From sequence record LC483177.1: 64,000 nucleotides of DNA. One strand, given 5' to 3'. Below the pieces are notes generated by a model. It made no database searches. It saw nothing but the letters and a program-made list of their open reading frames with translations, and was not told where the DNA came from. The position numbers and the translations under genes were made by a program. This document shows, in pieces, positions 1 to 64,000 of this stretch (positions are counted from its first letter, which is position 1; every line of letters starts with the position of its first letter). Source of the DNA: Klebsiella phage 05F01.

Positions 1-1
1 A

Positions 2-547
2 GTGGATAAAAAAGGTGATAAAGTTTACTATAACACCAAAAAATCTCGTATCTCTGTCATCTCAACTGAAGGGGCTATTCAACCTCCTCAGAAAGGAACT
101 AAAAACGATTCTAAGCCTACTTCTCAGAAACCACGCGATAACACTGGACAGTTGGTAGGACATGCTGTAGGTGGCGCTGCTACTCTTCGTGAGCGTGGTA
201 ATGAAGTAGACCTGATTGACTTAGCTAAGTTGTTCCATGAAGCTACTTCAGAAGCAAAAGATATCATTGCTAAAGAAAGTTCACTCAATGAGTATGAACT
301 TGGTGCAGGTGTAGGTAACGCTATTAACAGTGCTGCTAAAATTGTTGATATTAACTCAGAAGACCTTAAAGGTGAACTCGTTAATGTAGCAATTGATATC
401 TATCGTAATGTAAGTGTGCCTATGCATGATTTTATTAAATCAGGAACAAAAACCACTGAACTTCCTAAAGTAGAAAAGAAAAAGGAAACTAAACCAGTAA
501 AATCTGAAGAACCTCCAATGGACTTCGATGATGATATTCCGTTTTAA
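2..547 (+). CDS. hypothetical protein, 5-prime end outside the window
   Basis: Open frame from the window edge. It converges on the minus-strand structural genes and is followed by a bidirectional hairpin terminator. Confidence 0.4.
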   Translation: MDKKGDKVYYNTKKSRISVISTEGAIQPPQKGTKNDSKPTSQKPRDNTGQLVGHAVGGAATLRERGNEVDLIDLAKLFHEATSEAKDIIAKESSLNEYELGAGVGNAINSAAKIVDINSEDLKGELVNVAIDIYRNVSVPMHDFIKSGTKTTELPKVEKKKETKPVKSEEPPMDFDDDIPF

Positions 548-557
548 TATAAATAAA

Positions 558-590
558 GGGAGCCTAATGGCTCCCTTTTCTTTTATACTA
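558..590. terminator. bidirectional rho-independent terminator
   Basis: Perfect inverted repeat AGGGAGCC-TAAT-GGCTCCCT followed by a T-run (TTTTCTTTTAT). It sits between convergent genes. Confidence 0.6.
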
Positions 591-882
591 ACTTAGCTCC
601 AGAAAAACTATCAAGAGATAGTAGATAGCTATCAACCTGGCTAAAGATATCTCCGCTATCTGAATTATAATTAAAACTATATGTCTGTAAAAGAGGTGCC
701 TCTATGTTATTTAAAACAGTAGAAACTTGAGCAGTGACAATATTGTCAGCTATTGTCACACTTTTTACAGTGAAAACTGCACTTACTTCAAGGGTCTCTG
801 TCCCTAGCTGGATTCCAAACTCCGGGACTACCTTTAAAACTGAAACTTCTTTATTTAGTGATATTGCCATTACTGTTCCCAT
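583..882 (-). CDS. small protein downstream of the distal tail fibre; possible fibre assembly factor
   Basis: 99-aa ORF immediately after the 572-aa fibre gene, with a short overlap. Assignment is by position only. Confidence 0.3.
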   Translation of the reverse strand: MGTVMAISLNKEVSVLKVVPEFGIQLGTETLEVSAVFTVKSVTIADNIVTAQVSTVLNNIEAPLLQTYSFNYNSDSGDIFSQVDSYLLSLDSFSGAKLV

Positions 883-2588
883 CCAATATTATTACCAGAA
901 TTTCCTGAAATATCTTTATTACTATTTACTGTCCCTGCGCCTATTGCAGGGGAATTAAAACTTAAAGAGATAATTTTAATTGCTTCTTTAAGACCTGCGG
1001 GAGGTACTTTAGGAGGCATAAAATTAAATTCAGGGTCTGTGAAGTAATTAGATTCGGTCGTTACTCCAGGTAAGCTTGGAGTGCTAGACCCCCATTTTTC
1101 AGAATAAAAGATATTATTTGAAAATTTAAACTTAGTCATTAATGCACCAAAAGAGTCCACATCCTTCTGGCTTATTAAACTTGTAGCATTCCTATTTTTC
1201 CAATAGAAAATACAACTATCTACTAACATAGAATTTGCTGTGGTATTATCATCAGTCTGCGGGTTACACGCTAAGATATAATCATTCTCTGTTGAAACAG
1301 TGTCAATAAAAACAATGTTTCTTGCAGTATTATTATAACAATACCTATAGGCCGCTGCTTTTCTCCAGTAGATATCTTCAGACCTTTTTGTTCTTCCTAT
1401 TCCATCGTTATATGATAAAATGTATTCATATACATTATCATAGCAGCCAGCACCATATGTGTAATACAGCGTATATGGGTCTGTACTTAGAGGTGTATAC
1501 CCATGCCCAGAATACCAACTATTTGAGAATGGCCCTTGAATAAACATAAAAGATTTAGCATTGTTGGTTGTATATCCCCAACGCATGACACAATTATTAC
1601 AATGCCAATCAAAATCTAAGGCATACCTGTCCGGCTTACCGGGACCAGATCCATGTACCTCAAAATTTTGTCCTGTAACATAAGAGCACATAGTCATCCA
1701 TAGAGGCACACCATATCTTGCTGTAGTATATCCATAAGGGTCTGTATTAGGGTTATAAACATTAGTTTTATAAGAAGAGTAATATATTCCATCAAAGCCC
1801 GATTCCATATCATCCGTTCTTACGTTTCTATTTTTATTTTTACTAGCACACCCTGCTAATAAAACCCCATAATTTATAATATTAGTAAAAGATACATCTA
1901 TAACTCTAACACCATAACTTTTCTTTTGATCTCCCCTGTATGTCGTAGTATCTGATAAGTGGGGATTACCTCTGACAAATATTCCACAATTAACATGGTC
2001 AGCATATATATCATGTATATATATTTTATGTGCAATATTATTGGCTCCACCATTATCTACAAGTAATAAGATCATAGATATTTCTTTACTTCCTACAGAC
2101 CCACCTATAGACTCAGGTGTACCGATAAAATCTAAATTATAGAATTCTAAATTACATAGATTACTATTTGCAGTATTTCCGTAAGGAACACCATATAAAT
2201 AACCACCGGTAAATTCACCACCGCTAGGTGGTGAGATCTGTAAGTCATGAAAAGCAACATTCATTAAACTAGAATATAAATGTCTTTTATCTAGTCCCAT
2301 AGAAAACCATATTGGTTTTTTCCCTTCCCCATAGGATGTAATATGACTTTGTGTTGTTGATGTGTTATAAAATATTGAGTTTGTTGTCAAATCTTGGTAA
2401 GACCAACTAAATGTTGTTCCTCTTTTTATATAAATAGTATAGGGGAAAGAAACGCCTGATGAAACTAAAGCATCCATACTATTAAATGGGGATTCTTTTG
2501 ATCCATTACCATTGATATTTTGAGATGGATCTACATAATAATAATTCATTTTTCCTCTTAAATTAATGTTGTGTGAACATCTAACCAA
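870..2588 (-). CDS. tail fibre / receptor-binding protein
   Basis: 572 aa, very rich in Tyr/Gly/Asn/Ser. Last large gene of the fibre cluster, with a beta-rich composition typical of receptor-binding tips. Confidence 0.5.
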   Translation of the reverse strand: MVRCSHNINLRGKMNYYYVDPSQNINGNGSKESPFNSMDALVSSGVSFPYTIYIKRGTTFSWSYQDLTTNSIFYNTSTTQSHITSYGEGKKPIWFSMGLDKRHLYSSLMNVAFHDLQISPPSGGEFTGGYLYGVPYGNTANSNLCNLEFYNLDFIGTPESIGGSVGSKEISMILLLVDNGGANNIAHKIYIHDIYADHVNCGIFVRGNPHLSDTTTYRGDQKKSYGVRVIDVSFTNIINYGVLLAGCASKNKNRNVRTDDMESGFDGIYYSSYKTNVYNPNTDPYGYTTARYGVPLWMTMCSYVTGQNFEVHGSGPGKPDRYALDFDWHCNNCVMRWGYTTNNAKSFMFIQGPFSNSWYSGHGYTPLSTDPYTLYYTYGAGCYDNVYEYILSYNDGIGRTKRSEDIYWRKAAAYRYCYNNTARNIVFIDTVSTENDYILACNPQTDDNTTANSMLVDSCIFYWKNRNATSLISQKDVDSFGALMTKFKFSNNIFYSEKWGSSTPSLPGVTTESNYFTDPEFNFMPPKVPPAGLKEAIKIISLSFNSPAIGAGTVNSNKDISGNSGNNIGWEQ

Positions 2589-4282
2589 CTATTCACTGGT
2601 ATATCAACTAAGTTACCTAGGGCTGGAGTAGCTACAGAGCCACTAACTGTATATGTTATAGCTCTAACTTCTATTGTTATAGTTGACCCGGTGTCACTTA
2701 CAATAGTTGCAACTAGTCCCTGTATTCCACCATTAGTAGTCTGAAGTGGAGATTTTATTTTCCATAGGTTACTTGCAGTACCTGTAGTTGCACCAGTTAT
2801 TGTATATGTTCCTTTGGCAGTCTTATTTACTGTAACTAACCCCAAACCAGCATAACCTCTGTTTATCGCAGAATATGTATCATTTTGTAAAAATGAATCT
2901 CTAACAGGACTTTTTGTTGAAGAAGAAATACCGTTTGTAATTCTGACAACAGCTCCTGTTGTTTTAACTATCTCTCCAGTATTAACTGGAACATATGTAT
3001 TAGATGTTAAAGATTTGGCAATATCAATATAAACTATACCACTAGGTTCTGTAGTTAAATAGCTATCCCCTACTTGATTAACAATAACTTTATTACTTCC
3101 GTCTGATGATTTTTTAGCAATTCTTATAGGTATTAATGTAGCACCTTCATTTCTTGTTGCCAACTTGGAATAAACTTTTAGTGTACCATTTGCTGCATCG
3201 TACACATATCCAAAAGAAACTAAATTAGATGTTGTAAATCTATAATCTGAATCATCTCTAAGATTCGTCACCCTCAACACATGTTTTGCTGTATAAGTGT
3301 TTAAAGTAGATACAAAAACATCATTACACTCTATCAAATAGGTATAAATAGATTCAGATAGAGAGCCACCTACTGTATATAACCCTGTAAAGTTTGGCCC
3401 AGAATTAGTTATACCTACCTTAACAGTAAATAACTCTGTCCAGATAACTGAAGAATTTTGAGAAATTGGATTTATGGTGCCTAATAATAGTGGGTCTACA
3501 ATATCTTTTGTAGTGACTACTCTTGGAGAGACTATTTTAGAGTCTTCATAAGGGGGTGCAAAATTAGTATATTGACCTGGCCCAGCAATATACATATCTG
3601 AAGACCCATCGTCTTTAGGGATAAATATTAAACTAGAGTGTAAAGAATCATCTTCTGCCCCTGCAAAAGGAATTCTTAAGATATTCCCATTTAATCCATC
3701 AGTTCCTTGTCCATATAATTCACTAAAAGGTATTGCAACTCTGGATGCAGTAATAATACCATCTTTAACTGAGTAAGTTTGTAGTCTTCCGCGTTCATCA
3801 ATTAGGAGAGAACCTTTATTATTCTCTCCCCCAAAAGTTATCCCTGCGATACCTTTAGGATCTGATGCCCCTTGAATAACTTCGTATTGACCTCTTTGTT
3901 TAATCCTATCAAAAATAGAATTAAAATCACTTCCTACAAGAGACTCCCCTTCAGCAGTAAAGAAATTACCAACATATTGATATCCAATACTACTCCCTAA
4001 TTCTTGATCAGATAAAATTATAGCTTTTTTTAGACTATAAGTTCCTTCATCTGTATTAACTAGGAGTACATCATCAGAGATAGTCCAAGAAGTTGGTGTC
4101 CCTATAGCTTGATCACGATACCAGCAAGTTTGTGTATCTTTATCATATAAAATTGTATATGAATCTACTGCGGTTGAAGTAGATAAATACCCAACTTGTC
4201 TCTTTTTAAGCCCGTATACACGGGCTATTGCTTCTTTATTAGTCTCTTTAGAGACCATTCCTTTTGGTTGTGTTAATTGCAT
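2558..4282 (-). CDS. tail fibre protein
   Basis: 574 aa, Ser/Thr/Gly/Val-rich and repetitive in composition. Lies in the fibre cluster downstream of the baseplate genes. Confidence 0.5.
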   Translation of the reverse strand: MQLTQPKGMVSKETNKEAIARVYGLKKRQVGYLSTSTAVDSYTILYDKDTQTCWYRDQAIGTPTSWTISDDVLLVNTDEGTYSLKKAIILSDQELGSSIGYQYVGNFFTAEGESLVGSDFNSIFDRIKQRGQYEVIQGASDPKGIAGITFGGENNKGSLLIDERGRLQTYSVKDGIITASRVAIPFSELYGQGTDGLNGNILRIPFAGAEDDSLHSSLIFIPKDDGSSDMYIAGPGQYTNFAPPYEDSKIVSPRVVTTKDIVDPLLLGTINPISQNSSVIWTELFTVKVGITNSGPNFTGLYTVGGSLSESIYTYLIECNDVFVSTLNTYTAKHVLRVTNLRDDSDYRFTTSNLVSFGYVYDAANGTLKVYSKLATRNEGATLIPIRIAKKSSDGSNKVIVNQVGDSYLTTEPSGIVYIDIAKSLTSNTYVPVNTGEIVKTTGAVVRITNGISSSTKSPVRDSFLQNDTYSAINRGYAGLGLVTVNKTAKGTYTITGATTGTASNLWKIKSPLQTTNGGIQGLVATIVSDTGSTITIEVRAITYTVSGSVATPALGNLVDIPVNSWLDVHTTLI

Positions 4283-4469
4283 TAGTCTTTTTCCTTCAAC
4301 TTAAAATCTATTGCTTGAGAAATTGAACACCCTGTAGAAAATAGGTCGATCCAATCTCCTTTATAACTAGTGTCAATGTCCAAAGATTTTGATTTTGCTT
4401 CTGTAACTAGGTCATCAAACCAAGACTCAAAAGCCGGATTTTGTAACTCTTCCATTATTTCTCCTATAA

Positions 4470-6707
4470 TTATGGGTATAAAGTAATCCTACTTTTTCTC
4501 TCTATCCCATCAACATTAGTTAGTGTCACAGTTAAAAGTGTACCATCTGAACTTAGGCTCCAGTTCACTATTACTCCAGTTGCAGCACTATCCGTCCCAA
4601 TTCTAGTAGTAGTAGCTACAGTCTTCCCTACCCACTGAGATACAGATCTACCTGCTTCATATCTAAAAATTAGAGGCATATCTAAGATATCATAAGAGCC
4701 TGTACTTAACCGACATTCCACTTTTAGCAATCTTTCAAGTATGGCACCATATTGTACTGGGCCAGAGAAATCATCTACAGGTATTGACAAACTAAAAGAT
4801 GCCTTAGCACCTACAGTAGGTGCTAAGGTACTCTGTTTCATATCAATACAACTTCGTAAAAATTGAACCTGAGAGTTTCCTGTTGTAATACGGTCGTTAA
4901 TTCCTCTATTACCCCTGATAACCGCAGATGGAGTCAATTTTACATTTTCTACTTGTGTAACAAAACCAGACATATCTGAACCAGCAATAGTAACCTTAGG
5001 AGTACCAGAACCGGAGTAGGTAAGGCTAAACGACGGGGAGATAGTACCAGTACCATCATCGTTAGCACCAGAACCTGTTTTTACACCATTAATAATGATC
5101 TCACCATTATCGATTAGGTGAACATGCGAAGAATAGTTATCCCCTAGAGTAACAGAAGCACCACTACGACGGAGAACAAGATCGCTTAAGATAAGAGAAC
5201 CTGTACCTGAAACGACTACTCCTGCACTCCCTGCTCTATCTATCAGATCTCCAGATACTATGTTCTGAATAGCATTATAGACGTAAATATTATATGTTGT
5301 ATTCCATTCGATACGGTTATCTGCAAAGTTATTGTTATTAGCTCCAGTTAAAAGAGCAATACCCCTATTATTTGCATTCATTACACAACCAATTACACTA
5401 GAGTCTATAAGATTTTTTACTGCATCCCCGCAAGCAGAAACAGAACATCTAAGGGCAAATAGTGTACCTGTGTAGTTATTCCATCCTAAGCCAACAGCAA
5501 ACCTATATATTCCACATTCTTCAAATCTTGTTCCATTAAATTGAGTGCTGGAAGATGTAGAATAAAGTAATTGTGTGGTTTTATCCCTACCATCAAAATT
5601 TATCCCCCTAAAAATGTGCCTTCCAGTCGAAATAAACGGGGCTGGAGCGCCTGTAGCTGTTCTCCATGTTATTCCTGTCCCTGTGAACGAAGAGTCTGAA
5701 GAGATAGTGTAAGGTCTTCTAGAAGAATTTCCCCATAAAACAAAACCAAGAGGGAGTGTTGCAAGGTTTGATCCTGATGTATAAATCCCTACTGCCCAAG
5801 GTATACGTAAAGACATCTCCCCAGCGCTTATTGCAGACGCTAATGCATAGTCAACATTAACTTCTGCACCACTAGATGTGGTTATTGTTTGGATATCCTG
5901 CGCAGTCATATAATCAAAAATGGTTCTCTCTAAAACTTGCTTCAACTTAGCGGAACCAGATGAAATATTCACAGTAGATAATGTCTCAAAATTATTATCT
6001 AAACTTTGTAATCTATCCTCGACTGAAGACCCATCAGAGGTTCCTATAATATCTGCCGCTGTAGATGTAGCTAAACTATTATACGTTACATAGTTAGTTT
6101 CAGGGTCACCTTCTTCAACTTTACCTAAATAACAGAAGAGGATATCTGGATATTCTGCATCAGGCTCTATTTCCAATGGAGAGGTAAAATGTATTACACT
6201 ATCAGTAATAGTATAATCTTTTGTGGCGGTTAAAACAACGCCATTATACACAACTATAGCAGTGTCAAATGTGTATGGAGGACTAACAGAGGTCTGCTGT
6301 TGGCTGATCTCAACATACCAAGGATAGACTTCTGCTGGTGTAGAGCGAGAAACTGGAGTATATAAAACCCAATTATCATCACCTACTGGAGTACTTCCTA
6401 AAGAAACAGGGTTTTCTGTCGTGGCACTTGGTGCATAATACCAACCATTAACTACTTCATCATCATAAAAATAGTAAAGTTGATTAAATACTGTAGATGT
6501 CCCTCCGCTAACCCACCTAATCGGTGTTTTGAAGAAAAAATTATCTACTAGTGCTTTTCTAACAGAAGGGATATCACCATTTTCTGTTTCAATAGTAGTA
6601 GTTGCATCACCATTAATTACATTATGTAGTTGGTTAGATGCAAAGATAGAAAGTTCCACTGCCTGTTCAAAGGTAGTAGCAGGATATGTTGGAAATGTAG
6701 TCGCCAT
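4470..6707 (-). CDS. tail fibre / tailspike protein with beta-helix-like repeats
   Basis: 745 aa. Repeated N/G/S-rich stretches (NNRGIALLTGANNNNFADNRIEW...) resemble parallel beta-helix coils of tailspikes. Confidence 0.5.
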   Translation of the reverse strand: MATTFPTYPATTFEQAVELSIFASNQLHNVINGDATTTIETENGDIPSVRKALVDNFFFKTPIRWVSGGTSTVFNQLYYFYDDEVVNGWYYAPSATTENPVSLGSTPVGDDNWVLYTPVSRSTPAEVYPWYVEISQQQTSVSPPYTFDTAIVVYNGVVLTATKDYTITDSVIHFTSPLEIEPDAEYPDILFCYLGKVEEGDPETNYVTYNSLATSTAADIIGTSDGSSVEDRLQSLDNNFETLSTVNISSGSAKLKQVLERTIFDYMTAQDIQTITTSSGAEVNVDYALASAISAGEMSLRIPWAVGIYTSGSNLATLPLGFVLWGNSSRRPYTISSDSSFTGTGITWRTATGAPAPFISTGRHIFRGINFDGRDKTTQLLYSTSSSTQFNGTRFEECGIYRFAVGLGWNNYTGTLFALRCSVSACGDAVKNLIDSSVIGCVMNANNRGIALLTGANNNNFADNRIEWNTTYNIYVYNAIQNIVSGDLIDRAGSAGVVVSGTGSLILSDLVLRRSGASVTLGDNYSSHVHLIDNGEIIINGVKTGSGANDDGTGTISPSFSLTYSGSGTPKVTIAGSDMSGFVTQVENVKLTPSAVIRGNRGINDRITTGNSQVQFLRSCIDMKQSTLAPTVGAKASFSLSIPVDDFSGPVQYGAILERLLKVECRLSTGSYDILDMPLIFRYEAGRSVSQWVGKTVATTTRIGTDSAATGVIVNWSLSSDGTLLTVTLTNVDGIERKSRITLYP

Positions 6708-6710
6708 TTA

Positions 6711-7076
6711 TTATCCCTTTTTTATAGATTTAGAAACATCTTCTAACATGACTCTGATTGTTTCATTTTTAAGATCGATTATTCTCTCTATCTTGTTTTC
6801 TAGAGAGACATTATTCTGTGCTAACGTTGCATTAATTTGATTTAGTAATTGTGCCAACTCAGCTTTAGTGGCGTATGTGGCTTCTACATGAGAGAGTTTT
6901 TTATCTAATTGTCTGGTTATTTCTTCTAGTTCCTCTGAAGAATCTTCCAAACTTTTAATTTTCTCATTAAAAAAGTACCATATCAATCCCATTAGGGGTA
7001 ATATAACTTCTTTGGCTATTGACCATATGTCTTCTAAGTTCATTGACACGTTACCTCCATTGGGTATATGGGCCAC
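6711..7076 (-). CDS. hypothetical coiled-coil protein
   Basis: 121 aa with heptad-like Leu/Glu/Lys pattern, located between fibre genes. Confidence 0.3.
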   Translation of the reverse strand: MAHIPNGGNVSMNLEDIWSIAKEVILPLMGLIWYFFNEKIKSLEDSSEELEEITRQLDKKLSHVEATYATKAELAQLLNQINATLAQNNVSLENKIERIIDLKNETIRVMLEDVSKSIKKG

Positions 7077-7549
7077 TTAATGTTCAGTGGGTAATTTTTA
7101 GAATCTTTTGCTTTTCTTAATTCTACAAGATATTCTTTTATCTTTCTTATATCTTCCATGTCACTTTCAGTATTAAAACCTAAAGTATCCATAGCTTTTA
7201 TCTCGGTTATGTGGTCTATTGCTCTTCTTTTTAAACGTAAGTATTTTTTATCACAAATATCTTTATGTTTCTCTAAGTCCTTTATCAATATACTGGAGTA
7301 TTTGTCAACAAAATAAGAACTTTCTGTTTCTACAGTAAAAATATTATCTATACAAAGGATGGATACAACCTGACCATAGCTTAAAGATAGATCTTCACCT
7401 GAATTTTTAACCTCAAGGATTGTTCCATCTTCGGTTGAGTAGAGGACTTTATTTTCATATCTAAGGAGGCTTCTCACCTCCTTTGTATAGGAGATATCTA
7501 CATAATTTATGTTATGTTGTCTCATAATAAGGAACTTCCCCTGAACCAT
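7040..7549 (-). CDS. hypothetical protein
   Basis: 169-aa ORF in the fibre/baseplate cluster with consistent strand and spacing. Confidence 0.3.
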   Translation of the reverse strand: MVQGKFLIMRQHNINYVDISYTKEVRSLLRYENKVLYSTEDGTILEVKNSGEDLSLSYGQVVSILCIDNIFTVETESSYFVDKYSSILIKDLEKHKDICDKKYLRLKRRAIDHITEIKAMDTLGFNTESDMEDIRKIKEYLVELRKAKDSKNYPLNIKWPIYPMEVTCQ

Positions 7550-8006
7550 CTGTATTGATATAGGCCCTTAAAGCTATTCTATAAGATGTAAGTTGTGATT
7601 TAATATCTAATAACTTATCCTCTGAATAGTCTGAATAGTCTTTATCTTCTATCATGTAGCCATATTCAGTTAATTCATTTGTAGTTGTATAATAAAGAGA
7701 TTTCGCTTTTTCAAGTCTACTTTTTTTATCTAGAACAACTTGTTCAGCTTTTTGTTCTTCTGATTGTATCCAAGTCTTTGTATCTGTATCAAAGGAATAT
7801 AGAATTGATGGTCTAGCATCATCAGATACAGTTAGTGTGTCTTCTGATAGATAGACAAAATACCCCTCATTTATCTTTGATAAGTAGTCAATCCAAGACT
7901 TTTCATCTATTGTAACTAAGTCAGAGGGAAGCGTTGAGTACTCAAGTTCCTCACTGTAAAATGCTTGATTTTTTGGACTAAATAACATATTATCTCCCGA
8001 TTGCAA
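7512..8006 (-). CDS. hypothetical protein
   Basis: 164-aa ORF, co-directional and tightly packed with its neighbours. Confidence 0.3.
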   Translation of the reverse strand: MQSGDNMLFSPKNQAFYSEELEYSTLPSDLVTIDEKSWIDYLSKINEGYFVYLSEDTLTVSDDARPSILYSFDTDTKTWIQSEEQKAEQVVLDKKSRLEKAKSLYYTTTNELTEYGYMIEDKDYSDYSEDKLLDIKSQLTSYRIALRAYINTDGSGEVPYYETT

Positions 8007-9018
8007 TCCAGTAACATGGTTGTGCTACACCAAAGTCTTGCCCTGAGTTGCTATCACCCCATAGATTAAAACCTGTAGTAGTGCCATTCACACAAGCTAA
8101 AACTGTAATATTACCAGTAGATAAGTTCATTTGATTCAACTTAGGATTAGCACTAATAGAGTATACAGTATTAGGGAAAGTTATAGGAAATGTAACAGAT
8201 GCCGATGTTTGAGCAACACGAGATGTTGTTGGAAGTGTTACGGAACCCCACTGAATGATAGTTCCGGTATTTACATCTTTCCAATAACCATTAGCTGCAA
8301 ATGACGCAGTACTTTTAGAATCAATATATGATCTTAGTGTGCTATCTAATGTACTAATGTTACTGCTGATTTTGTTATCTACATAATCCTTTCGTGTAAG
8401 ATCTGCACTATCTGTCCCCTGTGTGCTTCTTGAACGTGGTGAAGTTAGTTCTACTCTTCCGTTGTATAAAACTATTTCAGCGGTTTTTGCAGTTGGAGTT
8501 CCTTTATAGATAGTAATAACATCGCCTGAACGACCCCAGGCGAAAGAACCTTTTTGCACATTACTATTTGCTTGGTCATATATTCGATAATCAAAATTCT
8601 GACCTGCTGGTGCATATCCGTACATATTCTGTAAAGCCCCAAATCCACCTCCGCTATCCCTTTTAACTAAAGTATTCACTATAGGATTAGATGTTGCAGC
8701 ATTTAGAGTTGCTGATGATAACTCAACTGATGTTGCACTATCACCATTCCATGTAGCAGTTCCAGTAATATCTCCTGTGAAAGATAGGGATGTACCATTT
8801 ATTGGTAAATATGTAGGTAAAGCCTCTTCATTTAAGTAATAAATCCACTGGTACATGTTATTAAACAGCCAGTTGAATTCTTCTGCACTTGGTATTTGAC
8901 CTTTATCCCAGCCGATTTCTCTTAGCGTAGTTTTAGGTCTTATTTTATTTGTTTGATCTGTGTTAGGAAGTGTGGTATCTTCCGTTGCCCATAGAGGGTA
9001 ATATGTAGGTTGTGCCAT
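7990..9018 (-). CDS. tail fibre / baseplate-attached fibre protein
   Basis: 342 aa, Thr/Ser/Asn/Gly-rich. Follows the baseplate I-like gene, as gpH does in P2-type order. Confidence 0.4.
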   Translation of the reverse strand: MAQPTYYPLWATEDTTLPNTDQTNKIRPKTTLREIGWDKGQIPSAEEFNWLFNNMYQWIYYLNEEALPTYLPINGTSLSFTGDITGTATWNGDSATSVELSSATLNAATSNPIVNTLVKRDSGGGFGALQNMYGYAPAGQNFDYRIYDQANSNVQKGSFAWGRSGDVITIYKGTPTAKTAEIVLYNGRVELTSPRSRSTQGTDSADLTRKDYVDNKISSNISTLDSTLRSYIDSKSTASFAANGYWKDVNTGTIIQWGSVTLPTTSRVAQTSASVTFPITFPNTVYSISANPKLNQMNLSTGNITVLACVNGTTTGFNLWGDSNSGQDFGVAQPCYWIAIGR

Positions 9019-9027
9019 CTCATTTCC

Positions 9028-9663
9028 TTAACTCGTTGCATATAGAAGGGATGCTAATCTACCACCTTCAGTAGGTTCACCTGAGTCTGTATCAAAGTAA
9101 GAACCTAATCCTGTTAAAAAATCTGTATCATTATCATCATAATAAGATCCAAACATCAAAGGTGTGCCACCTTTTGATAGTAATCTGTAAGATGATACTA
9201 CGGGGAAAACTTTGATAAGTTCGTCTACAGAATTTGCACCATTTAAACACATAGTGTAAAATGCAATATCAAATGACTTATTTCTTCCAACATATGTGTC
9301 AACATCTGTTGTTTCTGTTCCAGTAAATCGACTAAACAAATCTATTATGTCTGGTCTAGTGCCATTTGTAGTTACTCTGTATGCCCTTATTTGAAGAAGT
9401 GCTCTATACTCTTCATCTGTAGAATCTTCCCTATCAACACCAAGCTCTTGTCCTATGACATCTAAATAAGCACCAGTAGCGGTGCTTATAAGTCTATATT
9501 TAGCCATGTAGATCATTGCTTGGTCAATTATCTGTTTTTGAGAAGACATAATATATGTAACTTTAACTATATTTTCAGAGGACTTAAAGTCCTCTATAAG
9601 TAAGTTTTTTACATCAGAGTTAATGTTTTCCCAAACTGTTACGTGGTCTACACTATTAGCCAT
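9028..9663 (-). CDS. baseplate protein (gpI-like position)
   Basis: 211 aa. Start/stop overlap (ATGA) with the upstream J-like gene indicates translational coupling. Confidence 0.35.
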   Translation of the reverse strand: MANSVDHVTVWENINSDVKNLLIEDFKSSENIVKVTYIMSSQKQIIDQAMIYMAKYRLISTATGAYLDVIGQELGVDREDSTDEEYRALLQIRAYRVTTNGTRPDIIDLFSRFTGTETTDVDTYVGRNKSFDIAFYTMCLNGANSVDELIKVFPVVSSYRLLSKGGTPLMFGSYYDDNDTDFLTGLGSYFDTDSGEPTEGGRLASLLYATS

Positions 9664-11150
9664 TATACCGCCCCGTAAGAGTATGAAATGTTATCTAAAT
9701 CGAGGCTTGGTATCTCATAATAAGCTGGAGATATATCATCTGTTGAATAAGATGAATCTTCCTCATTACTTAGTTTAACATAAACAGTAAGTGAAGTCAA
9801 GCGACCAAAAGATAAAGCACCATAAACAACCCCTTTTATTTGATCAAGATAAATCCCACTACCTATCTCAAAGTTAGCTTCTAGTGTAGTTAATGCAGAA
9901 ACAATGGCAGCTTTCTCAGTTGTCGTTAAAGATTTCTCATTAGACGTTGTATACTGGAGTTTGATATCATAATCAGCTTCAGATGCAGGTGTATATTTTA
10001 TAGTTTCAGTTCCACCATCTTCTGTAGATATTATTGTAGAGACAGACCCATAGGTTTTAGTGTTAATAGGTTTAGTTTCATATAGAGTCTGAGCTATATC
10101 TGCCTGATTTCCACCTGATACTATGGTATTGAATGTAAAAGCTTCTGCTTCAGTTGAATCGATATTGGTTGGGTTATCATAGATTCTAACTTTAGTGACA
10201 CCATCTAGATCTAGAATTGCTCTGATAATTGCAGGTCTTGTTGATGCCTGTGCTTCATCTTGCTCATCATTAAACCTTGCTCTAAATTCAGCATCAGTTT
10301 CTACATCAGTTCCAGAGGAGAATTCAGTAAAATTCCCTGTTGCAGAATATCCAGTGAATGTTGAAGAGATACCACTAATACCACCCTTACCTAATGCATA
10401 ATAACCTTTTGTAGAAGCTGTAACAGGAATTAAACTCCATTTTGTGCCTAAAGAATAGTTAGCATACAATGAAACTGAATTTGTTAATCCCACTGGATTA
10501 GTTAAGTCACTTGAATCAAATCCTACATATAATGTATTAGATGAAACAAATACATTAGACGTATCTGAATCAGAAACATTATCCTGAATAAAGGTAGCTA
10601 GATTAGAGAGAAAATTAACATCTGTTGTGGTTAATGTTGTAGAACTAAGTGCACCTGTTGAGTAGTTTGAACAATAAAAAGTAACACTGGTGGCTGTAGA
10701 TGTAGCTGAAGATCTTGTTAATGTGTATGCGGATACCTTAGATTTTAGGTCAGTATCAGAAGAAACATAATATAAAATATCATTAGTTCCTGTAAAATAA
10801 GTATCTGTAGTTATTTCATAAGACCAATCTGCACTTGCAGTTGTTTTGACAAAAGCGTAGCCTGCCCCTGCTGATGCTGATTTTCTATAAAGGCCCCTTT
10901 TAGAGAATAGATCATCTAGATAAACACCCTCTGCACCATTTAATGTCTGTGTATTATAGACACCCTGAAGTCCTTCCCATAAAGTATAATCAGTATATGC
11001 AAGGATCCTAAAGAACTGTCCAAAGACAGTATCTTCTCCTGTTGCTACATCGGTACCAAATGTATCAGATAGTGCATTTAAATAATTATCCAAAACTTGA
11101 TCATAAGTTGGCATTATAAAGCCGTTATCTGTTAAACCATAGCTTGCCAT
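9663..11150 (-). CDS. baseplate wedge protein (J-like position)
   Basis: 495 aa, placed after the gp25-like gene in baseplate order. Acidic, Ser/Thr-rich. Confidence 0.4.
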   Translation of the reverse strand: MASYGLTDNGFIMPTYDQVLDNYLNALSDTFGTDVATGEDTVFGQFFRILAYTDYTLWEGLQGVYNTQTLNGAEGVYLDDLFSKRGLYRKSASAGAGYAFVKTTASADWSYEITTDTYFTGTNDILYYVSSDTDLKSKVSAYTLTRSSATSTATSVTFYCSNYSTGALSSTTLTTTDVNFLSNLATFIQDNVSDSDTSNVFVSSNTLYVGFDSSDLTNPVGLTNSVSLYANYSLGTKWSLIPVTASTKGYYALGKGGISGISSTFTGYSATGNFTEFSSGTDVETDAEFRARFNDEQDEAQASTRPAIIRAILDLDGVTKVRIYDNPTNIDSTEAEAFTFNTIVSGGNQADIAQTLYETKPINTKTYGSVSTIISTEDGGTETIKYTPASEADYDIKLQYTTSNEKSLTTTEKAAIVSALTTLEANFEIGSGIYLDQIKGVVYGALSFGRLTSLTVYVKLSNEEDSSYSTDDISPAYYEIPSLDLDNISYSYGAV

Positions 11151-11168
11151 TAATTCCCCTCTTTTATC

Positions 11169-11402
11169 TTATCTATCGCCAGGGCCTCTGCCCCAGCGTA
11201 AATCAACAAGGTTTTTCATTAACCTTGAAGGTGTTATCATAAATGCATAAATCCACCCCAACCATTCAGGGATCTCTTTATAAATACCTAAATATATAAA
11301 CATACCAGTTATTGTTATTATCCCTACCCCGTTCCAAAATTTAGTGGAACTAGCACGATCCGTGTGATAATTTCCAAATATACCTTTTAAAAAGTCTTTC
11401 AT
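11169..11402 (-). CDS. small membrane protein
   Basis: 77 aa with one clear hydrophobic helix (GVGIITITGMFIYLGIY). Confidence 0.3.
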   Translation of the reverse strand: MKDFLKGIFGNYHTDRASSTKFWNGVGIITITGMFIYLGIYKEIPEWLGWIYAFMITPSRLMKNLVDLRWGRGPGDR

Positions 11403-11411
11403 TTATTAACC

Positions 11412-11951
11412 TTATGTCGTTATAGTTGCCCACATGTTCCACCACGTAGCAAATGTGTCTACAGGAAGTCCTTCATAGTTTTCAAAGTAATAAAGTTCAT
11501 CTGCATATTCTCTGAAATTAACAAGGCTACATGATACAACTGGCCCACCTTCGGTCGGAGTTGGATAAAAATACTCTTCAGAGGGTCTCGTGCTAAATGA
11601 TGTTGAAACTGTTTCACCTGCAACGATTACAGTTACAGTCATTGTGTAATATCTTTCATCTCTGTCATATGTAGAGCTATAAGACTTTATGCTATCAACA
11701 TATTCATTTGCAGCTATTTGGCTAAGAAATACTTTATCAACTACTTCTTTTTTACGTGCTACACCAATTATTTGTTGTAAATATGGAACACCAAATGTTG
11801 TGTCTAAGAACCATTCACCACGCCAAGTTTTGAGAGTAATCCCTAATGTTTGAACACACATTTCGGTATTAGTTGTTGTAAGTGTTAAATCTCCTGATGT
11901 TAACAGGAGATCATTATTTTTATCTAATTTTAAATCAAATGCAACTGCCAT
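11412..11951 (-). CDS. baseplate wedge protein, gp25/GPW-like
   Basis: 179 aa. N-terminal DL...LLLTSGDL motif resembles the GPW/gp25 family, and it sits next to the spike gene. Confidence 0.45.
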   Translation of the reverse strand: MAVAFDLKLDKNNDLLLTSGDLTLTTTNTEMCVQTLGITLKTWRGEWFLDTTFGVPYLQQIIGVARKKEVVDKVFLSQIAANEYVDSIKSYSSTYDRDERYYTMTVTVIVAGETVSTSFSTRPSEEYFYPTPTEGGPVVSCSLVNFREYADELYYFENYEGLPVDTFATWWNMWATITT

Positions 11952-11952
11952 A

Positions 11953-12687
11953 TTATTCTCCTACAGGAATATCAGATTCTACTGTAGAACTACCAGACTC
12001 AACACCAGAAACTCTATGTGTATGTGTATGGAATGCGACACCGTTACTATCAGTAATTAGACCATTCTCATCTATAATAAGCCCATTTATATTAAATGTT
12101 CCACCATTAAAGGTTAAATTTCCACCTGTTAAAGAGAGTGTACCTGAACCATCTGTCAATGAGATTCCTGTTGTTGTTAAATCAACCTTCATTCCTTGAC
12201 TATTATAAATAGAGATGTTACCATCAGGATCAAATGAGCTATATGTATTTTTATTATTTGAAATAACAATACTATTTTCATCAACAGACTCTGTAGAATC
12301 TGTTCCAGTTGCTATTTTAGGTATAAAACAAACAGGGTACATGCCGCATGGTTGAATTATACTTGCACTAGAGGCTTCCTCACCAGAAGTTTGCATAGCA
12401 TTTGATATATCTCTTTCAGCAAATATAACTGTACCAATGTCACCTGATTTTATGGGAAAGGATATTCTAGCATTTCCACCACCATTAATCATAAAAGGCA
12501 CATCATACATTGTTGGGTAGCTTATCTCATCATCACTACCCCTTTTATTCTTTACTATTGACTCTAGATGAACTGTTTTTGCACCATAATCAACAGATGT
12601 CACTCTTGCTGGCAGCGAAGTATGTATCTCAGAAATATGGTCCATAATTAGTTGTCTAAAGGATGTTACAATATTAAGTGCATCCAT
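11953..12687 (-). CDS. baseplate central spike (gpV-like)
   Basis: 244 aa. C-terminal HTHTH cluster is reminiscent of metal-binding spike apexes. Position is between the hub-like and gp25-like genes. Confidence 0.4.
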   Translation of the reverse strand: MDALNIVTSFRQLIMDHISEIHTSLPARVTSVDYGAKTVHLESIVKNKRGSDDEISYPTMYDVPFMINGGGNARISFPIKSGDIGTVIFAERDISNAMQTSGEEASSASIIQPCGMYPVCFIPKIATGTDSTESVDENSIVISNNKNTYSSFDPDGNISIYNSQGMKVDLTTTGISLTDGSGTLSLTGGNLTFNGGTFNINGLIIDENGLITDSNGVAFHTHTHRVSGVESGSSTVESDIPVGE

Positions 12688-12694
12688 TTTAACC

Positions 12695-13702
12695 TCAGTT
12701 TTTTATTACTCCTGATACAGAAACAGCCTCTACATCAGATGTCCAATCCCTTCCTTCATAATCACCAGAATGTGTTACGCTTACTACTTTAAATGCCCCA
12801 TCATAATCATGACTCTTCAACCAAACAGTTTTTTCTGGTAATATGCTTCCATTAACTTGACAACGAAATTTTACACCGTCTGTTGGCTTCTTAGCTTTAT
12901 TGCTGGATTTTGTAGTTTTCTTAGCTGGCTTAATATCATTGTGGAAAGGTTGAGGGCTACCAATTAAACCAGTTTCAGGGCTGATATAAGCAGACCGATT
13001 GCTGGACCTTTTTGATCTAGGTGTGATATAAACAGAACCATCCTGTATTGAAACATTATGGTCTATGCTTTTACAGTAGGACTCAAGATTTGCAGAAGTA
13101 TTTCCGCAAATGTGTGCAGGGGATGATATTGCAGCATCACTGTCGATATTAACTGTTCCTCTAGTCGTTCCCATATCAGTAACTAAGTCATTTACAATAG
13201 TTTTAACTTTAGTTCCTTTCTGGTAACTTCTACTAGTTCTGGCTTCTTGTATGTTAATACCGCCATCAACACAATTTAGTTCAGTTTTTCTATCAGTACC
13301 TGAAAATGTATCACTCACCCACTGGACAGTTCCTTTAAATATCATTATAAGGTCTTGGCCTTGATAACCTACAGAAAGCGCCACTGCTAGGTTGTTTCTT
13401 ATATTTTTGTTTATGTAGTTAACTGTATCATCAGTTAAGTTATAAATTGTTATAGTTGCTTTATTAGGGTCTTTATTGTTATCTTTTCTTACATTAAAAG
13501 TTATTTGATGTTCAGTCATTAGTATCAAATTACCAGTAGAACGTGTAGTGCTTTCTAATTTATTATCCAGGTCTACTGTAGACTTAAATGAAGAGTTACT
13601 GTTTTTTATTGATTTAGTATTGGTAGCAGCTCCTATTAAAAGTTTATATGCATGGTTTAGGTTAGGATCTGCTGCTCTACTAACTTTTTGTGTATCTGCC
13701 AT
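12695..13702 (-). CDS. baseplate hub / tail assembly protein
   Basis: 335 aa, located between the TMP-proximal genes and the spike gene. Assigned by gene order only. Confidence 0.35.
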   Translation of the reverse strand: MADTQKVSRAADPNLNHAYKLLIGAATNTKSIKNSNSSFKSTVDLDNKLESTTRSTGNLILMTEHQITFNVRKDNNKDPNKATITIYNLTDDTVNYINKNIRNNLAVALSVGYQGQDLIMIFKGTVQWVSDTFSGTDRKTELNCVDGGINIQEARTSRSYQKGTKVKTIVNDLVTDMGTTRGTVNIDSDAAISSPAHICGNTSANLESYCKSIDHNVSIQDGSVYITPRSKRSSNRSAYISPETGLIGSPQPFHNDIKPAKKTTKSSNKAKKPTDGVKFRCQVNGSILPEKTVWLKSHDYDGAFKVVSVTHSGDYEGRDWTSDVEAVSVSGVIKN

Positions 13703-14130
13703 TAATCTTGGTCCTCCAATGCATCTATATATACGAGAACAAACCGCTTTTCTACCCCCGTATCATCATAACCTGGTCTACCATTAATTTTTACAGTATC
13801 TATAAGATAAAGTTGCCCATCAGGAACTGAGTCAAGATACTTATATGGGGTTAATAGGTCCAAGCCATTTGTGACTTTAAATGTGACGGATGGGTCATCT
13901 CCAGAAAGCCCTAATAGCATCTGCCAAGACTCATCTCGTGTATTCCATCTTAACCTAATATCGTAGTCTACACTATCTAATGTCACGGTATATATTTGGT
14001 CAGTATCTTCTTCTGTTTTTAAATACCACACACCATAACTAGGGTTATTATTCATGAAAACTGCTAAATAACCTTTGTTGGTTGTATCTTCTCTTAAAAC
14101 AGAAGCAAAAGTTAAGTATGCATTTGCCAT
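13702..14130 (-). CDS. tail/baseplate assembly protein
   Basis: 142 aa, translationally coupled (ATGA overlap) to both neighbours. Confidence 0.3.
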   Translation of the reverse strand: MANAYLTFASVLREDTTNKGYLAVFMNNNPSYGVWYLKTEEDTDQIYTVTLDSVDYDIRLRWNTRDESWQMLLGLSGDDPSVTFKVTNGLDLLTPYKYLDSVPDGQLYLIDTVKINGRPGYDDTGVEKRFVLVYIDALEDQD

Positions 14131-14840
14131 TATTGTGATGTCCCTGAATTAGTAGATGTACCACTTACTGTAGCTGCTTGCTGAGTAAGATTTGATTTAG
14201 GGGCCGCTGTTTTTACAGTCTTACCTTTACTAGATGTGCTCTTTGTCTTTGTAGCTATACCTGCAACAGTAGCACTATTGACCAGTCTAATTCTTTCAAA
14301 AGTCATTTCAAATTGTGCAGCATATTCAGGAGAAGATGAATAACTGTACCCTGTGAAGACAATATCTTCATACGCCCTATATTCTGTTACTAGAACAATT
14401 GTTTGTCTTGCTTCAAGTATTTGGTCTAAATATTCAATTGCCTGACTAACCCTAGTACCATTTAATCCTGATGCATAAAGTAAGTCATTTTTTAATCTAA
14501 TTGGAGTCTCTGTAATTACGCCAGTTAAAGTGAATTTATCATTTTTTATCTGGACATGGTCAGAAACATCTGTTATTGTTGTTCCCTTGGTTGCTTCAAC
14601 TGCATATGAAGTAACTTCAGCAGACCTCTCAATCTCTTGTGAAGGGATACTGTCAAAAACTATTGCTTGATAATTATTTATATAACTATCACTTGAATTA
14701 TTATAAAGGCTTGCTATTATAGCAAACCCATTTTCAGATTTAACTGTAGAACTGCTAGAGTTAGCGTTCATAGTCGAGTTTACACTAGTTGCCATAAAAC
14801 CTCTATTAATTTTAAGAAATAAATAAAGTCCTCCTATCAT
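14130..14840 (-). CDS. tail protein (DNA-circulation-like position)
   Basis: 236 aa, immediately downstream of the TMP gene. Confidence 0.3.
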   Translation of the reverse strand: MIGGLYLFLKINRGFMATSVNSTMNANSSSSTVKSENGFAIIASLYNNSSDSYINNYQAIVFDSIPSQEIERSAEVTSYAVEATKGTTITDVSDHVQIKNDKFTLTGVITETPIRLKNDLLYASGLNGTRVSQAIEYLDQILEARQTIVLVTEYRAYEDIVFTGYSYSSSPEYAAQFEMTFERIRLVNSATVAGIATKTKSTSSKGKTVKTAAPKSNLTQQAATVSGTSTNSGTSQ

Positions 14841-14896
14841 ATTATTGTATCATGATTTAATCTATTTGGCAAACTTTATCACTACATACATAAAAA

Positions 14897-14922
14897 TAAA
14901 GCCCCAAAAAGGGGCTTTTATT
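14897..14922 (-). terminator. rho-independent terminator after the TMP gene
   Basis: AAAGCCCC-AAAAA-GGGGCTTT hairpin with a T-run on the minus strand directly after the TMP stop. Confidence 0.55.
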
Positions 14923-16828
14923 AATTACTACCAGATGCTGATGTGGCTGAATTTACTCCTAATGTTAATTGATTCATAAAACTCTCGCTAGTGGCTTTAG
15001 CTGTATAATCAATATACTGACCTAACTGACTACCATCAGGAAGAACATTCACATTAATAGTTGGTTCAGGAAGAGTAATATTCACTCCACCATTATTAAG
15101 AGTTCCATAACCATAGAAAGAGTTTGTCCCTTTAAGATTTTCTAATGAAGGCATACGAGTGGTTCCATCACCAAATCCAAGAAGGTCTTTAAAATGTGAA
15201 ACTAGACTGTTATTAGCGGTATCACTCAAAGCTACAACATTAGGATCTGTATGATCCCAAGGGGCAGAAGTATTCTGATAAACACCAGTAGTATATCCGC
15301 TTGTAGCTTGTGCAACAGCAGCCTTACCTTCTGGAGTATCCCCTGCAAATGGACCACTAGTTAACTTGTCATACCAACCTTTGATAGTTGATACGGTGTC
15401 TTTGATGCTTGTAACTAATTCACCAAAGTGTTTAACTAGTTCACCAATCTGCTGACCTAACCATTTTGCACTCTCATCCAATATCTGTGCATTCTTATAG
15501 AGGTCATCTCCTTTGAAGTTCTCCATAAACCCTGTTAAGAAGTTATTTTGCATTCCTTGTGAAACTAAATTGAGTTGATTAGCTAGTCTAGAATACTCTT
15601 GTGATGCATCTATTTGCTCTTGAGAAAGTAAAGCACCTGATCGGTTAACTTCATTAAGCATTTTAATAAACTCTTCACCATTTTTAGAGAACATTCTCTG
15701 ATAGTGCATTAAGTCATCGCCTAAGTTTTCCATTAATCTACCGATCTGAGCAGAGTTCATCCCCCTTCTCTGTCCTTCATTAACTACTGCACCAATAAAG
15801 TCAAATGGATTATTTTGATATTGTTTAATTTGATCAACATTCCAACCAAACTGATTCATGATATCATTAATACCACTATCACCACCTTTCCATTTTCCTG
15901 TTTTTTGGTCAAACGTAGAATTCATTGCGGAGTTACCTAGTCTTTCCCTAACATCCTTAATGTTATCTATAGATTTTATGATATTAGCAGAGTCAACACC
16001 ATTTCTCTGTCCCCAAGCTGTCATAGCTTGAATTACTGCTGGAGATGTTTGAACGTTCTCTGCACCCCTTGAAATAAGGTTATTACGTTCTGCTGTTGAA
16101 TTTAATGTCTCAATAGTCCTGCTACCAACTTCATAAGCTGCTGCCACTCCAAGACCGCCAGCAACCATCCCTGGGTTAAGTGATAAACCACCTTCACGGA
16201 TTTTATCAAATCTACGACGACGACGGTTACTCTCAACTTCTGCGGCCCTTTCAGCACGTCTCTGTAATCTCATCTCTTCCTGTAGATCAGCCATTTTTTG
16301 ACGGTGAATTCTTCTTAGTGTATCTAATTGCTGTGCTAGTGTTTGGTTCATAGACATCGCAGTTATTTCACCTTTACGATAAAGATCTAATGTAGCTGCA
16401 ACTTCTCTCTGAATACTTTTTTGTGTATTTTTATCTACCCCTGTAAAACCCTGAGCACGATAATCAAAATTTCTTTGTCTAACCTCAGCAGTATCTAATC
16501 TACGTTGTCTTTGTCTCTCTTCTGCTGAAGGTCTATTTGTATTAGTAGGTCTTGGGGTATTACTCGATGTAGGTTTATTTGTTCTAGGTGGTACAGGTGT
16601 ATTACCAGGCACACCGCCTGGTATATTTACCATTTGTCTTTGGATAGCTTTAGCGTATCTTTCAGCTTCCCTCATTTGTCTTTTAAATTTATTAAGATTC
16701 ATTTGTGGCTGTAAGCCTTCAATAAAATCTTTGATGCCTTTAATAGATTCCTTAGCTTCTCTTAAACTGTTTTTATCTACAGTAAAGTCAACTACGTTTC
16801 TAATTCGGCTAACTTTAATATCTAACAT
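14921..16828 (-). CDS. tail tape measure protein
   Basis: 635 aa, Gln/Arg/Ala-rich with extended coiled-coil segments (EEMRLQRRAERAAEVESNRRRRRF). Lies upstream of the baseplate genes and downstream of the chaperones. Confidence 0.6.
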   Translation of the reverse strand: MLDIKVSRIRNVVDFTVDKNSLREAKESIKGIKDFIEGLQPQMNLNKFKRQMREAERYAKAIQRQMVNIPGGVPGNTPVPPRTNKPTSSNTPRPTNTNRPSAEERQRQRRLDTAEVRQRNFDYRAQGFTGVDKNTQKSIQREVAATLDLYRKGEITAMSMNQTLAQQLDTLRRIHRQKMADLQEEMRLQRRAERAAEVESNRRRRRFDKIREGGLSLNPGMVAGGLGVAAAYEVGSRTIETLNSTAERNNLISRGAENVQTSPAVIQAMTAWGQRNGVDSANIIKSIDNIKDVRERLGNSAMNSTFDQKTGKWKGGDSGINDIMNQFGWNVDQIKQYQNNPFDFIGAVVNEGQRRGMNSAQIGRLMENLGDDLMHYQRMFSKNGEEFIKMLNEVNRSGALLSQEQIDASQEYSRLANQLNLVSQGMQNNFLTGFMENFKGDDLYKNAQILDESAKWLGQQIGELVKHFGELVTSIKDTVSTIKGWYDKLTSGPFAGDTPEGKAAVAQATSGYTTGVYQNTSAPWDHTDPNVVALSDTANNSLVSHFKDLLGFGDGTTRMPSLENLKGTNSFYGYGTLNNGGVNITLPEPTINVNVLPDGSQLGQYIDYTAKATSESFMNQLTLGVNSATSASGSN

Positions 16829-16836
16829 AAGCCCTC

Positions 16837-17076
16837 TTAATTAGGTAATGATTGGAACAATTTACCAATCCTATTCCTTTGTGATGCAATGTCTACACTA
16901 GATTTTTGCTGAAGTGCATTCATATACTCATCGAAAGATATGTATTCAAATACATCCATTAAATAATCAACACCATATCTATCTAGACTTTCCATAGTTT
17001 CAGATGTATTCTTAATAACTTTAAAGATAATTACTTTCCACCAGGTTAAAGACAAGGTTTCAGAGGCGATATCCAT
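16837..17076 (-). CDS. tail assembly chaperone (second of pair)
   Basis: 79-aa ORF between the G-like chaperone and the TMP. It does not overlap the upstream ORF. Confidence 0.35.
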   Translation of the reverse strand: MDIASETLSLTWWKVIIFKVIKNTSETMESLDRYGVDYLMDVFEYISFDEYMNALQQKSSVDIASQRNRIGKLFQSLPN

Positions 17077-17096
17077 CGCCTTTTTTACAGAAGGAG

Positions 17097-17609
17097 TTAG
17101 ATGCGATTCAGTTCCGCTACCTTCCGCAGTGGGTTTAATAGATTTTTGAAACCTCGTTTGAAAAAAGGGCCATAGTTTGCCTCCAGTGTTGCAGCTAAGA
17201 GGTCAATAACTAATTCAGGGTGTTCTTTAAATATCTCATCAAAGTTATCTTTCACTGAATACCCAGACTCAGTATAGACATCATCTAAAATCTTTTTAAT
17301 AAACTCAGAAAGGTTTTTCTCATCTAAACCATTAAATAGTTGCATCAATGCCATAGCGATACCTTCTTCATAAGAACGTTCACCATCTAATGCACCTAAA
17401 CCAGCATTCTCTTCTGCTGCTGAATACATAACTGCTGGAATTGCTAATACACTACCTAGTTCAGGAAGACGTTCAAATACTTTTGTAGGAGACCAACGAA
17501 CAATACGGAAAGTTACCTTACGTTCCTCATCAATATTAATATCAACTTTAACTTCAGGTCGTGCTAATTGTTGAAATACACTTTTTTCTTCATTTTTATT
17601 ATCTTTCAT
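17097..17609 (-). CDS. tail assembly chaperone
   Basis: 170-aa acidic protein between the tube gene and the TMP. Confidence 0.4.
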   Translation of the reverse strand: MKDNKNEEKSVFQQLARPEVKVDINIDEERKVTFRIVRWSPTKVFERLPELGSVLAIPAVMYSAAEENAGLGALDGERSYEEGIAMALMQLFNGLDEKNLSEFIKKILDDVYTESGYSVKDNFDEIFKEHPELVIDLLAATLEANYGPFFKRGFKNLLNPLRKVAELNRI

Positions 17610-17611
17610 TT

Positions 17612-17642
17612 TCTCTCCATAAAAAATAAGGCGGCATAAGCC
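17612..17642 (-). terminator. rho-independent terminator after the tail tube gene
   Basis: GAGGCGGC-TTAT-GCCGCCTT hairpin followed by TTTTTT on the minus strand. Confidence 0.55.
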
Positions 17643-17649
17643 GCCTCTA

Positions 17650-18120
17650 TTACTGAATTGTCAGCGCACTGATTGCATTAAGAGCAAGGTCAGATGCTGT
17701 TCTCAGAAGCGATGCATCTTTCAGTCCGATAACCCATTGGTTTTCACCAATAGTTTCACCAATTGTATCTTCTGGTTGACTTTGAATCCAACCGATAGTA
17801 CTAATGTAATATCCCATAGGATCTTCCAGATACACTGTGAATGCTACTTCACGAGTAGTATATCCTTGCTGAACGAATGCAGTGAGGATTTCATTAGCAT
17901 CGGAGGTTCTTTGGAGAGATAATGTCATAGTCCCAAGTCTGTTACGAGATTGAGCTAATGAAACATCTCCATCGGTACCTGCATATGGGTTTATAATGTC
18001 ATTAGTTTTAGATACAACAATCTTAGTGTCTGCTGCCCATCCATAAGGAGACCAACCACCAAGAGTGAGGGTTACGTTAGAAGGATCATAGGCTGATGTG
18101 CCAGTTAACATCTTATCCAT
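17650..18120 (-). CDS. tail tube protein
   Basis: 156 aa, immediately after the sheath gene. Elevated GC and codon bias suggest high expression. Confidence 0.55.
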   Translation of the reverse strand: MDKMLTGTSAYDPSNVTLTLGGWSPYGWAADTKIVVSKTNDIINPYAGTDGDVSLAQSRNRLGTMTLSLQRTSDANEILTAFVQQGYTTREVAFTVYLEDPMGYYISTIGWIQSQPEDTIGETIGENQWVIGLKDASLLRTASDLALNAISALTIQ

Positions 18121-18147
18121 TTTTATTCCTCAAGTCAAGTATTATTT

Positions 18148-18170
18148 AGGGGATTTCTCCCCTATTTATA
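18148..18170 (-). promoter_or_regulatory. T4-like late promoter motif TATAAATA followed by a GGGGAGAAATCCCC hairpin
   Basis: Minus strand reads AATATAAATAGGGGAGAAATCCCC about 45 nt upstream of the tube ATG. Confidence 0.4.
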
Positions 18171-19586
18171 TTAAGCAGATACTGTGGTAGTATTGCTGTT
18201 GGTCGAAGTGGTAGTTGCAGTTCTGTTTGTAAGAACATTAACCTGAACTTTAACGTAGTGAAGGAATCCAGCGTATACGTATTCAATTTTCATACCTTCA
18301 ACAATACGAGAGTTGATCTGCGTATTAGTCATATCAGCACGAGAAGGAATATACACTGTAGGTTTCAAGTTCACGTACATACCTGTATCTTCTGAAGTCA
18401 CTACTTCATTTGCAATACTTCCATTCAGGATACCAACGTTAATTGGATTCTCAAGGACAGCTTGGCGAATAAGAGCAAGACCAGAAGTAGTAGCCCTTAC
18501 ACCTGAACCCAGCATAGACTGCTGTTTGAATAAGCTGAAAAGAGACTCTTCTACACGTGCTTTAAACCAGAGAGCATGGCACACATAATCAAAGAAATAA
18601 CCGTTAACCATAAAGCCATCACGGTAAAAAAGTAAACCATGTTCTTTACGGTAGATATTACCGTTATTTGAGACGATGTTCGTTTCTTGCGTCGTGGTAA
18701 GTTGCTCAAGAGTAACTCCAACTAAAGTTTTACCATGAAGAGTAGTTGTTCCCGGTTGTGCTGAACAGATACTACCAACTACGGCAGCTTCTGGGTAAAC
18801 AACATCTGCATCAGACATCCATAATGCAAAACAAGTGTTGACATATCCTGTATTAACCAGAGTAATAAGTAAATTATTATCTGCATTATCACGAATATCT
18901 TCATCTTGACTACTAAAGAAATAAACTTTATCGTGTTCTTCTACATATGCAGCACAAGCTTCTACATCAGCAGCTTCATGGCTGTCAGACAGCAGGAAGA
19001 ACCAAGTATTATCTTTTTCTGCAATAGCAGCAATATCTTCAGTGATATTTGATGCGAAAGTTTTTGTAGCAACAAAGTTATCACTATACGCAAAGTCAGC
19101 AACAACACCAGATACAGGAGTAAGGGTAATTGCAGTAGAAGAACTTGCTACAGTAAAGTATGTGCTATAAGTTGTATCTGCATTAATTAGTGCAGCTAAC
19201 CCAGCAGTAATCTCTGCTACAGTGGCATCAGTATCTGATGTGAAACTAAAAGTCTTAGACGCTGTTCCATGTTTAATTGAAATTGTATATGCTGTAGAAT
19301 CTTCTGCTTCAGGGGTCAATGTGAAAGATGATACTTCACGCTTACCAATAATAACTTCATCTGGAGAGAAGAGACCATTAAAAAGTAACTCGGACATCAC
19401 ATAAGCAGGGCTGTTAACAGTAAAACCTGCTGCTAAAACTGCATCAGTGGATGTGAATACATCAACTAAATTGCCAGTAGCATTATGACCAGTTAGAATT
19501 AATGGGATATCAAATTGTGTTTCAGAAATAGTTGTAGCACCATAAACTAATGTGACGCTAACAACCTTGTCGCGGAAAGTTGCCAT
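18171..19586 (-). CDS. tail sheath protein
   Basis: 471 aa, directly upstream of the tube gene. Size and order are typical for a contractile tail sheath. Confidence 0.6.
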   Translation of the reverse strand: MATFRDKVVSVTLVYGATTISETQFDIPLILTGHNATGNLVDVFTSTDAVLAAGFTVNSPAYVMSELLFNGLFSPDEVIIGKREVSSFTLTPEAEDSTAYTISIKHGTASKTFSFTSDTDATVAEITAGLAALINADTTYSTYFTVASSSTAITLTPVSGVVADFAYSDNFVATKTFASNITEDIAAIAEKDNTWFFLLSDSHEAADVEACAAYVEEHDKVYFFSSQDEDIRDNADNNLLITLVNTGYVNTCFALWMSDADVVYPEAAVVGSICSAQPGTTTLHGKTLVGVTLEQLTTTQETNIVSNNGNIYRKEHGLLFYRDGFMVNGYFFDYVCHALWFKARVEESLFSLFKQQSMLGSGVRATTSGLALIRQAVLENPINVGILNGSIANEVVTSEDTGMYVNLKPTVYIPSRADMTNTQINSRIVEGMKIEYVYAGFLHYVKVQVNVLTNRTATTTSTNSNTTTVSA

Positions 19587-19596
19587 TTAAGCTCCT

Positions 19597-20277
19597 TTAA
19601 CTTGTTATCCAGGTATTATACCATGTTGAATATGTTAATTTAGGTAGTCCTTCTAAGTCGATAAATTTATATAAGTCAGAGGAACTTAATATAAATGTTA
19701 GAGAAGGAAATTCTCTTGTGAACTCTAAAGATAATTCGTTTATCCTCCAATAGGTTTCACTAGAGGTTAGTGTTGCATTAACACCAACTATTTCACTTGT
19801 CTCAGTATCTTCAGAGATAAGTCTAGAATTGAACGTAAGAACTAATCTTGCTCTTTGTTCAGTTTTATCTCCATCCAACACAGTATTAGATTGAGAGATA
19901 TTTGAAGCTGATAGGAAGCCTATACCTTTACTTATTAAGTATTGGTATTTTAATTCATCCCAACCTCTAAATGCAGAAAGCAGATATGACAATGCAGTTA
20001 TTGGTCTTCCTCTGTAGGCCATTATTTCTATTGTATAAGTCTGGTCCATAACATAAGTAAAAGCACCAGAGGATGACATAGACTGTTTTTGTCCCCATCC
20101 CCCTGAGTCATTCGATGTAATTATTCGGATGCCTATATAAGGTTTATCAGGACTTATTGAAGGTTTTCCTATAATATAAATAGGGAGTGCATCATCAAAA
20201 ACCTTACTTACAAAAGTAGATATATTTTCAAGTATAGCATCCTCATAAGCGATAATTTGATCAAATATATTAGCCAT
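19597..20277 (-). CDS. neck / tail completion protein
   Basis: ORF open to 20325, but the ATG at 20277 has a GGTGGA RBS and gives an ATGnnTAA overlap with the upstream stop. Confidence 0.35.
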   Translation of the reverse strand: MANIFDQIIAYEDAILENISTFVSKVFDDALPIYIIGKPSISPDKPYIGIRIITSNDSGGWGQKQSMSSSGAFTYVMDQTYTIEIMAYRGRPITALSYLLSAFRGWDELKYQYLISKGIGFLSASNISQSNTVLDGDKTEQRARLVLTFNSRLISEDTETSEIVGVNATLTSSETYWRINELSLEFTREFPSLTFILSSSDLYKFIDLEGLPKLTYSTWYNTWITS

Positions 20278-20707
20278 AGTTTCCACCTTCTCCACTGTAA
20301 TCAAATTCACTATTTTGGCTATCAAGAATAGCTACACATTGATCATGAATAAGGAATGTGGTTCTTGTCCAATCCCGCAGTGAATAAATAGAATACCATT
20401 TACCATCTATTAATATCTGGTCTGATAATTGGTCAGATCCTTCTTCTAGGGACCTAATGTCTGTTTTTGTCCAGAATGTATATTGTGCTTTTGTTCTGTA
20501 TGCTTCAGGGAGGGCCTGTAGTGTTTTCCCACTTATAGGTTGCAAGGAAGAACTTTGGATAGCAAACTCTTCATATGTAATACTATTATTAAGATTCTTA
20601 ATAACACCACTACCTTGAACATAATTTCTATGTCTACCTTGATATTCTGTCAAATCTAATAATTTAAAATCATCTAATAACACTAGGTATCTCCTATTAG
20701 TATACAA
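20270..20707 (-). CDS. neck / head-tail joining protein
   Basis: 145-aa ORF in the neck module between the sheath and capsid genes. Confidence 0.3.
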   Translation of the reverse strand: MYTNRRYLVLLDDFKLLDLTEYQGRHRNYVQGSGVIKNLNNSITYEEFAIQSSSLQPISGKTLQALPEAYRTKAQYTFWTKTDIRSLEEGSDQLSDQILIDGKWYSIYSLRDWTRTTFLIHDQCVAILDSQNSEFDYSGEGGNYG

Positions 20708-20718
20708 TAAATGTAATA

Positions 20719-21210
20719 TTATTGCAAGTCATTTCTTTTATTAGAGACTTTATCACTCAGGGAGTTTATTAGATATCCTCTATCTATTAATATTGCAGAT
20801 GATCCATTTCCCCTAGCTTGTCTCCAACTTAGTGTTGCAGGAGATAGTGGTGTAAATCTTTGCATAGCTATTGCTTTAGCTATTGCCTCTCTGCTAACCT
20901 TGCCTATCAATTTAAAAGCAGCTAATCCTTTATTATGAAGAAAGTAGTCTCTAAAAACTTCGCCCCATAAATGTGAAATATCTTCTGATGCTATAACTGC
21001 ACCATCTGTCATAAATGGCCTTTCTGGTATATTGTTTCTGATACTACCAAATTGGTTAATATAAGCAATTGCTGGAAGAGGGAAATCAGTTTCAGGGTGT
21101 TTCTTATTTTCAAGTACACCTGCACTTATCTCTATTTTATCTAATCTCTCTATTTTCCTGAAGTAAGATTCGAGGGACATATCATCCCCCTTCATTATTT
21201 TACACTTCAT
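20719..21210 (-). CDS. neck / tail terminator-like protein
   Basis: 163 aa, ATGA-coupled to the upstream gene. Confidence 0.3.
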   Translation of the reverse strand: MKCKIMKGDDMSLESYFRKIERLDKIEISAGVLENKKHPETDFPLPAIAYINQFGSIRNNIPERPFMTDGAVIASEDISHLWGEVFRDYFLHNKGLAAFKLIGKVSREAIAKAIAMQRFTPLSPATLSWRQARGNGSSAILIDRGYLINSLSDKVSNKRNDLQ

Positions 21211-21755
21211 TATGGTCTACCAAATGGGTAAAAAGGGTTTCTCCTACGGTTCCAGTCTGTATTTTTAGATCTTCTGTCAACACTTGCAACAGAACCAAGT
21301 CCATTTACAGAAACAGGATTAGAGTTAACTCTTTCAATCTCACAGGCATTTACACCACCGACTAAGACTTTATCAGAGGCACCATTAACACCAGAACATC
21401 CCGGTATCTTAAAATCACCATTAAGGTAACTTTTATAAATGTCTTCCCAAGGGGAGGTATAGTATGTATTAGGTGTATATGTTACACTTACTTGAACTTC
21501 ACCTACCTTTTCAGTTCTGCCAGCCATGCTACCAACTTCTGTCCCTTGCTTAATAAGATCGGTATTCCATAGATACTCTAAAACAGATATAAGACTGTTC
21601 CACAAGACTTTACATTTATTTTTATCATCATCCCCAAAAATATCTATCCAACTTTCTATAATCTGTAAGATAGTATCGTCAGAGATCATGTCCTGTGTAG
21701 GATTATATGCCAGTAGTCTTATTCTTGCAACTAATTCAGATGCTACTAATGCCAT
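21210..21755 (-). CDS. head-tail adaptor-like protein
   Basis: 181-aa ORF in the neck module. Confidence 0.3.
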   Translation of the reverse strand: MALVASELVARIRLLAYNPTQDMISDDTILQIIESWIDIFGDDDKNKCKVLWNSLISVLEYLWNTDLIKQGTEVGSMAGRTEKVGEVQVSVTYTPNTYYTSPWEDIYKSYLNGDFKIPGCSGVNGASDKVLVGGVNACEIERVNSNPVSVNGLGSVASVDRRSKNTDWNRRRNPFYPFGRP

Positions 21756-21765
21756 ATTTCACCTC

Positions 21766-22122
21766 TTATTTATTATCTGCCTTTGCACGTCTACGTGCAG
21801 CAGAAGCTTTAGCTGGGGTAACTACTTCAACAGATTCTTCTACAATTTCTGTAGTATTATATACAACAGGTTCATAACTATTGTAGTGGATTAGAAAACC
21901 ATTGGGAATTTCCTTACATACATTAACACTAATATCAATCCCAAGAACATCTCTGATTTTCATCAAGAATACTTGAAAACTGCCAGCCAGAGTAATTAAA
22001 CCGTCTTTAGTATAGAATGAAAGATAAGGCGCTTTAATTAAAGTTTTTTCCACATCAAGAATACTTGAAAGGCTACCAAAATCACTGATAAGTGCGTGAT
22101 AAGAGATATATTCTTTATACAT
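21766..22122 (-). CDS. head completion / connector protein
   Basis: 118-aa ORF immediately after the major capsid terminator. Confidence 0.3.
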   Translation of the reverse strand: MYKEYISYHALISDFGSLSSILDVEKTLIKAPYLSFYTKDGLITLAGSFQVFLMKIRDVLGIDISVNVCKEIPNGFLIHYNSYEPVVYNTTEIVEESVEVVTPAKASAARRRAKADNK

Positions 22123-22139
22123 TATTTTCTCCTCAAATT

Positions 22140-22172
22140 AAAAAAGCCCACCCACCAGGGCAGGCTTTTATT
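22140..22172 (-). terminator. terminator after the major capsid gene
   Basis: Imperfect GCCTGCCC-TGGT-GGGTGGGC hairpin followed by TTTTTT on the minus strand. Confidence 0.45.
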
Positions 22173-22184
22173 AGAAACTATCTA

Positions 22185-23216
22185 TTACGGATTAGCGTCA
22201 GACAGTTTAACAACCAGTTCAGGGCGGGTGTTCATACCCAACAGAGAGAACTCAGTTTGCAGACGCAGAACGCGATTTGCTTCGTCCTGAATCAGGAACT
22301 GATAGTAATCCTGACCAATCTGGTTAGCATAAGAGTAATGGTCAGCAGGTGCATAGTGCGCCTGGAACATGTTTGCAACACCACGTGGGAATGCATATGC
22401 TTCAGAGGTTGGGACGTTACCATGAATATCTTCAACGTAAGTTACGTTACGGAATTCAAAGGTACGTGCATTCAGGCTACCGCCAACACGGTCAAACAGC
22501 AGGTTAGGATTACGTCCAGCAGCTACAGCAGAAGCATAAATGGTGCGGATGTATGGGCTTGTAATCAGTTTGGAGAAGAATGAACGTCCACAAACAACAA
22601 CCATATCTGTTACAGAACTACCATCTTTGATGGTATCAATCATGTAAGCACGAACTTGTTCTTCGATTATATCAGTAGGGTCGATAGTAGTAGAGGTAAA
22701 GTCTACAGTAGCGGTTTCCTGAGTAACACCCCAAAGAGTGTAGTAATCGTAATTGAAGTTCTGGTTAGAGAAACCATCACGGTCAACACCAACATACTGA
22801 CGCCCCATCAGAGCATTTGCAAGAATAGCTTCTTTAGTGTAAGCTGCGTTACGCATTGCAGTTGCAACATAACGTGACACTACACTCTGAGTGGCTTCCA
22901 GAACAGTGTCAGTAGTAGACAGGAATGCACGGAAGTCTTGAACATCTTCAGCTTTAATGTTATGGTCAAGTGGGAAGAATGGAATACGAACAGGACGAAC
23001 GTCATAACCAGTCTGAGTCATCCAGTTACGCTCACCACCACGCTCACGCGCTGGGATTAATGCATCACCACTAGTGGTTCTTACAATCTCTTGAAGAGTA
23101 GTTGCGTGACGATAAGTATCGAAAATATTCATGCTCGAAATCAAGGTATTCGGAGTGTCTACCAGTTCGATCATTGGGGTAAAATCAATTACCTTATCAT
23201 TATCAAAAAATGCCAT
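22185..23216 (-). CDS. major capsid protein
   Basis: 343 aa, between scaffold/decoration and neck genes. Markedly higher GC and codon bias; followed by a strong terminator. Confidence 0.6.
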   Translation of the reverse strand: MAFFDNDKVIDFTPMIELVDTPNTLISSMNIFDTYRHATTLQEIVRTTSGDALIPARERGGERNWMTQTGYDVRPVRIPFFPLDHNIKAEDVQDFRAFLSTTDTVLEATQSVVSRYVATAMRNAAYTKEAILANALMGRQYVGVDRDGFSNQNFNYDYYTLWGVTQETATVDFTSTTIDPTDIIEEQVRAYMIDTIKDGSSVTDMVVVCGRSFFSKLITSPYIRTIYASAVAAGRNPNLLFDRVGGSLNARTFEFRNVTYVEDIHGNVPTSEAYAFPRGVANMFQAHYAPADHYSYANQIGQDYYQFLIQDEANRVLRLQTEFSLLGMNTRPELVVKLSDANP

Positions 23217-23237
23217 TAAATAGCTCCTTTATAGTTA

Positions 23238-23630
23238 TTAGGAAGTAGCTAGGATTTTAGCTGTCAGTTTCAGTCCACGTTCTTCAAGAGCAAGAACACC
23301 AGCATCGTCTACAGCATCACCTGAGCTATAAACACAAAGATAGCGGTTCAGAGTAACATCACGAACTGCTGCAACAGCAGTAAAGGTGTCGCCTACTGGA
23401 ACGTCATCAATAGAAAACATTGCATTAGTCCAAACCAGAACTTTGTCAGCATCGGCAGAAGATGCAGCTTCTACATTACTTGCGGAAAGAACACTTCCCA
23501 ATTTCATGGTTGCGGTTTTAACCAGATTAACTTCACGGAAGCTATGTCCAAGGTCAGTGCTAATAACACCACCAAGAACTAGATCGCTATAGAACTGGCG
23601 GTTTAATTCTTTAGAAAAATATGTTGCCAT
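23238..23630 (-). CDS. head decoration / accessory capsid protein
   Basis: 130-aa Ala/Val/Ser-rich protein between the scaffold and MCP genes. Confidence 0.3.
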   Translation of the reverse strand: MATYFSKELNRQFYSDLVLGGVISTDLGHSFREVNLVKTATMKLGSVLSASNVEAASSADADKVLVWTNAMFSIDDVPVGDTFTAVAAVRDVTLNRYLCVYSSGDAVDDAGVLALEERGLKLTAKILATS

Positions 23631-23648
23631 TTATTTACAACTCCTTTA

Positions 23649-24743
23649 TTAGTTTTTACGGGCAGCTTTGATAGCAGCGGCACGTTGAGTTACCAGTTCG
23701 CTAGCACTTTTTGCTACTTCAACACCTGCTGCATCACTACCATGTTCTTTAGTGAATTCATTGCGCAGATCAGTAATAGTTTCGCCAGCTTTTTCAAAAG
23801 TCTTAACAATAAGATCTGCAACTTCTGAATCAGCCATAAGAGCTTTAACAATTTTTTCTACATTTGCTTCTTCAACAAACTCGAAAGATTTAACAACGAT
23901 TGTATAGTCTTCTTCAATACGTTTTTCTTGAGCTTTTTTCAGTTCTTCAAGAGCGTTATTAGCTTTAAGAATTTCTGCATCAGCGGATTCTTTGATTACG
24001 CTAACTTGTTCAGAAACAGCTTTAGTAATAAGAGCCTGAATATCTGCGGATTTAAGCAGTTCTTCTAGATTAATATTTTCCAAAGGTTTTTCTCCTTTAA
24101 TTGTTTCGTTTGTGTTTGCAGGGGCATTTTTTGTCACTGCTAGGGTGTCCTCTGCAATCACAGAGTTTTCTTCTTTATCAACGCCTTTAGCTTTGATTAG
24201 AAATTCTTTAACTGTTTCAGTTTTGAAAGATTTTTGAACCAAACTTTGTAGTGCTTCATCGACTAATTTATCGAAGAAATCTACAGAAACTAGTATCTCA
24301 CCATCAACAACCTGATATTCAGTCACTCTCACAACTGGAGTTGCAGTGTCTGCAATAGTAACTAATAAGTCGTTAATTTCAAATGTAGTTGAATATAGTC
24401 CATCATCAGTTGCGAATATTACGATACTGTTATCGAAGTCAATATCTACTAAATATACCCAATTCCAATCAATACTATATTTTTCATCTAATTTTTCAGA
24501 TACTAGATTAGATATCTGGCTCATATAAGATTTAGTTAGTTGAGTCACATCTTCTCCAAGTTCTGCTAGAGCCTTAATCGCACCCTTAGATGGAGTAGGC
24601 TTTACATTTGCTTTAAAAGCTAAAGCAGTATTATAACCAGAAGCTGCACCACCTTGTTCTTCAAAGGTGTATGCCAAATGTGCTCCCAGAGAGTCTTCTG
24701 TTTCTTCTGAAGAGAAATCAATATCACTTAAATATTTTGCCAC
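23649..24743 (-). CDS. head scaffolding protein
   Basis: 364 aa, acidic. C-terminal half is Glu/Lys/Ala-rich coiled coil (EELKKAQEKRIEED...). Sits upstream of the MCP. Confidence 0.5.
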   Translation of the reverse strand: MAKYLSDIDFSSEETEDSLGAHLAYTFEEQGGAASGYNTALAFKANVKPTPSKGAIKALAELGEDVTQLTKSYMSQISNLVSEKLDEKYSIDWNWVYLVDIDFDNSIVIFATDDGLYSTTFEINDLLVTIADTATPVVRVTEYQVVDGEILVSVDFFDKLVDEALQSLVQKSFKTETVKEFLIKAKGVDKEENSVIAEDTLAVTKNAPANTNETIKGEKPLENINLEELLKSADIQALITKAVSEQVSVIKESADAEILKANNALEELKKAQEKRIEEDYTIVVKSFEFVEEANVEKIVKALMADSEVADLIVKTFEKAGETITDLRNEFTKEHGSDAAGVEVAKSASELVTQRAAAIKAARKN

Positions 24744-24754
24744 AAGTTGCTCCG

Positions 24755-25231
24755 TTATTTTTCTTCAGTTCTTGCCATGCAACCAATGCTCACACCAAGT
24801 AATTTACCTGATTTTCTTGCTTGATATAATTCTGCATCATAAAACTGAACTTTAACTAAAGGTGTTCCTTCTACGACAAATTCTTCACCAATATAACAAT
24901 CTGTTTCATTAACCCAAGCTTTCATAGGTTTGAACTTATCTGTATTTTGGAGATGACCAAGATTGCCTTTGATGTTATTTATATTGTCGTTGAAGTTGTC
25001 TACCATTTTTCTAATTTCGATTTCAGACATACGTTCACCGTGCAAGTCATCCTTTTCTGGAGGACAATATAGCACTTCTATTACTTGCATTTTTTCTTCG
25101 TCGAATTGATTTTTCTTGACAACTTGAGGAGTTGGTGTAGGATCTTCAGAGTGGGGATCTATTTCACTTTTACCTTTGAAAGACGAGAATGTCTTAAAGA
25201 GGTCCCATAAGCTGTCCTTGTTTATTTCCAA
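24755..25231 (-). CDS. head morphogenesis protein (possible prohead protease position)
   Basis: 158 aa, between portal and scaffold. Has its own sigma70-like promoter upstream. Confidence 0.3.
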   Translation of the reverse strand: MEINKDSLWDLFKTFSSFKGKSEIDPHSEDPTPTPQVVKKNQFDEEKMQVIEVLYCPPEKDDLHGERMSEIEIRKMVDNFNDNINNIKGNLGHLQNTDKFKPMKAWVNETDCYIGEEFVVEGTPLVKVQFYDAELYQARKSGKLLGVSIGCMARTEEK

Positions 25232-25269
25232 GGTTGCCTCCGTTTAAGAGTGAATACCCTATAGATGTT

Positions 25270-25298
25270 ATTCTATAGGATATTTTAGTTTTTGTCAA
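25270..25298 (-). promoter_or_regulatory. sigma70-like promoter TTGACA-N17-TAGAAT inside the structural module
   Basis: Minus strand reads CTTGACAAAAACTAAAATATCCTATAGAAT. Preceded by a CCTATAGA...TCTATAGG hairpin after the portal stop. Confidence 0.45.
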
Positions 25299-25309
25299 GT
25301 AATTATTTG

Positions 25310-26887
25310 TTAATTAGCTAAATTTGAAACAGAAGTGTCTGTAGATGACACAGAAGTAGAAGTTCCGTTACCAGAAGTTCCTTGTGCCATTCCGTCACCA
25401 GACCTTGAAGTTGAGTTTGGTAAATAATTATCACAGAACTCTTTAAATTTAACAGGGTCTGAAACTATATCTTCAGGAAGTCTATATTTCATATTTAGCA
25501 TCTCAAAGAACTCATTGAGTATCTCTGGTGTTAGAGGAATTGCACCCGCTGCTACCACACGTTGGATAGCTGATGAGTTTGTATCAACATCAGGGTCACC
25601 AATATCTTGACTAGCAAATTTAGGTATGTCTGCATCATCAAGAGAGAATCCATTAATTCTTAAAAGTTGTGGTATGATTTGAGTATTAATCATCTCAATA
25701 ATAATATTAACATCTCTCTCTATGTAATGAGAAAGTAATGTTTGTTTATTATCTGAAAGTGAGTAACTACCCCCTTCATTACCCATAATAAGAACACCAG
25801 CACCAAATCTATTAAATATATCCAGTTGTCTTTGCTTTATTAGGACATTAGTATCAAACTGCTTACCATTACCTTCAACACCTTGGAATGTCAATTCATA
25901 TTGCTGCATACTCGTATTTTCATACAAGTCAGATGGCATCACCATATATTGCTGTTCACCTGCATGGAGGTTGGCAATATTTTGTTGTAATATTAAAAGA
26001 GATTGTGCTTCTTCTCCACCAGGGTCTAAAGCTGCCCTATTAAGAATAGTTGATGGAACTTTTAATACTGGCATACCACCTAAATCTTTAGAGACACCAA
26101 CAACTTCATATTCCTGAATAAGACTTTTTTCTCTCCAGCTTCTATACACGGCTGCAAGAGGACTTTCACCTAATGGATTTCCTTCTGTAATGTTATTACC
26201 TACCAAGATCATTTTAGACATTGGGATGTTTTTAACACCAGATGATTGTGGTGAGAAAAATCTACTATTTAAAGATTTAACTATATTCTGATTAACAGAT
26301 AATATTTCCCTTCCATCATCAGAAAAGACAAAAGGGTTAGTTATATCAAGTGTATCTTGTGGACGTGCTGCCAGCTTCTGTAATCTGTAGTATCCATAAT
26401 AAGGACTAGATGGATTAGTATCTTGCTGATAAACTTTTTCTGCTAAAGCAAAACCGAATTGCTTATATGAAAGTAGAGACCTGATATACTGTCTCAGTGG
26501 TGCTTCCATATTTCTTAATGTGTAATCTACAAATTTTGCTGCTTTCTTTGATTTTGCAGATTTTGTGTTATAGTTGATTGTGAAATCAAAAAACGCTCTA
26601 TCTACAAACGTGTATGTGGCATCTAATGCTGTTGCTACATCAGGGTCATAACCCATTTCTTTATATGTTCGGATACACTCTGGAAATCTTAGCTCATAAT
26701 TTTGAAGAAAGTTAGTAAATAGCTGTATGGAGTTAAGACCTAATGTGCCTATCTCTTTAGAGATTACTAATCTGGCCTCTTGAGTGTCAACTGGAGCAGC
26801 GGGACTTGCCGCTTTACTAACATTCTTATTCCAGTATTCCGAGCGTTTAGTATACTTTCTTTTCAACGGCTCCTCCAGAATAAACAA
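25310..26887 (-). CDS. portal protein
   Basis: 525 aa, immediately downstream of the large terminase. The start is TTG with no convincing SD; an alternative start is Leu8 after GGAGGAG. Confidence 0.55.
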   Translation of the reverse strand: MFILEEPLKRKYTKRSEYWNKNVSKAASPAAPVDTQEARLVISKEIGTLGLNSIQLFTNFLQNYELRFPECIRTYKEMGYDPDVATALDATYTFVDRAFFDFTINYNTKSAKSKKAAKFVDYTLRNMEAPLRQYIRSLLSYKQFGFALAEKVYQQDTNPSSPYYGYYRLQKLAARPQDTLDITNPFVFSDDGREILSVNQNIVKSLNSRFFSPQSSGVKNIPMSKMILVGNNITEGNPLGESPLAAVYRSWREKSLIQEYEVVGVSKDLGGMPVLKVPSTILNRAALDPGGEEAQSLLILQQNIANLHAGEQQYMVMPSDLYENTSMQQYELTFQGVEGNGKQFDTNVLIKQRQLDIFNRFGAGVLIMGNEGGSYSLSDNKQTLLSHYIERDVNIIIEMINTQIIPQLLRINGFSLDDADIPKFASQDIGDPDVDTNSSAIQRVVAAGAIPLTPEILNEFFEMLNMKYRLPEDIVSDPVKFKEFCDNYLPNSTSRSGDGMAQGTSGNGTSTSVSSTDTSVSNLAN

Positions 26888-26951
26888 AATGGGGGAATGT
26901 TAATCCCCCAATATGATTAATATTAACATGTATATCTTTTTTTGTCAATAC
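26888..26951 (-). promoter_or_regulatory. sigma70-like promoter (TTGACA-N18-TAATAT) plus GGGGGA/TCCCCC hairpin between terminase and portal
   Basis: Minus strand reads ATTGACAAAAAAAGATATACATGTTAATATTAATC, then GGGGGATTAACATTCCCCC. Confidence 0.4.
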
Positions 26952-29051
26952 CTACCGCTTATTGAACCTTGGGATTTTAGATAATGGCCTCTTATTTGTC
27001 AGTCCATAACTTGATGCCTTAGTTCTACTTGAAATAGCTGATGGTATTGCTACAGCAGTAAATATCTGCTCTTGTTGGATTGTATTAAAAGCAGATGCAC
27101 AAGCATCTGGAATATCATCCTTAACAGTTGCTGTTGATCTCTCACCATTGAATACTTCAAGTTCACGATAGAAATGGTCTAATGTTTCTTGATTAGGGAA
27201 TGAATCCTCTACTATATAAACAAAACCGTTTTGACATGCACTACTAAAAGGGGTGAACTTTTGTAGTTTTTTCTTATTGCCGGGCATTGCATCAGACTTC
27301 ACAGCAAGTCCATTTGAAATAAGTTTTTTAGCAGACTCTTGATACTCTACAGCACCTGCTGCTGATGGATCTTTTGGTAACACTACCGTGATATTAATAT
27401 TATGTTCTTCATTATCGTAAAGAGATTGTTTCAATATCATTGTATCCCTTTCTCCGGGTAGTCTTCTAAATCTTCCATAGATTTTAGACTTCTCATCTAT
27501 AGAATCAAGAATATAGTCACCGAAAATATAGATATTACCATTAGAATCTTTAGCCATTTTAATAGATACTGTATAGTCAGGGTATTTATATTTTTCAGTG
27601 GGGATAGATGCAGCTTTATCCCATGCCCTTACATACTTCATGTTCTTTGGTATTTTATCATATGTGATTTTATTTAGCCATTCTCTTTGAAAATAGCTAG
27701 ATGCTTGTTCACGTGCATACCAACAACCATCCAAAAGTCTTTCTCTGTTAACTTTTGTTTGTGCTTTAAGAGATGCAAGATACCCTGGATTGAGCCTAAT
27801 AAGCGCCGGGTTATCAAATATTGTTCCACCTATAAACATAAACGTCTTAGGTTTAATTTTAACCATCTCATCTGTGTTTGGATTATACTGTTCACAGAGA
27901 TCAGGATATTTTTCTTCCAACTCTTCTGCTGAATCTGAGAAAACAGGTTCATTATTATTAATCAGAAAATATAATTGCTTTCCACACATCTCATCTGTTG
28001 GAAAACCTTTATCATCTAAATAAGGTATTACCCACTGTAAAACCCAGCTATCAGCATCAGGGTTACATGTAGATAGGCAGAAGCTTTCTGTTTCTGATTC
28101 AGAACGTAAACGTCCTATTAGATAGAGAAATTGGGTGATACTGAAATGTGTAAGTTCGTCAAATCCTACCATGGAGTACTGTGTACCTTGGTGGTTTGCC
28201 TCTGCTGTTGATTCAAGCTCAAGATGGTCAAACTTTAATTTTCCACCAGTTGTAGCTTGAAACTCAATTTCCATCACAGTTTCTCTTACAATAGGTCTTA
28301 ATGGAGCATATAATTTCTTGGCTTCTGTAAATAATCCACCTGCACTTCTGTGTGCCTTAGTTGTTCTTCTAAAAAGAACTCCATCAAAAAGGGGGTCTTT
28401 GTGAGCAAATTTTAATGCTTTTAATAACAATAATCTACTTTTACCACTATTACCTGTTACAAAGGTATGCCCACCTCTTCTTAAAATAAGATAAGATGAA
28501 GGAGTTTCAAAGCAATACTTATACCCATCTGTTGGAACTGTCTCAAATATTTTAAGGTATGTATTCTCTTTACCTAAGATATTGAATGGAATTCTCTTAC
28601 CATAGTAAGTTTCTACATATCCTCTTAAAGGGTGTCCTGCCTGTTGAAGAGCGATAAGGTCACCTACAGCTATCTCAAAATGTTTTTTTGATTTTTTCTT
28701 TTTATAAAAGACAAATCTATGCTCCATACTAAGCTCTTGAAATATCCCTGAAGCATTCTCTATGCGATATAGATTATCTTTTGTCTCTATCTCATCAAAG
28801 TAAGGGGTAATCTTTTCTATTTTTTTATTATCTGGATTATACTGATAGATATCCTCACCAGAATAATCTTTAATTTTTCTCCAACCAAATTCAGATAGAT
28901 ATTCAGTTTCAGCACTGACACAACCAGCAGCACCTCCATAAATCATTACATCTGGCATACTATCCATTGCAATAGTTTGTTTTCCTGGCTGTGCTTCTAT
29001 TTTAAATACTGTATTTTTTAAATCATTCTTTGCTTGCTTTCTAGGTGCCAC
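26952..29051 (-). CDS. terminase large subunit (contains a 158-aa mini-intein)
   Basis: GTG start. The N-terminal P-loop is split: IYGGAAG | CVSAETE...HTFVTGN | SGKSRLLLL. Splicing restores GGAAGSGKS. A C-terminal nuclease-like region is present. Confidence 0.85.
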   Translation of the reverse strand: MAPRKQAKNDLKNTVFKIEAQPGKQTIAMDSMPDVMIYGGAAGCVSAETEYLSEFGWRKIKDYSGEDIYQYNPDNKKIEKITPYFDEIETKDNLYRIENASGIFQELSMEHRFVFYKKKKSKKHFEIAVGDLIALQQAGHPLRGYVETYYGKRIPFNILGKENTYLKIFETVPTDGYKYCFETPSSYLILRRGGHTFVTGNSGKSRLLLLKALKFAHKDPLFDGVLFRRTTKAHRSAGGLFTEAKKLYAPLRPIVRETVMEIEFQATTGGKLKFDHLELESTAEANHQGTQYSMVGFDELTHFSITQFLYLIGRLRSESETESFCLSTCNPDADSWVLQWVIPYLDDKGFPTDEMCGKQLYFLINNNEPVFSDSAEELEEKYPDLCEQYNPNTDEMVKIKPKTFMFIGGTIFDNPALIRLNPGYLASLKAQTKVNRERLLDGCWYAREQASSYFQREWLNKITYDKIPKNMKYVRAWDKAASIPTEKYKYPDYTVSIKMAKDSNGNIYIFGDYILDSIDEKSKIYGRFRRLPGERDTMILKQSLYDNEEHNINITVVLPKDPSAAGAVEYQESAKKLISNGLAVKSDAMPGNKKKLQKFTPFSSACQNGFVYIVEDSFPNQETLDHFYRELEVFNGERSTATVKDDIPDACASAFNTIQQEQIFTAVAIPSAISSRTKASSYGLTNKRPLSKIPRFNKR
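28449..28922 (-). mobile_element. mini-intein inserted in the terminase Walker A motif
   Basis: Starts with Cys (block A, CVSAETEY). Block B is GIFQELSMEH (TxxH-like). Ends ...GN followed by Ser. No endonuclease domain, 158 aa. Confidence 0.7.
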
Positions 29052-29059
29052 ATAATCTC

Positions 29060-29392
29060 CTATTTACTTATAATGTTTTTATCTTTTAATAATTTTATGT
29101 AGTCTTGTAATGTTTTTAATCTGTTACGATCATTTTCCCAAAGAGCATTATTCAATGTTTGATTTTTAACTACATCAGAAACACTTACACCATGTCTGAT
29201 TTGTGACTCTGTATATAAAATTGGCGTTGATATTGTATCTAGATCAGACTGATCTGGGGACTTAATATCCTCTGTAGCTACAACTTTACATTGCTCAGTT
29301 ACTATTGGGGAAACTTTCGTTGATGATGCGCAGCCCACTACTGTCAGACTTAAAGCAAGTAGAAATACCTTCAGAACTTTTTTCATAGTCAC
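29060..29392 (-). CDS. o-spanin (outer-membrane lipoprotein, Rz1-like)
   Basis: Signal peptide with lipobox LTVVGC. 110 aa; overlaps the 3-prime end of the i-spanin gene in another frame. Confidence 0.55.
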   Translation of the reverse strand: MTMKKVLKVFLLALSLTVVGCASSTKVSPIVTEQCKVVATEDIKSPDQSDLDTISTPILYTESQIRHGVSVSDVVKNQTLNNALWENDRNRLKTLQDYIKLLKDKNIISK

Positions 29393-29729
29393 TAACCTTT
29401 TTATTGATATTAGTTTGTTTCTTATTTAATTCATTTTGTAATTTTGTGTTTGATTTTTTTAGATCACTTATCTGGGAATTCAATGCTAAACGTTCTGAAT
29501 CTGCCTCTTTCTGTTTCTGATCTAAGTAATCTATAACTTCTTTTTGTTTATTGTTAAATACTTCTGTTTGGTGTACAATACCTGCATCATATCCATTAGC
29601 GTATATTTTATTGTATCCCCAATAACCACCAAATGAAATAGCTGCAATAATGGCTATAACTATTGCCGTTGTCCTAATGGAGCTATTCTCCTTCAGGAGG
29701 TTGTAAACTGACAGTATCATTGTCAACAT
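29295..29729 (-). CDS. i-spanin (Rz-like)
   Basis: N-terminal TM helix (TAIVIAIIAAISFGGYWGY) followed by a coiled-coil, Lys/Gln-rich periplasmic domain. Confidence 0.55.
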   Translation of the reverse strand: MLTMILSVYNLLKENSSIRTTAIVIAIIAAISFGGYWGYNKIYANGYDAGIVHQTEVFNNKQKEVIDYLDQKQKEADSERLALNSQISDLKKSNTKLQNELNKKQTNINKKVSDYEKSSEGISTCFKSDSSGLRIINESFPNSN

Positions 29730-29943
29730 CTTCTGTCTCCAAGTTATCTAAGTAATCTTCTTTCCATTGACGAGAATAATCATTTTTCTTGTCACGATGA
29801 ACAGAACTTCTGTTGTAGTCATTCTTTATTACAAAATTTCTCATATACCCTCCAAATAAAAATACCCCTCACCAATGACGGATAAGGGGCTAGTAATGAT
29901 ACCAAAAATAAGACAGGACGAACAGTCCAAAGAGGAGAGAAAT

Positions 29944-37711: not shown

Positions 37712-38590
37712 TTAACATAAAATTTGTTTTTGAACTTCTTTCTGATTTTCTACCAGAACACCTGTAGTGTTGTCAACATTATTTTCCCAAACATTGAAAG
37801 AATGAATTTTATCAATGTAAGTTGAAAGAATATCCACTCCTTTAGAGAAGATACCATGAGTGACATACAACTCAACCTTACCAGCATTTCGTTCTTTAAG
37901 AACTTTTGCTAGTTCAATGAACGTCCTTCCTCCATCACAGATATCATCCACGATCATAAGATTCATTCCATCAAAATCCAATACAGGGATATTAGTCTTA
38001 ATGATTTCACCTGTCAAGGTGTCTCTTACTTTTTCTGCACAATGAACTTCTACACCAAGACGTTTACCAAGTTTGAAGATTTTCTTAAGAGCACCACCAT
38101 CAGGACTAACCAGATGGAAAAATTCTTGCTTAATCTTCCATGCCAACATATGGAATGCAACATCATCTTGTTCAATGACAGTAAGATTGTTAATCACTGC
38201 ACGTGACACATCACTGTGTGGGTCAACAACAATCACTTCATCAAATTTAAGGCTATTTAAAATGTTTGCGAAAGCTTTAACACCAAATGCCTCTCCTGGC
38301 TCACAGAATCGATCCTGGCGGGCGTAAGGGATATACATCATCCAAAGACACACCTTTACATCTAAACCTCTTACAACCTCATCCAGAGCGTTTTTGACCA
38401 TAACCAGTTCCATGAGGTCTTGGGAGTTCTTAACTTCATGATAGACAGAAACGGTTGTGCCAACTCCTACAAGCTTATCTACATCATTCATATCAAGCTT
38501 AACATGAACTTCTCCTCCAGAGAAAACAATCTTCTCACATCTAATTTCTTCTGTTAAATATGTATACTTATTAAAAACTTCAATCTTCAT
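37712..38590 (-). CDS. prs: ribose-phosphate pyrophosphokinase (PRPP synthetase)
   Basis: 292 aa with a PRPP-binding loop (MIVDDICDGGRTF) and a DPHS motif. Confidence 0.85.
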   Translation of the reverse strand: MKIEVFNKYTYLTEEIRCEKIVFSGGEVHVKLDMNDVDKLVGVGTTVSVYHEVKNSQDLMELVMVKNALDEVVRGLDVKVCLWMMYIPYARQDRFCEPGEAFGVKAFANILNSLKFDEVIVVDPHSDVSRAVINNLTVIEQDDVAFHMLAWKIKQEFFHLVSPDGGALKKIFKLGKRLGVEVHCAEKVRDTLTGEIIKTNIPVLDFDGMNLMIVDDICDGGRTFIELAKVLKERNAGKVELYVTHGIFSKGVDILSTYIDKIHSFNVWENNVDNTTGVLVENQKEVQKQILC

Positions 38591-38780
38591 TTTTTCCTCC
38601 TGTAGCTACTGTTGTAAACTCAACACCATCATGAATAAGATCATTCACGTAGGTGTTGTAGATTTCACCTTCAATCTCTTCAATAATCTCCCAATGACGA
38701 AGAAACTTATTCCAAGTAAGTTCATACTCTACACCTTCTTCAAGGTATGTTCCAGCCGAATTTATGATAATAATTTTCAT
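38580..38780 (-). CDS. hypothetical small protein
   Basis: 66-aa ORF, coupled within the leftward operon. Confidence 0.3.
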   Translation of the reverse strand: MKIIIINSAGTYLEEGVEYELTWNKFLRHWEIIEEIEGEIYNTYVNDLIHDGVEFTTVATGGKNED

Positions 38781-39040
38781 TAGTCTACCACCAGTTCTAC
38801 GTTAATTTTAGGTTTTACTTTCAGTTTAGGTCCATACCGCTGAATGATCCCACTTTCAAGGCAAACGACAAGGATATCCTCGTTTTCATCCGCAGTTTCA
38901 TCTGTTACCATAAAAACTTTATCCTTGTATGTGAATACAACACCTGCTACAAGGTTTCCTAACTCTTCACTACCAGTATCATTGTAAGTTATTTTCATTT
39001 CTTTCCTCTCATGTTGTTTGTGTTCAAACACTCTACTCAA
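38780..39040 (-). CDS. hypothetical small protein (first gene of leftward operon)
   Basis: 86 aa, directly downstream of the leftward promoter in the divergent region. Confidence 0.35.
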   Translation of the reverse strand: MSRVFEHKQHERKEMKITYNDTGSEELGNLVAGVVFTYKDKVFMVTDETADENEDILVVCLESGIIQRYGPKLKVKPKINVELVVD

Positions 39041-39058
39041 CTTTAAAAACTAAGTCAA
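39030..39058 (-). promoter_or_regulatory. leftward sigma70-like promoter TTGACT-N17-TAGAGT
   Basis: Minus strand reads TTTATTGACTTAGTTTTTAAAGTTGAGTAGAGT. An AT-rich UP-like repeat lies upstream. Confidence 0.45.
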
Positions 39059-39063
39059 TAAAA

Positions 39064-39080
39064 TTTTTATAAATAAAAAC
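39064..39080. repeat. direct repeat TTTTTATAAATAAAAAC (copy 1)
   Basis: Repeated at 39185-39202 within the divergent AT-rich control region. Confidence 0.5.
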
Positions 39081-39184
39081 ATAAAATCTTAGTACCACTT
39101 AACTAATAGAACTGGTTTGTACGTACAGAGTACTACCTAACCAAAAACCATAAAATCAAAACACTAAAAACACTAAATCTTTTA

Positions 39185-39202
39185 TTTTTTATAAATAAAA
39201 AA
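39185..39202. repeat. direct repeat TTTTTTATAAATAAAAAAC (copy 2)
   Basis: Near-identical to the copy at 39064-39080. Both are followed by AAAAYNTTAG. Confidence 0.5.
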
Positions 39203-39439
39203 CAAAACATTTAGAATATACTAAACTCATAACTCACTTCGTTCGTTATTCGTTAAGTATATTAAAAGATCTTTAAAATAACACAAAAAATTTATTTGTC
39301 AAGTCTTTTTACAAAAGTTTTTGCATAGTATCTAAAAGCTCTTAGAAGTAAGTATAAGAGGTTTTGTTTTTAAGTGATATGATTTATTGTTTAAGTTATT
39401 AAAATTGATTGTGGTTGGTCTGGTGCAGGATTTAGGCTA

Positions 39440-39468
39440 TTGACATTGTGCAAGCTGTGTAGTAAGAT
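39440..39468 (+). promoter_or_regulatory. rightward early promoter TTGACA-N17-TAAGAT
   Basis: TTGACATTGTGCAAGCTGTGTAGTAAGAT, about 15 nt upstream of the GGAGG RBS of the first plus-strand ORF. Confidence 0.55.
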
Positions 39469-39483
39469 GTTTGCACGTAACCA

Positions 39484-39678
39484 ATGGAGGAAAAGATGAC
39501 AAACCCAATTTATAAAGTGTTTTTTGATGGAGTTTTAACCAAGACTACCTTAAGCTATGAAGAAGCTAAAGTGTCATTTAGTGAATGGAAGGATTACATG
39601 CAGGCTTATCTCTGCTTTGATAAAGTGGTGCAGATCAAAAAAGATAATGAACTTCTGATGGAGTATACCCATGAGTGA
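39484..39678 (+). CDS. hypothetical early protein
   Basis: 64 aa with a GGAGG RBS. First gene of the rightward operon. Confidence 0.35.
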   Translation: MEEKMTNPIYKVFFDGVLTKTTLSYEEAKVSFSEWKDYMQAYLCFDKVVQIKKDNELLMEYTHE

Positions 39679-39895
39679 TAAATTATATTCTTGTATTGGT
39701 AAGGGTGGTGTGTATCAGATCATTGATAGTCCAACACCTGCTGGTAAGAGCAAAACGTATGAAAGTATTATTATTTATAAAGATGTAAATACAGAGATGA
39801 CTTTCTGGAGATTCAAGTCAGATTTCTATGATCGTATGGAGGAAATAAATGGCAAAAACACCGAAGAAGTCATCCGTTCAAAAGAAAGAACCTAA
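39671..39895 (+). CDS. hypothetical early protein
   Basis: 74-aa ORF overlapping its neighbours by a few nucleotides. Confidence 0.3.
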   Translation: MSDKLYSCIGKGGVYQIIDSPTPAGKSKTYESIIIYKDVNTEMTFWRFKSDFYDRMEEINGKNTEEVIRSKERT

Positions 39896-40172
39896 GACAT
39901 CATCTAAAAGCTCTTCTAAGCCAATTAGAAAGGAGAAGTTTGATACTGAGGCATTCGTATTCAATACCCCAATAAAACACATAGAAGAGGCTCTTGAGCG
40001 CTTAGAGGAGCAAGACAATGATGACATGGCTGAACCGCTAACTAAAGATCAGATATACTGGTGGGGAATTTGGACATTACAACTACCTGATGCAAAAAAG
40101 AGGGGATTAGAGACAGTTCCTACTTGTGCTAAGGAAAATGCTGTGTTAAAGTTACCTAAGATTAAAAAATGA
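39849..40172 (+). CDS. hypothetical Lys/Ser-rich protein
   Basis: 107 aa with a KKSSVQKKEPKTSSKSSSKPIRK low-complexity basic N-terminus. Confidence 0.3.
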   Translation: MAKTPKKSSVQKKEPKTSSKSSSKPIRKEKFDTEAFVFNTPIKHIEEALERLEEQDNDDMAEPLTKDQIYWWGIWTLQLPDAKKRGLETVPTCAKENAVLKLPKIKK

Positions 40173-40173
40173 G

Positions 40174-40365
40174 GTGATTATGAAACTAGCATATAGAGGT
40201 AGTGCAAAGTACATGAAAGGTCTTAATGTTGTAGATGTTGTTGGGGAACATAAGATTGGTTCAAATTTCACACTATATATTTTTTATGTTGGTGAAGACA
40301 GGTACTGTGTTTCTAAAAAATTAGTTGATAACAATAAAACTTGGGGGATTTTTAATGAAGATTAA
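40174..40365 (+). CDS. hypothetical early protein
   Basis: 63-aa ORF with a GAGGTG RBS. Confidence 0.3.
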   Translation: MIMKLAYRGSAKYMKGLNVVDVVGEHKIGSNFTLYIFYVGEDRYCVSKKLVDNNKTWGIFNED

Positions 40366-40654
40366 ACTAGTTCAAACTTGTGGTGCTTGCCCTGAACAAT
40401 ATGAAGCATTCATTTACAATAATGAAACACAAGAGTTTGATGAGATCGGGTACCTCCGTTTAAGACACGGATACTTCTATGCAGAATACCTCCCTACTGG
40501 AGACGTGGTTTATGATTCATACCCGCAAGGTGATGGATGTTTTGAAACAAATGAAAGACAGCACCACTTAGATAATGCATGTGAAGAGTTAATCAATGCA
40601 CATACAAAAGGTGGAGAATCAAAATACTATTACTTAGGTGATTATGATGAGTAA
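40325..40654 (+). CDS. hypothetical protein with Cys pair
   Basis: 109-aa ORF. Probable real start is MKIKLVQTCGACPEQYE. Confidence 0.3.
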   Translation: MITIKLGGFLMKIKLVQTCGACPEQYEAFIYNNETQEFDEIGYLRLRHGYFYAEYLPTGDVVYDSYPQGDGCFETNERQHHLDNACEELINAHTKGGESKYYYLGDYDE

Positions 40655-40967
40655 ACATATCATTAAATATGACTGGATTAATGGAGTTAAACTTAAACAC
40701 CATGAAATCATCACATGGTGTGGTGCAGAACCTGGTTGGTTGTTCCAAGATGCACAACATGCTATTCTGAGTGTAGAACAAGGAAGTCGTGTTCTGCCAT
40801 GCAAAGAATGTATGAAATCTATTTTAGAGGTCTTAATTTCTGGTCTAGGTGGAGATGAAATTAAACCGCTGGAGTATGATGGGACAAATAAACCTGTAAC
40901 TGCTATGGACCTGATCCTTAAAAAACAGAAAACATATGAGGAGTCTAAAAATGAAAAAAGTAACTAA
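40638..40967 (+). CDS. hypothetical early protein
   Basis: 109-aa ORF containing a CKEC motif. Confidence 0.3.
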   Translation: MIMMSKHIIKYDWINGVKLKHHEIITWCGAEPGWLFQDAQHAILSVEQGSRVLPCKECMKSILEVLISGLGGDEIKPLEYDGTNKPVTAMDLILKKQKTYEESKNEKSN

Positions 40968-41214
40968 TTATGTTTTTGAAGTTGGTGATGTATTTATAGG
41001 AACTGACTTTTCTAATGGAAAAGGGGTTTATCTTGATAAAGATTTAGGGGCTGTGTGTAGTAATTTAAGTGCCTATGTTATAACTGATACTGGAAGTATT
41101 TATGACGATATTGATATGATAGGTAGTGGTAAAAGCTTTTACATTTCAAGTGACTATTTAACATCCCTTATTGATGATGGTTATCTTAAACATATTGGAG
41201 AAGTCTCACTATGA
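40936..41214 (+). CDS. hypothetical early protein
   Basis: 92-aa ORF. Confidence 0.3.
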   Translation: MRSLKMKKVTNYVFEVGDVFIGTDFSNGKGVYLDKDLGAVCSNLSAYVITDTGSIYDDIDMIGSGKSFYISSDYLTSLIDDGYLKHIGEVSL

Positions 41215-41429
41215 CATGTAGATTCTTTAATGGAGCTATAATTTGTTTCAACCCATCTTATAGATTAAGAACTGGTGATGGTGGATATGTCTATATGGAT
41301 TGGCATCACTATTGTGGTCCCACATTCTATAAAGATAAAAGGTTAACCAAAGAAGTTGAAGATTGGTGGGAAAATGAATACATATGCAAAGCATTAGATT
41401 GGTTTATTCACCGAGGGGAAAGGGCATGA
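41211..41429 (+). CDS. hypothetical early protein
   Basis: 72-aa ORF, ATGA-coupled. Confidence 0.3.
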   Translation: MTCRFFNGAIICFNPSYRLRTGDGGYVYMDWHHYCGPTFYKDKRLTKEVEDWWENEYICKALDWFIHRGERA

Positions 41430-41779
41430 AAGTTATTTGGTTGGATGACTTAAGAGATCCAAAAGATTATGGGTATCCTCATGCTATTTGGTTTAAAACT
41501 TCACAGGAAATACTTAACTCACATTATCTGAGTAGTCTGCAAAAAGGGTATCGTTTTGTTGATGAGTGGCATTTTGACAACGACTTAGGTGAAGAATCTT
41601 ACCAAGATGGTTATGATGTATTCAAAGTACTTGAAGAACTTCTGGTGTTTGGTAAACCGTGCTTCGGGAATCCCAAAATCTACGTGCATACATCAAATCC
41701 TTCTGCTGCTAACAAATTTATGCTTGCAAAAGATAGCATGGAAAGGTATGGTGTAGAAATTAAGAGAGTCAACTATTAA
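41384..41779 (+). CDS. hypothetical protein
   Basis: 131-aa ORF. A likelier start is the MKVIWLDD Met, preceded by GGGGAAAGGG. Confidence 0.3.
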   Translation: MQSIRLVYSPRGKGMKVIWLDDLRDPKDYGYPHAIWFKTSQEILNSHYLSSLQKGYRFVDEWHFDNDLGEESYQDGYDVFKVLEELLVFGKPCFGNPKIYVHTSNPSAANKFMLAKDSMERYGVEIKRVNY

Positions 41780-41791
41780 CAGGGGGCTGGT

Positions 41792-42073
41792 ATGAGAGAA
41801 ATAACAACCTGTGGTGGTAAATACAAGACCATATTAACAGATGACGGAAAGTTAATTATTGAAAGATATGGTAATGAGTGGAGAAATGAGACTGGTGACG
41901 GGTACATTCTATCACTAATACATCGTATAGAAGAGTTAGAGTCATCAATTAATGGCATAATTAATTGGCCTGAATTAGATGTTTATTCAAGTGCATGGGA
42001 GTTTTGTTATTATGATGGTGAAGAAGCTATGGCTAAGTTAGGGGAGGCTCTAAATGGAGGTAAATGCTCCTAA
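41792..42073 (+). CDS. hypothetical early protein
   Basis: 93-aa ORF with a GGGGG RBS. Confidence 0.3.
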   Translation: MREITTCGGKYKTILTDDGKLIIERYGNEWRNETGDGYILSLIHRIEELESSINGIINWPELDVYSSAWEFCYYDGEEAMAKLGEALNGGKCS

Positions 42074-42413
42074 TATTTGTTACCAACATCTCTATTGGAT
42101 TCAGGATGAAGAGACTTACGCACAACGTGTCATCGTATGTGCTGCCAATAAGTACACTTTGACAAATGGTGAAGAATTGGTTGTTCCTTGCGTGAGACAT
42201 ACTAATCCTGTATTATCCCAACAGATAAAAGTTCTAATGGATGCTGGTTTGTTGGAGAAAGGTTGGTGTCTTCCCGATGATCAAGGCTTCATTGATCAGT
42301 ATTATAACTGGTGGAGTCGCGAAGATGCGTATATCATCGCAGAAGCAGCGAATCAGATTAACCATGAAAGAAACGGTCATCACCGTGACCTATTTAGTGA
42401 GGGATTATATTAA
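42054..42413 (+). CDS. hypothetical early protein
   Basis: 119-aa ORF. Confidence 0.3.
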   Translation: MEVNAPNICYQHLYWIQDEETYAQRVIVCAANKYTLTNGEELVVPCVRHTNPVLSQQIKVLMDAGLLEKGWCLPDDQGFIDQYYNWWSREDAYIIAEAANQINHERNGHHRDLFSEGLY

Positions 42414-42904
42414 TGAGAGATATTCTTACAGAACTAGGAGTAAACCACTGTAGTCATAAACTTAAAGATGACTGGTTAGATTACTATGCAACTAATTATG
42501 TGCAATGCCGTAAAAGCTTTAGTGAAGCTTTATCCCATGTTCAAGAGTTATTTAATGTAAAAGAAGATGAAGTTTTGGCTAAAACATATACAATAAGTTC
42601 TTATGATTACACTAACCCAGAGTTTATGTTAAAATTTTGGAAAGATGTTAATCAGTTCATTAAAGAAAATACATCAGAGGACTGGACTTTTTCTTGTATT
42701 ACTGTTGAAGATACTGAAAAATTCCTAGATCAATATGATGATTTTGGTGAAGATTGTAAAGAAATAAGTGTTTATGCTTATGTTAAAAGCTTTGACCAGT
42801 TTACATCACAAGAGCAAAAAGATGCGATCAATACAATGAGGTATTGTGAGATGAAGCTGAAAGAAGCAAAAGAAAGTTTGGATAACTACAAAAGGGTGAA
42901 ATAA
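42413..42904 (+). CDS. hypothetical early protein
   Basis: 163-aa acidic ORF. Confidence 0.3.
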   Translation: MRDILTELGVNHCSHKLKDDWLDYYATNYVQCRKSFSEALSHVQELFNVKEDEVLAKTYTISSYDYTNPEFMLKFWKDVNQFIKENTSEDWTFSCITVEDTEKFLDQYDDFGEDCKEISVYAYVKSFDQFTSQEQKDAINTMRYCEMKLKEAKESLDNYKRVK

Positions 42905-42906
42905 CT

Positions 42907-43446
42907 ATGTATGTAACCTCAGACTTACATTTCTTTCATAAGAATGTTCTTGATTTTCAGAGTCATACAAGGCCATTTAAAGACATTGATGAAATGAATC
43001 AAGCTTATGTAGACCATTGGAATTCTCTCGCTGTAAAGAGTGTAATTAAAATGTTTCATCTAGGGGACTTTAGTTTTGGCGGTCCTTCCCAAACAGAGGA
43101 GGTTGCATCTCAACTTAAAGGTGATATTATATTTTTAAAAGGTAACCATGACCGCTTACATACGATTAAAGTACTTGAGAAGTATGGTGAGGTAAAGGAC
43201 TACCATGAAGAGAAGTACAAGAAACATTTATTCTGCATGATGCATTACCCTATCTATGAGTGGAATAAACAACATCATGGATCTTTCATGCTTCATGGAC
43301 ACTGCCACGGAAAAATGGTAGAGTCAGAAGAATCTAGGGGAAGGACTATGGATGTTGGTATAGATGTTCATGGAAGATTCTTGCATTTTGACGAGATAAT
43401 CGACAAACTAACTGAACGTGAAATTGTAACTGCTTGGGGTAGATAA
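42907..43446 (+). CDS. metallophosphoesterase (calcineurin-like Ser/Thr phosphatase or phosphodiesterase)
   Basis: Motifs D-x-H (SDLHFFH), GD (HLGDFSFGG) and GNHD (LKGNHD) in canonical order; 179 aa. Confidence 0.6.
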   Translation: MYVTSDLHFFHKNVLDFQSHTRPFKDIDEMNQAYVDHWNSLAVKSVIKMFHLGDFSFGGPSQTEEVASQLKGDIIFLKGNHDRLHTIKVLEKYGEVKDYHEEKYKKHLFCMMHYPIYEWNKQHHGSFMLHGHCHGKMVESEESRGRTMDVGIDVHGRFLHFDEIIDKLTEREIVTAWGR

Positions 43447-43631
43447 TGAAGAAGTTATATGTTGTGATTAAAGATTCACTTCTTGCTTCTTTTCAAGAAG
43501 GTGATAAAATTGAGGTTGAATGGGATAGAGAGGATGAACCATTTATCCGAAGTATTCGTGACTATGATGATGTCGTTGAATTTAATCACTTAGTTTATCA
43601 CCATGTATTATTTGAAGTTATTAAGGAGTGA
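43446..43631 (+). CDS. hypothetical early protein
   Basis: 61-aa ORF, coupled to its neighbours. Confidence 0.25.
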   Translation: MKKLYVVIKDSLLASFQEGDKIEVEWDREDEPFIRSIRDYDDVVEFNHLVYHHVLFEVIKE

Positions 43632-43852
43632 TGATGAATCTTTATGTTAGTTTTGGTCAGCAATATAATCTAAGAAACTCCCTAATGAAATTCTCTGGTA
43701 TGACAGAGGAACAAGTTAGAAAATATATGATAGAAGTTTATAAAAATAAATATGCTTTTATCTACAAAGAAGAGGATGCATTAAAACAAATTGATTTCTT
43801 TTGTTTATCCGTAGTGTATCCAGGTGAAGACTTGTACGAGAGGGTAAATTAA
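43628..43852 (+). CDS. hypothetical early protein
   Basis: 74-aa ORF. Confidence 0.25.
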   Translation: MMMNLYVSFGQQYNLRNSLMKFSGMTEEQVRKYMIEVYKNKYAFIYKEEDALKQIDFFCLSVVYPGEDLYERVN

Positions 43853-43853
43853 T

Positions 43854-44105
43854 ATGGCAGGATATCATTTAGATGAAATTAAAAAACGTAGATATGGTAG
43901 TTTAGGTAAAATTCAAGAGGAAGTAGAAGAAATCTTAGATGCACATCGTCAAGGTAGTCATGTTATGATCCTTGTTGAGCTTTCAGATTTATATGGAGCT
44001 ATTGAAGGATTTCTTGAAGAAAACTACCCATCAATGAAGATGTCTGATCTTAAGAAATTCTCAGATATCACTAAACGTGCTTTTGAAGGTGGGTATAGAA
44101 AATGA
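43854..44105 (+). CDS. MazG-like nucleotide pyrophosphohydrolase (small)
   Basis: EEVEEILDA ... LVELSDLYGAIE matches the MazG E-E-x-x-E / E-x-x-D signature; 83 aa. Confidence 0.45.
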   Translation: MAGYHLDEIKKRRYGSLGKIQEEVEEILDAHRQGSHVMILVELSDLYGAIEGFLEENYPSMKMSDLKKFSDITKRAFEGGYRK

Positions 44106-44683
44106 ACATTAATTTAGACCTTATAACTAGTGCTATCTCTTGGTGGGAGGAGATTGATTTCTCAACATGCAGTAGTGTTCCTTATCTGGTAGATCCAGAT
44201 ATCATGGCATTTACATGCCCACCAGGTGTGATAGATAAGAGAATGACACATTCAAACGGTAAACAGTATGTTGCATCTGCTGAACAGTCATTCCTTCAGA
44301 TGGAAAAAGATGGTAATATCCCTTATACAAATAACAAAAAGTATATGGCACTGACACCTTGCTATCGTGATGAAGCAGTTTTAGATGAATTCCATTACAA
44401 CATCTTTCTGAAACTTGAGTTATTTGTTTATCATGTAGTTATTGAAGAAGAGGTTGACTATGGGCTTGCTTGTGAGTTACAATCTTTCTTCAACACGTAC
44501 GGTATGCAAACTGAAATAGTTAGAACTGATATTGGATGGGATGTTGAATACAAAGGACTGGAACTAGGTAGTTTTGGTTATAGAGAATCCCCTAAAGGTG
44601 TTCTTTATGTTTATGGCACAGGGCTTGCAGAGCCACGTGCATCAATCGCAATGGCAATGAATGAGGGTGTATATGGCTGCTAG
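44102..44683 (+). CDS. hypothetical protein
   Basis: 193-aa ORF. Confidence 0.3.
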   Translation: MNINLDLITSAISWWEEIDFSTCSSVPYLVDPDIMAFTCPPGVIDKRMTHSNGKQYVASAEQSFLQMEKDGNIPYTNNKKYMALTPCYRDEAVLDEFHYNIFLKLELFVYHVVIEEEVDYGLACELQSFFNTYGMQTEIVRTDIGWDVEYKGLELGSFGYRESPKGVLYVYGTGLAEPRASIAMAMNEGVYGC

Positions 44684-44891
44684 TGTATGTTTAATTGGTT
44701 TTGGTGGAGAAGCTGCTTTATTTTGTTTTGATGATGCAAGTGATTTATTTTCTATTACACAAGAAATTCAATATGAGTATGAAAGAAATCCTTTCCAAGT
44801 CAAAGAATTTATGGTTTGTTGCACAACAAAATATTATGAAGATAGTATTATTGATGAAGTATCAGAATTACTAGAGGAGATTGGTATTTGA
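44661..44891 (+). CDS. hypothetical protein
   Basis: 76-aa ORF. Confidence 0.25.
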   Translation: MRVYMAASVCLIGFGGEAALFCFDDASDLFSITQEIQYEYERNPFQVKEFMVCCTTKYYEDSIIDEVSELLEEIGI

Positions 44892-46198
44892 AACAGATTA
44901 AAACAACACTTTATGCACTGAATAAAAATGGTTCACATCAAAAATGGCATGTTTATGTAGATGGAAACACTATTCTTGTCCACTTTGGTCAGGATGGTGG
45001 AGCTACTCAAGTTAAGAAAACAGTATGCACAGGTAAAAATGTAGGTCGTTCAAATGAAACAACTGACGAAGAGCAAGCTGTTCTGGAAGCTATCTCTAAG
45101 TGGGAAAAGCAAGTTCGTCTTGGGTATAAGGAATCTAAAGAGGAACTAGTAACTGATTTTGTTATGTCTCCTATGCTTGCATGTGATGCTCTTAAAAAAC
45201 CTAATGCAATCAAATATCCTTGCTTTGGTCAACCTAAGCTTGATGGACTTCGTTGCTTAGTTACATTTGATGAGAATGGCACTCCTATTTTTAATAGTCG
45301 AGGCAATAAAGAGTATGCTATTAAAGGTAAGATTGTAGAGCAAATTAAAGATATCAAAGAAAAAACTAACTTCGATATGCTTGATGGTGAAGTGTATATT
45401 CATGGTTTGCCTTTACAGAAAATCGTTGCATTAGTTAAGAAGTGGCGTACCCATTCCGATATTGAAATTGAGATTGAAAAAGATTATCAAGGTGATATCA
45501 AACGTCGAAACAAAGCAATTAAAGATGGAGCGCCAACATATAAAAACTTTGCAAAACTTGAAGTTTCAGTTGACACTATTCCAGAGAAAGATATTCATCG
45601 ATATGGTGGATATGAGAGTGCAGACTTACAATTCCATATTTTTGATGTTCCAAGTGATCTGGAGTGGGACCCTATTGCAGACCCAGAGGCATCCTATTTA
45701 GACTACTCCCTAGAAGAATCTAGATGTAGATATTCAGACCTTATGGATCTAGATATCATTTCATCTGATATGTCACATATCAAAGTTGTTATGGGTAATT
45801 ACTATAACACTGAAGAAGAAGTTAAGGCTGCTATAGGTTTCTTTATGGAAAATGGTTATGAAGGAATCATTGTAAGAAACCTTGATGGAGTATATGAATT
45901 TGGTCAACGTTCAAATGATTTAATCAAATGGAAGATCTTCCAGACTACAGAAGCTTTTGTTAATGGATATACTATTGACAAAAACAATGAACTTCTGTTA
46001 GAATGTGTCCTTAAATCAGGTGTGGAGTTTGGTGTTAAAATGAAAGGTTCACATGCATACCGTAGCACATGCACACACTTAGTAAATAACTTCATTACAA
46101 TAAGTTTCCAAGCATATACTGTTGATGGTGCACCTCAATTCGCAGTAGGAATTTCTGAACGTGATGTAAACCCAGAGACTTGGGAACCATTAGAATAA
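44888..46198 (+). CDS. ATP-dependent DNA ligase
   Basis: Adenylation motif I KxDGxR (QPKLDGLRCLV); 436 aa; nucleotidyltransferase plus OB-fold architecture. Confidence 0.8.
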   Translation: MKQIKTTLYALNKNGSHQKWHVYVDGNTILVHFGQDGGATQVKKTVCTGKNVGRSNETTDEEQAVLEAISKWEKQVRLGYKESKEELVTDFVMSPMLACDALKKPNAIKYPCFGQPKLDGLRCLVTFDENGTPIFNSRGNKEYAIKGKIVEQIKDIKEKTNFDMLDGEVYIHGLPLQKIVALVKKWRTHSDIEIEIEKDYQGDIKRRNKAIKDGAPTYKNFAKLEVSVDTIPEKDIHRYGGYESADLQFHIFDVPSDLEWDPIADPEASYLDYSLEESRCRYSDLMDLDIISSDMSHIKVVMGNYYNTEEEVKAAIGFFMENGYEGIIVRNLDGVYEFGQRSNDLIKWKIFQTTEAFVNGYTIDKNNELLLECVLKSGVEFGVKMKGSHAYRSTCTHLVNNFITISFQAYTVDGAPQFAVGISERDVNPETWEPLE

Positions 46199-46214
46199 TA
46201 AATAAGGAGAGAAA

Positions 46215-46943
46215 GTGATTAAAGATTTCTTTAAAGATATTAAAGTAGATAATAATTTTTACATTGAATGCGCAAATAAAGTTGTAGAATGGAACCAAAC
46301 TGCACAAGGTGTGTCTTCTAGTGAAGATGAGGACTTTTCAAATGAGAAGTTTCTTCTACAGATTAAACTTGTCGAAGAAGAATTAAAAGAGTACCGTGAT
46401 GCAGCTAATGTTAATGACCATGTAGAACTGCTTGATGCAGCAGGAGATATTTTTGTTGTGGCATCTTATCTATCTTATATGTTCTTTGGTAATGCAGCCA
46501 TTAATGATGTTCTAACTCAACCTGTAGGTGATCGTCTTGCAGATGATCCATACGAAACATTCATTAAGTCACAAGAATTTATGGATAAGACATCAGAGAA
46601 TTCTAGCTTTGGTCTTGGTATGTTAGCTTGTGCTGTAACACGTATGGCACGTGATACACTTGTTAAATCTGTGTATAACGATAAAAAAGTTATGAAGGAA
46701 ATTCTTCGTAGTAATTACTCAAAATTCCCTACTGCAAAAGTATTAATTAATAAGTGGGAAGTAGGTACTATAGAAGAAGCATTGAAAATTGAGGTTGATT
46801 GGATTGAAGAGAATCGCGATTACTCTGGTATTACATACAAATTTAATCCTACAAATGGTTTGTATGTTTTCTTTGATGAAAATGGTAAGATCATGAAACC
46901 TTCTGTATTCAGCGGTCCAGACATCAAATCTATTGTTGGCTAA
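46215..46943 (+). CDS. MazG-like NTP pyrophosphatase
   Basis: LVEEELKEYRDA ... ELLDAAGDIFVVASYL matches the MazG catalytic-helix signature; 242 aa. Confidence 0.45.
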   Translation: MIKDFFKDIKVDNNFYIECANKVVEWNQTAQGVSSSEDEDFSNEKFLLQIKLVEEELKEYRDAANVNDHVELLDAAGDIFVVASYLSYMFFGNAAINDVLTQPVGDRLADDPYETFIKSQEFMDKTSENSSFGLGMLACAVTRMARDTLVKSVYNDKKVMKEILRSNYSKFPTAKVLINKWEVGTIEEALKIEVDWIEENRDYSGITYKFNPTNGLYVFFDENGKIMKPSVFSGPDIKSIVG

Positions 46944-46948
46944 TGAGA

Positions 46949-46970
46949 GGGGCGATAGCCCCTTTTAAAG
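46949..46970 (+). terminator. rho-independent terminator GAGGGGCGATAGCCCCTTTT
   Basis: GGGGCGATAGCCCC hairpin plus T-run immediately after the MazG-like gene stop. Same family as the terminator after nrdA. Confidence 0.55.
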
Positions 46971-46978
46971 GAGGTATT

Positions 46979-47263
46979 TTGAATAAAGAAGATTTAATGG
47001 GGTATTACCTAAAACAGATTATTACTAATCTTAAAAACAATGGCATTAAAGATATTACAACTGAGATCTGCACCTTCATTAACAATAAGAATGGACAAAA
47101 ACTTAAAGTAAAATTTTTCACTAAGTCTCAGTGGGAAAGTATCCCTAGTAATAAAGCAAATGCAGCACAAAAAATTATGAAAGTGGATGTTGACGGATTC
47201 AAATCACCAGATTACACTGTGACACATGATGAAGTAACATACTATGTTAAGGTTATTAAATAA
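46979..47263 (+). CDS. hypothetical protein (probable TTG start)
   Basis: The ORF-track start at 46943 lies inside the terminator hairpin. TTG at 46979 has an AAGGAGG RBS 7 nt upstream. Confidence 0.3.
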   Translation: MNKEDLMGYYLKQIITNLKNNGIKDITTEICTFINNKNGQKLKVKFFTKSQWESIPSNKANAAQKIMKVDVDGFKSPDYTVTHDEVTYYVKVIK

Positions 47264-48158
47264 GGAGAAACACATGTTTACTAAAGCGCTGAAATCTATC
47301 ATCACCCTGAAAGCAGAAGAAGCTTTAAATATTTATGCAGTTGACGAGTTTGAAAATAAGGATTCTATTACTTTTGCACCATGTGGTGAATATGAGGCAT
47401 ATAAAATTGGTTTTGTTCCTCTGGCAGATGACGGTGAATTCGTTCGAAGTGTAGTTGACTATCGAATCCTTCAGGTAGGTATCTCAGTTAAGAAAGTAAA
47501 TAAAAATAAACTCAAAAAACTCACTGCAAAAGAGATTGAGCGACTTATTAAAGAGGCTGCTGAACGTGGTGAAGAACTAAATCCAACTAAAGATTTTAAG
47601 AAAGATATCGAAGAACAAGTTAAATACTCTCTGCTTCCAGAGACAGAATCAACAGAGAAATTTAGCTATTTGATTTATGATACAACCAATAATCGTTTGC
47701 ATATTACTGGTGTAACTAAAAACCTTAGTGAAGATATCACAGCATTCATTCGTAATGTAACTGAGTCTCTCCCTGTGATTCCTTTTGTAGATGATACTCT
47801 TGCTGTAGTTCACGCATTTAATGAGTGTGCAATTAATGGCCCTGATAACCGATTCACACTTGGTGTGTATATTGTCCTTGAGAATGAAGAAGGCAAGGTT
47901 GTGTGGAGTAAGGAATCTCTCTATCAGTGTCAGGATAAGATTGAAGAGATCGTAGGTGAAGGTAAACATGTAACAACTATTGGACTTGAATTTGATGGGA
48001 TTGTAAAACTTATTGTTAATAGTGAATTCCACCTTACTGGTGTTAAGTTCCCTAAAAATTTCTCTGAGGAAACATCTTTTGATGGTGATGTGATCCTTTG
48101 TATGAAAGAGATTCGAAATGTCTTTGAAGACCTCAAAGAAATGGTTGACAGCGAATAA
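47244..48158 (+). CDS. rdgC: recombination-associated protein RdgC-like
   Basis: FAPCGEYEAYKIGFVPL parallels E. coli RdgC FTPCGSQDMAKMGWVPP; LPVIPF parallels LPVVPL. 304 aa, the same size class. Confidence 0.65.
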   Translation: MLRLLNKEKHMFTKALKSIITLKAEEALNIYAVDEFENKDSITFAPCGEYEAYKIGFVPLADDGEFVRSVVDYRILQVGISVKKVNKNKLKKLTAKEIERLIKEAAERGEELNPTKDFKKDIEEQVKYSLLPETESTEKFSYLIYDTTNNRLHITGVTKNLSEDITAFIRNVTESLPVIPFVDDTLAVVHAFNECAINGPDNRFTLGVYIVLENEEGKVVWSKESLYQCQDKIEEIVGEGKHVTTIGLEFDGIVKLIVNSEFHLTGVKFPKNFSEETSFDGDVILCMKEIRNVFEDLKEMVDSE

Positions 48159-48173
48159 AGATTCTGTTAATAT

Positions 48174-48196
48174 GGCCTCATTGAAACACATGAGGC
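48174..48196 (+). terminator. hairpin after rdgC (weak terminator/attenuator)
   Basis: GCCTCAT-TGAAACAC-ATGAGGC stem-loop followed by TTAATT. Confidence 0.3.
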
Positions 48197-48202
48197 TTAA
48201 TT

Positions 48203-48400
48203 ATGAGAAATATCTTATTTACCTTATTACTACTTAGTTCAACTACATTTGCAGGTCAGATAACAGTTCCTCTAAGTGATGAATATGTGTCAGGTGACAC
48301 TAAATACTGTATATATTCACATGGTGGTGAAGATTACACAGACACAGTGAGAGCAAGTCGTGAGTGTAAGTATACAGAAACTTTTGATACAGACGAGTAG
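48203..48400 (+). CDS. small secreted protein
   Basis: Signal-peptide-like N-terminus MRNILFTLLLLSSTTFAGQ; 65 aa with two Cys. Confidence 0.35.
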   Translation: MRNILFTLLLLSSTTFAGQITVPLSDEYVSGDTKYCIYSHGGEDYTDTVRASRECKYTETFDTDE

Positions 48401-48453
48401 GAGGAAAGATTTCAGGATATAAAACTATATCACCTGATGAACTCCACAAGTAT

Positions 48454-49548
48454 TTGACAGAAGATGCAGAGTTGGTTATCGACTATGACCAAGTCGCTTT
48501 CCAGGCTGCATCTGCTTTAGAGACAAAGCTTGTTCAGGTTAAACACTTACCATCTGGTAAAGTTAAAGAGTTCAAAAACAAAACAGAGTTCTGTGGTAGA
48601 AGTAAAAAAGTAGTTGGTGGTTGGTTAGGTGATGTAAATGCTAAAAGAGAGCAAGAAGGTAAATCCCCATTCCCAATTGAAGACTTCGAAATAGAATCCA
48701 TTCAAAAAGCCCCTGATAAAATCGCATTCACATTTCAAGCAGCAAAGACTAAAGCTTTAGGTATTTCTGAATACTTGAAGGTCCCTAACTACTCTGGTGT
48801 TATCGGTGTGGGTAAAACATTCAGACATGTTCTTCCATTACCTAAAGAGTATAAATCTGAAAATAGGGATGTTAAGCCAATCCAATTAGATGAAACAAAA
48901 GATTTCCTAGTCAATTTCCAAAACGGAAGTGTTGTTGGTGAGATTGAGGCAGATGACGCATTGGAAATAAAAGCTTTTGCAGGTTGGAGAAATTACATTA
49001 AAACAGGGAAATTTAACTATATCATTGCTTCCATTGATAAAGATAGCCTACACACTCCTGGATTACTATTCAATTTCTACAAAGAACCCGGATCCAGTAA
49101 ATATAAACAACCTGAAATCATTATGATTGATGATGGGATTGGTGATATATGGATTAAGGAAGTCACTAATGATAAAGGAAAAGTTAACAAAGATATTAAA
49201 GGCTGGGGCAGTTATTGGTTAGCTTATCAATTGCTTTGTGGAGATTCTACAGATGTAATTAGGCCATATCAAGACTTTGATATTAAATTTGGAGACTTAG
49301 CTTGCTATGAGTATATAAAGGACTCTAAAAGCCAGTATGATTTATTTGAGAAAGTAAGATTAAAATATGCAGAATGGTTCCCTGATGGAGTTAAATATAC
49401 ATCTTGGGATGGAAAAGATATAGACATTACTTCAGATGAATGGTTAGAAATGATATTTAAACTAGTATATATGCGAAGAACATACAATGATAAGACAACA
49501 TTTGCAGCTATGCTAGCACATTATAAAAAATTAGAGGAGGTAGTTTGA
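48454..49548 (+). CDS. rnh: RNase H / 5-prime to 3-prime flap endonuclease (T4 rnh-like)
   Basis: LVIDYDQVAFQAA matches the T4 RNase H N-terminal ICLIDFSQIALSTA motif; EADDALEI matches EADDHIAV; IIASIDKDSLH matches IISSDGDFTQLH. Confidence 0.65.
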   Translation: MTEDAELVIDYDQVAFQAASALETKLVQVKHLPSGKVKEFKNKTEFCGRSKKVVGGWLGDVNAKREQEGKSPFPIEDFEIESIQKAPDKIAFTFQAAKTKALGISEYLKVPNYSGVIGVGKTFRHVLPLPKEYKSENRDVKPIQLDETKDFLVNFQNGSVVGEIEADDALEIKAFAGWRNYIKTGKFNYIIASIDKDSLHTPGLLFNFYKEPGSSKYKQPEIIMIDDGIGDIWIKEVTNDKGKVNKDIKGWGSYWLAYQLLCGDSTDVIRPYQDFDIKFGDLACYEYIKDSKSQYDLFEKVRLKYAEWFPDGVKYTSWDGKDIDITSDEWLEMIFKLVYMRRTYNDKTTFAAMLAHYKKLEEVV

Positions 49549-50513
49549 GTAGATTAACAGACCAACAGAAAGCTGATATATTCGCTATGCGTAGTCAAGG
49601 TTTTTCATCTCGTGCAATTGCAAGCGCAGTTCTTGGTAGTAGCACTAAGAAGAGCACAGTAAATGATTTAATTTCTCGTGAAGAAAGCACAAACGCTATT
49701 CAGGCTATAGCGGGGAAAGATAAACCTAATATCCTTGTTATTGATGTTGAAACAGCACCTGAGATTGGATATTTCTTCCGAAGATTTAAAGCTTTCATTG
49801 CACCAGAACAAGTCATCAAACGTGGATATCTCCTTTCTTACTCTGCCGTTGGTTTAGATGACGGTGATGAAGTGATTGGACGTAATCTTACTAGTTATAA
49901 TTTGTTTGAAATTGACCATACTGATGATTATGAATTATGTCTTGAACTTTGGGACCTTCTTGATGAAGCCGATGTTGTTATTGCACATAATGGTCAGAAA
50001 TTTGACAGAGCTTATATTAATCAGCGATTTGCATACCATGAATTGCCACCTCCGTCTAACTACGTTGTTATTGATACCCTTCGGGCTGCTAAAAAACAAT
50101 TTGCACTTCCTTCTAATGCTCTTAAAGAGATTTGTATGTATTTTGAAACAGAAAACTTTAAACTAGAGAATGAAGGTTTCACTTTATGGAAAGCTTGTTG
50201 TGAAGGTGATGAGAATGCATTCCAGCGTATGCAGACCTATAATGATGGTGATGTAATCTCTTTACGTGATGTCTATCGTAAACTTCTCCCTTGGATCCCT
50301 CAACATCCAAATGTAGCAGCGTATTACAAAGACTCTGCTTGTCGTTGCCCACGTTGTGGTAGCACAGAAGTTTCTGTTGTTAAAGATAAGTTCTATAACA
50401 CAGGTGTAAGCACATTTGAAATTTTACGTTGTTCTTCTTGTAATGGATTGTCACGTGCACGTGTAAATCTTCGCACTAAGGAAAAACGAGTCAATACAAT
50501 TATCGGGGTGTAA
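49545..50513 (+). CDS. DEDDh 3-prime to 5-prime exonuclease with C-terminal zinc ribbon
   Basis: Exo I LVIDVETAP, Exo III H-x4-D (IAHNGQKFDRAY), and C-terminal CxxC...CxxC. Confidence 0.5.
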   Translation: MSRLTDQQKADIFAMRSQGFSSRAIASAVLGSSTKKSTVNDLISREESTNAIQAIAGKDKPNILVIDVETAPEIGYFFRRFKAFIAPEQVIKRGYLLSYSAVGLDDGDEVIGRNLTSYNLFEIDHTDDYELCLELWDLLDEADVVIAHNGQKFDRAYINQRFAYHELPPPSNYVVIDTLRAAKKQFALPSNALKEICMYFETENFKLENEGFTLWKACCEGDENAFQRMQTYNDGDVISLRDVYRKLLPWIPQHPNVAAYYKDSACRCPRCGSTEVSVVKDKFYNTGVSTFEILRCSSCNGLSRARVNLRTKEKRVNTIIGV

Positions 50514-50519
50514 TACCCC
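50498..50519 (+). terminator. rho-independent terminator
   Basis: CGGGGTG-TAA-TACCCCG hairpin followed by TTTTTATTT. Confidence 0.5.
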
Positions 50520-50527
50520 GTTTTTAT

Positions 50528-50935
50528 TTGGAGGTTAAAATGGAAGCGTCTAAAATGCAAGTTGATGGTACCCACTACACAGATATGCCTATGCAACCAA
50601 TTGAGTTAACATACCTTATTGGAGGGACACCTTGTTTTTGTAAACTTGCCAAGTATGGGAGTAGAATTAAGCACTCAGATCGCACTATTGATCTTAATAA
50701 AGCAATTCACTGTATCCGCCTAGAGCAGGAGTTTGTATCTAAAAATGAAAATATATTCTTAAAAAACTACAAAAAACCTGGTTACGTCTCATGTGAGACG
50801 GAATTAGCCACTACATTTATTAATATCTTTACTCAAGATCAAGATCTTCGTGATGCACTTCTATTCATGTACATTGGTGAGTATGAAATGGCTATTGTTC
50901 GTGTTCAAAATATAATCTCTCGTGTCTCAGTATAA
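50528..50935 (+). CDS. hypothetical protein
   Basis: 135 aa with a GGAGG RBS. Confidence 0.3.
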   Translation: MEVKMEASKMQVDGTHYTDMPMQPIELTYLIGGTPCFCKLAKYGSRIKHSDRTIDLNKAIHCIRLEQEFVSKNENIFLKNYKKPGYVSCETELATTFINIFTQDQDLRDALLFMYIGEYEMAIVRVQNIISRVSV

Positions 50936-51104
50936 AGAAGGTGAAGTTTATAAAATATACAGAGTCCATAATAATATTAAGGAATTTGTATGTAAAATAA
51001 CCATAAACAATGGGATGTGTCAAAAAGAGTTCAATAGGATGTTATTTTTTAAATATAACTTGACTCCTAATGACTACAAAGCTATAAAGATAGAGGTGAA
51101 GTGA
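50922..51104 (+). CDS. hypothetical small protein
   Basis: 60-aa ORF. Confidence 0.25.
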   Translation: MSQYKEGEVYKIYRVHNNIKEFVCKITINNGMCQKEFNRMLFFKYNLTPNDYKAIKIEVK

Positions 51105-51664
51105 CGAAAGAACCTAAACAAATGTGGGGAGATGGAACTCCCTGGAAAACTAAGGCTGCTTTTTACTCTTATTTGAGGGGTGGCCTACGTAAGGTGTGGA
51201 TGACACATCCTTGTAAGATAAGTAAGATAACCTCTTGTCGTTTCCAGGTAGATAGGTATGATAAGAACGGTAAAATCATGCTTGACAAGAAAGGTAATCC
51301 ACGTAAAATATGGAACTGTAAGTGTGAAATCTGTAGTCATCAAGGTGTTATGACAGACTTTCATGTAGATCATATAATTTCAGCAGGAAGTTTGATTGGA
51401 TATGAAAACTTACTTGATTTCACATACAGATTGCTTTATGTTACTGAAAAAGATTTAAGAGTTATTTGTAAAGAATGTAATTATATACTTGCATATGCAG
51501 ATAAGAATGGAGTTACTTTTGAAGAAGCAAAAGCTGAGAAAACGGCAATTAGTTTGGTGGGAAGTAATAAAGACAAAGAATGGCTTAAAGAGAGAGGAAT
51601 ATCTCCAGAGTCAAGTAAACAAAAGAGAAGAAAACAAATAGTAGAGTTTCTTCTTAAGCAATAG
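51101..51664 (+). CDS. HNH endonuclease
   Basis: CKCEICSH ... HVDHII ... CKECN resembles an HNH zinc-finger nuclease core; 187 aa. Confidence 0.5.
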   Translation: MTKEPKQMWGDGTPWKTKAAFYSYLRGGLRKVWMTHPCKISKITSCRFQVDRYDKNGKIMLDKKGNPRKIWNCKCEICSHQGVMTDFHVDHIISAGSLIGYENLLDFTYRLLYVTEKDLRVICKECNYILAYADKNGVTFEEAKAEKTAISLVGSNKDKEWLKERGISPESSKQKRRKQIVEFLLKQ

Positions 51665-51672
51665 GAGAATAT

Positions 51673-52260
51673 ATGCGAGTCGTATGTGATTGCGATTTAG
51701 TTATAGCTCCAGCAGATGTAAAATGGTATAACTGGCTTTGTGCTATTAGTGGTGAGAGTCCAGTTATCCCAGAACACAATGCAGACTATAATCTAGCTAA
51801 TTACTTTCCAGACTTTGAGAAGAAGTATGGATATAATCCTCACTCCTTTTGGGATAGTCCTTATCTGTACCATAATATGCCTGTAATTAAAGGTGCAGAT
51901 AAGATTCTAGGTAGGATTGCATTAGGTGGTGGTAATGTTTTAATTGCAAGCCACACAAAAGGTGGACACTTTAGCTCCAAGTATAAATATAATGTCCTCA
52001 ATTTGAAGAATGTTGACTTCAGTCGTGGTTCAGGTAATGGATTTTTTGCAACTAAAGAAAAATACCTACTGCCTTGTGATATGGCTATTGACGATAGGGC
52101 AGAAAATTTAGTATTATTCCCAAGTGATGTAATTAAGGTTTACTTTAAAACAAGATATTTTGACCCTTATCTTGATGAATTAAAAACACAAGAAAATGTC
52201 TTTATAACAGGTATTGATGATCCTTGGAAAGATATTGAAAATTATTTAGAAGGAGTATAA
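51673..52260 (+). CDS. HAD-family 5-prime (deoxy)nucleotidase-like protein
   Basis: N-terminal DxD motif (VVCDCDLV) as in NT5C-type nucleotidases; 195 aa. Confidence 0.4.
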   Translation: MRVVCDCDLVIAPADVKWYNWLCAISGESPVIPEHNADYNLANYFPDFEKKYGYNPHSFWDSPYLYHNMPVIKGADKILGRIALGGGNVLIASHTKGGHFSSKYKYNVLNLKNVDFSRGSGNGFFATKEKYLLPCDMAIDDRAENLVLFPSDVIKVYFKTRYFDPYLDELKTQENVFITGIDDPWKDIENYLEGV

Positions 52261-52261
52261 A

Positions 52262-52588
52262 ATGAGACAAGATCAGATTGATGAATTAAAACCACAATAT
52301 CGTGAAATCACAGAAGCAATTTTTGGAGCAATGCTTTCTTCAGAAGGTGTGACTACCCTTGAAGATGTTCTCCCTAATCCTGATGAATTTATTGAAGGTA
52401 TGATTAAGAGTGCTTACAGTGAAGGATTTACTGAAAAAGATATTGATGCTATCATTAAATTCAATAAGAAGTATGAGAAGAAAAACAATACTGCTAAACT
52501 GCGTTCTCAAATGTTTATTGAAAAATATTTTGAAGAGAATATTGCAAGCATTGAAGCACATTTTAATAAATTTAAGGAGAATAAATGA
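52262..52588 (+). CDS. hypothetical protein
   Basis: 108-aa ORF immediately upstream of thyX. Confidence 0.3.
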   Translation: MRQDQIDELKPQYREITEAIFGAMLSSEGVTTLEDVLPNPDEFIEGMIKSAYSEGFTEKDIDAIIKFNKKYEKKNNTAKLRSQMFIEKYFEENIASIEAHFNKFKENK

Positions 52589-53565
52589 CAAACCAGATTT
52601 CAGCAAAGGTAATTGCCCATAGTGTAGCATTTGGTAGTGATAATGAAATTGTGACATTTGAACTGGAATATCCACGAATTATTCACAGTGAATTAATGAC
52701 ACATCGTCTGTTTAGTCGTAATGCAGCATCAAGTCGTGCTATTCCTGTAAAAACCTTAATTGAAATGGTTAGAAATGAGCCAGCAATGCCTTATCGGTTT
52801 GGTGCAAACCAGCCGGGGATGCAGGATAAAGGCGTAGAGCACGACAGTGAAGTTGGTGCAGGATATTCCGGTAGAGATTGGTGGAGACTCGCTGCTCTTA
52901 GTGCTGCAAACTTTGCGGAGCAACTGTCCGACGCAGGGTATCATAAACAAATTGCAAATCGATTACTAGAGCCTTTCCAGCGTATCAAGACGGTTCTTAC
53001 AGCTACGGAGTTTGCTAATTTTTGGTGGTTGCGTTTAGATAAGGATGCTGACCCTACCATTAAAAAGTTAGCAGAAGTTATGAAAGAAGCTTACGATGCT
53101 TCTGAAAAAGAAGTTCTGAAACCGGGTGAATGGCATACTCCTTATGTCTTACATTCAGAAGGTAAAGATGGTGAAATTGGTTATTATGTTCTTGACGAAA
53201 GTGGTAAATGGCCTGTAGATTTATCTCTTGAAGAAGCATTGGGTATTTCTTCTTCATGTTGTGCTCAAGTTAGTTATCGTCGTCTTAACTCTACTAAAGA
53301 TAAGGCACTTGATATCTATGGTCGTTTATTGTCTGGTGATAAAGTTCATGCCTCCCCTTTCGAGCATCAGGCAACACCGATGAAGAAAAAGTATAATAAG
53401 ACCAATGAATGGGGAGACACCTTATGGACCATTAATAACCCAACAGATGTAGATTCTTGGGAGAAAGGTATTACACACATGGATAGAAATAAGAACTTAT
53501 GGTCTGGTAATTTCAAAGGATTTATTCAACACCGTCAACTATTAAATAACCATACTGTTTGGTAA
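52585..53565 (+). CDS. thyX: flavin-dependent thymidylate synthase ThyX
   Basis: ThyX signature RHRxxxxxxxSxR present (MTHRLFSRNAASSRAIP); 326 aa. Confidence 0.9.
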   Translation: MTNQISAKVIAHSVAFGSDNEIVTFELEYPRIIHSELMTHRLFSRNAASSRAIPVKTLIEMVRNEPAMPYRFGANQPGMQDKGVEHDSEVGAGYSGRDWWRLAALSAANFAEQLSDAGYHKQIANRLLEPFQRIKTVLTATEFANFWWLRLDKDADPTIKKLAEVMKEAYDASEKEVLKPGEWHTPYVLHSEGKDGEIGYYVLDESGKWPVDLSLEEALGISSSCCAQVSYRRLNSTKDKALDIYGRLLSGDKVHASPFEHQATPMKKKYNKTNEWGDTLWTINNPTDVDSWEKGITHMDRNKNLWSGNFKGFIQHRQLLNNHTVW

Positions 53566-53595
53566 TAAGAATTATCTAAATTTCTGCTTTATCTA

Positions 53596-53624
53596 TTGAC
53601 AAAGAAGTCATAATATTGTAGTAT
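53596..53624 (+). promoter_or_regulatory. promoter TTGACA-N17-TAGTAT
   Basis: TTGACAAAGAAGTCATAATATTGTAGTAT upstream of the 53676 ORF. Confidence 0.5.
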
Positions 53625-53675
53625 CATTAAACATTAGAGAGGAAGAAATCCCTCTCAATAAGTAAGGAGTAATTT

Positions 53676-54104
53676 ATGTCATCTATCGAAGATATCATTG
53701 ATCGTGGTCACAAAAACGTTGTATGGGCTAAAGTTTCCATTGAAACAATCAAACAAACTCCAGTATGGAAAGAGAATCGTGATTCAAAAGGAAAAATCCC
53801 ACATCAGATCTTCAATGAAGTTCTTGCAAAAGCTTTGATCTTTCTTGGTCATAGTCCAAAAACAGGTGGTTATGTAAAAGACCATAACTGTAATATCCGA
53901 TCTAATAAATCTAAAGAACTGGTTTATAAAACCACACTATATACTTTCCCCGTTCAACATAACCACAAATACTCTCGTGCTTATGAAAAGAACCCTATTC
54001 TTCATTATGGTAATGAATCTTTTAAAGGATGGGGAATTTCACACTTTAAGATGGATAATTTTGGTGTAGAAGATAGCAATACTCCTTTCGATGAAAATGA
54101 TTAA
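53676..54104 (+). CDS. hypothetical protein (possible HNH-like homing endonuclease)
   Basis: 142 aa with an HNH-like DHNCNIRSNKSKEL segment. Free-standing with its own promoter between thyX and nrdA. Confidence 0.3.
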   Translation: MSSIEDIIDRGHKNVVWAKVSIETIKQTPVWKENRDSKGKIPHQIFNEVLAKALIFLGHSPKTGGYVKDHNCNIRSNKSKELVYKTTLYTFPVQHNHKYSRAYEKNPILHYGNESFKGWGISHFKMDNFGVEDSNTPFDEND

Positions 54105-54122
54105 ATAAATTCGAGAGGTTAA

Positions 54123-54377
54123 ATGCAGAATAAAAATATTTATGAAGGTATTGTTACAGAGTCATATTTTGATGAAGAAGTTGGTTGCAATGTTACAGTA
54201 ATTCTTGATACAAGTGGTAGATTATCTGATAAAAGAAAAATTATAAATCAGAAAGCTAAAGAAAAAGGTTTTATGGATATCGACCACTATGAGGGATTTC
54301 TTTATGCCAATAGTCTATTTAATGAGATGAGAAATGGCTATGATGTAGATATCCTAAAAATGCACAATAAGGAGTAA
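54123..54377 (+). CDS. hypothetical small protein
   Basis: 84-aa ORF upstream of nrdA. Confidence 0.3.
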   Translation: MQNKNIYEGIVTESYFDEEVGCNVTVILDTSGRLSDKRKIINQKAKEKGFMDIDHYEGFLYANSLFNEMRNGYDVDILKMHNKE

Positions 54378-54379
54378 GA

Positions 54380-56638
54380 GTGATTAATTTTGTTACGAAA
54401 GAGAATGGTAAAAAGGAAGAATTCAAAGTAGAGAAACTCCGAAAATGGTCGGAGTTTTCATGGAATAACTCAAAAGGTAAGGTTAATTGGTCAGAGATTG
54501 AACTTGAAGCTATTAAACGTTGCTATGATGGTATCCCAACACGTGACCTACATAAGGCAATGATTGATGTCTGTGTTGATAAGCAAGAAGAACGGTATCT
54601 TATCCCTGCTGGTCGTCTTCTTATTGGTCAAGTGTATAAGGATGCACATGGTGGATTTAATATGATCCCTAAATTCACTGACTTCAATAAAGATATGATT
54701 AAGCGTGGCCTTTGGGAAGATATGCATTATTCTGAACAAGAACTCCTGCAATTTGAAAAAGCAATTAATCATAATAAAAACCTTGAATATGGGTATTCAG
54801 TTATCCGACAGTTAGTTGATAAATATCTTATCAAAGATAACGTAAATAACATCGTTCATGAATCCCCTCAATTTGCCTTTATGGGGATTGCAATGAAGGT
54901 TATGCAGAAGCAACCTTTAGATCGACGCAGCGAAGATGTCATTAAGCTTTATAAATATGTTAGTGAGTTGAAGATTAATTTACCTTCACCTTACCTGACC
55001 ACTCTTCGGACACCAATTACAGGTAGTGCTAGTTGTTGTGTATTCCGTGCAGATGATACAGCCAGTAGCTTGAGCGTTGCTAACCACATTGCACATGAAT
55101 TCACATTAAACAATGCAGGTATCGGTGTTTACCTACAGACCCGTGCAACAGGTCGTGGCGTTAAAAAGAACCGTATCGTTCATGGAGGTTTACTCCCTTA
55201 TTGGCGTTGGATGGAGTCAAGTGTAGGTGCTTCTAAACAAAGCTCTCGTGGTGGTAATGCTACAGTGACATTTACTTGTCTTGAACCTGACTGGAAAGAC
55301 CTTATTCAGACTAAAAATCCACTTACCCCAGCAGAGAAACGAGTAGATAAACTTGATTACTCTGTAGTAGTTAATAACGCATTCCTTCGTCGTGCTGCTA
55401 AAAAGCAAGACTGGATGTTAGTCAGTTATGACGATGCACCGGAACTTTATGAAGCTCTATATAAATCAGAAGAAGTTTTTGATGAGGTTTATGAGAAAGT
55501 AAGTCGTAAACGTATTAAAAAGACAATTGTTAATGCACAGAAGATGCTTCTTGATATTGTTAAGCAACGTTATGAAACAGGACGTATCTACCTGTTCTTT
55601 GCAGATAATGCAAACACGCATACACCTTTTAAAGAGACGATTTATCAGAGTAACCTTTGTCAAGAGATCTTTCTGCCAACAAAACCTTTCCATAGTGTAG
55701 CTAATCTGTACTCTGGAGAAGATATTAATGATGGTGAAGTTGCTTTATGTTTTCTTTCTGCTATTGTAGCAGGTCGTGTTAAGCCAGAAGAGTATGAAGA
55801 TGTTGCATACTACACTGTATTAACTATCGATAACGTAATTGACACTATGAAGTACCCATTCAAACACACAGAGATTACAGCTAAAGCACGTCGTTCTATT
55901 GGTGTTGGTATCACAAACCTGGCACACTATCTTGCATCAAATATGGTTAGCTACTCATCAGAGAAAGGTAAGCAGATGATGCACGAATTAGCTGAACTTC
56001 ATTACTATAGCTTGGCGAAAGCTTCTTTGCGTCTTGGTAAAGAAAAAGGTAATGCAGAATGGATGGATAAAACAAAATGGCCCGAAGGTTGGTTACCAAT
56101 TGATACCTACTCTAAGAACTTAGATTCAGTTGCTGATTTCGAGAATAAATGTGATTGGGAAACACTACGTAAAGAGATTATTGAAAATGGTGGTATCCGT
56201 AATAGCGTTCTAGTTGCTCATATGCCTTGTGAATCTAGCAGCGTTGTCAGCAATACAGTTAATGGGTTATATCCTATTCGTGATTTAGCACTGTTTAAGC
56301 AGTCTCAGAAAGGTAACGTTTCATTTATTGCCCCTGATGCTGATAAGCTTAAATTGTTCTATGATTATGCTTATGAAATGGAAAAAGAGCCTGTAGCTGA
56401 TACTTATGCAATCTTTAGTAAATTCACTGATCAAGGTATTTCTGCTGATGAGTATGAAAACTTAACTAAAGAAATGAGTAGTGAAGAACGAACTAAACGT
56501 TCAGTAAAATTCATTCTGCGATGTGCTAAGAATGGTGTTAAGAGTATCTACTATCTAAACAGTAAAACAAAATCTTCTAATACGATTGCCCAAGATGTTG
56601 AAGAAGATGAATCAGGATGCGAGTCCTGTGCAATGTAG
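54380..56638 (+). CDS. nrdA: ribonucleotide reductase class Ia large subunit NrdA
   Basis: 752 aa with an N-terminal ATP cone, the catalytic NLCQEI motif and a C-terminal CESC redox pair. Confidence 0.9.
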   Translation: MINFVTKENGKKEEFKVEKLRKWSEFSWNNSKGKVNWSEIELEAIKRCYDGIPTRDLHKAMIDVCVDKQEERYLIPAGRLLIGQVYKDAHGGFNMIPKFTDFNKDMIKRGLWEDMHYSEQELLQFEKAINHNKNLEYGYSVIRQLVDKYLIKDNVNNIVHESPQFAFMGIAMKVMQKQPLDRRSEDVIKLYKYVSELKINLPSPYLTTLRTPITGSASCCVFRADDTASSLSVANHIAHEFTLNNAGIGVYLQTRATGRGVKKNRIVHGGLLPYWRWMESSVGASKQSSRGGNATVTFTCLEPDWKDLIQTKNPLTPAEKRVDKLDYSVVVNNAFLRRAAKKQDWMLVSYDDAPELYEALYKSEEVFDEVYEKVSRKRIKKTIVNAQKMLLDIVKQRYETGRIYLFFADNANTHTPFKETIYQSNLCQEIFLPTKPFHSVANLYSGEDINDGEVALCFLSAIVAGRVKPEEYEDVAYYTVLTIDNVIDTMKYPFKHTEITAKARRSIGVGITNLAHYLASNMVSYSSEKGKQMMHELAELHYYSLAKASLRLGKEKGNAEWMDKTKWPEGWLPIDTYSKNLDSVADFENKCDWETLRKEIIENGGIRNSVLVAHMPCESSSVVSNTVNGLYPIRDLALFKQSQKGNVSFIAPDADKLKLFYDYAYEMEKEPVADTYAIFSKFTDQGISADEYENLTKEMSSEERTKRSVKFILRCAKNGVKSIYYLNSKTKSSNTIAQDVEEDESGCESCAM

Positions 56639-56643
56639 AATAA

Positions 56644-56668
56644 GGGGCGAAAGCCCCTTTTTATTTAA
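56644..56668 (+). terminator. rho-independent terminator AGGGGCGAAAGCCCCTTTTTATTT
   Basis: GGGGCGAAAGCCCC hairpin plus T-run immediately after the nrdA stop. Confidence 0.55.
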
Positions 56669-56683
56669 ATAAGGAGGAATAAT

Positions 56684-57763
56684 TTGTCAGCTATAAATTT
56701 TGATAATAAGAATTATGAAAGTGGTAAATACCCATTATTTTTAGGTGAAGATTTAGGTTTGTATGATACAATCAATATTACATATAACAGTATTGAGAAA
56801 AATTACCTTAAGCAACGTGCTCAGATGTGGGCTGAAACTGAAGTTAGTTTAGACCAGTCTCGTAAGGACTTTGCTACCTGTTCTGAAAATAACTACAATG
56901 TAATGATCAAGAACTTGTCCTATCAATGGAGTGCAGATTCATTGGCAAAATCTATTATTGCATTATTCAGCCCTTTCATTTCCAATAATGAACTGGCGGG
57001 GGGCTTTATGTTCCAAAGTGCAATGGAAATCATTCACTCAAGAACATACTCTGAAATTATTCGTCAGTGTATTAAAGATCCACAAGAGATTTTTACTGAG
57101 ATCCGAGCTAACAGTAACATCTTTGATAGGATGGAAACTGTTGAAAAAGCCTTCTCAGAACTAAAAAAAGCAGGGCATGAATATTCTTTAGGCATGATTG
57201 AGGTAAATGACAACCTTCGCCTTATTATTCTCAAAGGTGTATTTGCACTACTGGCACTTGAAGGTATCCAGTTTATGTCTTCATTCTCTGCAACATTTGC
57301 AATGGGTGAACAACAACTCTTTGTAGGCGCTTGTAAGCTTATTTCTAAAATAATGCTTGACGAGATACTGCATTCTCAGTTAGACTTAGACATCATTGAG
57401 AGTTTACTTAAAGAACCAGAATGGAAACGTGTTTATGATAATAACTCTGGTGAATTAAAAGCAATTCTTGATGAAGTTGTAAAATCAGAGGAACAATGGG
57501 CAGATTATTTGTTCTCTGAAGGACGTGTTGTGCTTGGTTTGAATGCTCCACTAATGAAAGAGTGGCTATGGCATAATGCATCTCCAATTTATCGTCGTCT
57601 GAAACTTCCTTACGATTTTCCTGCTACGTCAAAAAATCCACTGCCTTGGATGGATAAATGGATGAACCCAGATAAAGTTCAGACTGCTAATATGGAGATA
57701 CAAAAGACTGAGTATAAACTTAATGTTTCTTCTACAGATATTGATGAGGAGTTTGATTTCTAA
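56684..57763 (+). CDS. nrdB: ribonucleotide reductase small subunit NrdB
   Basis: 359 aa with di-iron ligand helices (EIIHSRTYSEII). TTG start preceded by AAGGAGG. Confidence 0.85.
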   Translation: MSAINFDNKNYESGKYPLFLGEDLGLYDTINITYNSIEKNYLKQRAQMWAETEVSLDQSRKDFATCSENNYNVMIKNLSYQWSADSLAKSIIALFSPFISNNELAGGFMFQSAMEIIHSRTYSEIIRQCIKDPQEIFTEIRANSNIFDRMETVEKAFSELKKAGHEYSLGMIEVNDNLRLIILKGVFALLALEGIQFMSSFSATFAMGEQQLFVGACKLISKIMLDEILHSQLDLDIIESLLKEPEWKRVYDNNSGELKAILDEVVKSEEQWADYLFSEGRVVLGLNAPLMKEWLWHNASPIYRRLKLPYDFPATSKNPLPWMDKWMNPDKVQTANMEIQKTEYKLNVSSTDIDEEFDF

Positions 57764-57936
57764 TGCAAAATGTATACTTTTTAAATAAAAAAGATTTTTA
57801 TGAGAAACTCTTGGAGTTTAACTTTAAAAGTTTTATTTATAGCAATGAAGTAAATCTGCAAAGAATTTCTAATGCAGGGAATAAAAGAACACTGCTAGTA
57901 AATGGCACTCTTTACATAGAGAATGAGGAAGAGTAA

Positions 57937-58161
57937 ATGGAAGCAATGATAAGTAGTCAGAAAAGTATCAGGTTAGGGGGTTTAGCTTATATGCTGCTGG
58001 AAACAGCAGCTAAAGAAAAATGCCCTTTTGCATATAAAGAGAATATTAAATCATTCGAGTCACAACCTGATTCTTTCACTTTCTGTGGTGTGATCTATGT
58101 TAAAGAGGAAGAGAAGTCTTTATTCAATTCAGTAAAAAGTATTTGGGAGAGCTATTCTTGA
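57937..58161 (+). CDS. hypothetical small protein
   Basis: 74-aa ORF immediately upstream of rmlB. Confidence 0.3.
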
Positions 58162-59141
58162 GATATCTTATTACAGGAGGATTAGGTTTCATAGGAAGTG
58201 CTGTAGTTAGAAAACTACTTGAAAGTAAGGATAATGTAGTAGGAATTATTGATTCAGAAACCTATGCGGCAGATAGCAGAAATGTTCCACTATTCTTTGT
58301 AGATTATTTTAATGTTGACTTATCTAACAAAGATGATGTAAATTCTGTTGTTAAAGAATTTAATCCAGATTATGTAATGCACCTTGCTGCGGAGAGTCAT
58401 GTAGATAATTCAATAAAGTCACCTTCATTGTTTATTGAATCTAATATCATAGGTACTTTTAATCTACTAGAGGCTGTCCGTTTCTACGCACCCAATTTAA
58501 TTAAATTCCATCACATTTCTACCGATGAAGTGTATGGAGACCTTAGTGACAGAGAAGAACTGAATTCACTGTTTAAGGAGACAGATGCATATGATCCTAG
58601 CAGCCCTTACTCTGCTTCGAAAGCAGCAAGTGACCATCTGGTGAGGGCATGGCACCGAACTTACGGTTTACCTACGGTAATCACCAATTGTTCAAATAAC
58701 TATGGACCATATCATCACCCGGAGAAGCTGATTCCACGTGTAATCACAAATGCTCTTTTGGGTAAGGAAATTCCTATCTATGGTGCAGGTAGTCAAATTC
58801 GTGATTGGCTCTATGTAGAAGACCATGCAAAGGCACTGATTACTGCCGTAATGAATGCTGTTCCTGGTAGCACCTATAATATAGGTGGACATAACGAAAG
58901 GTCTAACTTACGTGTAGTAGAAATAATTCTTAATCTCCTTAAAGATAAGACAGGCAAAGACTACACTCACTTAATTAAATACGTTACAGATCGTCCTGGT
59001 CATGATTTAAGGTATGCTATTGATGCCACCAAGATTGGTGATGAATTAGGTTGGCATCCAGAAGAAACTTTTGAATCTGGTATTGATAAAACAGTAACAT
59101 GGTATCTTGAAAATAGAGAATGGTGGGAGGGCAAGATTTGA
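58158..59141 (+). CDS. rmlB: dTDP-glucose 4,6-dehydratase RmlB
   Basis: GGLGFIGS Rossmann motif and YSASK catalytic motif. Likely TTG start at 58158 (the ORF track opens at 58143). Confidence 0.85.
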
Positions 59142-60004
59142 AAGGTATTATTTTAGCTGGCGGGAGTGGTACCCGCCTATACCCAATAACAAAAGGTGTA
59201 AGTAAACAGCTACTACCAATTTATGATAAGCCAATGATTTACTACCCACTATCAGTTCTTATGTTAGCTGATATTAGAGAAATTCTAATTATTACAACTA
59301 GAGAAGATCAAGATAACTTCGTATCATTGCTAGGGGATGGCAGCAGCATAGGTATTAGTCTATCTTATGCTATTCAAGACCAACCTAAAGGTTTAGCTGA
59401 AGCTTTCATTATTGGTGAGGACTTTATTGACGGAGATGATGTTGCACTTGTATTAGGTGACAACCTCTTTTTCGGTCAAGGTTTTAGTAGCAAGCTGAAT
59501 AGAGCTAAAGACTTAGTTAGTCACTCTGGAGGTGCTGTTTTATTTGGTTATGAAGTAAAAGACCCTGAAAGATTTGGTGTAGTAGAGTTTAAAGGTAATG
59601 AGGTAATTAGCATTGAGGAAAAACCTGCCAATCCTAAGTCTAATTGTGCAGTAACAGGACTATATTTTTATGACCACACTGTAGTGGAAAAAGCAAAAAG
59701 TATTTCTCCATCCATCCGGGGTGAACTTGAGATCACTGACATCAATAATCTATACTTAATTGATGAAAATCTCTCAGTAGAGGTATTAGGGAGAGGTTTT
59801 GCATGGTTAGACACAGGCACCCATGAGAGTATGTTAGATGCATCACAATTTGTTAGAACAATACAAAAGCAACAAGGTATGTATGTCGCATGTTTAGAGG
59901 AGATTGCGTATAAAAAGGGCTGGATAGGTAAGAAAACTCTTTTAGAGATATCTAAATCTATGTTAAAGAATGACTATGGACAATACATTATGGAGCTAAT
60001 ATGA
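59120..60004 (+). CDS. rmlA: glucose-1-phosphate thymidylyltransferase RmlA
   Basis: [16 protein letters not shown] signature; 294 aa. Confidence 0.9.
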
Positions 60005-60576
60005 TGATTCAAAATGCAGGTGCAGATGGACTATATGTCATTACACCTGATGTTTTTAAAGACTCACGAGGATATTTTCTAGAGACAAGTAATAATATCA
60101 CATATAAAGATATTCTCAATGGAGAGTCTTTTGTTCAGAGTAATGCATCCCTTTCTAAGAAAGGGGTGTTACGTGGGCTACATTATCAAACTAAAAATGT
60201 TCAAGGTAAGTTGGTTTCTGTTAGCAATGGTTCTGTTATAGATGTGGTGGTAGACTTAAGAAAAGAGTCAGATACTTATCTTAAGTACTTTACTCAGTTC
60301 CTTTCATCTGATAATAACTTACAATTTTATGTCCCACCAGGTTTTGCTCATGGATTTGTATCTCTTGAAGAAAATACAAGGTTTGAATATAAATGCACAG
60401 ACTACTACGCACCAAAGAGTGAAAAAACATTGTTGTGGTCTGACTCTGATATAGGTATAGATTGGGATAGTATTCTATATGAATTCAACCTTGACTATTT
60501 CATCCTCTCAGATAAAGACCAAAGAGGACTAACTCTTAAGGAGATTTTGATTGAAAATCCTAGTATTTGGGGCTAA
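60001..60576 (+). CDS. rmlC: dTDP-4-dehydrorhamnose 3,5-epimerase RmlC
   Basis: 191-aa cupin-type epimerase positioned between rmlA and rmlD. Confidence 0.7.
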
Positions 60577-61360
60577 TGGTCAACTTGGAAGTATCTTTTG
60601 TGAAAAATACAGAGATCTGTCTGTCCCTTTAACATCAAAAGATGTTGACATAACTAACTACAATGATGTAAGATATGCACTATTAAACATTAAGCCTGAT
60701 ATTGTCATTAACTGTGCTGCATACACTGATGTAGCTAAAGCAGAAGTTGATTTAGACTTGGCTTACAATGTAAATGCTACTGGTGCTTATTCTATATCAT
60801 CAATCTCTAAAGAGATTTCAGCAAAAGTTATCCACATATCTACAGATTATGTATATAATCAAGATGGCCCTATCTATGTAGGTGATAAAACAAACCCAAT
60901 AAATAATTATGGTAAGACAAAGTTAGATGGGGACAAATTAGTATCCTATGCAGATAAGAATAACTTAGTGATAAGAACCGGTTCATTATTTTCTGACAGA
61001 GGTAAAAATTTCATTCTAACTTTGATAAATGCATATAAAAATGGCAAGATGGATTTTGATATTGTTGATGATATGTTATCAAGACCTACATCTGCATTTG
61101 ATCTAGCTGATGTAATCTATAAAAATAGGGATTTATCTGGGACAGTTCATTTTTCAGGGGACACATTAATATCATGGTATGACTATGCTAAATTGATATT
61201 TAAATTTGACCCATTAGTTAAGATTAATGCCGTAAAATCTGCTGAATCAAAAGTAAAAAGACCAATGGTATCTGACCTCATTTCTACACCTATCTTTGAT
61301 GTATCTGATTTTAAATATAATCTAGAAAAAACACTAACACTACTTGGAGTATCTAAATGA
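60551..61360 (+). CDS. rmlD: dTDP-4-dehydrorhamnose reductase RmlD
   Basis: [13 protein letters not shown] Rossmann N-terminus and NCAAYTDV motif; 269 aa. Confidence 0.75.
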   Translation: MKILVFGANGQLGSIFCEKYRDLSVPLTSKDVDITNYNDVRYALLNIKPDIVINCAAYTDVAKAEVDLDLAYNVNATGAYSISSISKEISAKVIHISTDYVYNQDGPIYVGDKTNPINNYGKTKLDGDKLVSYADKNNLVIRTGSLFSDRGKNFILTLINAYKNGKMDFDIVDDMLSRPTSAFDLADVIYKNRDLSGTVHFSGDTLISWYDYAKLIFKFDPLVKINAVKSAESKVKRPMVSDLISTPIFDVSDFKYNLEKTLTLLGVSK

Positions 61361-61581
61361 TCACTATTTATGGAAAAGAAGATTGCCCTTATTGTGAGGC
61401 AGCACAAATGTTAATGGAAGCACGTGGACTGGATTTCGAATATAAAGATATGAAATCTGATCCAGAAGTATTTGATGAAGTGACTAAACGCCTTGGTGGC
61501 ATTCCTCCACGACTCGCACCTCAAATTTTTGATGGTGAGGTTTATGTTGGTGGATTTGATAAAGCAAAAGACTACTTTTAA
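61357..61581 (+). CDS. glutaredoxin / NrdH-like redoxin
   Basis: CPYC active site in a 74-aa thioredoxin-fold-sized protein. Confidence 0.75.
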   Translation: MITIYGKEDCPYCEAAQMLMEARGLDFEYKDMKSDPEVFDEVTKRLGGIPPRLAPQIFDGEVYVGGFDKAKDYF

Positions 61582-61591
61582 GGAGATAAAA

Positions 61592-61735
61592 ATGAAAACT
61601 AAACAGAAACGTAAAATGTATAACCGTGCTCTTAGTTCAGAACTGAAAGCTAAAACCAACAAAACACGTAAACCACGTAAGATTTCTCCTGAACATGCAC
61701 TTTTCGATTTAATTGATAACGGAACAGAGGACTAA
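61592..61735 (+). CDS. small Lys/Arg-rich protein
   Basis: 47-aa ORF with an AGGAG RBS 7 nt upstream. Not in the ORF track; the overlapping track ORF 61493-61735 is probably an over-extension. Confidence 0.3.
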   Translation: MKTKQKRKMYNRALSSELKAKTNKTRKPRKISPEHALFDLIDNGTED

Positions 61736-62317
61736 TTGAGTATAACAGAAGACCAGTATAAAAAGGCTGCTAGTGACCTTGGGGTTTCAGTAGCCGCAAT
61801 TAAAGCAGTTGCAGAGGTTGAATCTAATGGTAGTGGATTTATTGCCTCTACAGGACAACCAAAGATACTTTTTGAACGTCATATCATGTATAAGCAGCTT
61901 GTTAAAAACGGACTGCAAGCAGTAGCTGATGAAGCACTGAAAACACACCCTACAGTGGTTAATAAAACAGCAGGTGGGTATAAAGGAGGTGTTAATGAGT
62001 GGCTTCGCCTAGATGAAGCAGTTGACTTGGACCGCAAATCTGCGCTAGAGTCCTGTTCATGGGGAGCATTTCAAATCATGGGATTCTACTGGAAAACCTT
62101 GGGATACTCTTCTATACAAGACCTTGTTAATGCAGCTTATAGTGGTGATGCAGGTCAACTTGATATGTTTGTAAGATTTATCAAAGCAAACCCAGGGATT
62201 GTAAAGGCTATGAAGAATCTTGATTGGGCGAGCGTAGCCAAGCAGTATAACGGTGTTAACTATGCTAAAAACAAGTATGATGTTAAATTACGTGATGCTT
62301 ATAAAAAATATAGTTGA
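61736..62317 (+). CDS. putative endolysin (N-acetylmuramidase-like peptidoglycan hydrolase)
   Basis: 193 aa with an EVESNGSGF ... ILFERH ... WGAFQIMGFYWK pattern like DUF3380-type muramidases. TTG start. Confidence 0.5.
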   Translation: MSITEDQYKKAASDLGVSVAAIKAVAEVESNGSGFIASTGQPKILFERHIMYKQLVKNGLQAVADEALKTHPTVVNKTAGGYKGGVNEWLRLDEAVDLDRKSALESCSWGAFQIMGFYWKTLGYSSIQDLVNAAYSGDAGQLDMFVRFIKANPGIVKAMKNLDWASVAKQYNGVNYAKNKYDVKLRDAYKKYS

Positions 62318-62342
62318 CAAACAGACTAGAATTATGTAATAT
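62314..62342 (+). promoter_or_regulatory. promoter TTGACA-N17-TAATAT
   Basis: TTGACAAACAGACTAGAATTATGTAATAT upstream of phoH. Confidence 0.5.
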
Positions 62343-62345
62343 CAA

Positions 62346-62368
62346 GACTCACCGCTTAATGGTGAGTC
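62346..62368 (+). promoter_or_regulatory. inverted repeat GACTCACC-N7-GGTGAGTC at the transcription start (operator or 5-prime stem-loop)
   Basis: 8-bp perfect stem beginning 4 nt after the -10 element and ending 3 nt before the AAGGAGAG RBS. Confidence 0.4.
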
Positions 62369-62384
62369 TATAAGGAGAGAACAT

Positions 62385-63137
62385 ATGCCAAGCAGCAAAG
62401 TCCGTAGCAACAAACGTCGGGAAAAATTTAATTCAGAAGAATCAATTCGTGAGAGCCGTTACTCACAAAAATTTGGGCTTGAAACATCAGATTATAAACT
62501 GAATGATTTCACTCCTACGGAAGAGCAGCAAGCTATAGTTCAGAGTATGGTTTGGAATGACTTGACAGTAATCAATGGCCCGGCAGGTGTAGGTAAAACT
62601 ACAGCAGCACTGTGGAAAGCATTAAAAATGCTTCGTGAAGGGGATTTCCGTCGCTTAATCTTTATTAAGAATCCAAGCGAGGTCGGGGATGATGCTATTG
62701 GATTCCTTTCTGGAGATAAAAACGAAAAACTGACTGCACACTATGAATCTACTAAGCGTATTTTTCATACTTTCATGGCACCTAACAAACTTGAGAATGA
62801 CATTAAGTCAATGAAGATTGAATTGACTATCCCTAACTATGCACTTGGGGCTACTTGGGATAATGCCATCATCCTTATTGATGAAGCACAGCTTATGTCA
62901 CCTAATACTATTAAGCTACTTCTTGAACGAACTGGTGCAAATAGTCGTGTAGTTCTGATGGGTGATGTTAAACAAGTATACTCTATCAAAAAACGTGACA
63001 ATGGTTTATCTGATTTAATGAGCAAAATTTTGGATGAGAATGGTAACCCTATTGAAGACTTTGTTGGGTATATCAAGCTTTCTACTAAAGATAACCAGCG
63101 ATCACGTCTGTCGCAATACATTACTGAGATTTACTAA
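62385..63137 (+). CDS. phoH: PhoH-like ATPase
   Basis: Walker A GPAGVGKTT and Walker B ILIDEAQ; 250 aa. Confidence 0.85.
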   Translation: MPSSKVRSNKRREKFNSEESIRESRYSQKFGLETSDYKLNDFTPTEEQQAIVQSMVWNDLTVINGPAGVGKTTAALWKALKMLREGDFRRLIFIKNPSEVGDDAIGFLSGDKNEKLTAHYESTKRIFHTFMAPNKLENDIKSMKIELTIPNYALGATWDNAIILIDEAQLMSPNTIKLLLERTGANSRVVLMGDVKQVYSIKKRDNGLSDLMSKILDENGNPIEDFVGYIKLSTKDNQRSRLSQYITEIY

Positions 63138-63178
63138 TAATAAAATTAGCCAAGGAAGGCTATATAATAGGAGAGATT

Positions 63179-63679
63179 ATGGGGCAACAATTAGTAGAGA
63201 TTGATTATGCTGGAATTGATAGTGCATATGCATCAGGTGTAGTCAAACCTAACGAGTATCGTCAGATTGTTTCAAATATTGTAGAAAAAGAAGTCTTACT
63301 TAGAAAAGAATCTTTATCTACTATTCAAAAATATAAGATGTTCTTTTCAGTTTTAGTCGGTAAAAACTTCTTTGAAGAATTCTATACCAAACAAACATCA
63401 GAAAATTCACTAACCGAAGCTATTATAACTATCGCATCTAATGAACCAGAAAAGTTATTAATTGACGAAGAAGAATCGAAATACCTATTCCTTAGTGATG
63501 TATTTTATAAGAAAGCAGTTTTAGTTCGTGATTGTAGTGATGTACATAAAAGCGAATATAATATTAATAAATCAAAGATGTTCGTGGATAAGCCAACTCT
63601 TCGTGCTATAGAATATTTAAATAAATATGCAGCATCGGGCAGAATGTTAATTAACCTTTTTGAAGGGGGGAAAGTATGA
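63179..63679 (+). CDS. hypothetical protein
   Basis: 166 aa with a GGAG RBS. Confidence 0.3.
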   Translation: MGQQLVEIDYAGIDSAYASGVVKPNEYRQIVSNIVEKEVLLRKESLSTIQKYKMFFSVLVGKNFFEEFYTKQTSENSLTEAIITIASNEPEKLLIDEEESKYLFLSDVFYKKAVLVRDCSDVHKSEYNINKSKMFVDKPTLRAIEYLNKYAASGRMLINLFEGGKV

Positions 63680-64000
63680 CAACAATTATCGCAACTCGCA
63701 CAAAGATCCTTAGTGATGGTAAAGTCACTGTAGGTAGTCGTATTGACAGTGTTGATACAAAGAAGGTTCGTAATGTTTCTGGATATCTTATTGGTGGGGC
63801 AGGTCGTTATTCATCTATTCTAACATTCTTTGATTGGTATCAACAAAACCTCTTATGTCAAGATGCTCAGTCTATGATTCCTGGTTTATCTATTATGGAT
63901 GACAGCAAAGAAGATGAGCAATTCACTGCTTTAGTAGTTCATCCAGACGGAGTTATCTATTTACATGAAGGAAGTAATCCTTCCCGTGCATATCCACTAG
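63676..64000 (+). CDS. hypothetical protein, 3-prime end outside the window
   Basis: ATG at 63676 overlapping the upstream stop (ATGA). Open to the window edge. Confidence 0.35.
   Translation, partial: MTTIIATRTKILSDGKVTVGSRIDSVDTKKVRNVSGYLIGGAGRYSSILTFFDWYQQNLLCQDAQSMIPGLSIMDDSKEDEQFTALVVHPDGVIYLHEGSNPSRAYPL

Follow-up and report, generated by a model that had tools for sequence, protein, structure and literature searches.

Inteins in phage terminases are already well known; the one described here belongs to a large, barely studied intein branch with an unusual pair of catalytic cysteines. Its locus lies in a 64-kb stretch of DNA from Klebsiella phage 05F01 (LC483177.1), which is called the window below. 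Previously, Kelley et al. (2016, PMC5050341) demonstrated in a reporter the splicing of mycobacteriophage TerL inteins, including TerL1-b, which is located in the P-loop. As in the window, TerL1-a and TerL1-b interrupt Walker A of a phage TerL, and the ATP site can form only through splicing. However, the mycobacteriophage proteins belong to the Terminase_1 family while the window protein is of the Terminase_6N type, their insertion site separates the Walker Lys from the Thr, or is shifted by one residue, instead of lying between Gly and SGKS, and TerL1-b and TerL1-c possess identifiable, active endonuclease domains. The mycobacteriophage RDF intein (PMC5050341) also has Gly at G:6, where a change to His slows or abolishes splicing, although its host protein is unrelated. 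The phiCbK TerL intein (Gill et al. 2012, PMC3556154) likewise occupies the N-terminal ATPase part of TerL in a Gram-negative phage and was recognised against intein-free homologues, but it differs in length (341 aa), in its Pro start and His-Asn end, in its position between the conserved Lys and Ser, and in being detected by InterPro intein signatures.

Two further comparisons concern the splicing class. Canonical class 3 inteins (WCT: Bethlehem DnaB, Msm DnaBi1; PMC2807308, PMC5222942) resemble the window intein in Cys F:4, Thr G:5 and Ser/Thr at +1, in their preference for P-loops of phage helicase- or terminase-type ATPases, and in a proposed phage origin. They lack an N-terminal nucleophile and have Trp at B:12 and usually His at G:6, whereas the window intein has Cys1, Phe and Gly, respectively. 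The closest characterised relative is AceL NrdHF (PDB 6ZGQ; Hoffmann et al. 2020), a naturally split class 3 intein with a splicing half-time of about 4 min (PMC7891396). Its C124 represents the F:4 branch point, and both C124A and C124S abolish all activity; G145H is also inactive, and Arg B:11 partly replaces the missing His (PMC7891396). The 6ZGQ structure carries Ala in place of both C124 and N146.

The window intein and AceL NrdHF are collinear in their N-terminal halves, have the block F Cys 21-22 residues from the end, terminate in Thr-Gly-Asn followed by Ser+1 (T144-G145-N146 in AceL NrdHF), lack His at both F:13 and G:6, and come from phages or metagenomes. The differences are that AceL NrdHF has Ala1 instead of an invariant Cys1, is encoded as two polypeptides around a GIY-YIG endonuclease gene while the window intein is contiguous, resides outside the P-loop in a ribonucleotide reductase subunit, and has Met at B:12 (thus also no Trp) where the window intein has Phe.

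The terminase gene and its neighbours

The interrupted gene is an open reading frame on the minus strand at 26952..29051, listed as 699 aa plus stop. The sequence reads GTG at the start codon (29049-29051) and has a Shine-Dalgarno AGGAG at 29057..29061 (minus), 5 nt 5' of the GTG; in the phi92 TerL record, an AGGAGG ribosome-binding site is annotated at the equivalent place. The product matches PHROG 979 (terminase large subunit) at E = 1.3e-198, this profile spanning the 158-aa insert too, and is about 70% identical to phi92 gp119 and its relatives. In its unspliced form, it matches Pfam Terminase_6N (E = 2.2e-21) and, weakly, Terminase_6C. The adjoining downstream gene (25310..26887, minus) encodes the portal protein (PHROG 113, E = 1e-73; the portal gene on a near-identical contig matches Pfam Portal_Mu), and directly upstream of TerL lies an overlapping i-spanin/o-spanin pair (29060..29729, minus; PHROG 4297 and 1267, Rz-like). 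The portal is placed relative to TerL as in phi92, and the order of spanin pair and TerL matches phi92 and EmilieFrey. A Walker A ATPase domain, a nuclease domain (with Terminase_6C below threshold) and the adjoining portal gene identify the product as a large terminase, and the window phage is a relative of the phi92-like phages (Stephanstirmvirinae-related). At the nucleotide level, megablast of 20 kb against the phage collection covered no more than 4% of the query, and at the protein level a search of spliced TerL against PDB sequences returned no relative at E ≤ 0.01.

The insertion

The insert occupies 28449..28922 on the minus strand, which is exactly 158 codons, C44 to N201 of the precursor (C1 to N158 in intein numbering). 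The first-pass annotation, made from the sequence alone, had given these coordinates with the strand unstated and proposed a mini-intein that splits Walker A; the motifs that it quoted (CVSAETEY, GIFQELSMEH and GGHTFVTGN followed by SGKS) are all found in the translation. The N-extein (residues 1-43; 28923..29051, minus) ends in ...VMIYGGAAG, the first half of Walker A, so that residues 38-43 read YGGAAG and residue 44 is Cys. The Cys1 codon (28920..28922, minus), at the N-terminal nucleophile position, opens block A (CVSAETEYL...GW). At the other end, the insert closes with T156-G157-N158 (28449..28457, minus; G:5 Thr, G:6 Gly and G:7 Asn), directly followed by SGKSRLLLL. The C-extein (residues 202-699 plus stop; 26952..28448, minus; Pfam Terminase_6N and Terminase_6C) begins with the second half of Walker A (SGKS) and comprises the ATPase domain as well as the nuclease domain, which is RNaseH-like. 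Its first residue, the Ser of GAAG-S-GKS (28446..28448, minus), is the putative nucleophile of extein ligation.

Deletion of the insert in silico gives GGAAG-SGKS, which bears out the expectation that its removal restores the P-loop. The Terminase_6N match then extends from model positions 8-214 (77 bits) to 1-214 (83.9 bits, E = 1.6e-23), while Terminase_6C remains sub-threshold at 19.3 bits against 22.6. The computed masses are 79.9 kDa for the precursor, 61.4 kDa for ligated TerL and 18.6 kDa for the intein. GC content is 0.31-0.33 in the intein and 0.34-0.39 in the rest of TerL, the intein being only slightly more AT-rich, which does not point to recent acquisition. The family HMM detected no further copy of the intein in the window.

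An interruption of this kind could also reflect an assembly error, a frameshift or an intron-like DNA element that is lost from the RNA, and in some relatives TerL is indeed interrupted at the DNA level at another place, an HNH endonuclease ORF splitting the gene in UAB_1 and PD114. Here, however, the reading frame is unbroken across both junctions, the same in-frame insert recurs in metagenome contigs and in over 130 phage genomes that were sequenced independently, and the insert is predicted with high confidence to fold as a protein domain. The RNA-level reading is rejected because Rfam detected only tRNAs, and no intron, over the window. We give an artefact practically no chance.

Alleles with and without the insert

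A set of 120 TerL homologues includes intein-free ones, whose sequence ...GGAAGSGKSRL... continues through the junction without any indel, and the N-extein aligns with them gap-free up to its final Gly. P0019, P0020, P0023, P0030 and others have IYGGAAGSGKSRL across the junction with neither a gap nor an extra residue. Aligning the extein-only sequence with such homologues, a check proposed at first pass, gave 54-60% identity over about 510 aa.

In 38 sequences (the window protein and 37 homologues), inserts are located at exactly the same point, their lengths being 146 aa, 158/159 aa or 246-328 aa. The large ones have LRLQVAVMADGR-type motifs, and those of 300-328 aa give weak LAGLIDADG_3 matches (E about 0.01). 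Every TerL intein of the family is followed by SGKS. An alignment of 30 TerL inteins shows no variation at C1, T6, G13, W14, H68, Y136, C137, G157 and N158, and T156 is conserved in at least 90%. Across 15 phi92-like homologues, identity is 61-78% in the intein and 67-79% in the C-extein, which suggests that the intein of phi92-like phages is under purifying selection. Synonymous sites are saturated between the window and phi92, whose amino-acid identity is about 70%.

The insert is present, at a coverage of at least 80%, in about 135 phi92/phAPEC8-like genome records and also in metagenome contigs, and no intein-minus allele occurs within the sequenced phi92-like group, every close relative having the insert. 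Homologous terminases carrying the same 158 aa as an integral domain had been named in advance as evidence against an intein. Homologues with the insert do exist, in all phi92/phAPEC8-like phages, but the integral-domain reading was not borne out: the existence of intein-free and endonuclease-bearing alleles makes the insert an insertion element.

Uniform presence and the absence of any remaining endonuclease would also suit a dead or domesticated intein, either retained as an extra domain or cleaved without ligation, in which case TerL would work with the insert in place or as two fragments. We regard this as very unlikely. The insert lies between residues 4 and 5 of GxxxxGK[ST], and a 158-residue domain at this point is incompatible with a phosphate-binding loop; cleavage without ligation, in turn, would leave a 43-residue N-fragment with half the P-loop. 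Moreover, none of the residues required for splicing varies, the C-terminal Asn and the +1 Ser among them, and such constancy would be pointless in a domain that stays in the protein.

Fold and family of the insert

The AlphaFold model of the insert (pLDDT 88.5, pTM 0.81) has a HINT fold. The top 50 matches listed by Foldseek against the PDB belong without exception to inteins, Hedgehog autoprocessing domains or bacterial intein-like (BIL) domains, 36 of them at E ≤ 1e-3, and the best is AceL NrdHF (6ZGQ; E = 6e-7, TM 0.70, 17-19% identity in the structural alignment). A profile of the insert family also matches 6ZGQ, collinearly over residues 6-84 (E = 6.3e-12). This profile was needed because phmmer with the insert as a single query produced only noise among PDB sequences (a WW-domain protein and an aminotransferase).

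Comparison with intein models, as suggested in the first-pass annotation, was thus successful for the family profile, which recovers a proven intein, but not for the curated collections: Pfam Intein_splicing reached only E = 0.019 and 15.2 bits, below its cut-off of 35.8, and NCBIfam had no match within the insert. The failure of curated models may be counted in favour of a dead intein; nevertheless, an in-frame insertion with exact junctions, the HINT fold, N158 followed by Ser and a block B of the (T/S)-x-x-H type characterise the insert as an intein. BIL domains, which have no +1 nucleophile, and Hedgehog-type domains, which undergo only cholesterol-dependent cleavage, do not fit, since the +1 Ser and terminal Asn are invariant and rebuilding of the P-loop needs ligation.

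The insert consists of the splicing domain only, blocks B and F not being separated by a LAGLIDADG, HNH or any other endonuclease domain. LAGLIDADG_3 appears only in longer relatives, and the window copy, at 158 aa, is a mini-intein, as had been proposed. That it splits Walker A of TerL is supported by the presence/absence polymorphism, the HINT model, the profile match to 6ZGQ and the endonuclease-size alleles. Taking together the insertion architecture, the fold, the homology to a proven intein and the conserved catalytic set, we consider that the insert is very probably a functional cis-splicing mini-intein fixed in TerL of this phi92-like phage.

Catalytic residues

The core of block B is S65-M-E-H68-R69 (28716..28730, minus; codons checked by hand), corresponding to B:7 Ser, B:10 His and B:11 Arg, and F70, directly after it, is B:12. 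S65, H68 and R69 align at identical residue numbers with those of AceL NrdHF; the block B assignment of the first-pass annotation is upheld in that S65 and H68 match the catalytic S65 and H68 residue for residue. In block F, the earlier reading had overlooked Cys137 and, near the end of the insert, Thr156, a class-3-like set beside the invariant Cys1. Cys137 (28512..28514, minus) is in the motif K-Y-C-F and is invariant in TerL intein alignments. Its putative assignment to F:4 rests on motif, C-terminal spacing (21 residues, compared with 22 from C124 to N146 in AceL NrdHF) and overall fold, because a profile of the last 48 residues of 25 clade members matched no solved intein. By block-pattern alignment, the usual assisting His residues are both absent, with Ser at the F:13 equivalent and Gly157 at G:6.

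These features are common to a wider clade, of which 220 inteins were compared. Cys1 is present in 216 of them and, after inspection by eye, Cys F:4 in 217. Asn at G:7 is found in all 220, followed always by Ser, Cys or Thr; the end is TGN in 175 and SGN in 28. An insertion into a P-loop characterises 121 of these related inteins. Profile hits number roughly 10,000, and the clade runs to thousands of cluster representatives, most of which interrupt the P-loop of a phage NTPase.

The proposed end in Asn followed by a Ser nucleophile holds, N158 being invariant and +1 always Ser in the TerL set. The penultimate Gly, in turn, had been taken for an oddity that might affect splicing; it is instead the norm of the clade (215 of 220), and in AceL NrdHF it is the change to His that is not tolerated (PMC7891396). 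The missing canonical His might still be counted in favour of a dead intein, but its absence is normal in a clade whose tested member splices fast.

Which thiol acts first

The functional mini-intein would operate as follows. TerL would be made as an 80-kDa precursor with Walker A interrupted between GAAG and SGKS, and this precursor would therefore be unable to bind or hydrolyse ATP. The HINT domain would fold and excise itself as an 18.6-kDa fragment, joining Gly43 to Ser202 by a normal peptide bond and leaving a 61-kDa active packaging ATPase-nuclease with the predicted junction peptide ...VMIYGGAAGSGK. We found no paper that reports splicing for the window TerL or for any phi92-like TerL.

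The active site would use two conserved thiols, Cys1 and block F Cys137. [quoted passage not shown] The N-extein would then pass to Ser+1, Cys137 probably serving as a relay or branch point as in class 3 inteins, whereupon cyclisation of Asn158 would free the intein and a spontaneous O-to-N shift would finish the peptide bond. Since the F:13 and G:6 His are absent, Arg69 (B:11) probably stabilises Asn cyclisation, as in AceL NrdHF.

Neither of the established classes describes this set completely. Of the class 1 features, Cys1 is present, while Asp F:4, His F:13 and His G:6, which are typical helper residues but not strictly defining ones, are absent. Of the class 3 features, Cys at F:4 is present by motif and spacing, and the Trp B:12/Thr G:5 signature is represented by Thr156 but not by Phe70; position 1 is not nucleophile-free, as the working definition of class 3 (no Cys at position 1; PMC7891396) would demand.

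One possible reading, to which we attach a limited probability, is a pure class 3 mechanism in which Cys137 is the obligate initiator, attacking the Gly43-Cys44 bond to form a block F branched thioester, while Cys1 is non-catalytic and kept for folding, packing or a regulatory disulfide. The class 3 status of AceL NrdHF, inactive when its F:4 Cys is replaced, speaks for this, as do the residues common to both inteins (Cys F:4, Thr G:5, Gly G:6, Ser B:7, His B:10 and Arg B:11) and the rare clade members without Cys1 that keep the F:4 Cys, namely P0171 (Pro1), P0200 (Ala1) and the first P0149 intein (Lys1). Tori and Perler reportedly widened class 3 in 2011 to take in Ser1/Cys1 cases. Three WCT inteins with Ser1 or Cys1 were noted in 2010 (PMC2807308). 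However, the window intein has Phe in place of the class 3 Trp at B:12, and in accepted class 3 inteins position 1 is occupied by a residue that is no nucleophile; Cys1 is near-universal in the clade although its members are no more than 30% identical, which speaks for a catalytic function, and three members with Ser or Gly at F:4 still have it.

The same conservation of Cys1, including its retention in those three members, would agree with a pure class 1 mechanism, in which Cys1 undergoes the N-S acyl shift, Ser+1 attacks the linear thioester, and Cys137 is a mere helper replacing Asp F:4, never loaded with the N-extein. The nucleophile set is complete (Cys1, Ser+1 and Asn158), block B has S-x-x-H, and as regards B:12, AceL NrdHF itself is closer to class 1 than to other class 3 inteins. 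Against this, Cys F:4 is as strictly kept as Cys1, which is hard to explain for an Asp substitute, it is the branch point in the only studied relative, and there is conservation, too, of Thr G:5, which typically partners His B:10 in class 3. We hold this mechanism, too, to be doubtful, though worth considering.

Beyond the preferred order, one can tentatively suggest that both thiols are required, the N-extein being relayed from Cys1 to Cys F:4 and on to Ser+1, or that a reversible Cys1-Cys F:4 disulfide holds TerL inactive until the cytoplasm is reducing. The clade might then be neither class 1 nor class 3 but a living intermediate, whose loss of Cys1 gave the Ala1/Pro1 class 3 inteins such as AceL NrdHF. 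A two-thiol clade, if real, bears on the question of whether class 3 split off from class 1 or evolved from cysteine proteases by convergence (PMC7664689).

As for ancestry, the window intein probably descends from LAGLIDADG-bearing inteins that target the P-loop of phage NTPases between G and [S/T/C]GK[S/T]. Because it lacks a homing endonuclease, it would now be immobile and vertically inherited.

Implications for phi92-like phages

The intein is unannotated in phi92/phAPEC8-like records; in more than 130 sequenced genomes of Stephanstirmvirinae, the gene is labelled only "terminase large subunit" or "hypothetical protein". A paper of 2024 states that inteins are unreported in coliphages (PMC11162368). 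Its carriers include phi92, phAPEC8 and several BASEL and therapeutic-candidate coliphages; phi92-like relatives grow on E. coli at 37 °C. TerL is a standard marker for phage phylogeny and for prediction of the packaging mode, and an overlooked insert of 158 aa distorts alignments, trees and structure predictions.

The clade unites a class 1 nucleophile with a class 3 block F cysteine and dispenses with both assisting His. Its sole studied member, AceL NrdHF, splices in minutes with almost no side reactions, and a compact, contiguous member of 158 aa is an easy system for asking which thiol acts first; the window intein may also be useful as a protein-ligation tool. For the phages themselves, DNA packaging in the phi92-like group should need post-translational splicing of TerL, and this step could serve as a control point or a vulnerability.

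Insertion into the TerL P-loop

The large terminase (TerL) gene is a single long ORF of 699 aa (26952..29051, minus strand) that encloses the insert; it starts with GTG and is preceded by AGGAG at 29057-29061. It belongs to PHROG 979 (large terminase, E = 1.3e-198) and matches Pfam Terminase_6N (2.2e-21), while the Terminase_6C match is weak. The first-pass annotation had placed an insert in this gene, and its coordinates and junctions are correct: 28449-28922, on the minus strand (left unstated there), corresponds exactly to codons 44-201. The junctions read ...VMIYGGAAG / CVSAETEYL...GGHTFVTGN / SGKSRLLLL..., and the key codons were checked by hand against the DNA sequence.

We grouped the 120 best homologues from a collection of 5.8 billion proteins by the content of the Walker A loop. 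Homologues without the insert are ~500-520 aa long and have an uninterrupted LIYGGAAGSGKSRLILLKALK... at this loop. The inserts comprise 158/159 aa in the phi92-like group, 146 aa in a Vibrio-phage-like group (e.g. PWH3a-P1) and 246-328 aa in a third group. Among these 120 homologues the insertion point is identical for every insert, and each insert has Cys first and Gly-Asn last, followed by SGKS. The alignment proposed earlier, of the extein-only TerL to intein-free homologues (n=8), gave 49-60% identity over ~510 residues with neither gain nor loss at the junction, and removal of the insert in silico raised the Terminase_6N match from 77 to 83.9 bits, reaching model position 1. The insert is an insertion into the terminase, not a part of it. 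It is present as a single copy, with no second intein copy and no intron-like RNA found in the window.

The large TerL inserts carry LRLQVAVMADGR-like and WDGS-like motifs and match Pfam LAGLIDADG_3 weakly, below threshold (E about 0.01). They resemble homing-endonuclease-bearing inteins, and the motif region is missing from the window copy.

Fold and homology to a proven intein

A ColabFold model of the insert, based on 30 aligned homologues, is confident and nearly all β-strand (mean pLDDT 88.5, pTM 0.81). A Foldseek comparison with the PDB gave 36 matches at E <= 1e-3; the best 50 matches, which include all of these, are HINT domains throughout, that is, inteins, Hedgehog autoprocessing or bacterial intein-like domains, with the AceL NrdHF intein at the top (PDB 6ZGQ, TM 0.70). 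Comparison with curated intein profiles, also suggested earlier, all but failed to detect the insert: Pfam Intein_splicing gave E = 0.019 and NCBIfam gave no match. A single-sequence search of the insert against the PDB returned noise only. A profile of 18 family mini-inteins matches one solved and proven intein, again AceL NrdHF (6ZGQ, E = 6.3e-12). This match is collinear over residues 6-84 and places Ser65, His68 and Arg69 of the window intein on Ser65, His68 and Arg69 of AceL NrdHF.

The model is least confident (pLDDT 59-84) between blocks B and F, at intein residues about 74-125 (28560-28700, minus strand), a stretch which begins with the lysine run YKKKKSKKHF and may be what was left of a linker or DNA-contact region when the LAGLIDADG core was lost. 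In the 146-aa Vibrio-phage-type mini-inteins this linker is shorter and different.

Hoffmann et al. (2020, PMC7891396) described AceL NrdHF as a naturally split class 3 intein, fast and clean, from a probable phage contig. It has Ala1, and its obligatory first nucleophile is Cys124 at block F position 4 (F:4); the N-terminal scissile bond is strained by Ser65 and His68, the latter positioned by Thr144 (G:5). AceL NrdHF ends in Thr144-Gly145-Asn146 followed by Ser+1 and has neither the F:13 His nor the penultimate G:6 His usual for Asn cyclisation; Arg69 (B:11) touches the C-terminal scissile carbonyl and partially compensates for the absent His (PMC7891396). The window intein has the same residue set: Ser65, His68, Arg69, Cys137 (in K-Y-C-F) and Thr156-Gly157-Asn158 followed by Ser, with 21 residues from Cys to Asn versus 22 in AceL NrdHF. 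The two inteins differ strikingly only at position 1, where the window intein has Cys and AceL NrdHF has Ala. The mini-intein reading of the first-pass annotation is borne out: the exact insertion and its architecture, the HINT fold of the model, the homology to a proven intein and the intact and conserved catalytic set are established by computation.

The wider intein clade

When 1.84 billion cluster representatives were searched exhaustively with the profile, 10,486 matched at E <= 1e-3, of which 2,313 also reached E <= 1e-10. We sampled 220 distinct inteins (the best 150 profile matches plus the TerL set); this sample is biased to the query profile, so the counts apply to the clade's core rather than to its margins. 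Cys1 is present in 216 of the 220, F:4 Cys in 217 (regex exceptions checked by eye) and G:7 Asn in all 220. G:5 is Thr in 177 and Ser in 30, the +1 residue is Ser (131), Cys (63) or Thr (26), and B:11 is Arg in 101 and Lys in 28 (regex-based, approximate). Insertion at a P-loop, between G and [S/T/C]GK[S/T], occurs in 121/220, and 171/220 have at least 200 aa, a length at which an endonuclease would fit.

The penultimate Gly had been called unusual. This is not the case, since AceL NrdHF has the same Gly, introduction of His (G145H) inactivates that intein (PMC7891396) and G:6 is Gly in 215/220 clade inteins. Because the window intein and AceL NrdHF share the catalytic set, this Gly is a trait of the lineage, for which a functional reason is known.

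Searching annotated phage genomes with the window intein (tblastn), we found, besides TerL, three P-loop proteins with large inserts, of which just the C-terminal part matched. When translated, these inserts are full-length clade members with a LAGLIDADG-like region (CVD..TE...KYCF...TGN), all without intein annotation and located in P-loops: in a PhoH-like protein of Acinetobacter phage AM24 (685-2454 of stretch L004), a helicase-like hypothetical protein of Enterocloster phage CB473P3 (483-2954 of L006) and a primase/helicase of Pseudomonas phage KIL1 (650-3451 of L005). The annotation of the KIL1 gene joins two pieces. The very long metagenomic proteins P0121 (2602 aa), P0138 (2583 aa) and P0145 (2208 aa) carry at least four clade inteins each, in tandem or closely spaced; in some of these the +1 region of one intein nearly abuts Cys1 of the next.

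Proposed splicing mechanism

A Walker A motif split by 158 residues cannot form a phosphate-binding loop, and thus neither ATPase activity nor packaging would be possible without excision of the intein. Kelley et al. (2016, PMC5050341) made the same argument for TerL inteins, and demonstrated splicing of five representatives, including the P-loop intein TerL1-b.

With conservation of about 98-99% for Cys1 and likewise for Cys137, we think that both thiols matter. In the dual-thiol scheme that we prefer, a thioester would form at the N-junction, Cys137 would act as a relay or branch point on the way to Ser+1, and Asn158 cyclisation would follow, with Arg69 assisting in place of His. A pure class 3 scheme is roughly as likely; by the formal definition the window intein is not class 3, having Cys1, and three clade inteins lack Cys1 (Pro1, Ala1, Lys1) and keep F:4 Cys. 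A pure class 1 scheme is about equally probable; the window intein departs from typical class 1 inteins in having Cys for Asp at F:4 and no His at F:13 or G:6, and three other clade inteins have Ser or Gly at F:4 and keep Cys1. The three schemes are not separable from sequence.

Genomic context and history

The gene order around TerL (i-spanin/o-spanin, TerL, portal, a prohead-protease-like gene, a putative scaffold) is the same in phage phi92 and its relatives. The closest phage TerL matches, at ~70% amino-acid identity, are from Stephanstirmvirinae, namely phi92-like Justusliebigvirus and phAPEC8-like Phapecoctavirus; at the DNA level, coverage of a 20-kb query against a phage collection never exceeded 4%. 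A 99% identical TerL was found on a 21.6-kb contig from the assembly of run SRR22388210.

The 158-aa ORF following the portal gene (24755-25231, minus strand) has as its top match a PHROG labelled "DNA methyltransferase", the name used in the phi92 record; it also matches head-maturation-protease PHROGs, and Pfam Peptidase_S78_2 on the near-identical contig. Its equivalent in phi92-like records is probably mislabelled as a methyltransferase. At 31818-35404 (minus strand), 13 tRNA genes (Phe, Leu x2, Pro, Cys, Gly, Thr, Gln, Asn, Tyr, Ser, Arg, Met) form a cluster located, as in phi92, upstream of the genes for lysis and packaging, with an extra borderline tRNA-like Rfam match at 32776-32849 (31 bits) that has no ARAGORN call. 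Between the spanin genes and this cluster lies a 279-aa ORF (30454-31293, minus strand), for which a PHROG search gave nothing at E <= 1e-3; the related contig L007 has a called gene of equal length.

Identity to the window copy among 15 phi92-like homologues is 61-78% for the intein and 67-79% for the C-extein, so that the constraint on the intein is as strong as that on the interrupted enzyme. The absence of an endonuclease and a GC dip that is only slight suggest the picture of an old, immobile, vertically inherited mini-intein obliged to keep splicing. Relative to the 146-aa Vibrio-phage type, intein identity is 26-28% and extein identity 52-55%; judging from the sequences, different endonuclease-bearing inteins may have invaded this site and been reduced independently, giving rise to the two mini-intein lineages.

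In several phi92-like phages (Salmonella phage UAB_1, OL656106.1, 1495-4548 of stretch L002; vB_vPM_PD114; "Campylobacter phage" A150, A145, C3 and A110a; search matches H6-H11) the TerL gene carries both the P-loop intein and, about two-thirds along, a ~1-kb insertion with an HNH homing-endonuclease ORF, so that one gene holds two selfish elements of different kinds; the window TerL has no HNH-type split. The "Campylobacter phage" records with C. jejuni as host (matches H6-H9, H75 and H85; MG0656xx) are about 146-150 kb, and their phi92/phAPEC8-type TerL shows the same identity as that of E. coli phages; either the stated host seems questionable or these phages came along from enrichment cultures.

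Relation to known inteins

Inteins of large terminases are the commonest in phages and classically target P-loops (PMC5050341; PMC2807308; bioRxiv 10.1101/2025.01.02.630785); therefore, a TerL P-loop intein is of a known kind and its general nature is unsurprising. It differs from mycobacteriophage P-loop inteins in the TerL family of its host and in the insertion point, which lies between G and SGKS rather than between or adjoining Lys and Thr. Our literature search found no paper on inteins of phi92/phAPEC8-like phages, a 2024 paper (PMC11162368) states that coliphages had yielded no reported inteins, and in the GenBank records of these phages that we inspected the gene is named terminase or hypothetical protein. 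There is a moderate chance that the clade should be recognised as a mechanistic variant of its own, with two cysteines. The finding is of use for correcting the annotation of a well-studied phage subfamily, and the window intein offers a way into an understudied intein clade.

Follow-up and report, generated by a model that had tools for sequence, protein, structure and literature searches.

A predicted dTDP-L-rhamnose cassette between nrdB and a glutaredoxin gene in Klebsiella phage 05F01 and its relatives

Introduction

Klebsiella phage 05F01 (LC483177.1) carries the genes rmlB, rmlA, rmlC, and rmlD in the stretch of 64,000 nucleotides analyzed here (the window), which raises the question of what a virulent phage would use activated rhamnose for. 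A sequence-only reading of the window had described these genes as a complete, translationally coupled operon and listed three candidate uses of the sugar, namely remodeling of the host envelope, glycosylation of the virion, and modification of DNA. This is the right set of uses. The novelty implied by that reading does not hold, since the cassette is already annotated in GenBank for 05F01, and publications from 2020 and 2021 already discuss it at the identical locus in related phages, of which more than 100 have it. A complete dTDP-rhamnose pathway within the DNA-metabolism region has likewise been noted in the literature for phAPEC8-type phages; on the function of phage rml genes, we found speculation only and no resolved role. 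The observation itself therefore adds little, and it is the comparison with related phages that sharpens the question of the purpose of the activated rhamnose.

Results

Organization of the cassette

The genes rmlB, rmlA, rmlC, rmlD, and a glutaredoxin gene, grx, lie head to tail on the plus strand at 58158-61581, and all four rml genes are intact (Table 1). As read from the DNA, the stop of the 74-aa ORF overlaps the rmlB start in cTTGA at 58158, followed by TTGA at 59138 (rmlB/rmlA), ATGA at 60001 (rmlA/rmlC), and ATGA at 61357 (rmlD/grx), while the rmlD TTG at 60551 lies 26 nt within rmlC and is preceded by AAGGAG. These overlapping stops and starts come with Shine-Dalgarno sequences, and the proposed translational coupling is thus borne out in the DNA. 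The TTG codons at 58158 and 59138 are likely the starts of rmlB and rmlA, because they agree with the gene calls of the close relative L016 (327 aa for its rmlB) and with the lengths of homologues. In the promoter scan, the sole standout was a hairpin 3' of nrdA, and sigma-70-like sites were fewer (34) than in shuffled controls (47.7); we propose no transcription unit on this basis.

Table 1. Coordinates of the rml cassette and its flanking genes in the window
Feature	Position	Strand	Remarks
thyX-like gene	52585-53565		Upstream of nrdA; PF02511, 32.8 bits
nrdA	54380-56638	+	Class Ia ribonucleotide reductase; 68% aa identity to annotated PaulScherrer NrdA
nrdB	56684-57763	+	Class Ia ribonucleotide reductase; 60% aa identity to annotated PaulScherrer NrdB
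74-aa ORF	57937-58161	+	Function unassigned by homology; stop overlaps rmlB start
rmlB	58158-59141	+	Likely TTG start at 58158; mechanical ORF begins at 58143; TIGR01181
rmlA, glucose-1-phosphate thymidylyltransferase	59138-60004	+	Likely TTG start at 59138; mechanical ORF begins at 59120; TIGR01207
rmlC, dTDP-4-dehydrorhamnose 3,5-epimerase	60001-60576	+	TIGR01221
rmlD-type dTDP-4-dehydrorhamnose reductase	60551-61360	+	TTG start; 269 aa; fast-evolving; Pfam RmlD_sub_bind
grx, glutaredoxin (CPYC)	61357-61581	+	Pfam Glutaredoxin, 46.6 bits

The sequence-only reading had begun the operon at 57937, which is the start of an unrelated 74-aa ORF; the remainder of its span stands. This ORF matched no Pfam or NCBIfam family and had only two to three representatives among 1.84 billion proteins in a representative-library search, while it is kept in L016 with a dN/dS of 0.136. 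Homology does not place it in the Rml pathway, and it is an ORF separate from rmlB. The nrdA, nrdB, and ThyX-like genes claimed for the neighborhood were found upstream of the cassette, and nrdA and nrdB of the near-identical L016 match the Pfam Ribonuc_red families.

Identity of the four enzymes

The scores of RmlB (TIGR01181, 440 bits, cut-off 365.1), RmlA (TIGR01207, 463 bits, cut-off 360.65), and RmlC (TIGR01221, 203 bits, cut-off 155.75) are all above the NCBIfam equivalog thresholds. Residues 1-323 of RmlB align to Salmonella RmlB (1g1a) with TDE and YSASK retained, and RmlA, which has the GGxGTRL-type motif, aligned over its full length to PDB 4ho0 (E 2e-123). Alignment to solved RmlC proteins showed that the catalytic His/Lys/Tyr/Asp set is retained in RmlC (GLHYQ, QGKLV, YKCT, SDKD). 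RmlD failed the equivalog test (TIGR01214, 192.2 bits, cut-off 224.05) and passed that of Pfam RmlD_sub_bind (197.6 bits, threshold 27); all of its top PDB matches are RmlD proteins, among them 1vl0 (E 3e-42), and it retains GxxGxxG, the STDYV threonine (STDY), and YGKTK. The protein is identical to the NCBI entry 'putative dTDP-4-dehydrorhamnose reductase [Klebsiella phage 05F01]', and we classify it on these matches as a divergent RmlD-type reductase. Family scores and catalytic motifs thus agree with the four intact enzymes in the order BACD that had been read from the sequence. The predicted product of the cassette is dTDP-L-rhamnose, with the C4 epimer dTDP-6-deoxy-L-talose as the alternative; the C4 stereochemistry is not secured, because RmlD lies below the NCBI equivalog cut-off.

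A probable early insertion into the nrdB-grx unit

The comparison placed 05F01 as a deep-branching relative of Stephanstirmvirinae, with about 70% amino acid identity in TerL. The gene order thyX-nrdA-nrdB-rmlBACD-grx-lysin-phoH is common to both, and the backbone and locus correspond gene by gene with those of PaulScherrer, phAPEC8, and KP2025, the last with rmlC-rmlD only. The same cassette occupies the same locus in more than 130 deposited genomes of the phi92/phAPEC8 type. Vequintavirinae, the sister group (nom, KP12), possess the same backbone without rml, and in nom and KP12 the grx homologue comes right after nrdB or one ORF later. Because of this rml-free backbone, we interpret the cassette as having been inserted between nrdB and grx long ago. 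By the same comparison, nrdA, nrdB, and grx are taken as the backbone unit that received rml, and the glutaredoxin is assigned functionally to nrdAB, not to rml.

In Justusliebigvirus, which infects E. coli and not Klebsiella, the same four genes stand in the same order at the nrdB-glutaredoxin locus (phi92 gp064-067; PaulScherrer bas60_0210-0213), followed as in 05F01 by a small ORF, an endolysin, and PhoH, and its RmlA and RmlD fall in a shared clade with those of 05F01. Amino acid identities to 05F01 are 58% for RmlB, 70% for RmlA, 50% for RmlC, and 40% for RmlD; the endolysin is of another type, and other small ORFs lie 5' of rmlB. Phapecoctavirus (phAPEC8_00100-00103) also shares the cassette and locus, with identities of 40-68%, but some members, such as ESCO37, are without rmlA and rmlB. 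KP2025, KP13-26, and FKP3 share both backbone and host genus with 05F01, and this group holds the closest RmlC in the phage collection (51% identity). Unlike 05F01 with its four genes, however, the Klebsiella-infecting relatives matched rmlC/D but not rmlA, and a match to rmlA was absent from every Klebsiella phage record of the collection. Among Escherichia phage records, rmlA was found in 88 and rmlC/D in 107. Many relatives lost rmlBA yet retain rmlCD, which suggests that selection acts on the steps specific to rhamnose, RmlC and RmlD.

Bacterial rfb/rml operons, such as RmlBDAC of Salmonella and E. coli, encode the same enzymes, which share their catalytic residues with those of the phage and presumably carry out the same reactions. 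In contrast, the 05F01 cassette has the order B-A-C-D and 36% GC, adjoins no O-antigen or capsule glycosyltransferase, flippase, or polymerase genes, and belongs with phage rml genes that form a clade apart from the bacterial sequences sampled.

Selection and ancestry

Measured against L016, a relative 85-90% identical, dN/dS was 0.094 for rmlB, 0.052 for rmlA, 0.080 for rmlC, and 0.099 for rmlD, with equal gene lengths and no internal stops. The GC (31-37%) and GC3 (21-27%) of the rml genes are the same as those of phage core genes. RmlA fell inside a clade of 40 sequences from named phages and phage-genome-sized contigs in 200/200 neighbor-joining bootstraps, and RmlD in a four-phage clade in 194/200, although long-branch attraction is possible for RmlD. 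The trees thus indicate that the Rml proteins share ancestry with the phage group, not with a bacterial donor. These clades, dN/dS values of 0.05-0.10, and phage-like GC3 together argue that the rml genes are functional and vertically inherited. Relatives of RmlD in IMG/VR were distant and uninformative, one being a solitary rmlD amid jumbo-phage tail genes.

Glycosyltransferases of the lineage

Among about 45 ORFs of the window scanned with Pfam or PHROGs, two of them unassigned orphans, no glycosyltransferase (GT) was detected. The sequence-only reading was right about this absence, which is nevertheless an effect of the window edge: relatives carry a conserved four-gene GT-A/GT-B cluster adjoining the primase/helicase and DNA polymerase, and the homologous position in 05F01 lies 8-11 kb to the left of window position 1. 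The GT homologues occur in the same records as rmlC/D, about 136-141 in number, and gave no match at E<=1e-5 in the many Vequintavirus records; this co-occurrence is weak evidence, as it amounts to about one evolutionary event. In L013, a gene resembling an NDP-hexose 4,6-dehydratase lies within the cluster.

The small GT has a GT-A fold with a conserved DDD motif. It matched Pfam TAGT with 23.3 bits, under the cut-off of 27.5, and Foldseek returned a generic GT-A fold (TM 0.54 or less), so a TET-associated glycosyltransferase identity was rejected, and neither result points to an acceptor. Two GTs of the cluster have weak GT4/GT1-type Pfam matches, and a profile built from three GT-B paralogue sequences found no meaningful match among PDB sequences.

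In at least eight unrelated viral contigs, the same GT-A/GT-B pair immediately precedes terminase and portal, and in lambdoid-like contigs it follows NinG and the antiterminator Q, in the late operon before terminase. Che8 and other F1-cluster phages similarly have phage GTs just before the packaging genes and glycans on capsid proteins, and distant homologues of the small GT (25-29% identity) occur in the F1 phages Pacc40 and Llij. Homology of the Stephanstirmvirinae GTs to the Che8 virion-glycosylation GTs gp108-110 was rejected for lack of significant similarity, which leaves a weak analogy; to our knowledge, no nucleotide-sugar pathway is known in F1-cluster phages. A site beside the terminase is also common for unrelated accessory genes, which tells against leaning to a virion role.

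Discussion

We propose that 05F01 has a working, inherited dTDP-L-rhamnose cassette which feeds the GTs of its lineage, with a virion acceptor favored, and we give this reading a probability of roughly 0.45. According to established Rml chemistry, RmlA would convert glucose-1-phosphate and dTTP to dTDP-glucose, RmlB would dehydrate the latter to dTDP-4-keto-6-deoxy-D-glucose, RmlC would epimerize at C3 and C5, and RmlD would reduce C4 to yield dTDP-L-rhamnose, the four genes probably being translated as one coupled block. The ancestor of the phi92/phAPEC8/05F01 myoviruses would have gained this block between nrdB and the glutaredoxin gene, and its purpose might be an assured supply of activated 6-deoxy-L-hexose in any host strain, with or without rml genes of its own. 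Enterobacterial hosts already produce the 4-keto intermediate, via RffH and RffG, in making enterobacterial common antigen. This host supply would explain why many relatives lost rmlBA. RmlC and RmlD are the most strictly retained steps.

The consumer of the sugar would most probably be the conserved GT-A/GT-B cluster, known from relatives and beyond the 05F01 window. With low confidence, we suggest that the acceptor is a protein of the phage virion, produced at a late stage of infection, and lean toward it over DNA and host envelope because the GT pair is found near terminase and portal or after Q, and because relatives are restriction-sensitive. No report of glycosylated virions of the phi92 type was found in the searchable literature.

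A tentative and rather unlikely alternative is that the cassette remodels the host envelope, either by supplying dTDP-L-rhamnose for lipid-linked host glycans (LPS core, O-antigen, capsule) or by RmlC/RmlD draining dTDP-4-keto-6-deoxyglucose from enterobacterial common antigen, so that an altered surface limits superinfection or the loss of progeny on debris. Adsorption of these phages depends on surface glycans and LPS core, GT4/GT1-type enzymes such as those weakly matched by two cluster GTs are common in envelope glycan synthesis, the cassette lies within a region of early/middle-type genes, and, partly from background knowledge, the conserved RmlC/D core acts on a branch-point intermediate common to the common-antigen pathway. 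However, a pure drain does not agree with rmlA and rmlB, which raise the intermediate and yet are under purifying selection in 05F01 and kept in most relatives, and it leaves the co-conservation of the GT cluster unexplained. Against the envelope more generally, the window showed no membrane-associated flippase or polymerase partner, and in the lambdoid-like contigs the GT pair occupies the late operon, after Q and before terminase, whereas genes known for surface conversion are usually near the integrase.

Hypermodification of DNA, with rhamnose transferred onto a modified base for nuclease evasion as in T4 (glucosyl-hmC) and RB69 (arabinosyl-5-hydroxycytosine), seems improbable. Published speculation proposes DNA modification, the cassette is near nrdAB and thyX, the relatives' GT cluster is near primase/helicase and DNA polymerase, and the sub-threshold TAGT match of the small GT would fit. 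Precedent is given by RB69 and DLP3, virulent phages whose own nucleotide-sugar pathway (UDP-arabinose genes) and glycosyltransferases serve DNA glycosylation (arabinosyl-5-hydroxycytosine). In those phages, however, a ThyA homologue serves as base hydroxylase and the DNA resists restriction, whereas no enzyme that would make an acceptor hydroxyl on a base, neither a ThyA-type hydroxymethylase or hydroxylase nor a TET/JBP dioxygenase, was found among the scanned ORFs of the 64-kb window, only a ThyX-like protein, and phi92-like phages and relatives were published as 'exceptionally susceptible' to restriction by type I, II, and III systems. DNA glycosylation is unlikely because of this sensitivity, which also disfavors the DNA option of the sequence-only reading. 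The location in a nucleotide-metabolism region, correctly described there, does not speak for a DNA role, being accounted for by the old insertion into the nrdB-grx unit, and the structure search for the small GT returned only the generic fold. Rhamnose or its C4 epimer might still be put on phage DNA by the lineage GT-A/GT-B enzymes, sparsely or placed so as not to block the restriction enzymes tested on relatives, although we hold this to be quite doubtful; rhamnosylation of virion protein would be a milder version of the same idea and is more likely.

That the genes are a passenger block from a bacterium, with no selected function and not yet lost, is barely credible: some relatives do without rmlA and rmlB, but selection and phylogeny already contradict it, with low dN/dS in all four genes, fully phage-like base composition, and single phage clades whose locus stays constant between lineages that share just 70% terminase identity.

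Across the group, purifying selection has kept a predicted private supply of activated 6-deoxyhexose in a virulent lineage, at divergences as deep as about 70% terminase identity, with RmlC and RmlD always retained and a co-conserved GT cluster alongside in relatives. The identity of the acceptor would reveal a glycosylated virion, surface remodeling by a lytic phage, or a new DNA modification. If true, DNA rhamnosylation would be a DNA sugar modification of an undescribed kind, and with virion rhamnosylation this group of enterobacterial myoviruses would have its first reported glycosylated virion. The answer also matters for therapy, since these phages, with their broad host range, are applied against E. 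coli and Klebsiella and glycans can affect antibody recognition and stability.

Genomic context of the cassette

The window derives from a myovirus, with structural genes on the minus strand (1-38 kb) and replication and nucleotide-metabolism genes on the plus strand (40-64 kb). Its large terminase is ~70% identical to the terminases of phi92 and phAPEC8, which belong to Stephanstirmvirinae, and of the Klebsiella-infecting relative KP2025. The window is collinear over its full length with Escherichia phage PaulScherrer in an ORF-by-ORF comparison, and a search of the phage collection with the window at the DNA level returned no match. In all searches, GenBank records labelled 'Campylobacter phage' A150 (MG065639), A145 (MG065645), C3 (MG065656), A110a (MG065689), and B15 (MG065650) behaved as phi92/phAPEC8-type coliphages, and their host label looks doubtful.

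Several further features of the window are collected in the table. The endolysin is a PF11860 N-acetylmuramidase, while phi92/phAPEC8 relatives carry a T4-type lysozyme at the equivalent position, i.e., the lysin was swapped inside a conserved backbone. The 'thyX' product matches Pfam Thy1 only weakly (32.8 bits, residues 23-168) but possesses the HRLFSRNAASSRA motif; it exceeds typical ThyX proteins in length and has diverged further. On the plus strand from thyX to phoH there is a single terminator-like site, a G+C-rich hairpin with a T-run behind it, immediately 3' of nrdA. Small ORFs turn over around the stable rml block: a 57-aa ORF between nrdB and the ORF preceding rmlB is missing from L016, a 9.8-kb contig of a close relative, which carries an extra 64-aa ORF after its glutaredoxin gene. 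Nicotinamide phosphoribosyltransferase (phrog_448, E 4e-195) adjoins a PRPP-synthetase-like protein, and the two look like an NAD+ salvage pair; such pairs have been proposed to counter NAD-depleting defences. In addition, three grouped genes may form an RNA-repair set: one for a protein with a cREC_REC domain (cyclic-phosphate processing receiver), one for a phosphoesterase, and one for an ATP-dependent ligase.

Coordinates of features in the 05F01 window and in contigs of other phages
Feature	Sequence	Position	Strand	Remark
Orphan ORF	window	30454-31293	-	279 aa
Orphan ORF	window	32866-33576	-	236 aa
Nicotinamide phosphoribosyltransferase; PRPP-synthetase-like protein	window	35493-37211; 37712-38590	-
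cREC_REC protein; phosphoesterase; ATP-dependent ligase	window	41384-41779; 42907-43446; 44888-46198	+
'thyX'	window	52585-53565	+	326 aa
Hairpin and T-run	window	56642-56660	+
Small ORF	window	57763-57936	+	57 aa
ORF upstream of rmlB	window	57937-58161	+	74 aa, no family
rmlB-rmlA-rmlC-rmlD	window	58158-61360	+	most likely starts: rmlB 58158, rmlA 59138, matching gene calls of a close relative
Endolysin	window	61736-62317	+
Extra small ORF	L016	7488-7682		64 aa
Dehydratase-like gene	L013	2667-3737
Lone RmlD gene	L004	9992-10909

Identity of the rml genes

Four successive ORFs and a small fifth occupy the plus strand at 58.1-61.6 kb. RmlB, RmlA, and RmlC score above the NCBIfam equivalog thresholds (TIGR01181, 440 bits vs. 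cut-off 365; TIGR01207, 463 vs. 361; TIGR01221, 203 vs. 156), and their catalytic motifs are intact when aligned to solved enzymes. RmlD is the one formal miss of the cassette, with 192 bits for TIGR01214 against a cut-off of 224; its Pfam RmlD_sub_bind match (197.6 bits) is above threshold, its closest solved structures are all RmlD, and the alignment shows GxxGxxG, STDY, and YGKTK retained. The fifth ORF is a glutaredoxin with CPYC. Stop and start codons overlap at all junctions, a Shine-Dalgarno-like purine run precedes each of these, and TTG is the start codon of all but one of the four rml genes. The operon recognized in the sequence-only reading is thus real and was correctly read, except for its start: position 57937 opens a separate ORF, nearly without relatives in the searched protein collections.

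An NCBI entry, 'putative dTDP-4-dehydrorhamnose reductase [Klebsiella phage 05F01]', from a 147,331-bp contig, has exactly the RmlD sequence of the window, and the cassette is already annotated for 05F01 and described for its relatives. By homology and synteny, it belongs to the Stephanstirmvirinae-type rml cassette, as PaulScherrer, phi92, and phAPEC8 share with 05F01 the order thyX, two small ORFs, nrdA, nrdB, small ORFs, rmlB, rmlA, rmlC, rmlD, glutaredoxin, small ORF, endolysin, and PhoH. Matches by tblastn were found in 155 phage records for RmlD, 167 for RmlC, and 138 for RmlA. A lone RmlD gene (Pfam, 282 bits) also occurs in a contig of a jumbo phage (L004, IMG/VR, 344,580 bp), where its neighbours encode tail-sheath, collagen-like, and baseplate proteins and no further rml gene lies within 10 kb.

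Origin and selection

Phages nom and KP12 of Vequintavirinae, the sister subfamily, possess the thyX-nrdA-nrdB-grx...endolysin-PhoH backbone with zero rml genes, and their glutaredoxin homologue follows nrdB directly or one ORF later, indicating that the cassette was inserted into an nrdAB-glutaredoxin unit. The insertion explains the nucleotide-metabolism neighbourhood noted earlier, which need not then imply a role related to DNA. In a neighbour-joining tree of the best 120 database matches plus phage sequences, 05F01 RmlA falls inside a 40-member clade apart from bacterial sequences (200/200 bootstraps), composed of named phage sequences and sequences from phage-genome-sized contigs; RmlD of 05F01, PaulScherrer, phAPEC8, and KP2025 also form a clade (194/200 bootstraps). 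The rml genes resemble core phage genes in composition (GC 31-37%, GC3 21-27%). Together with the insertion, these features point to a single ancient acquisition and vertical inheritance since then.

L016, which comes from a sequencing run, carries a matching gene block at 85-95% nucleotide identity. Nei-Gojobori dN/dS between 05F01 and L016 was 0.094 for rmlB, 0.052 for rmlA, 0.080 for rmlC, and 0.099 for rmlD, compared with 0.007 for nrdA and 0.029 for nrdB. With these values, equal rml gene lengths in both, and no internal stops, the pseudogene scenario, which had been named earlier as a refutation, does not hold; selection and phylogeny together rule out a passenger without function.

Retention of pathway steps

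KP2025 possesses rmlC-rmlD alone at the rml locus, and among Klebsiella phage records of the collection rmlA had no match while rmlC/D occurred in seven; only 05F01 among these Klebsiella-infecting relatives has all four genes. Escherichia phage records contained rmlA in 88 vs. rmlC/D in 107, and phage Eryne has a truncated rmlA. By these gene contents, the rhamnose-specific steps (RmlC and RmlD) are always retained and the first two repeatedly lost. A third paper, besides the two discussed below, described the member phage ESCO37 without rmlA and rmlB.

In Enterobacterales, RffH and RffG make dTDP-4-keto-6-deoxyglucose for enterobacterial common antigen, and the repeated loss of rmlA/rmlB fits a supply of this intermediate by the host.

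Candidate glycosyltransferases

In line with the sequence-only reading, no glycosyltransferase was detected in the window among ~45 ORFs scanned with Pfam/PHROG. Two orphan ORFs matched neither a Pfam nor a PHROG family, and the compared stretches of PaulScherrer contain no homologue of either. Beside primase/helicase, PaulScherrer and phi92 carry a cluster of four genes with annotations as glycosyltransferases or 'disaccharide synthases'; its counterpart would lie 8-11 kb left of window position 1, since the first ORF of the window is the counterpart of PaulScherrer bas60_0040. One of two paralogues in it gives a GT1/GT4-type Pfam match and the other a weaker, sub-threshold one. The 228-aa member has a sub-threshold Pfam TAGT match and a family-wide conserved FDDD motif, and was confidently modelled as a GT-A fold (pLDDT 88); the structures nearest to it are of a generic kind (STIV A197, B4GALNT1, TarP, and RmlT, TM 0.54 or less for all).

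The glycosyltransferases occur in the same ~136-141 records as rmlC/D, and the many Vequintavirus records had no match at E<=1e-5. Moreover, in the related-phage contig L013 (Logan SRR24146891, 135,572 bp) the cluster beside primase/helicase contains a gene resembling NDP-hexose 4,6-dehydratases (171 bits for TIGR01181, below cut-off). Co-occurrence and this gene link the cluster to the sugar pathway circumstantially.

At least eight IMG/VR contigs of unrelated phages (among L030-L041) carry a GT-A/GT-B pair homologous to bas60_0050 and bas60_0048-49 directly ahead of the terminase and portal genes; in L038 and L039 the pair is followed by an additional GT2-like gene. In lambdoid-like contigs the pair is downstream of NinG and antiterminator Q, which is late-operon territory. 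The virion-glycosylation enzymes of Che8 showed no detectable relatedness to the cluster proteins, and other F1-cluster mycobacteriophage glycosyltransferases are distant kin (25-29% identity).

Possible fate of the sugar

A well-supported reading is that, during infection, the cassette turns glucose-1-phosphate and dTTP into dTDP-L-rhamnose, or possibly its C4 epimer, and thereby makes the phage independent of host rml status. We infer that the lineage's own glycosyltransferase cluster would consume this product. With low confidence, we favour attachment of the sugar to virion proteins, because the pair is late or packaging-adjacent in other phages and relatives are sensitive to restriction. 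The main rival is remodelling of the host envelope, including diversion of the common-antigen precursor. Rhamnosylation of DNA is less likely: Olsen et al., who called the phage dTDP-rhamnose pathway peculiar, speculated on DNA glycosylation, and Maffei et al. (2021) described a 'putative dTDP glycosylation machinery' in phi92-like phages, but the latter found these phages exceptionally susceptible to restriction-modification systems, and no base-hydroxylating enzyme of the T4/RB69 kind was seen in the window.

For a cassette already known, the present value is comparative, namely the insertion between nrdB and the glutaredoxin gene, a monophyletic origin, purifying selection, and an invariant rmlCD core, to which a candidate glycosyltransferase partner with a late-gene context is added.
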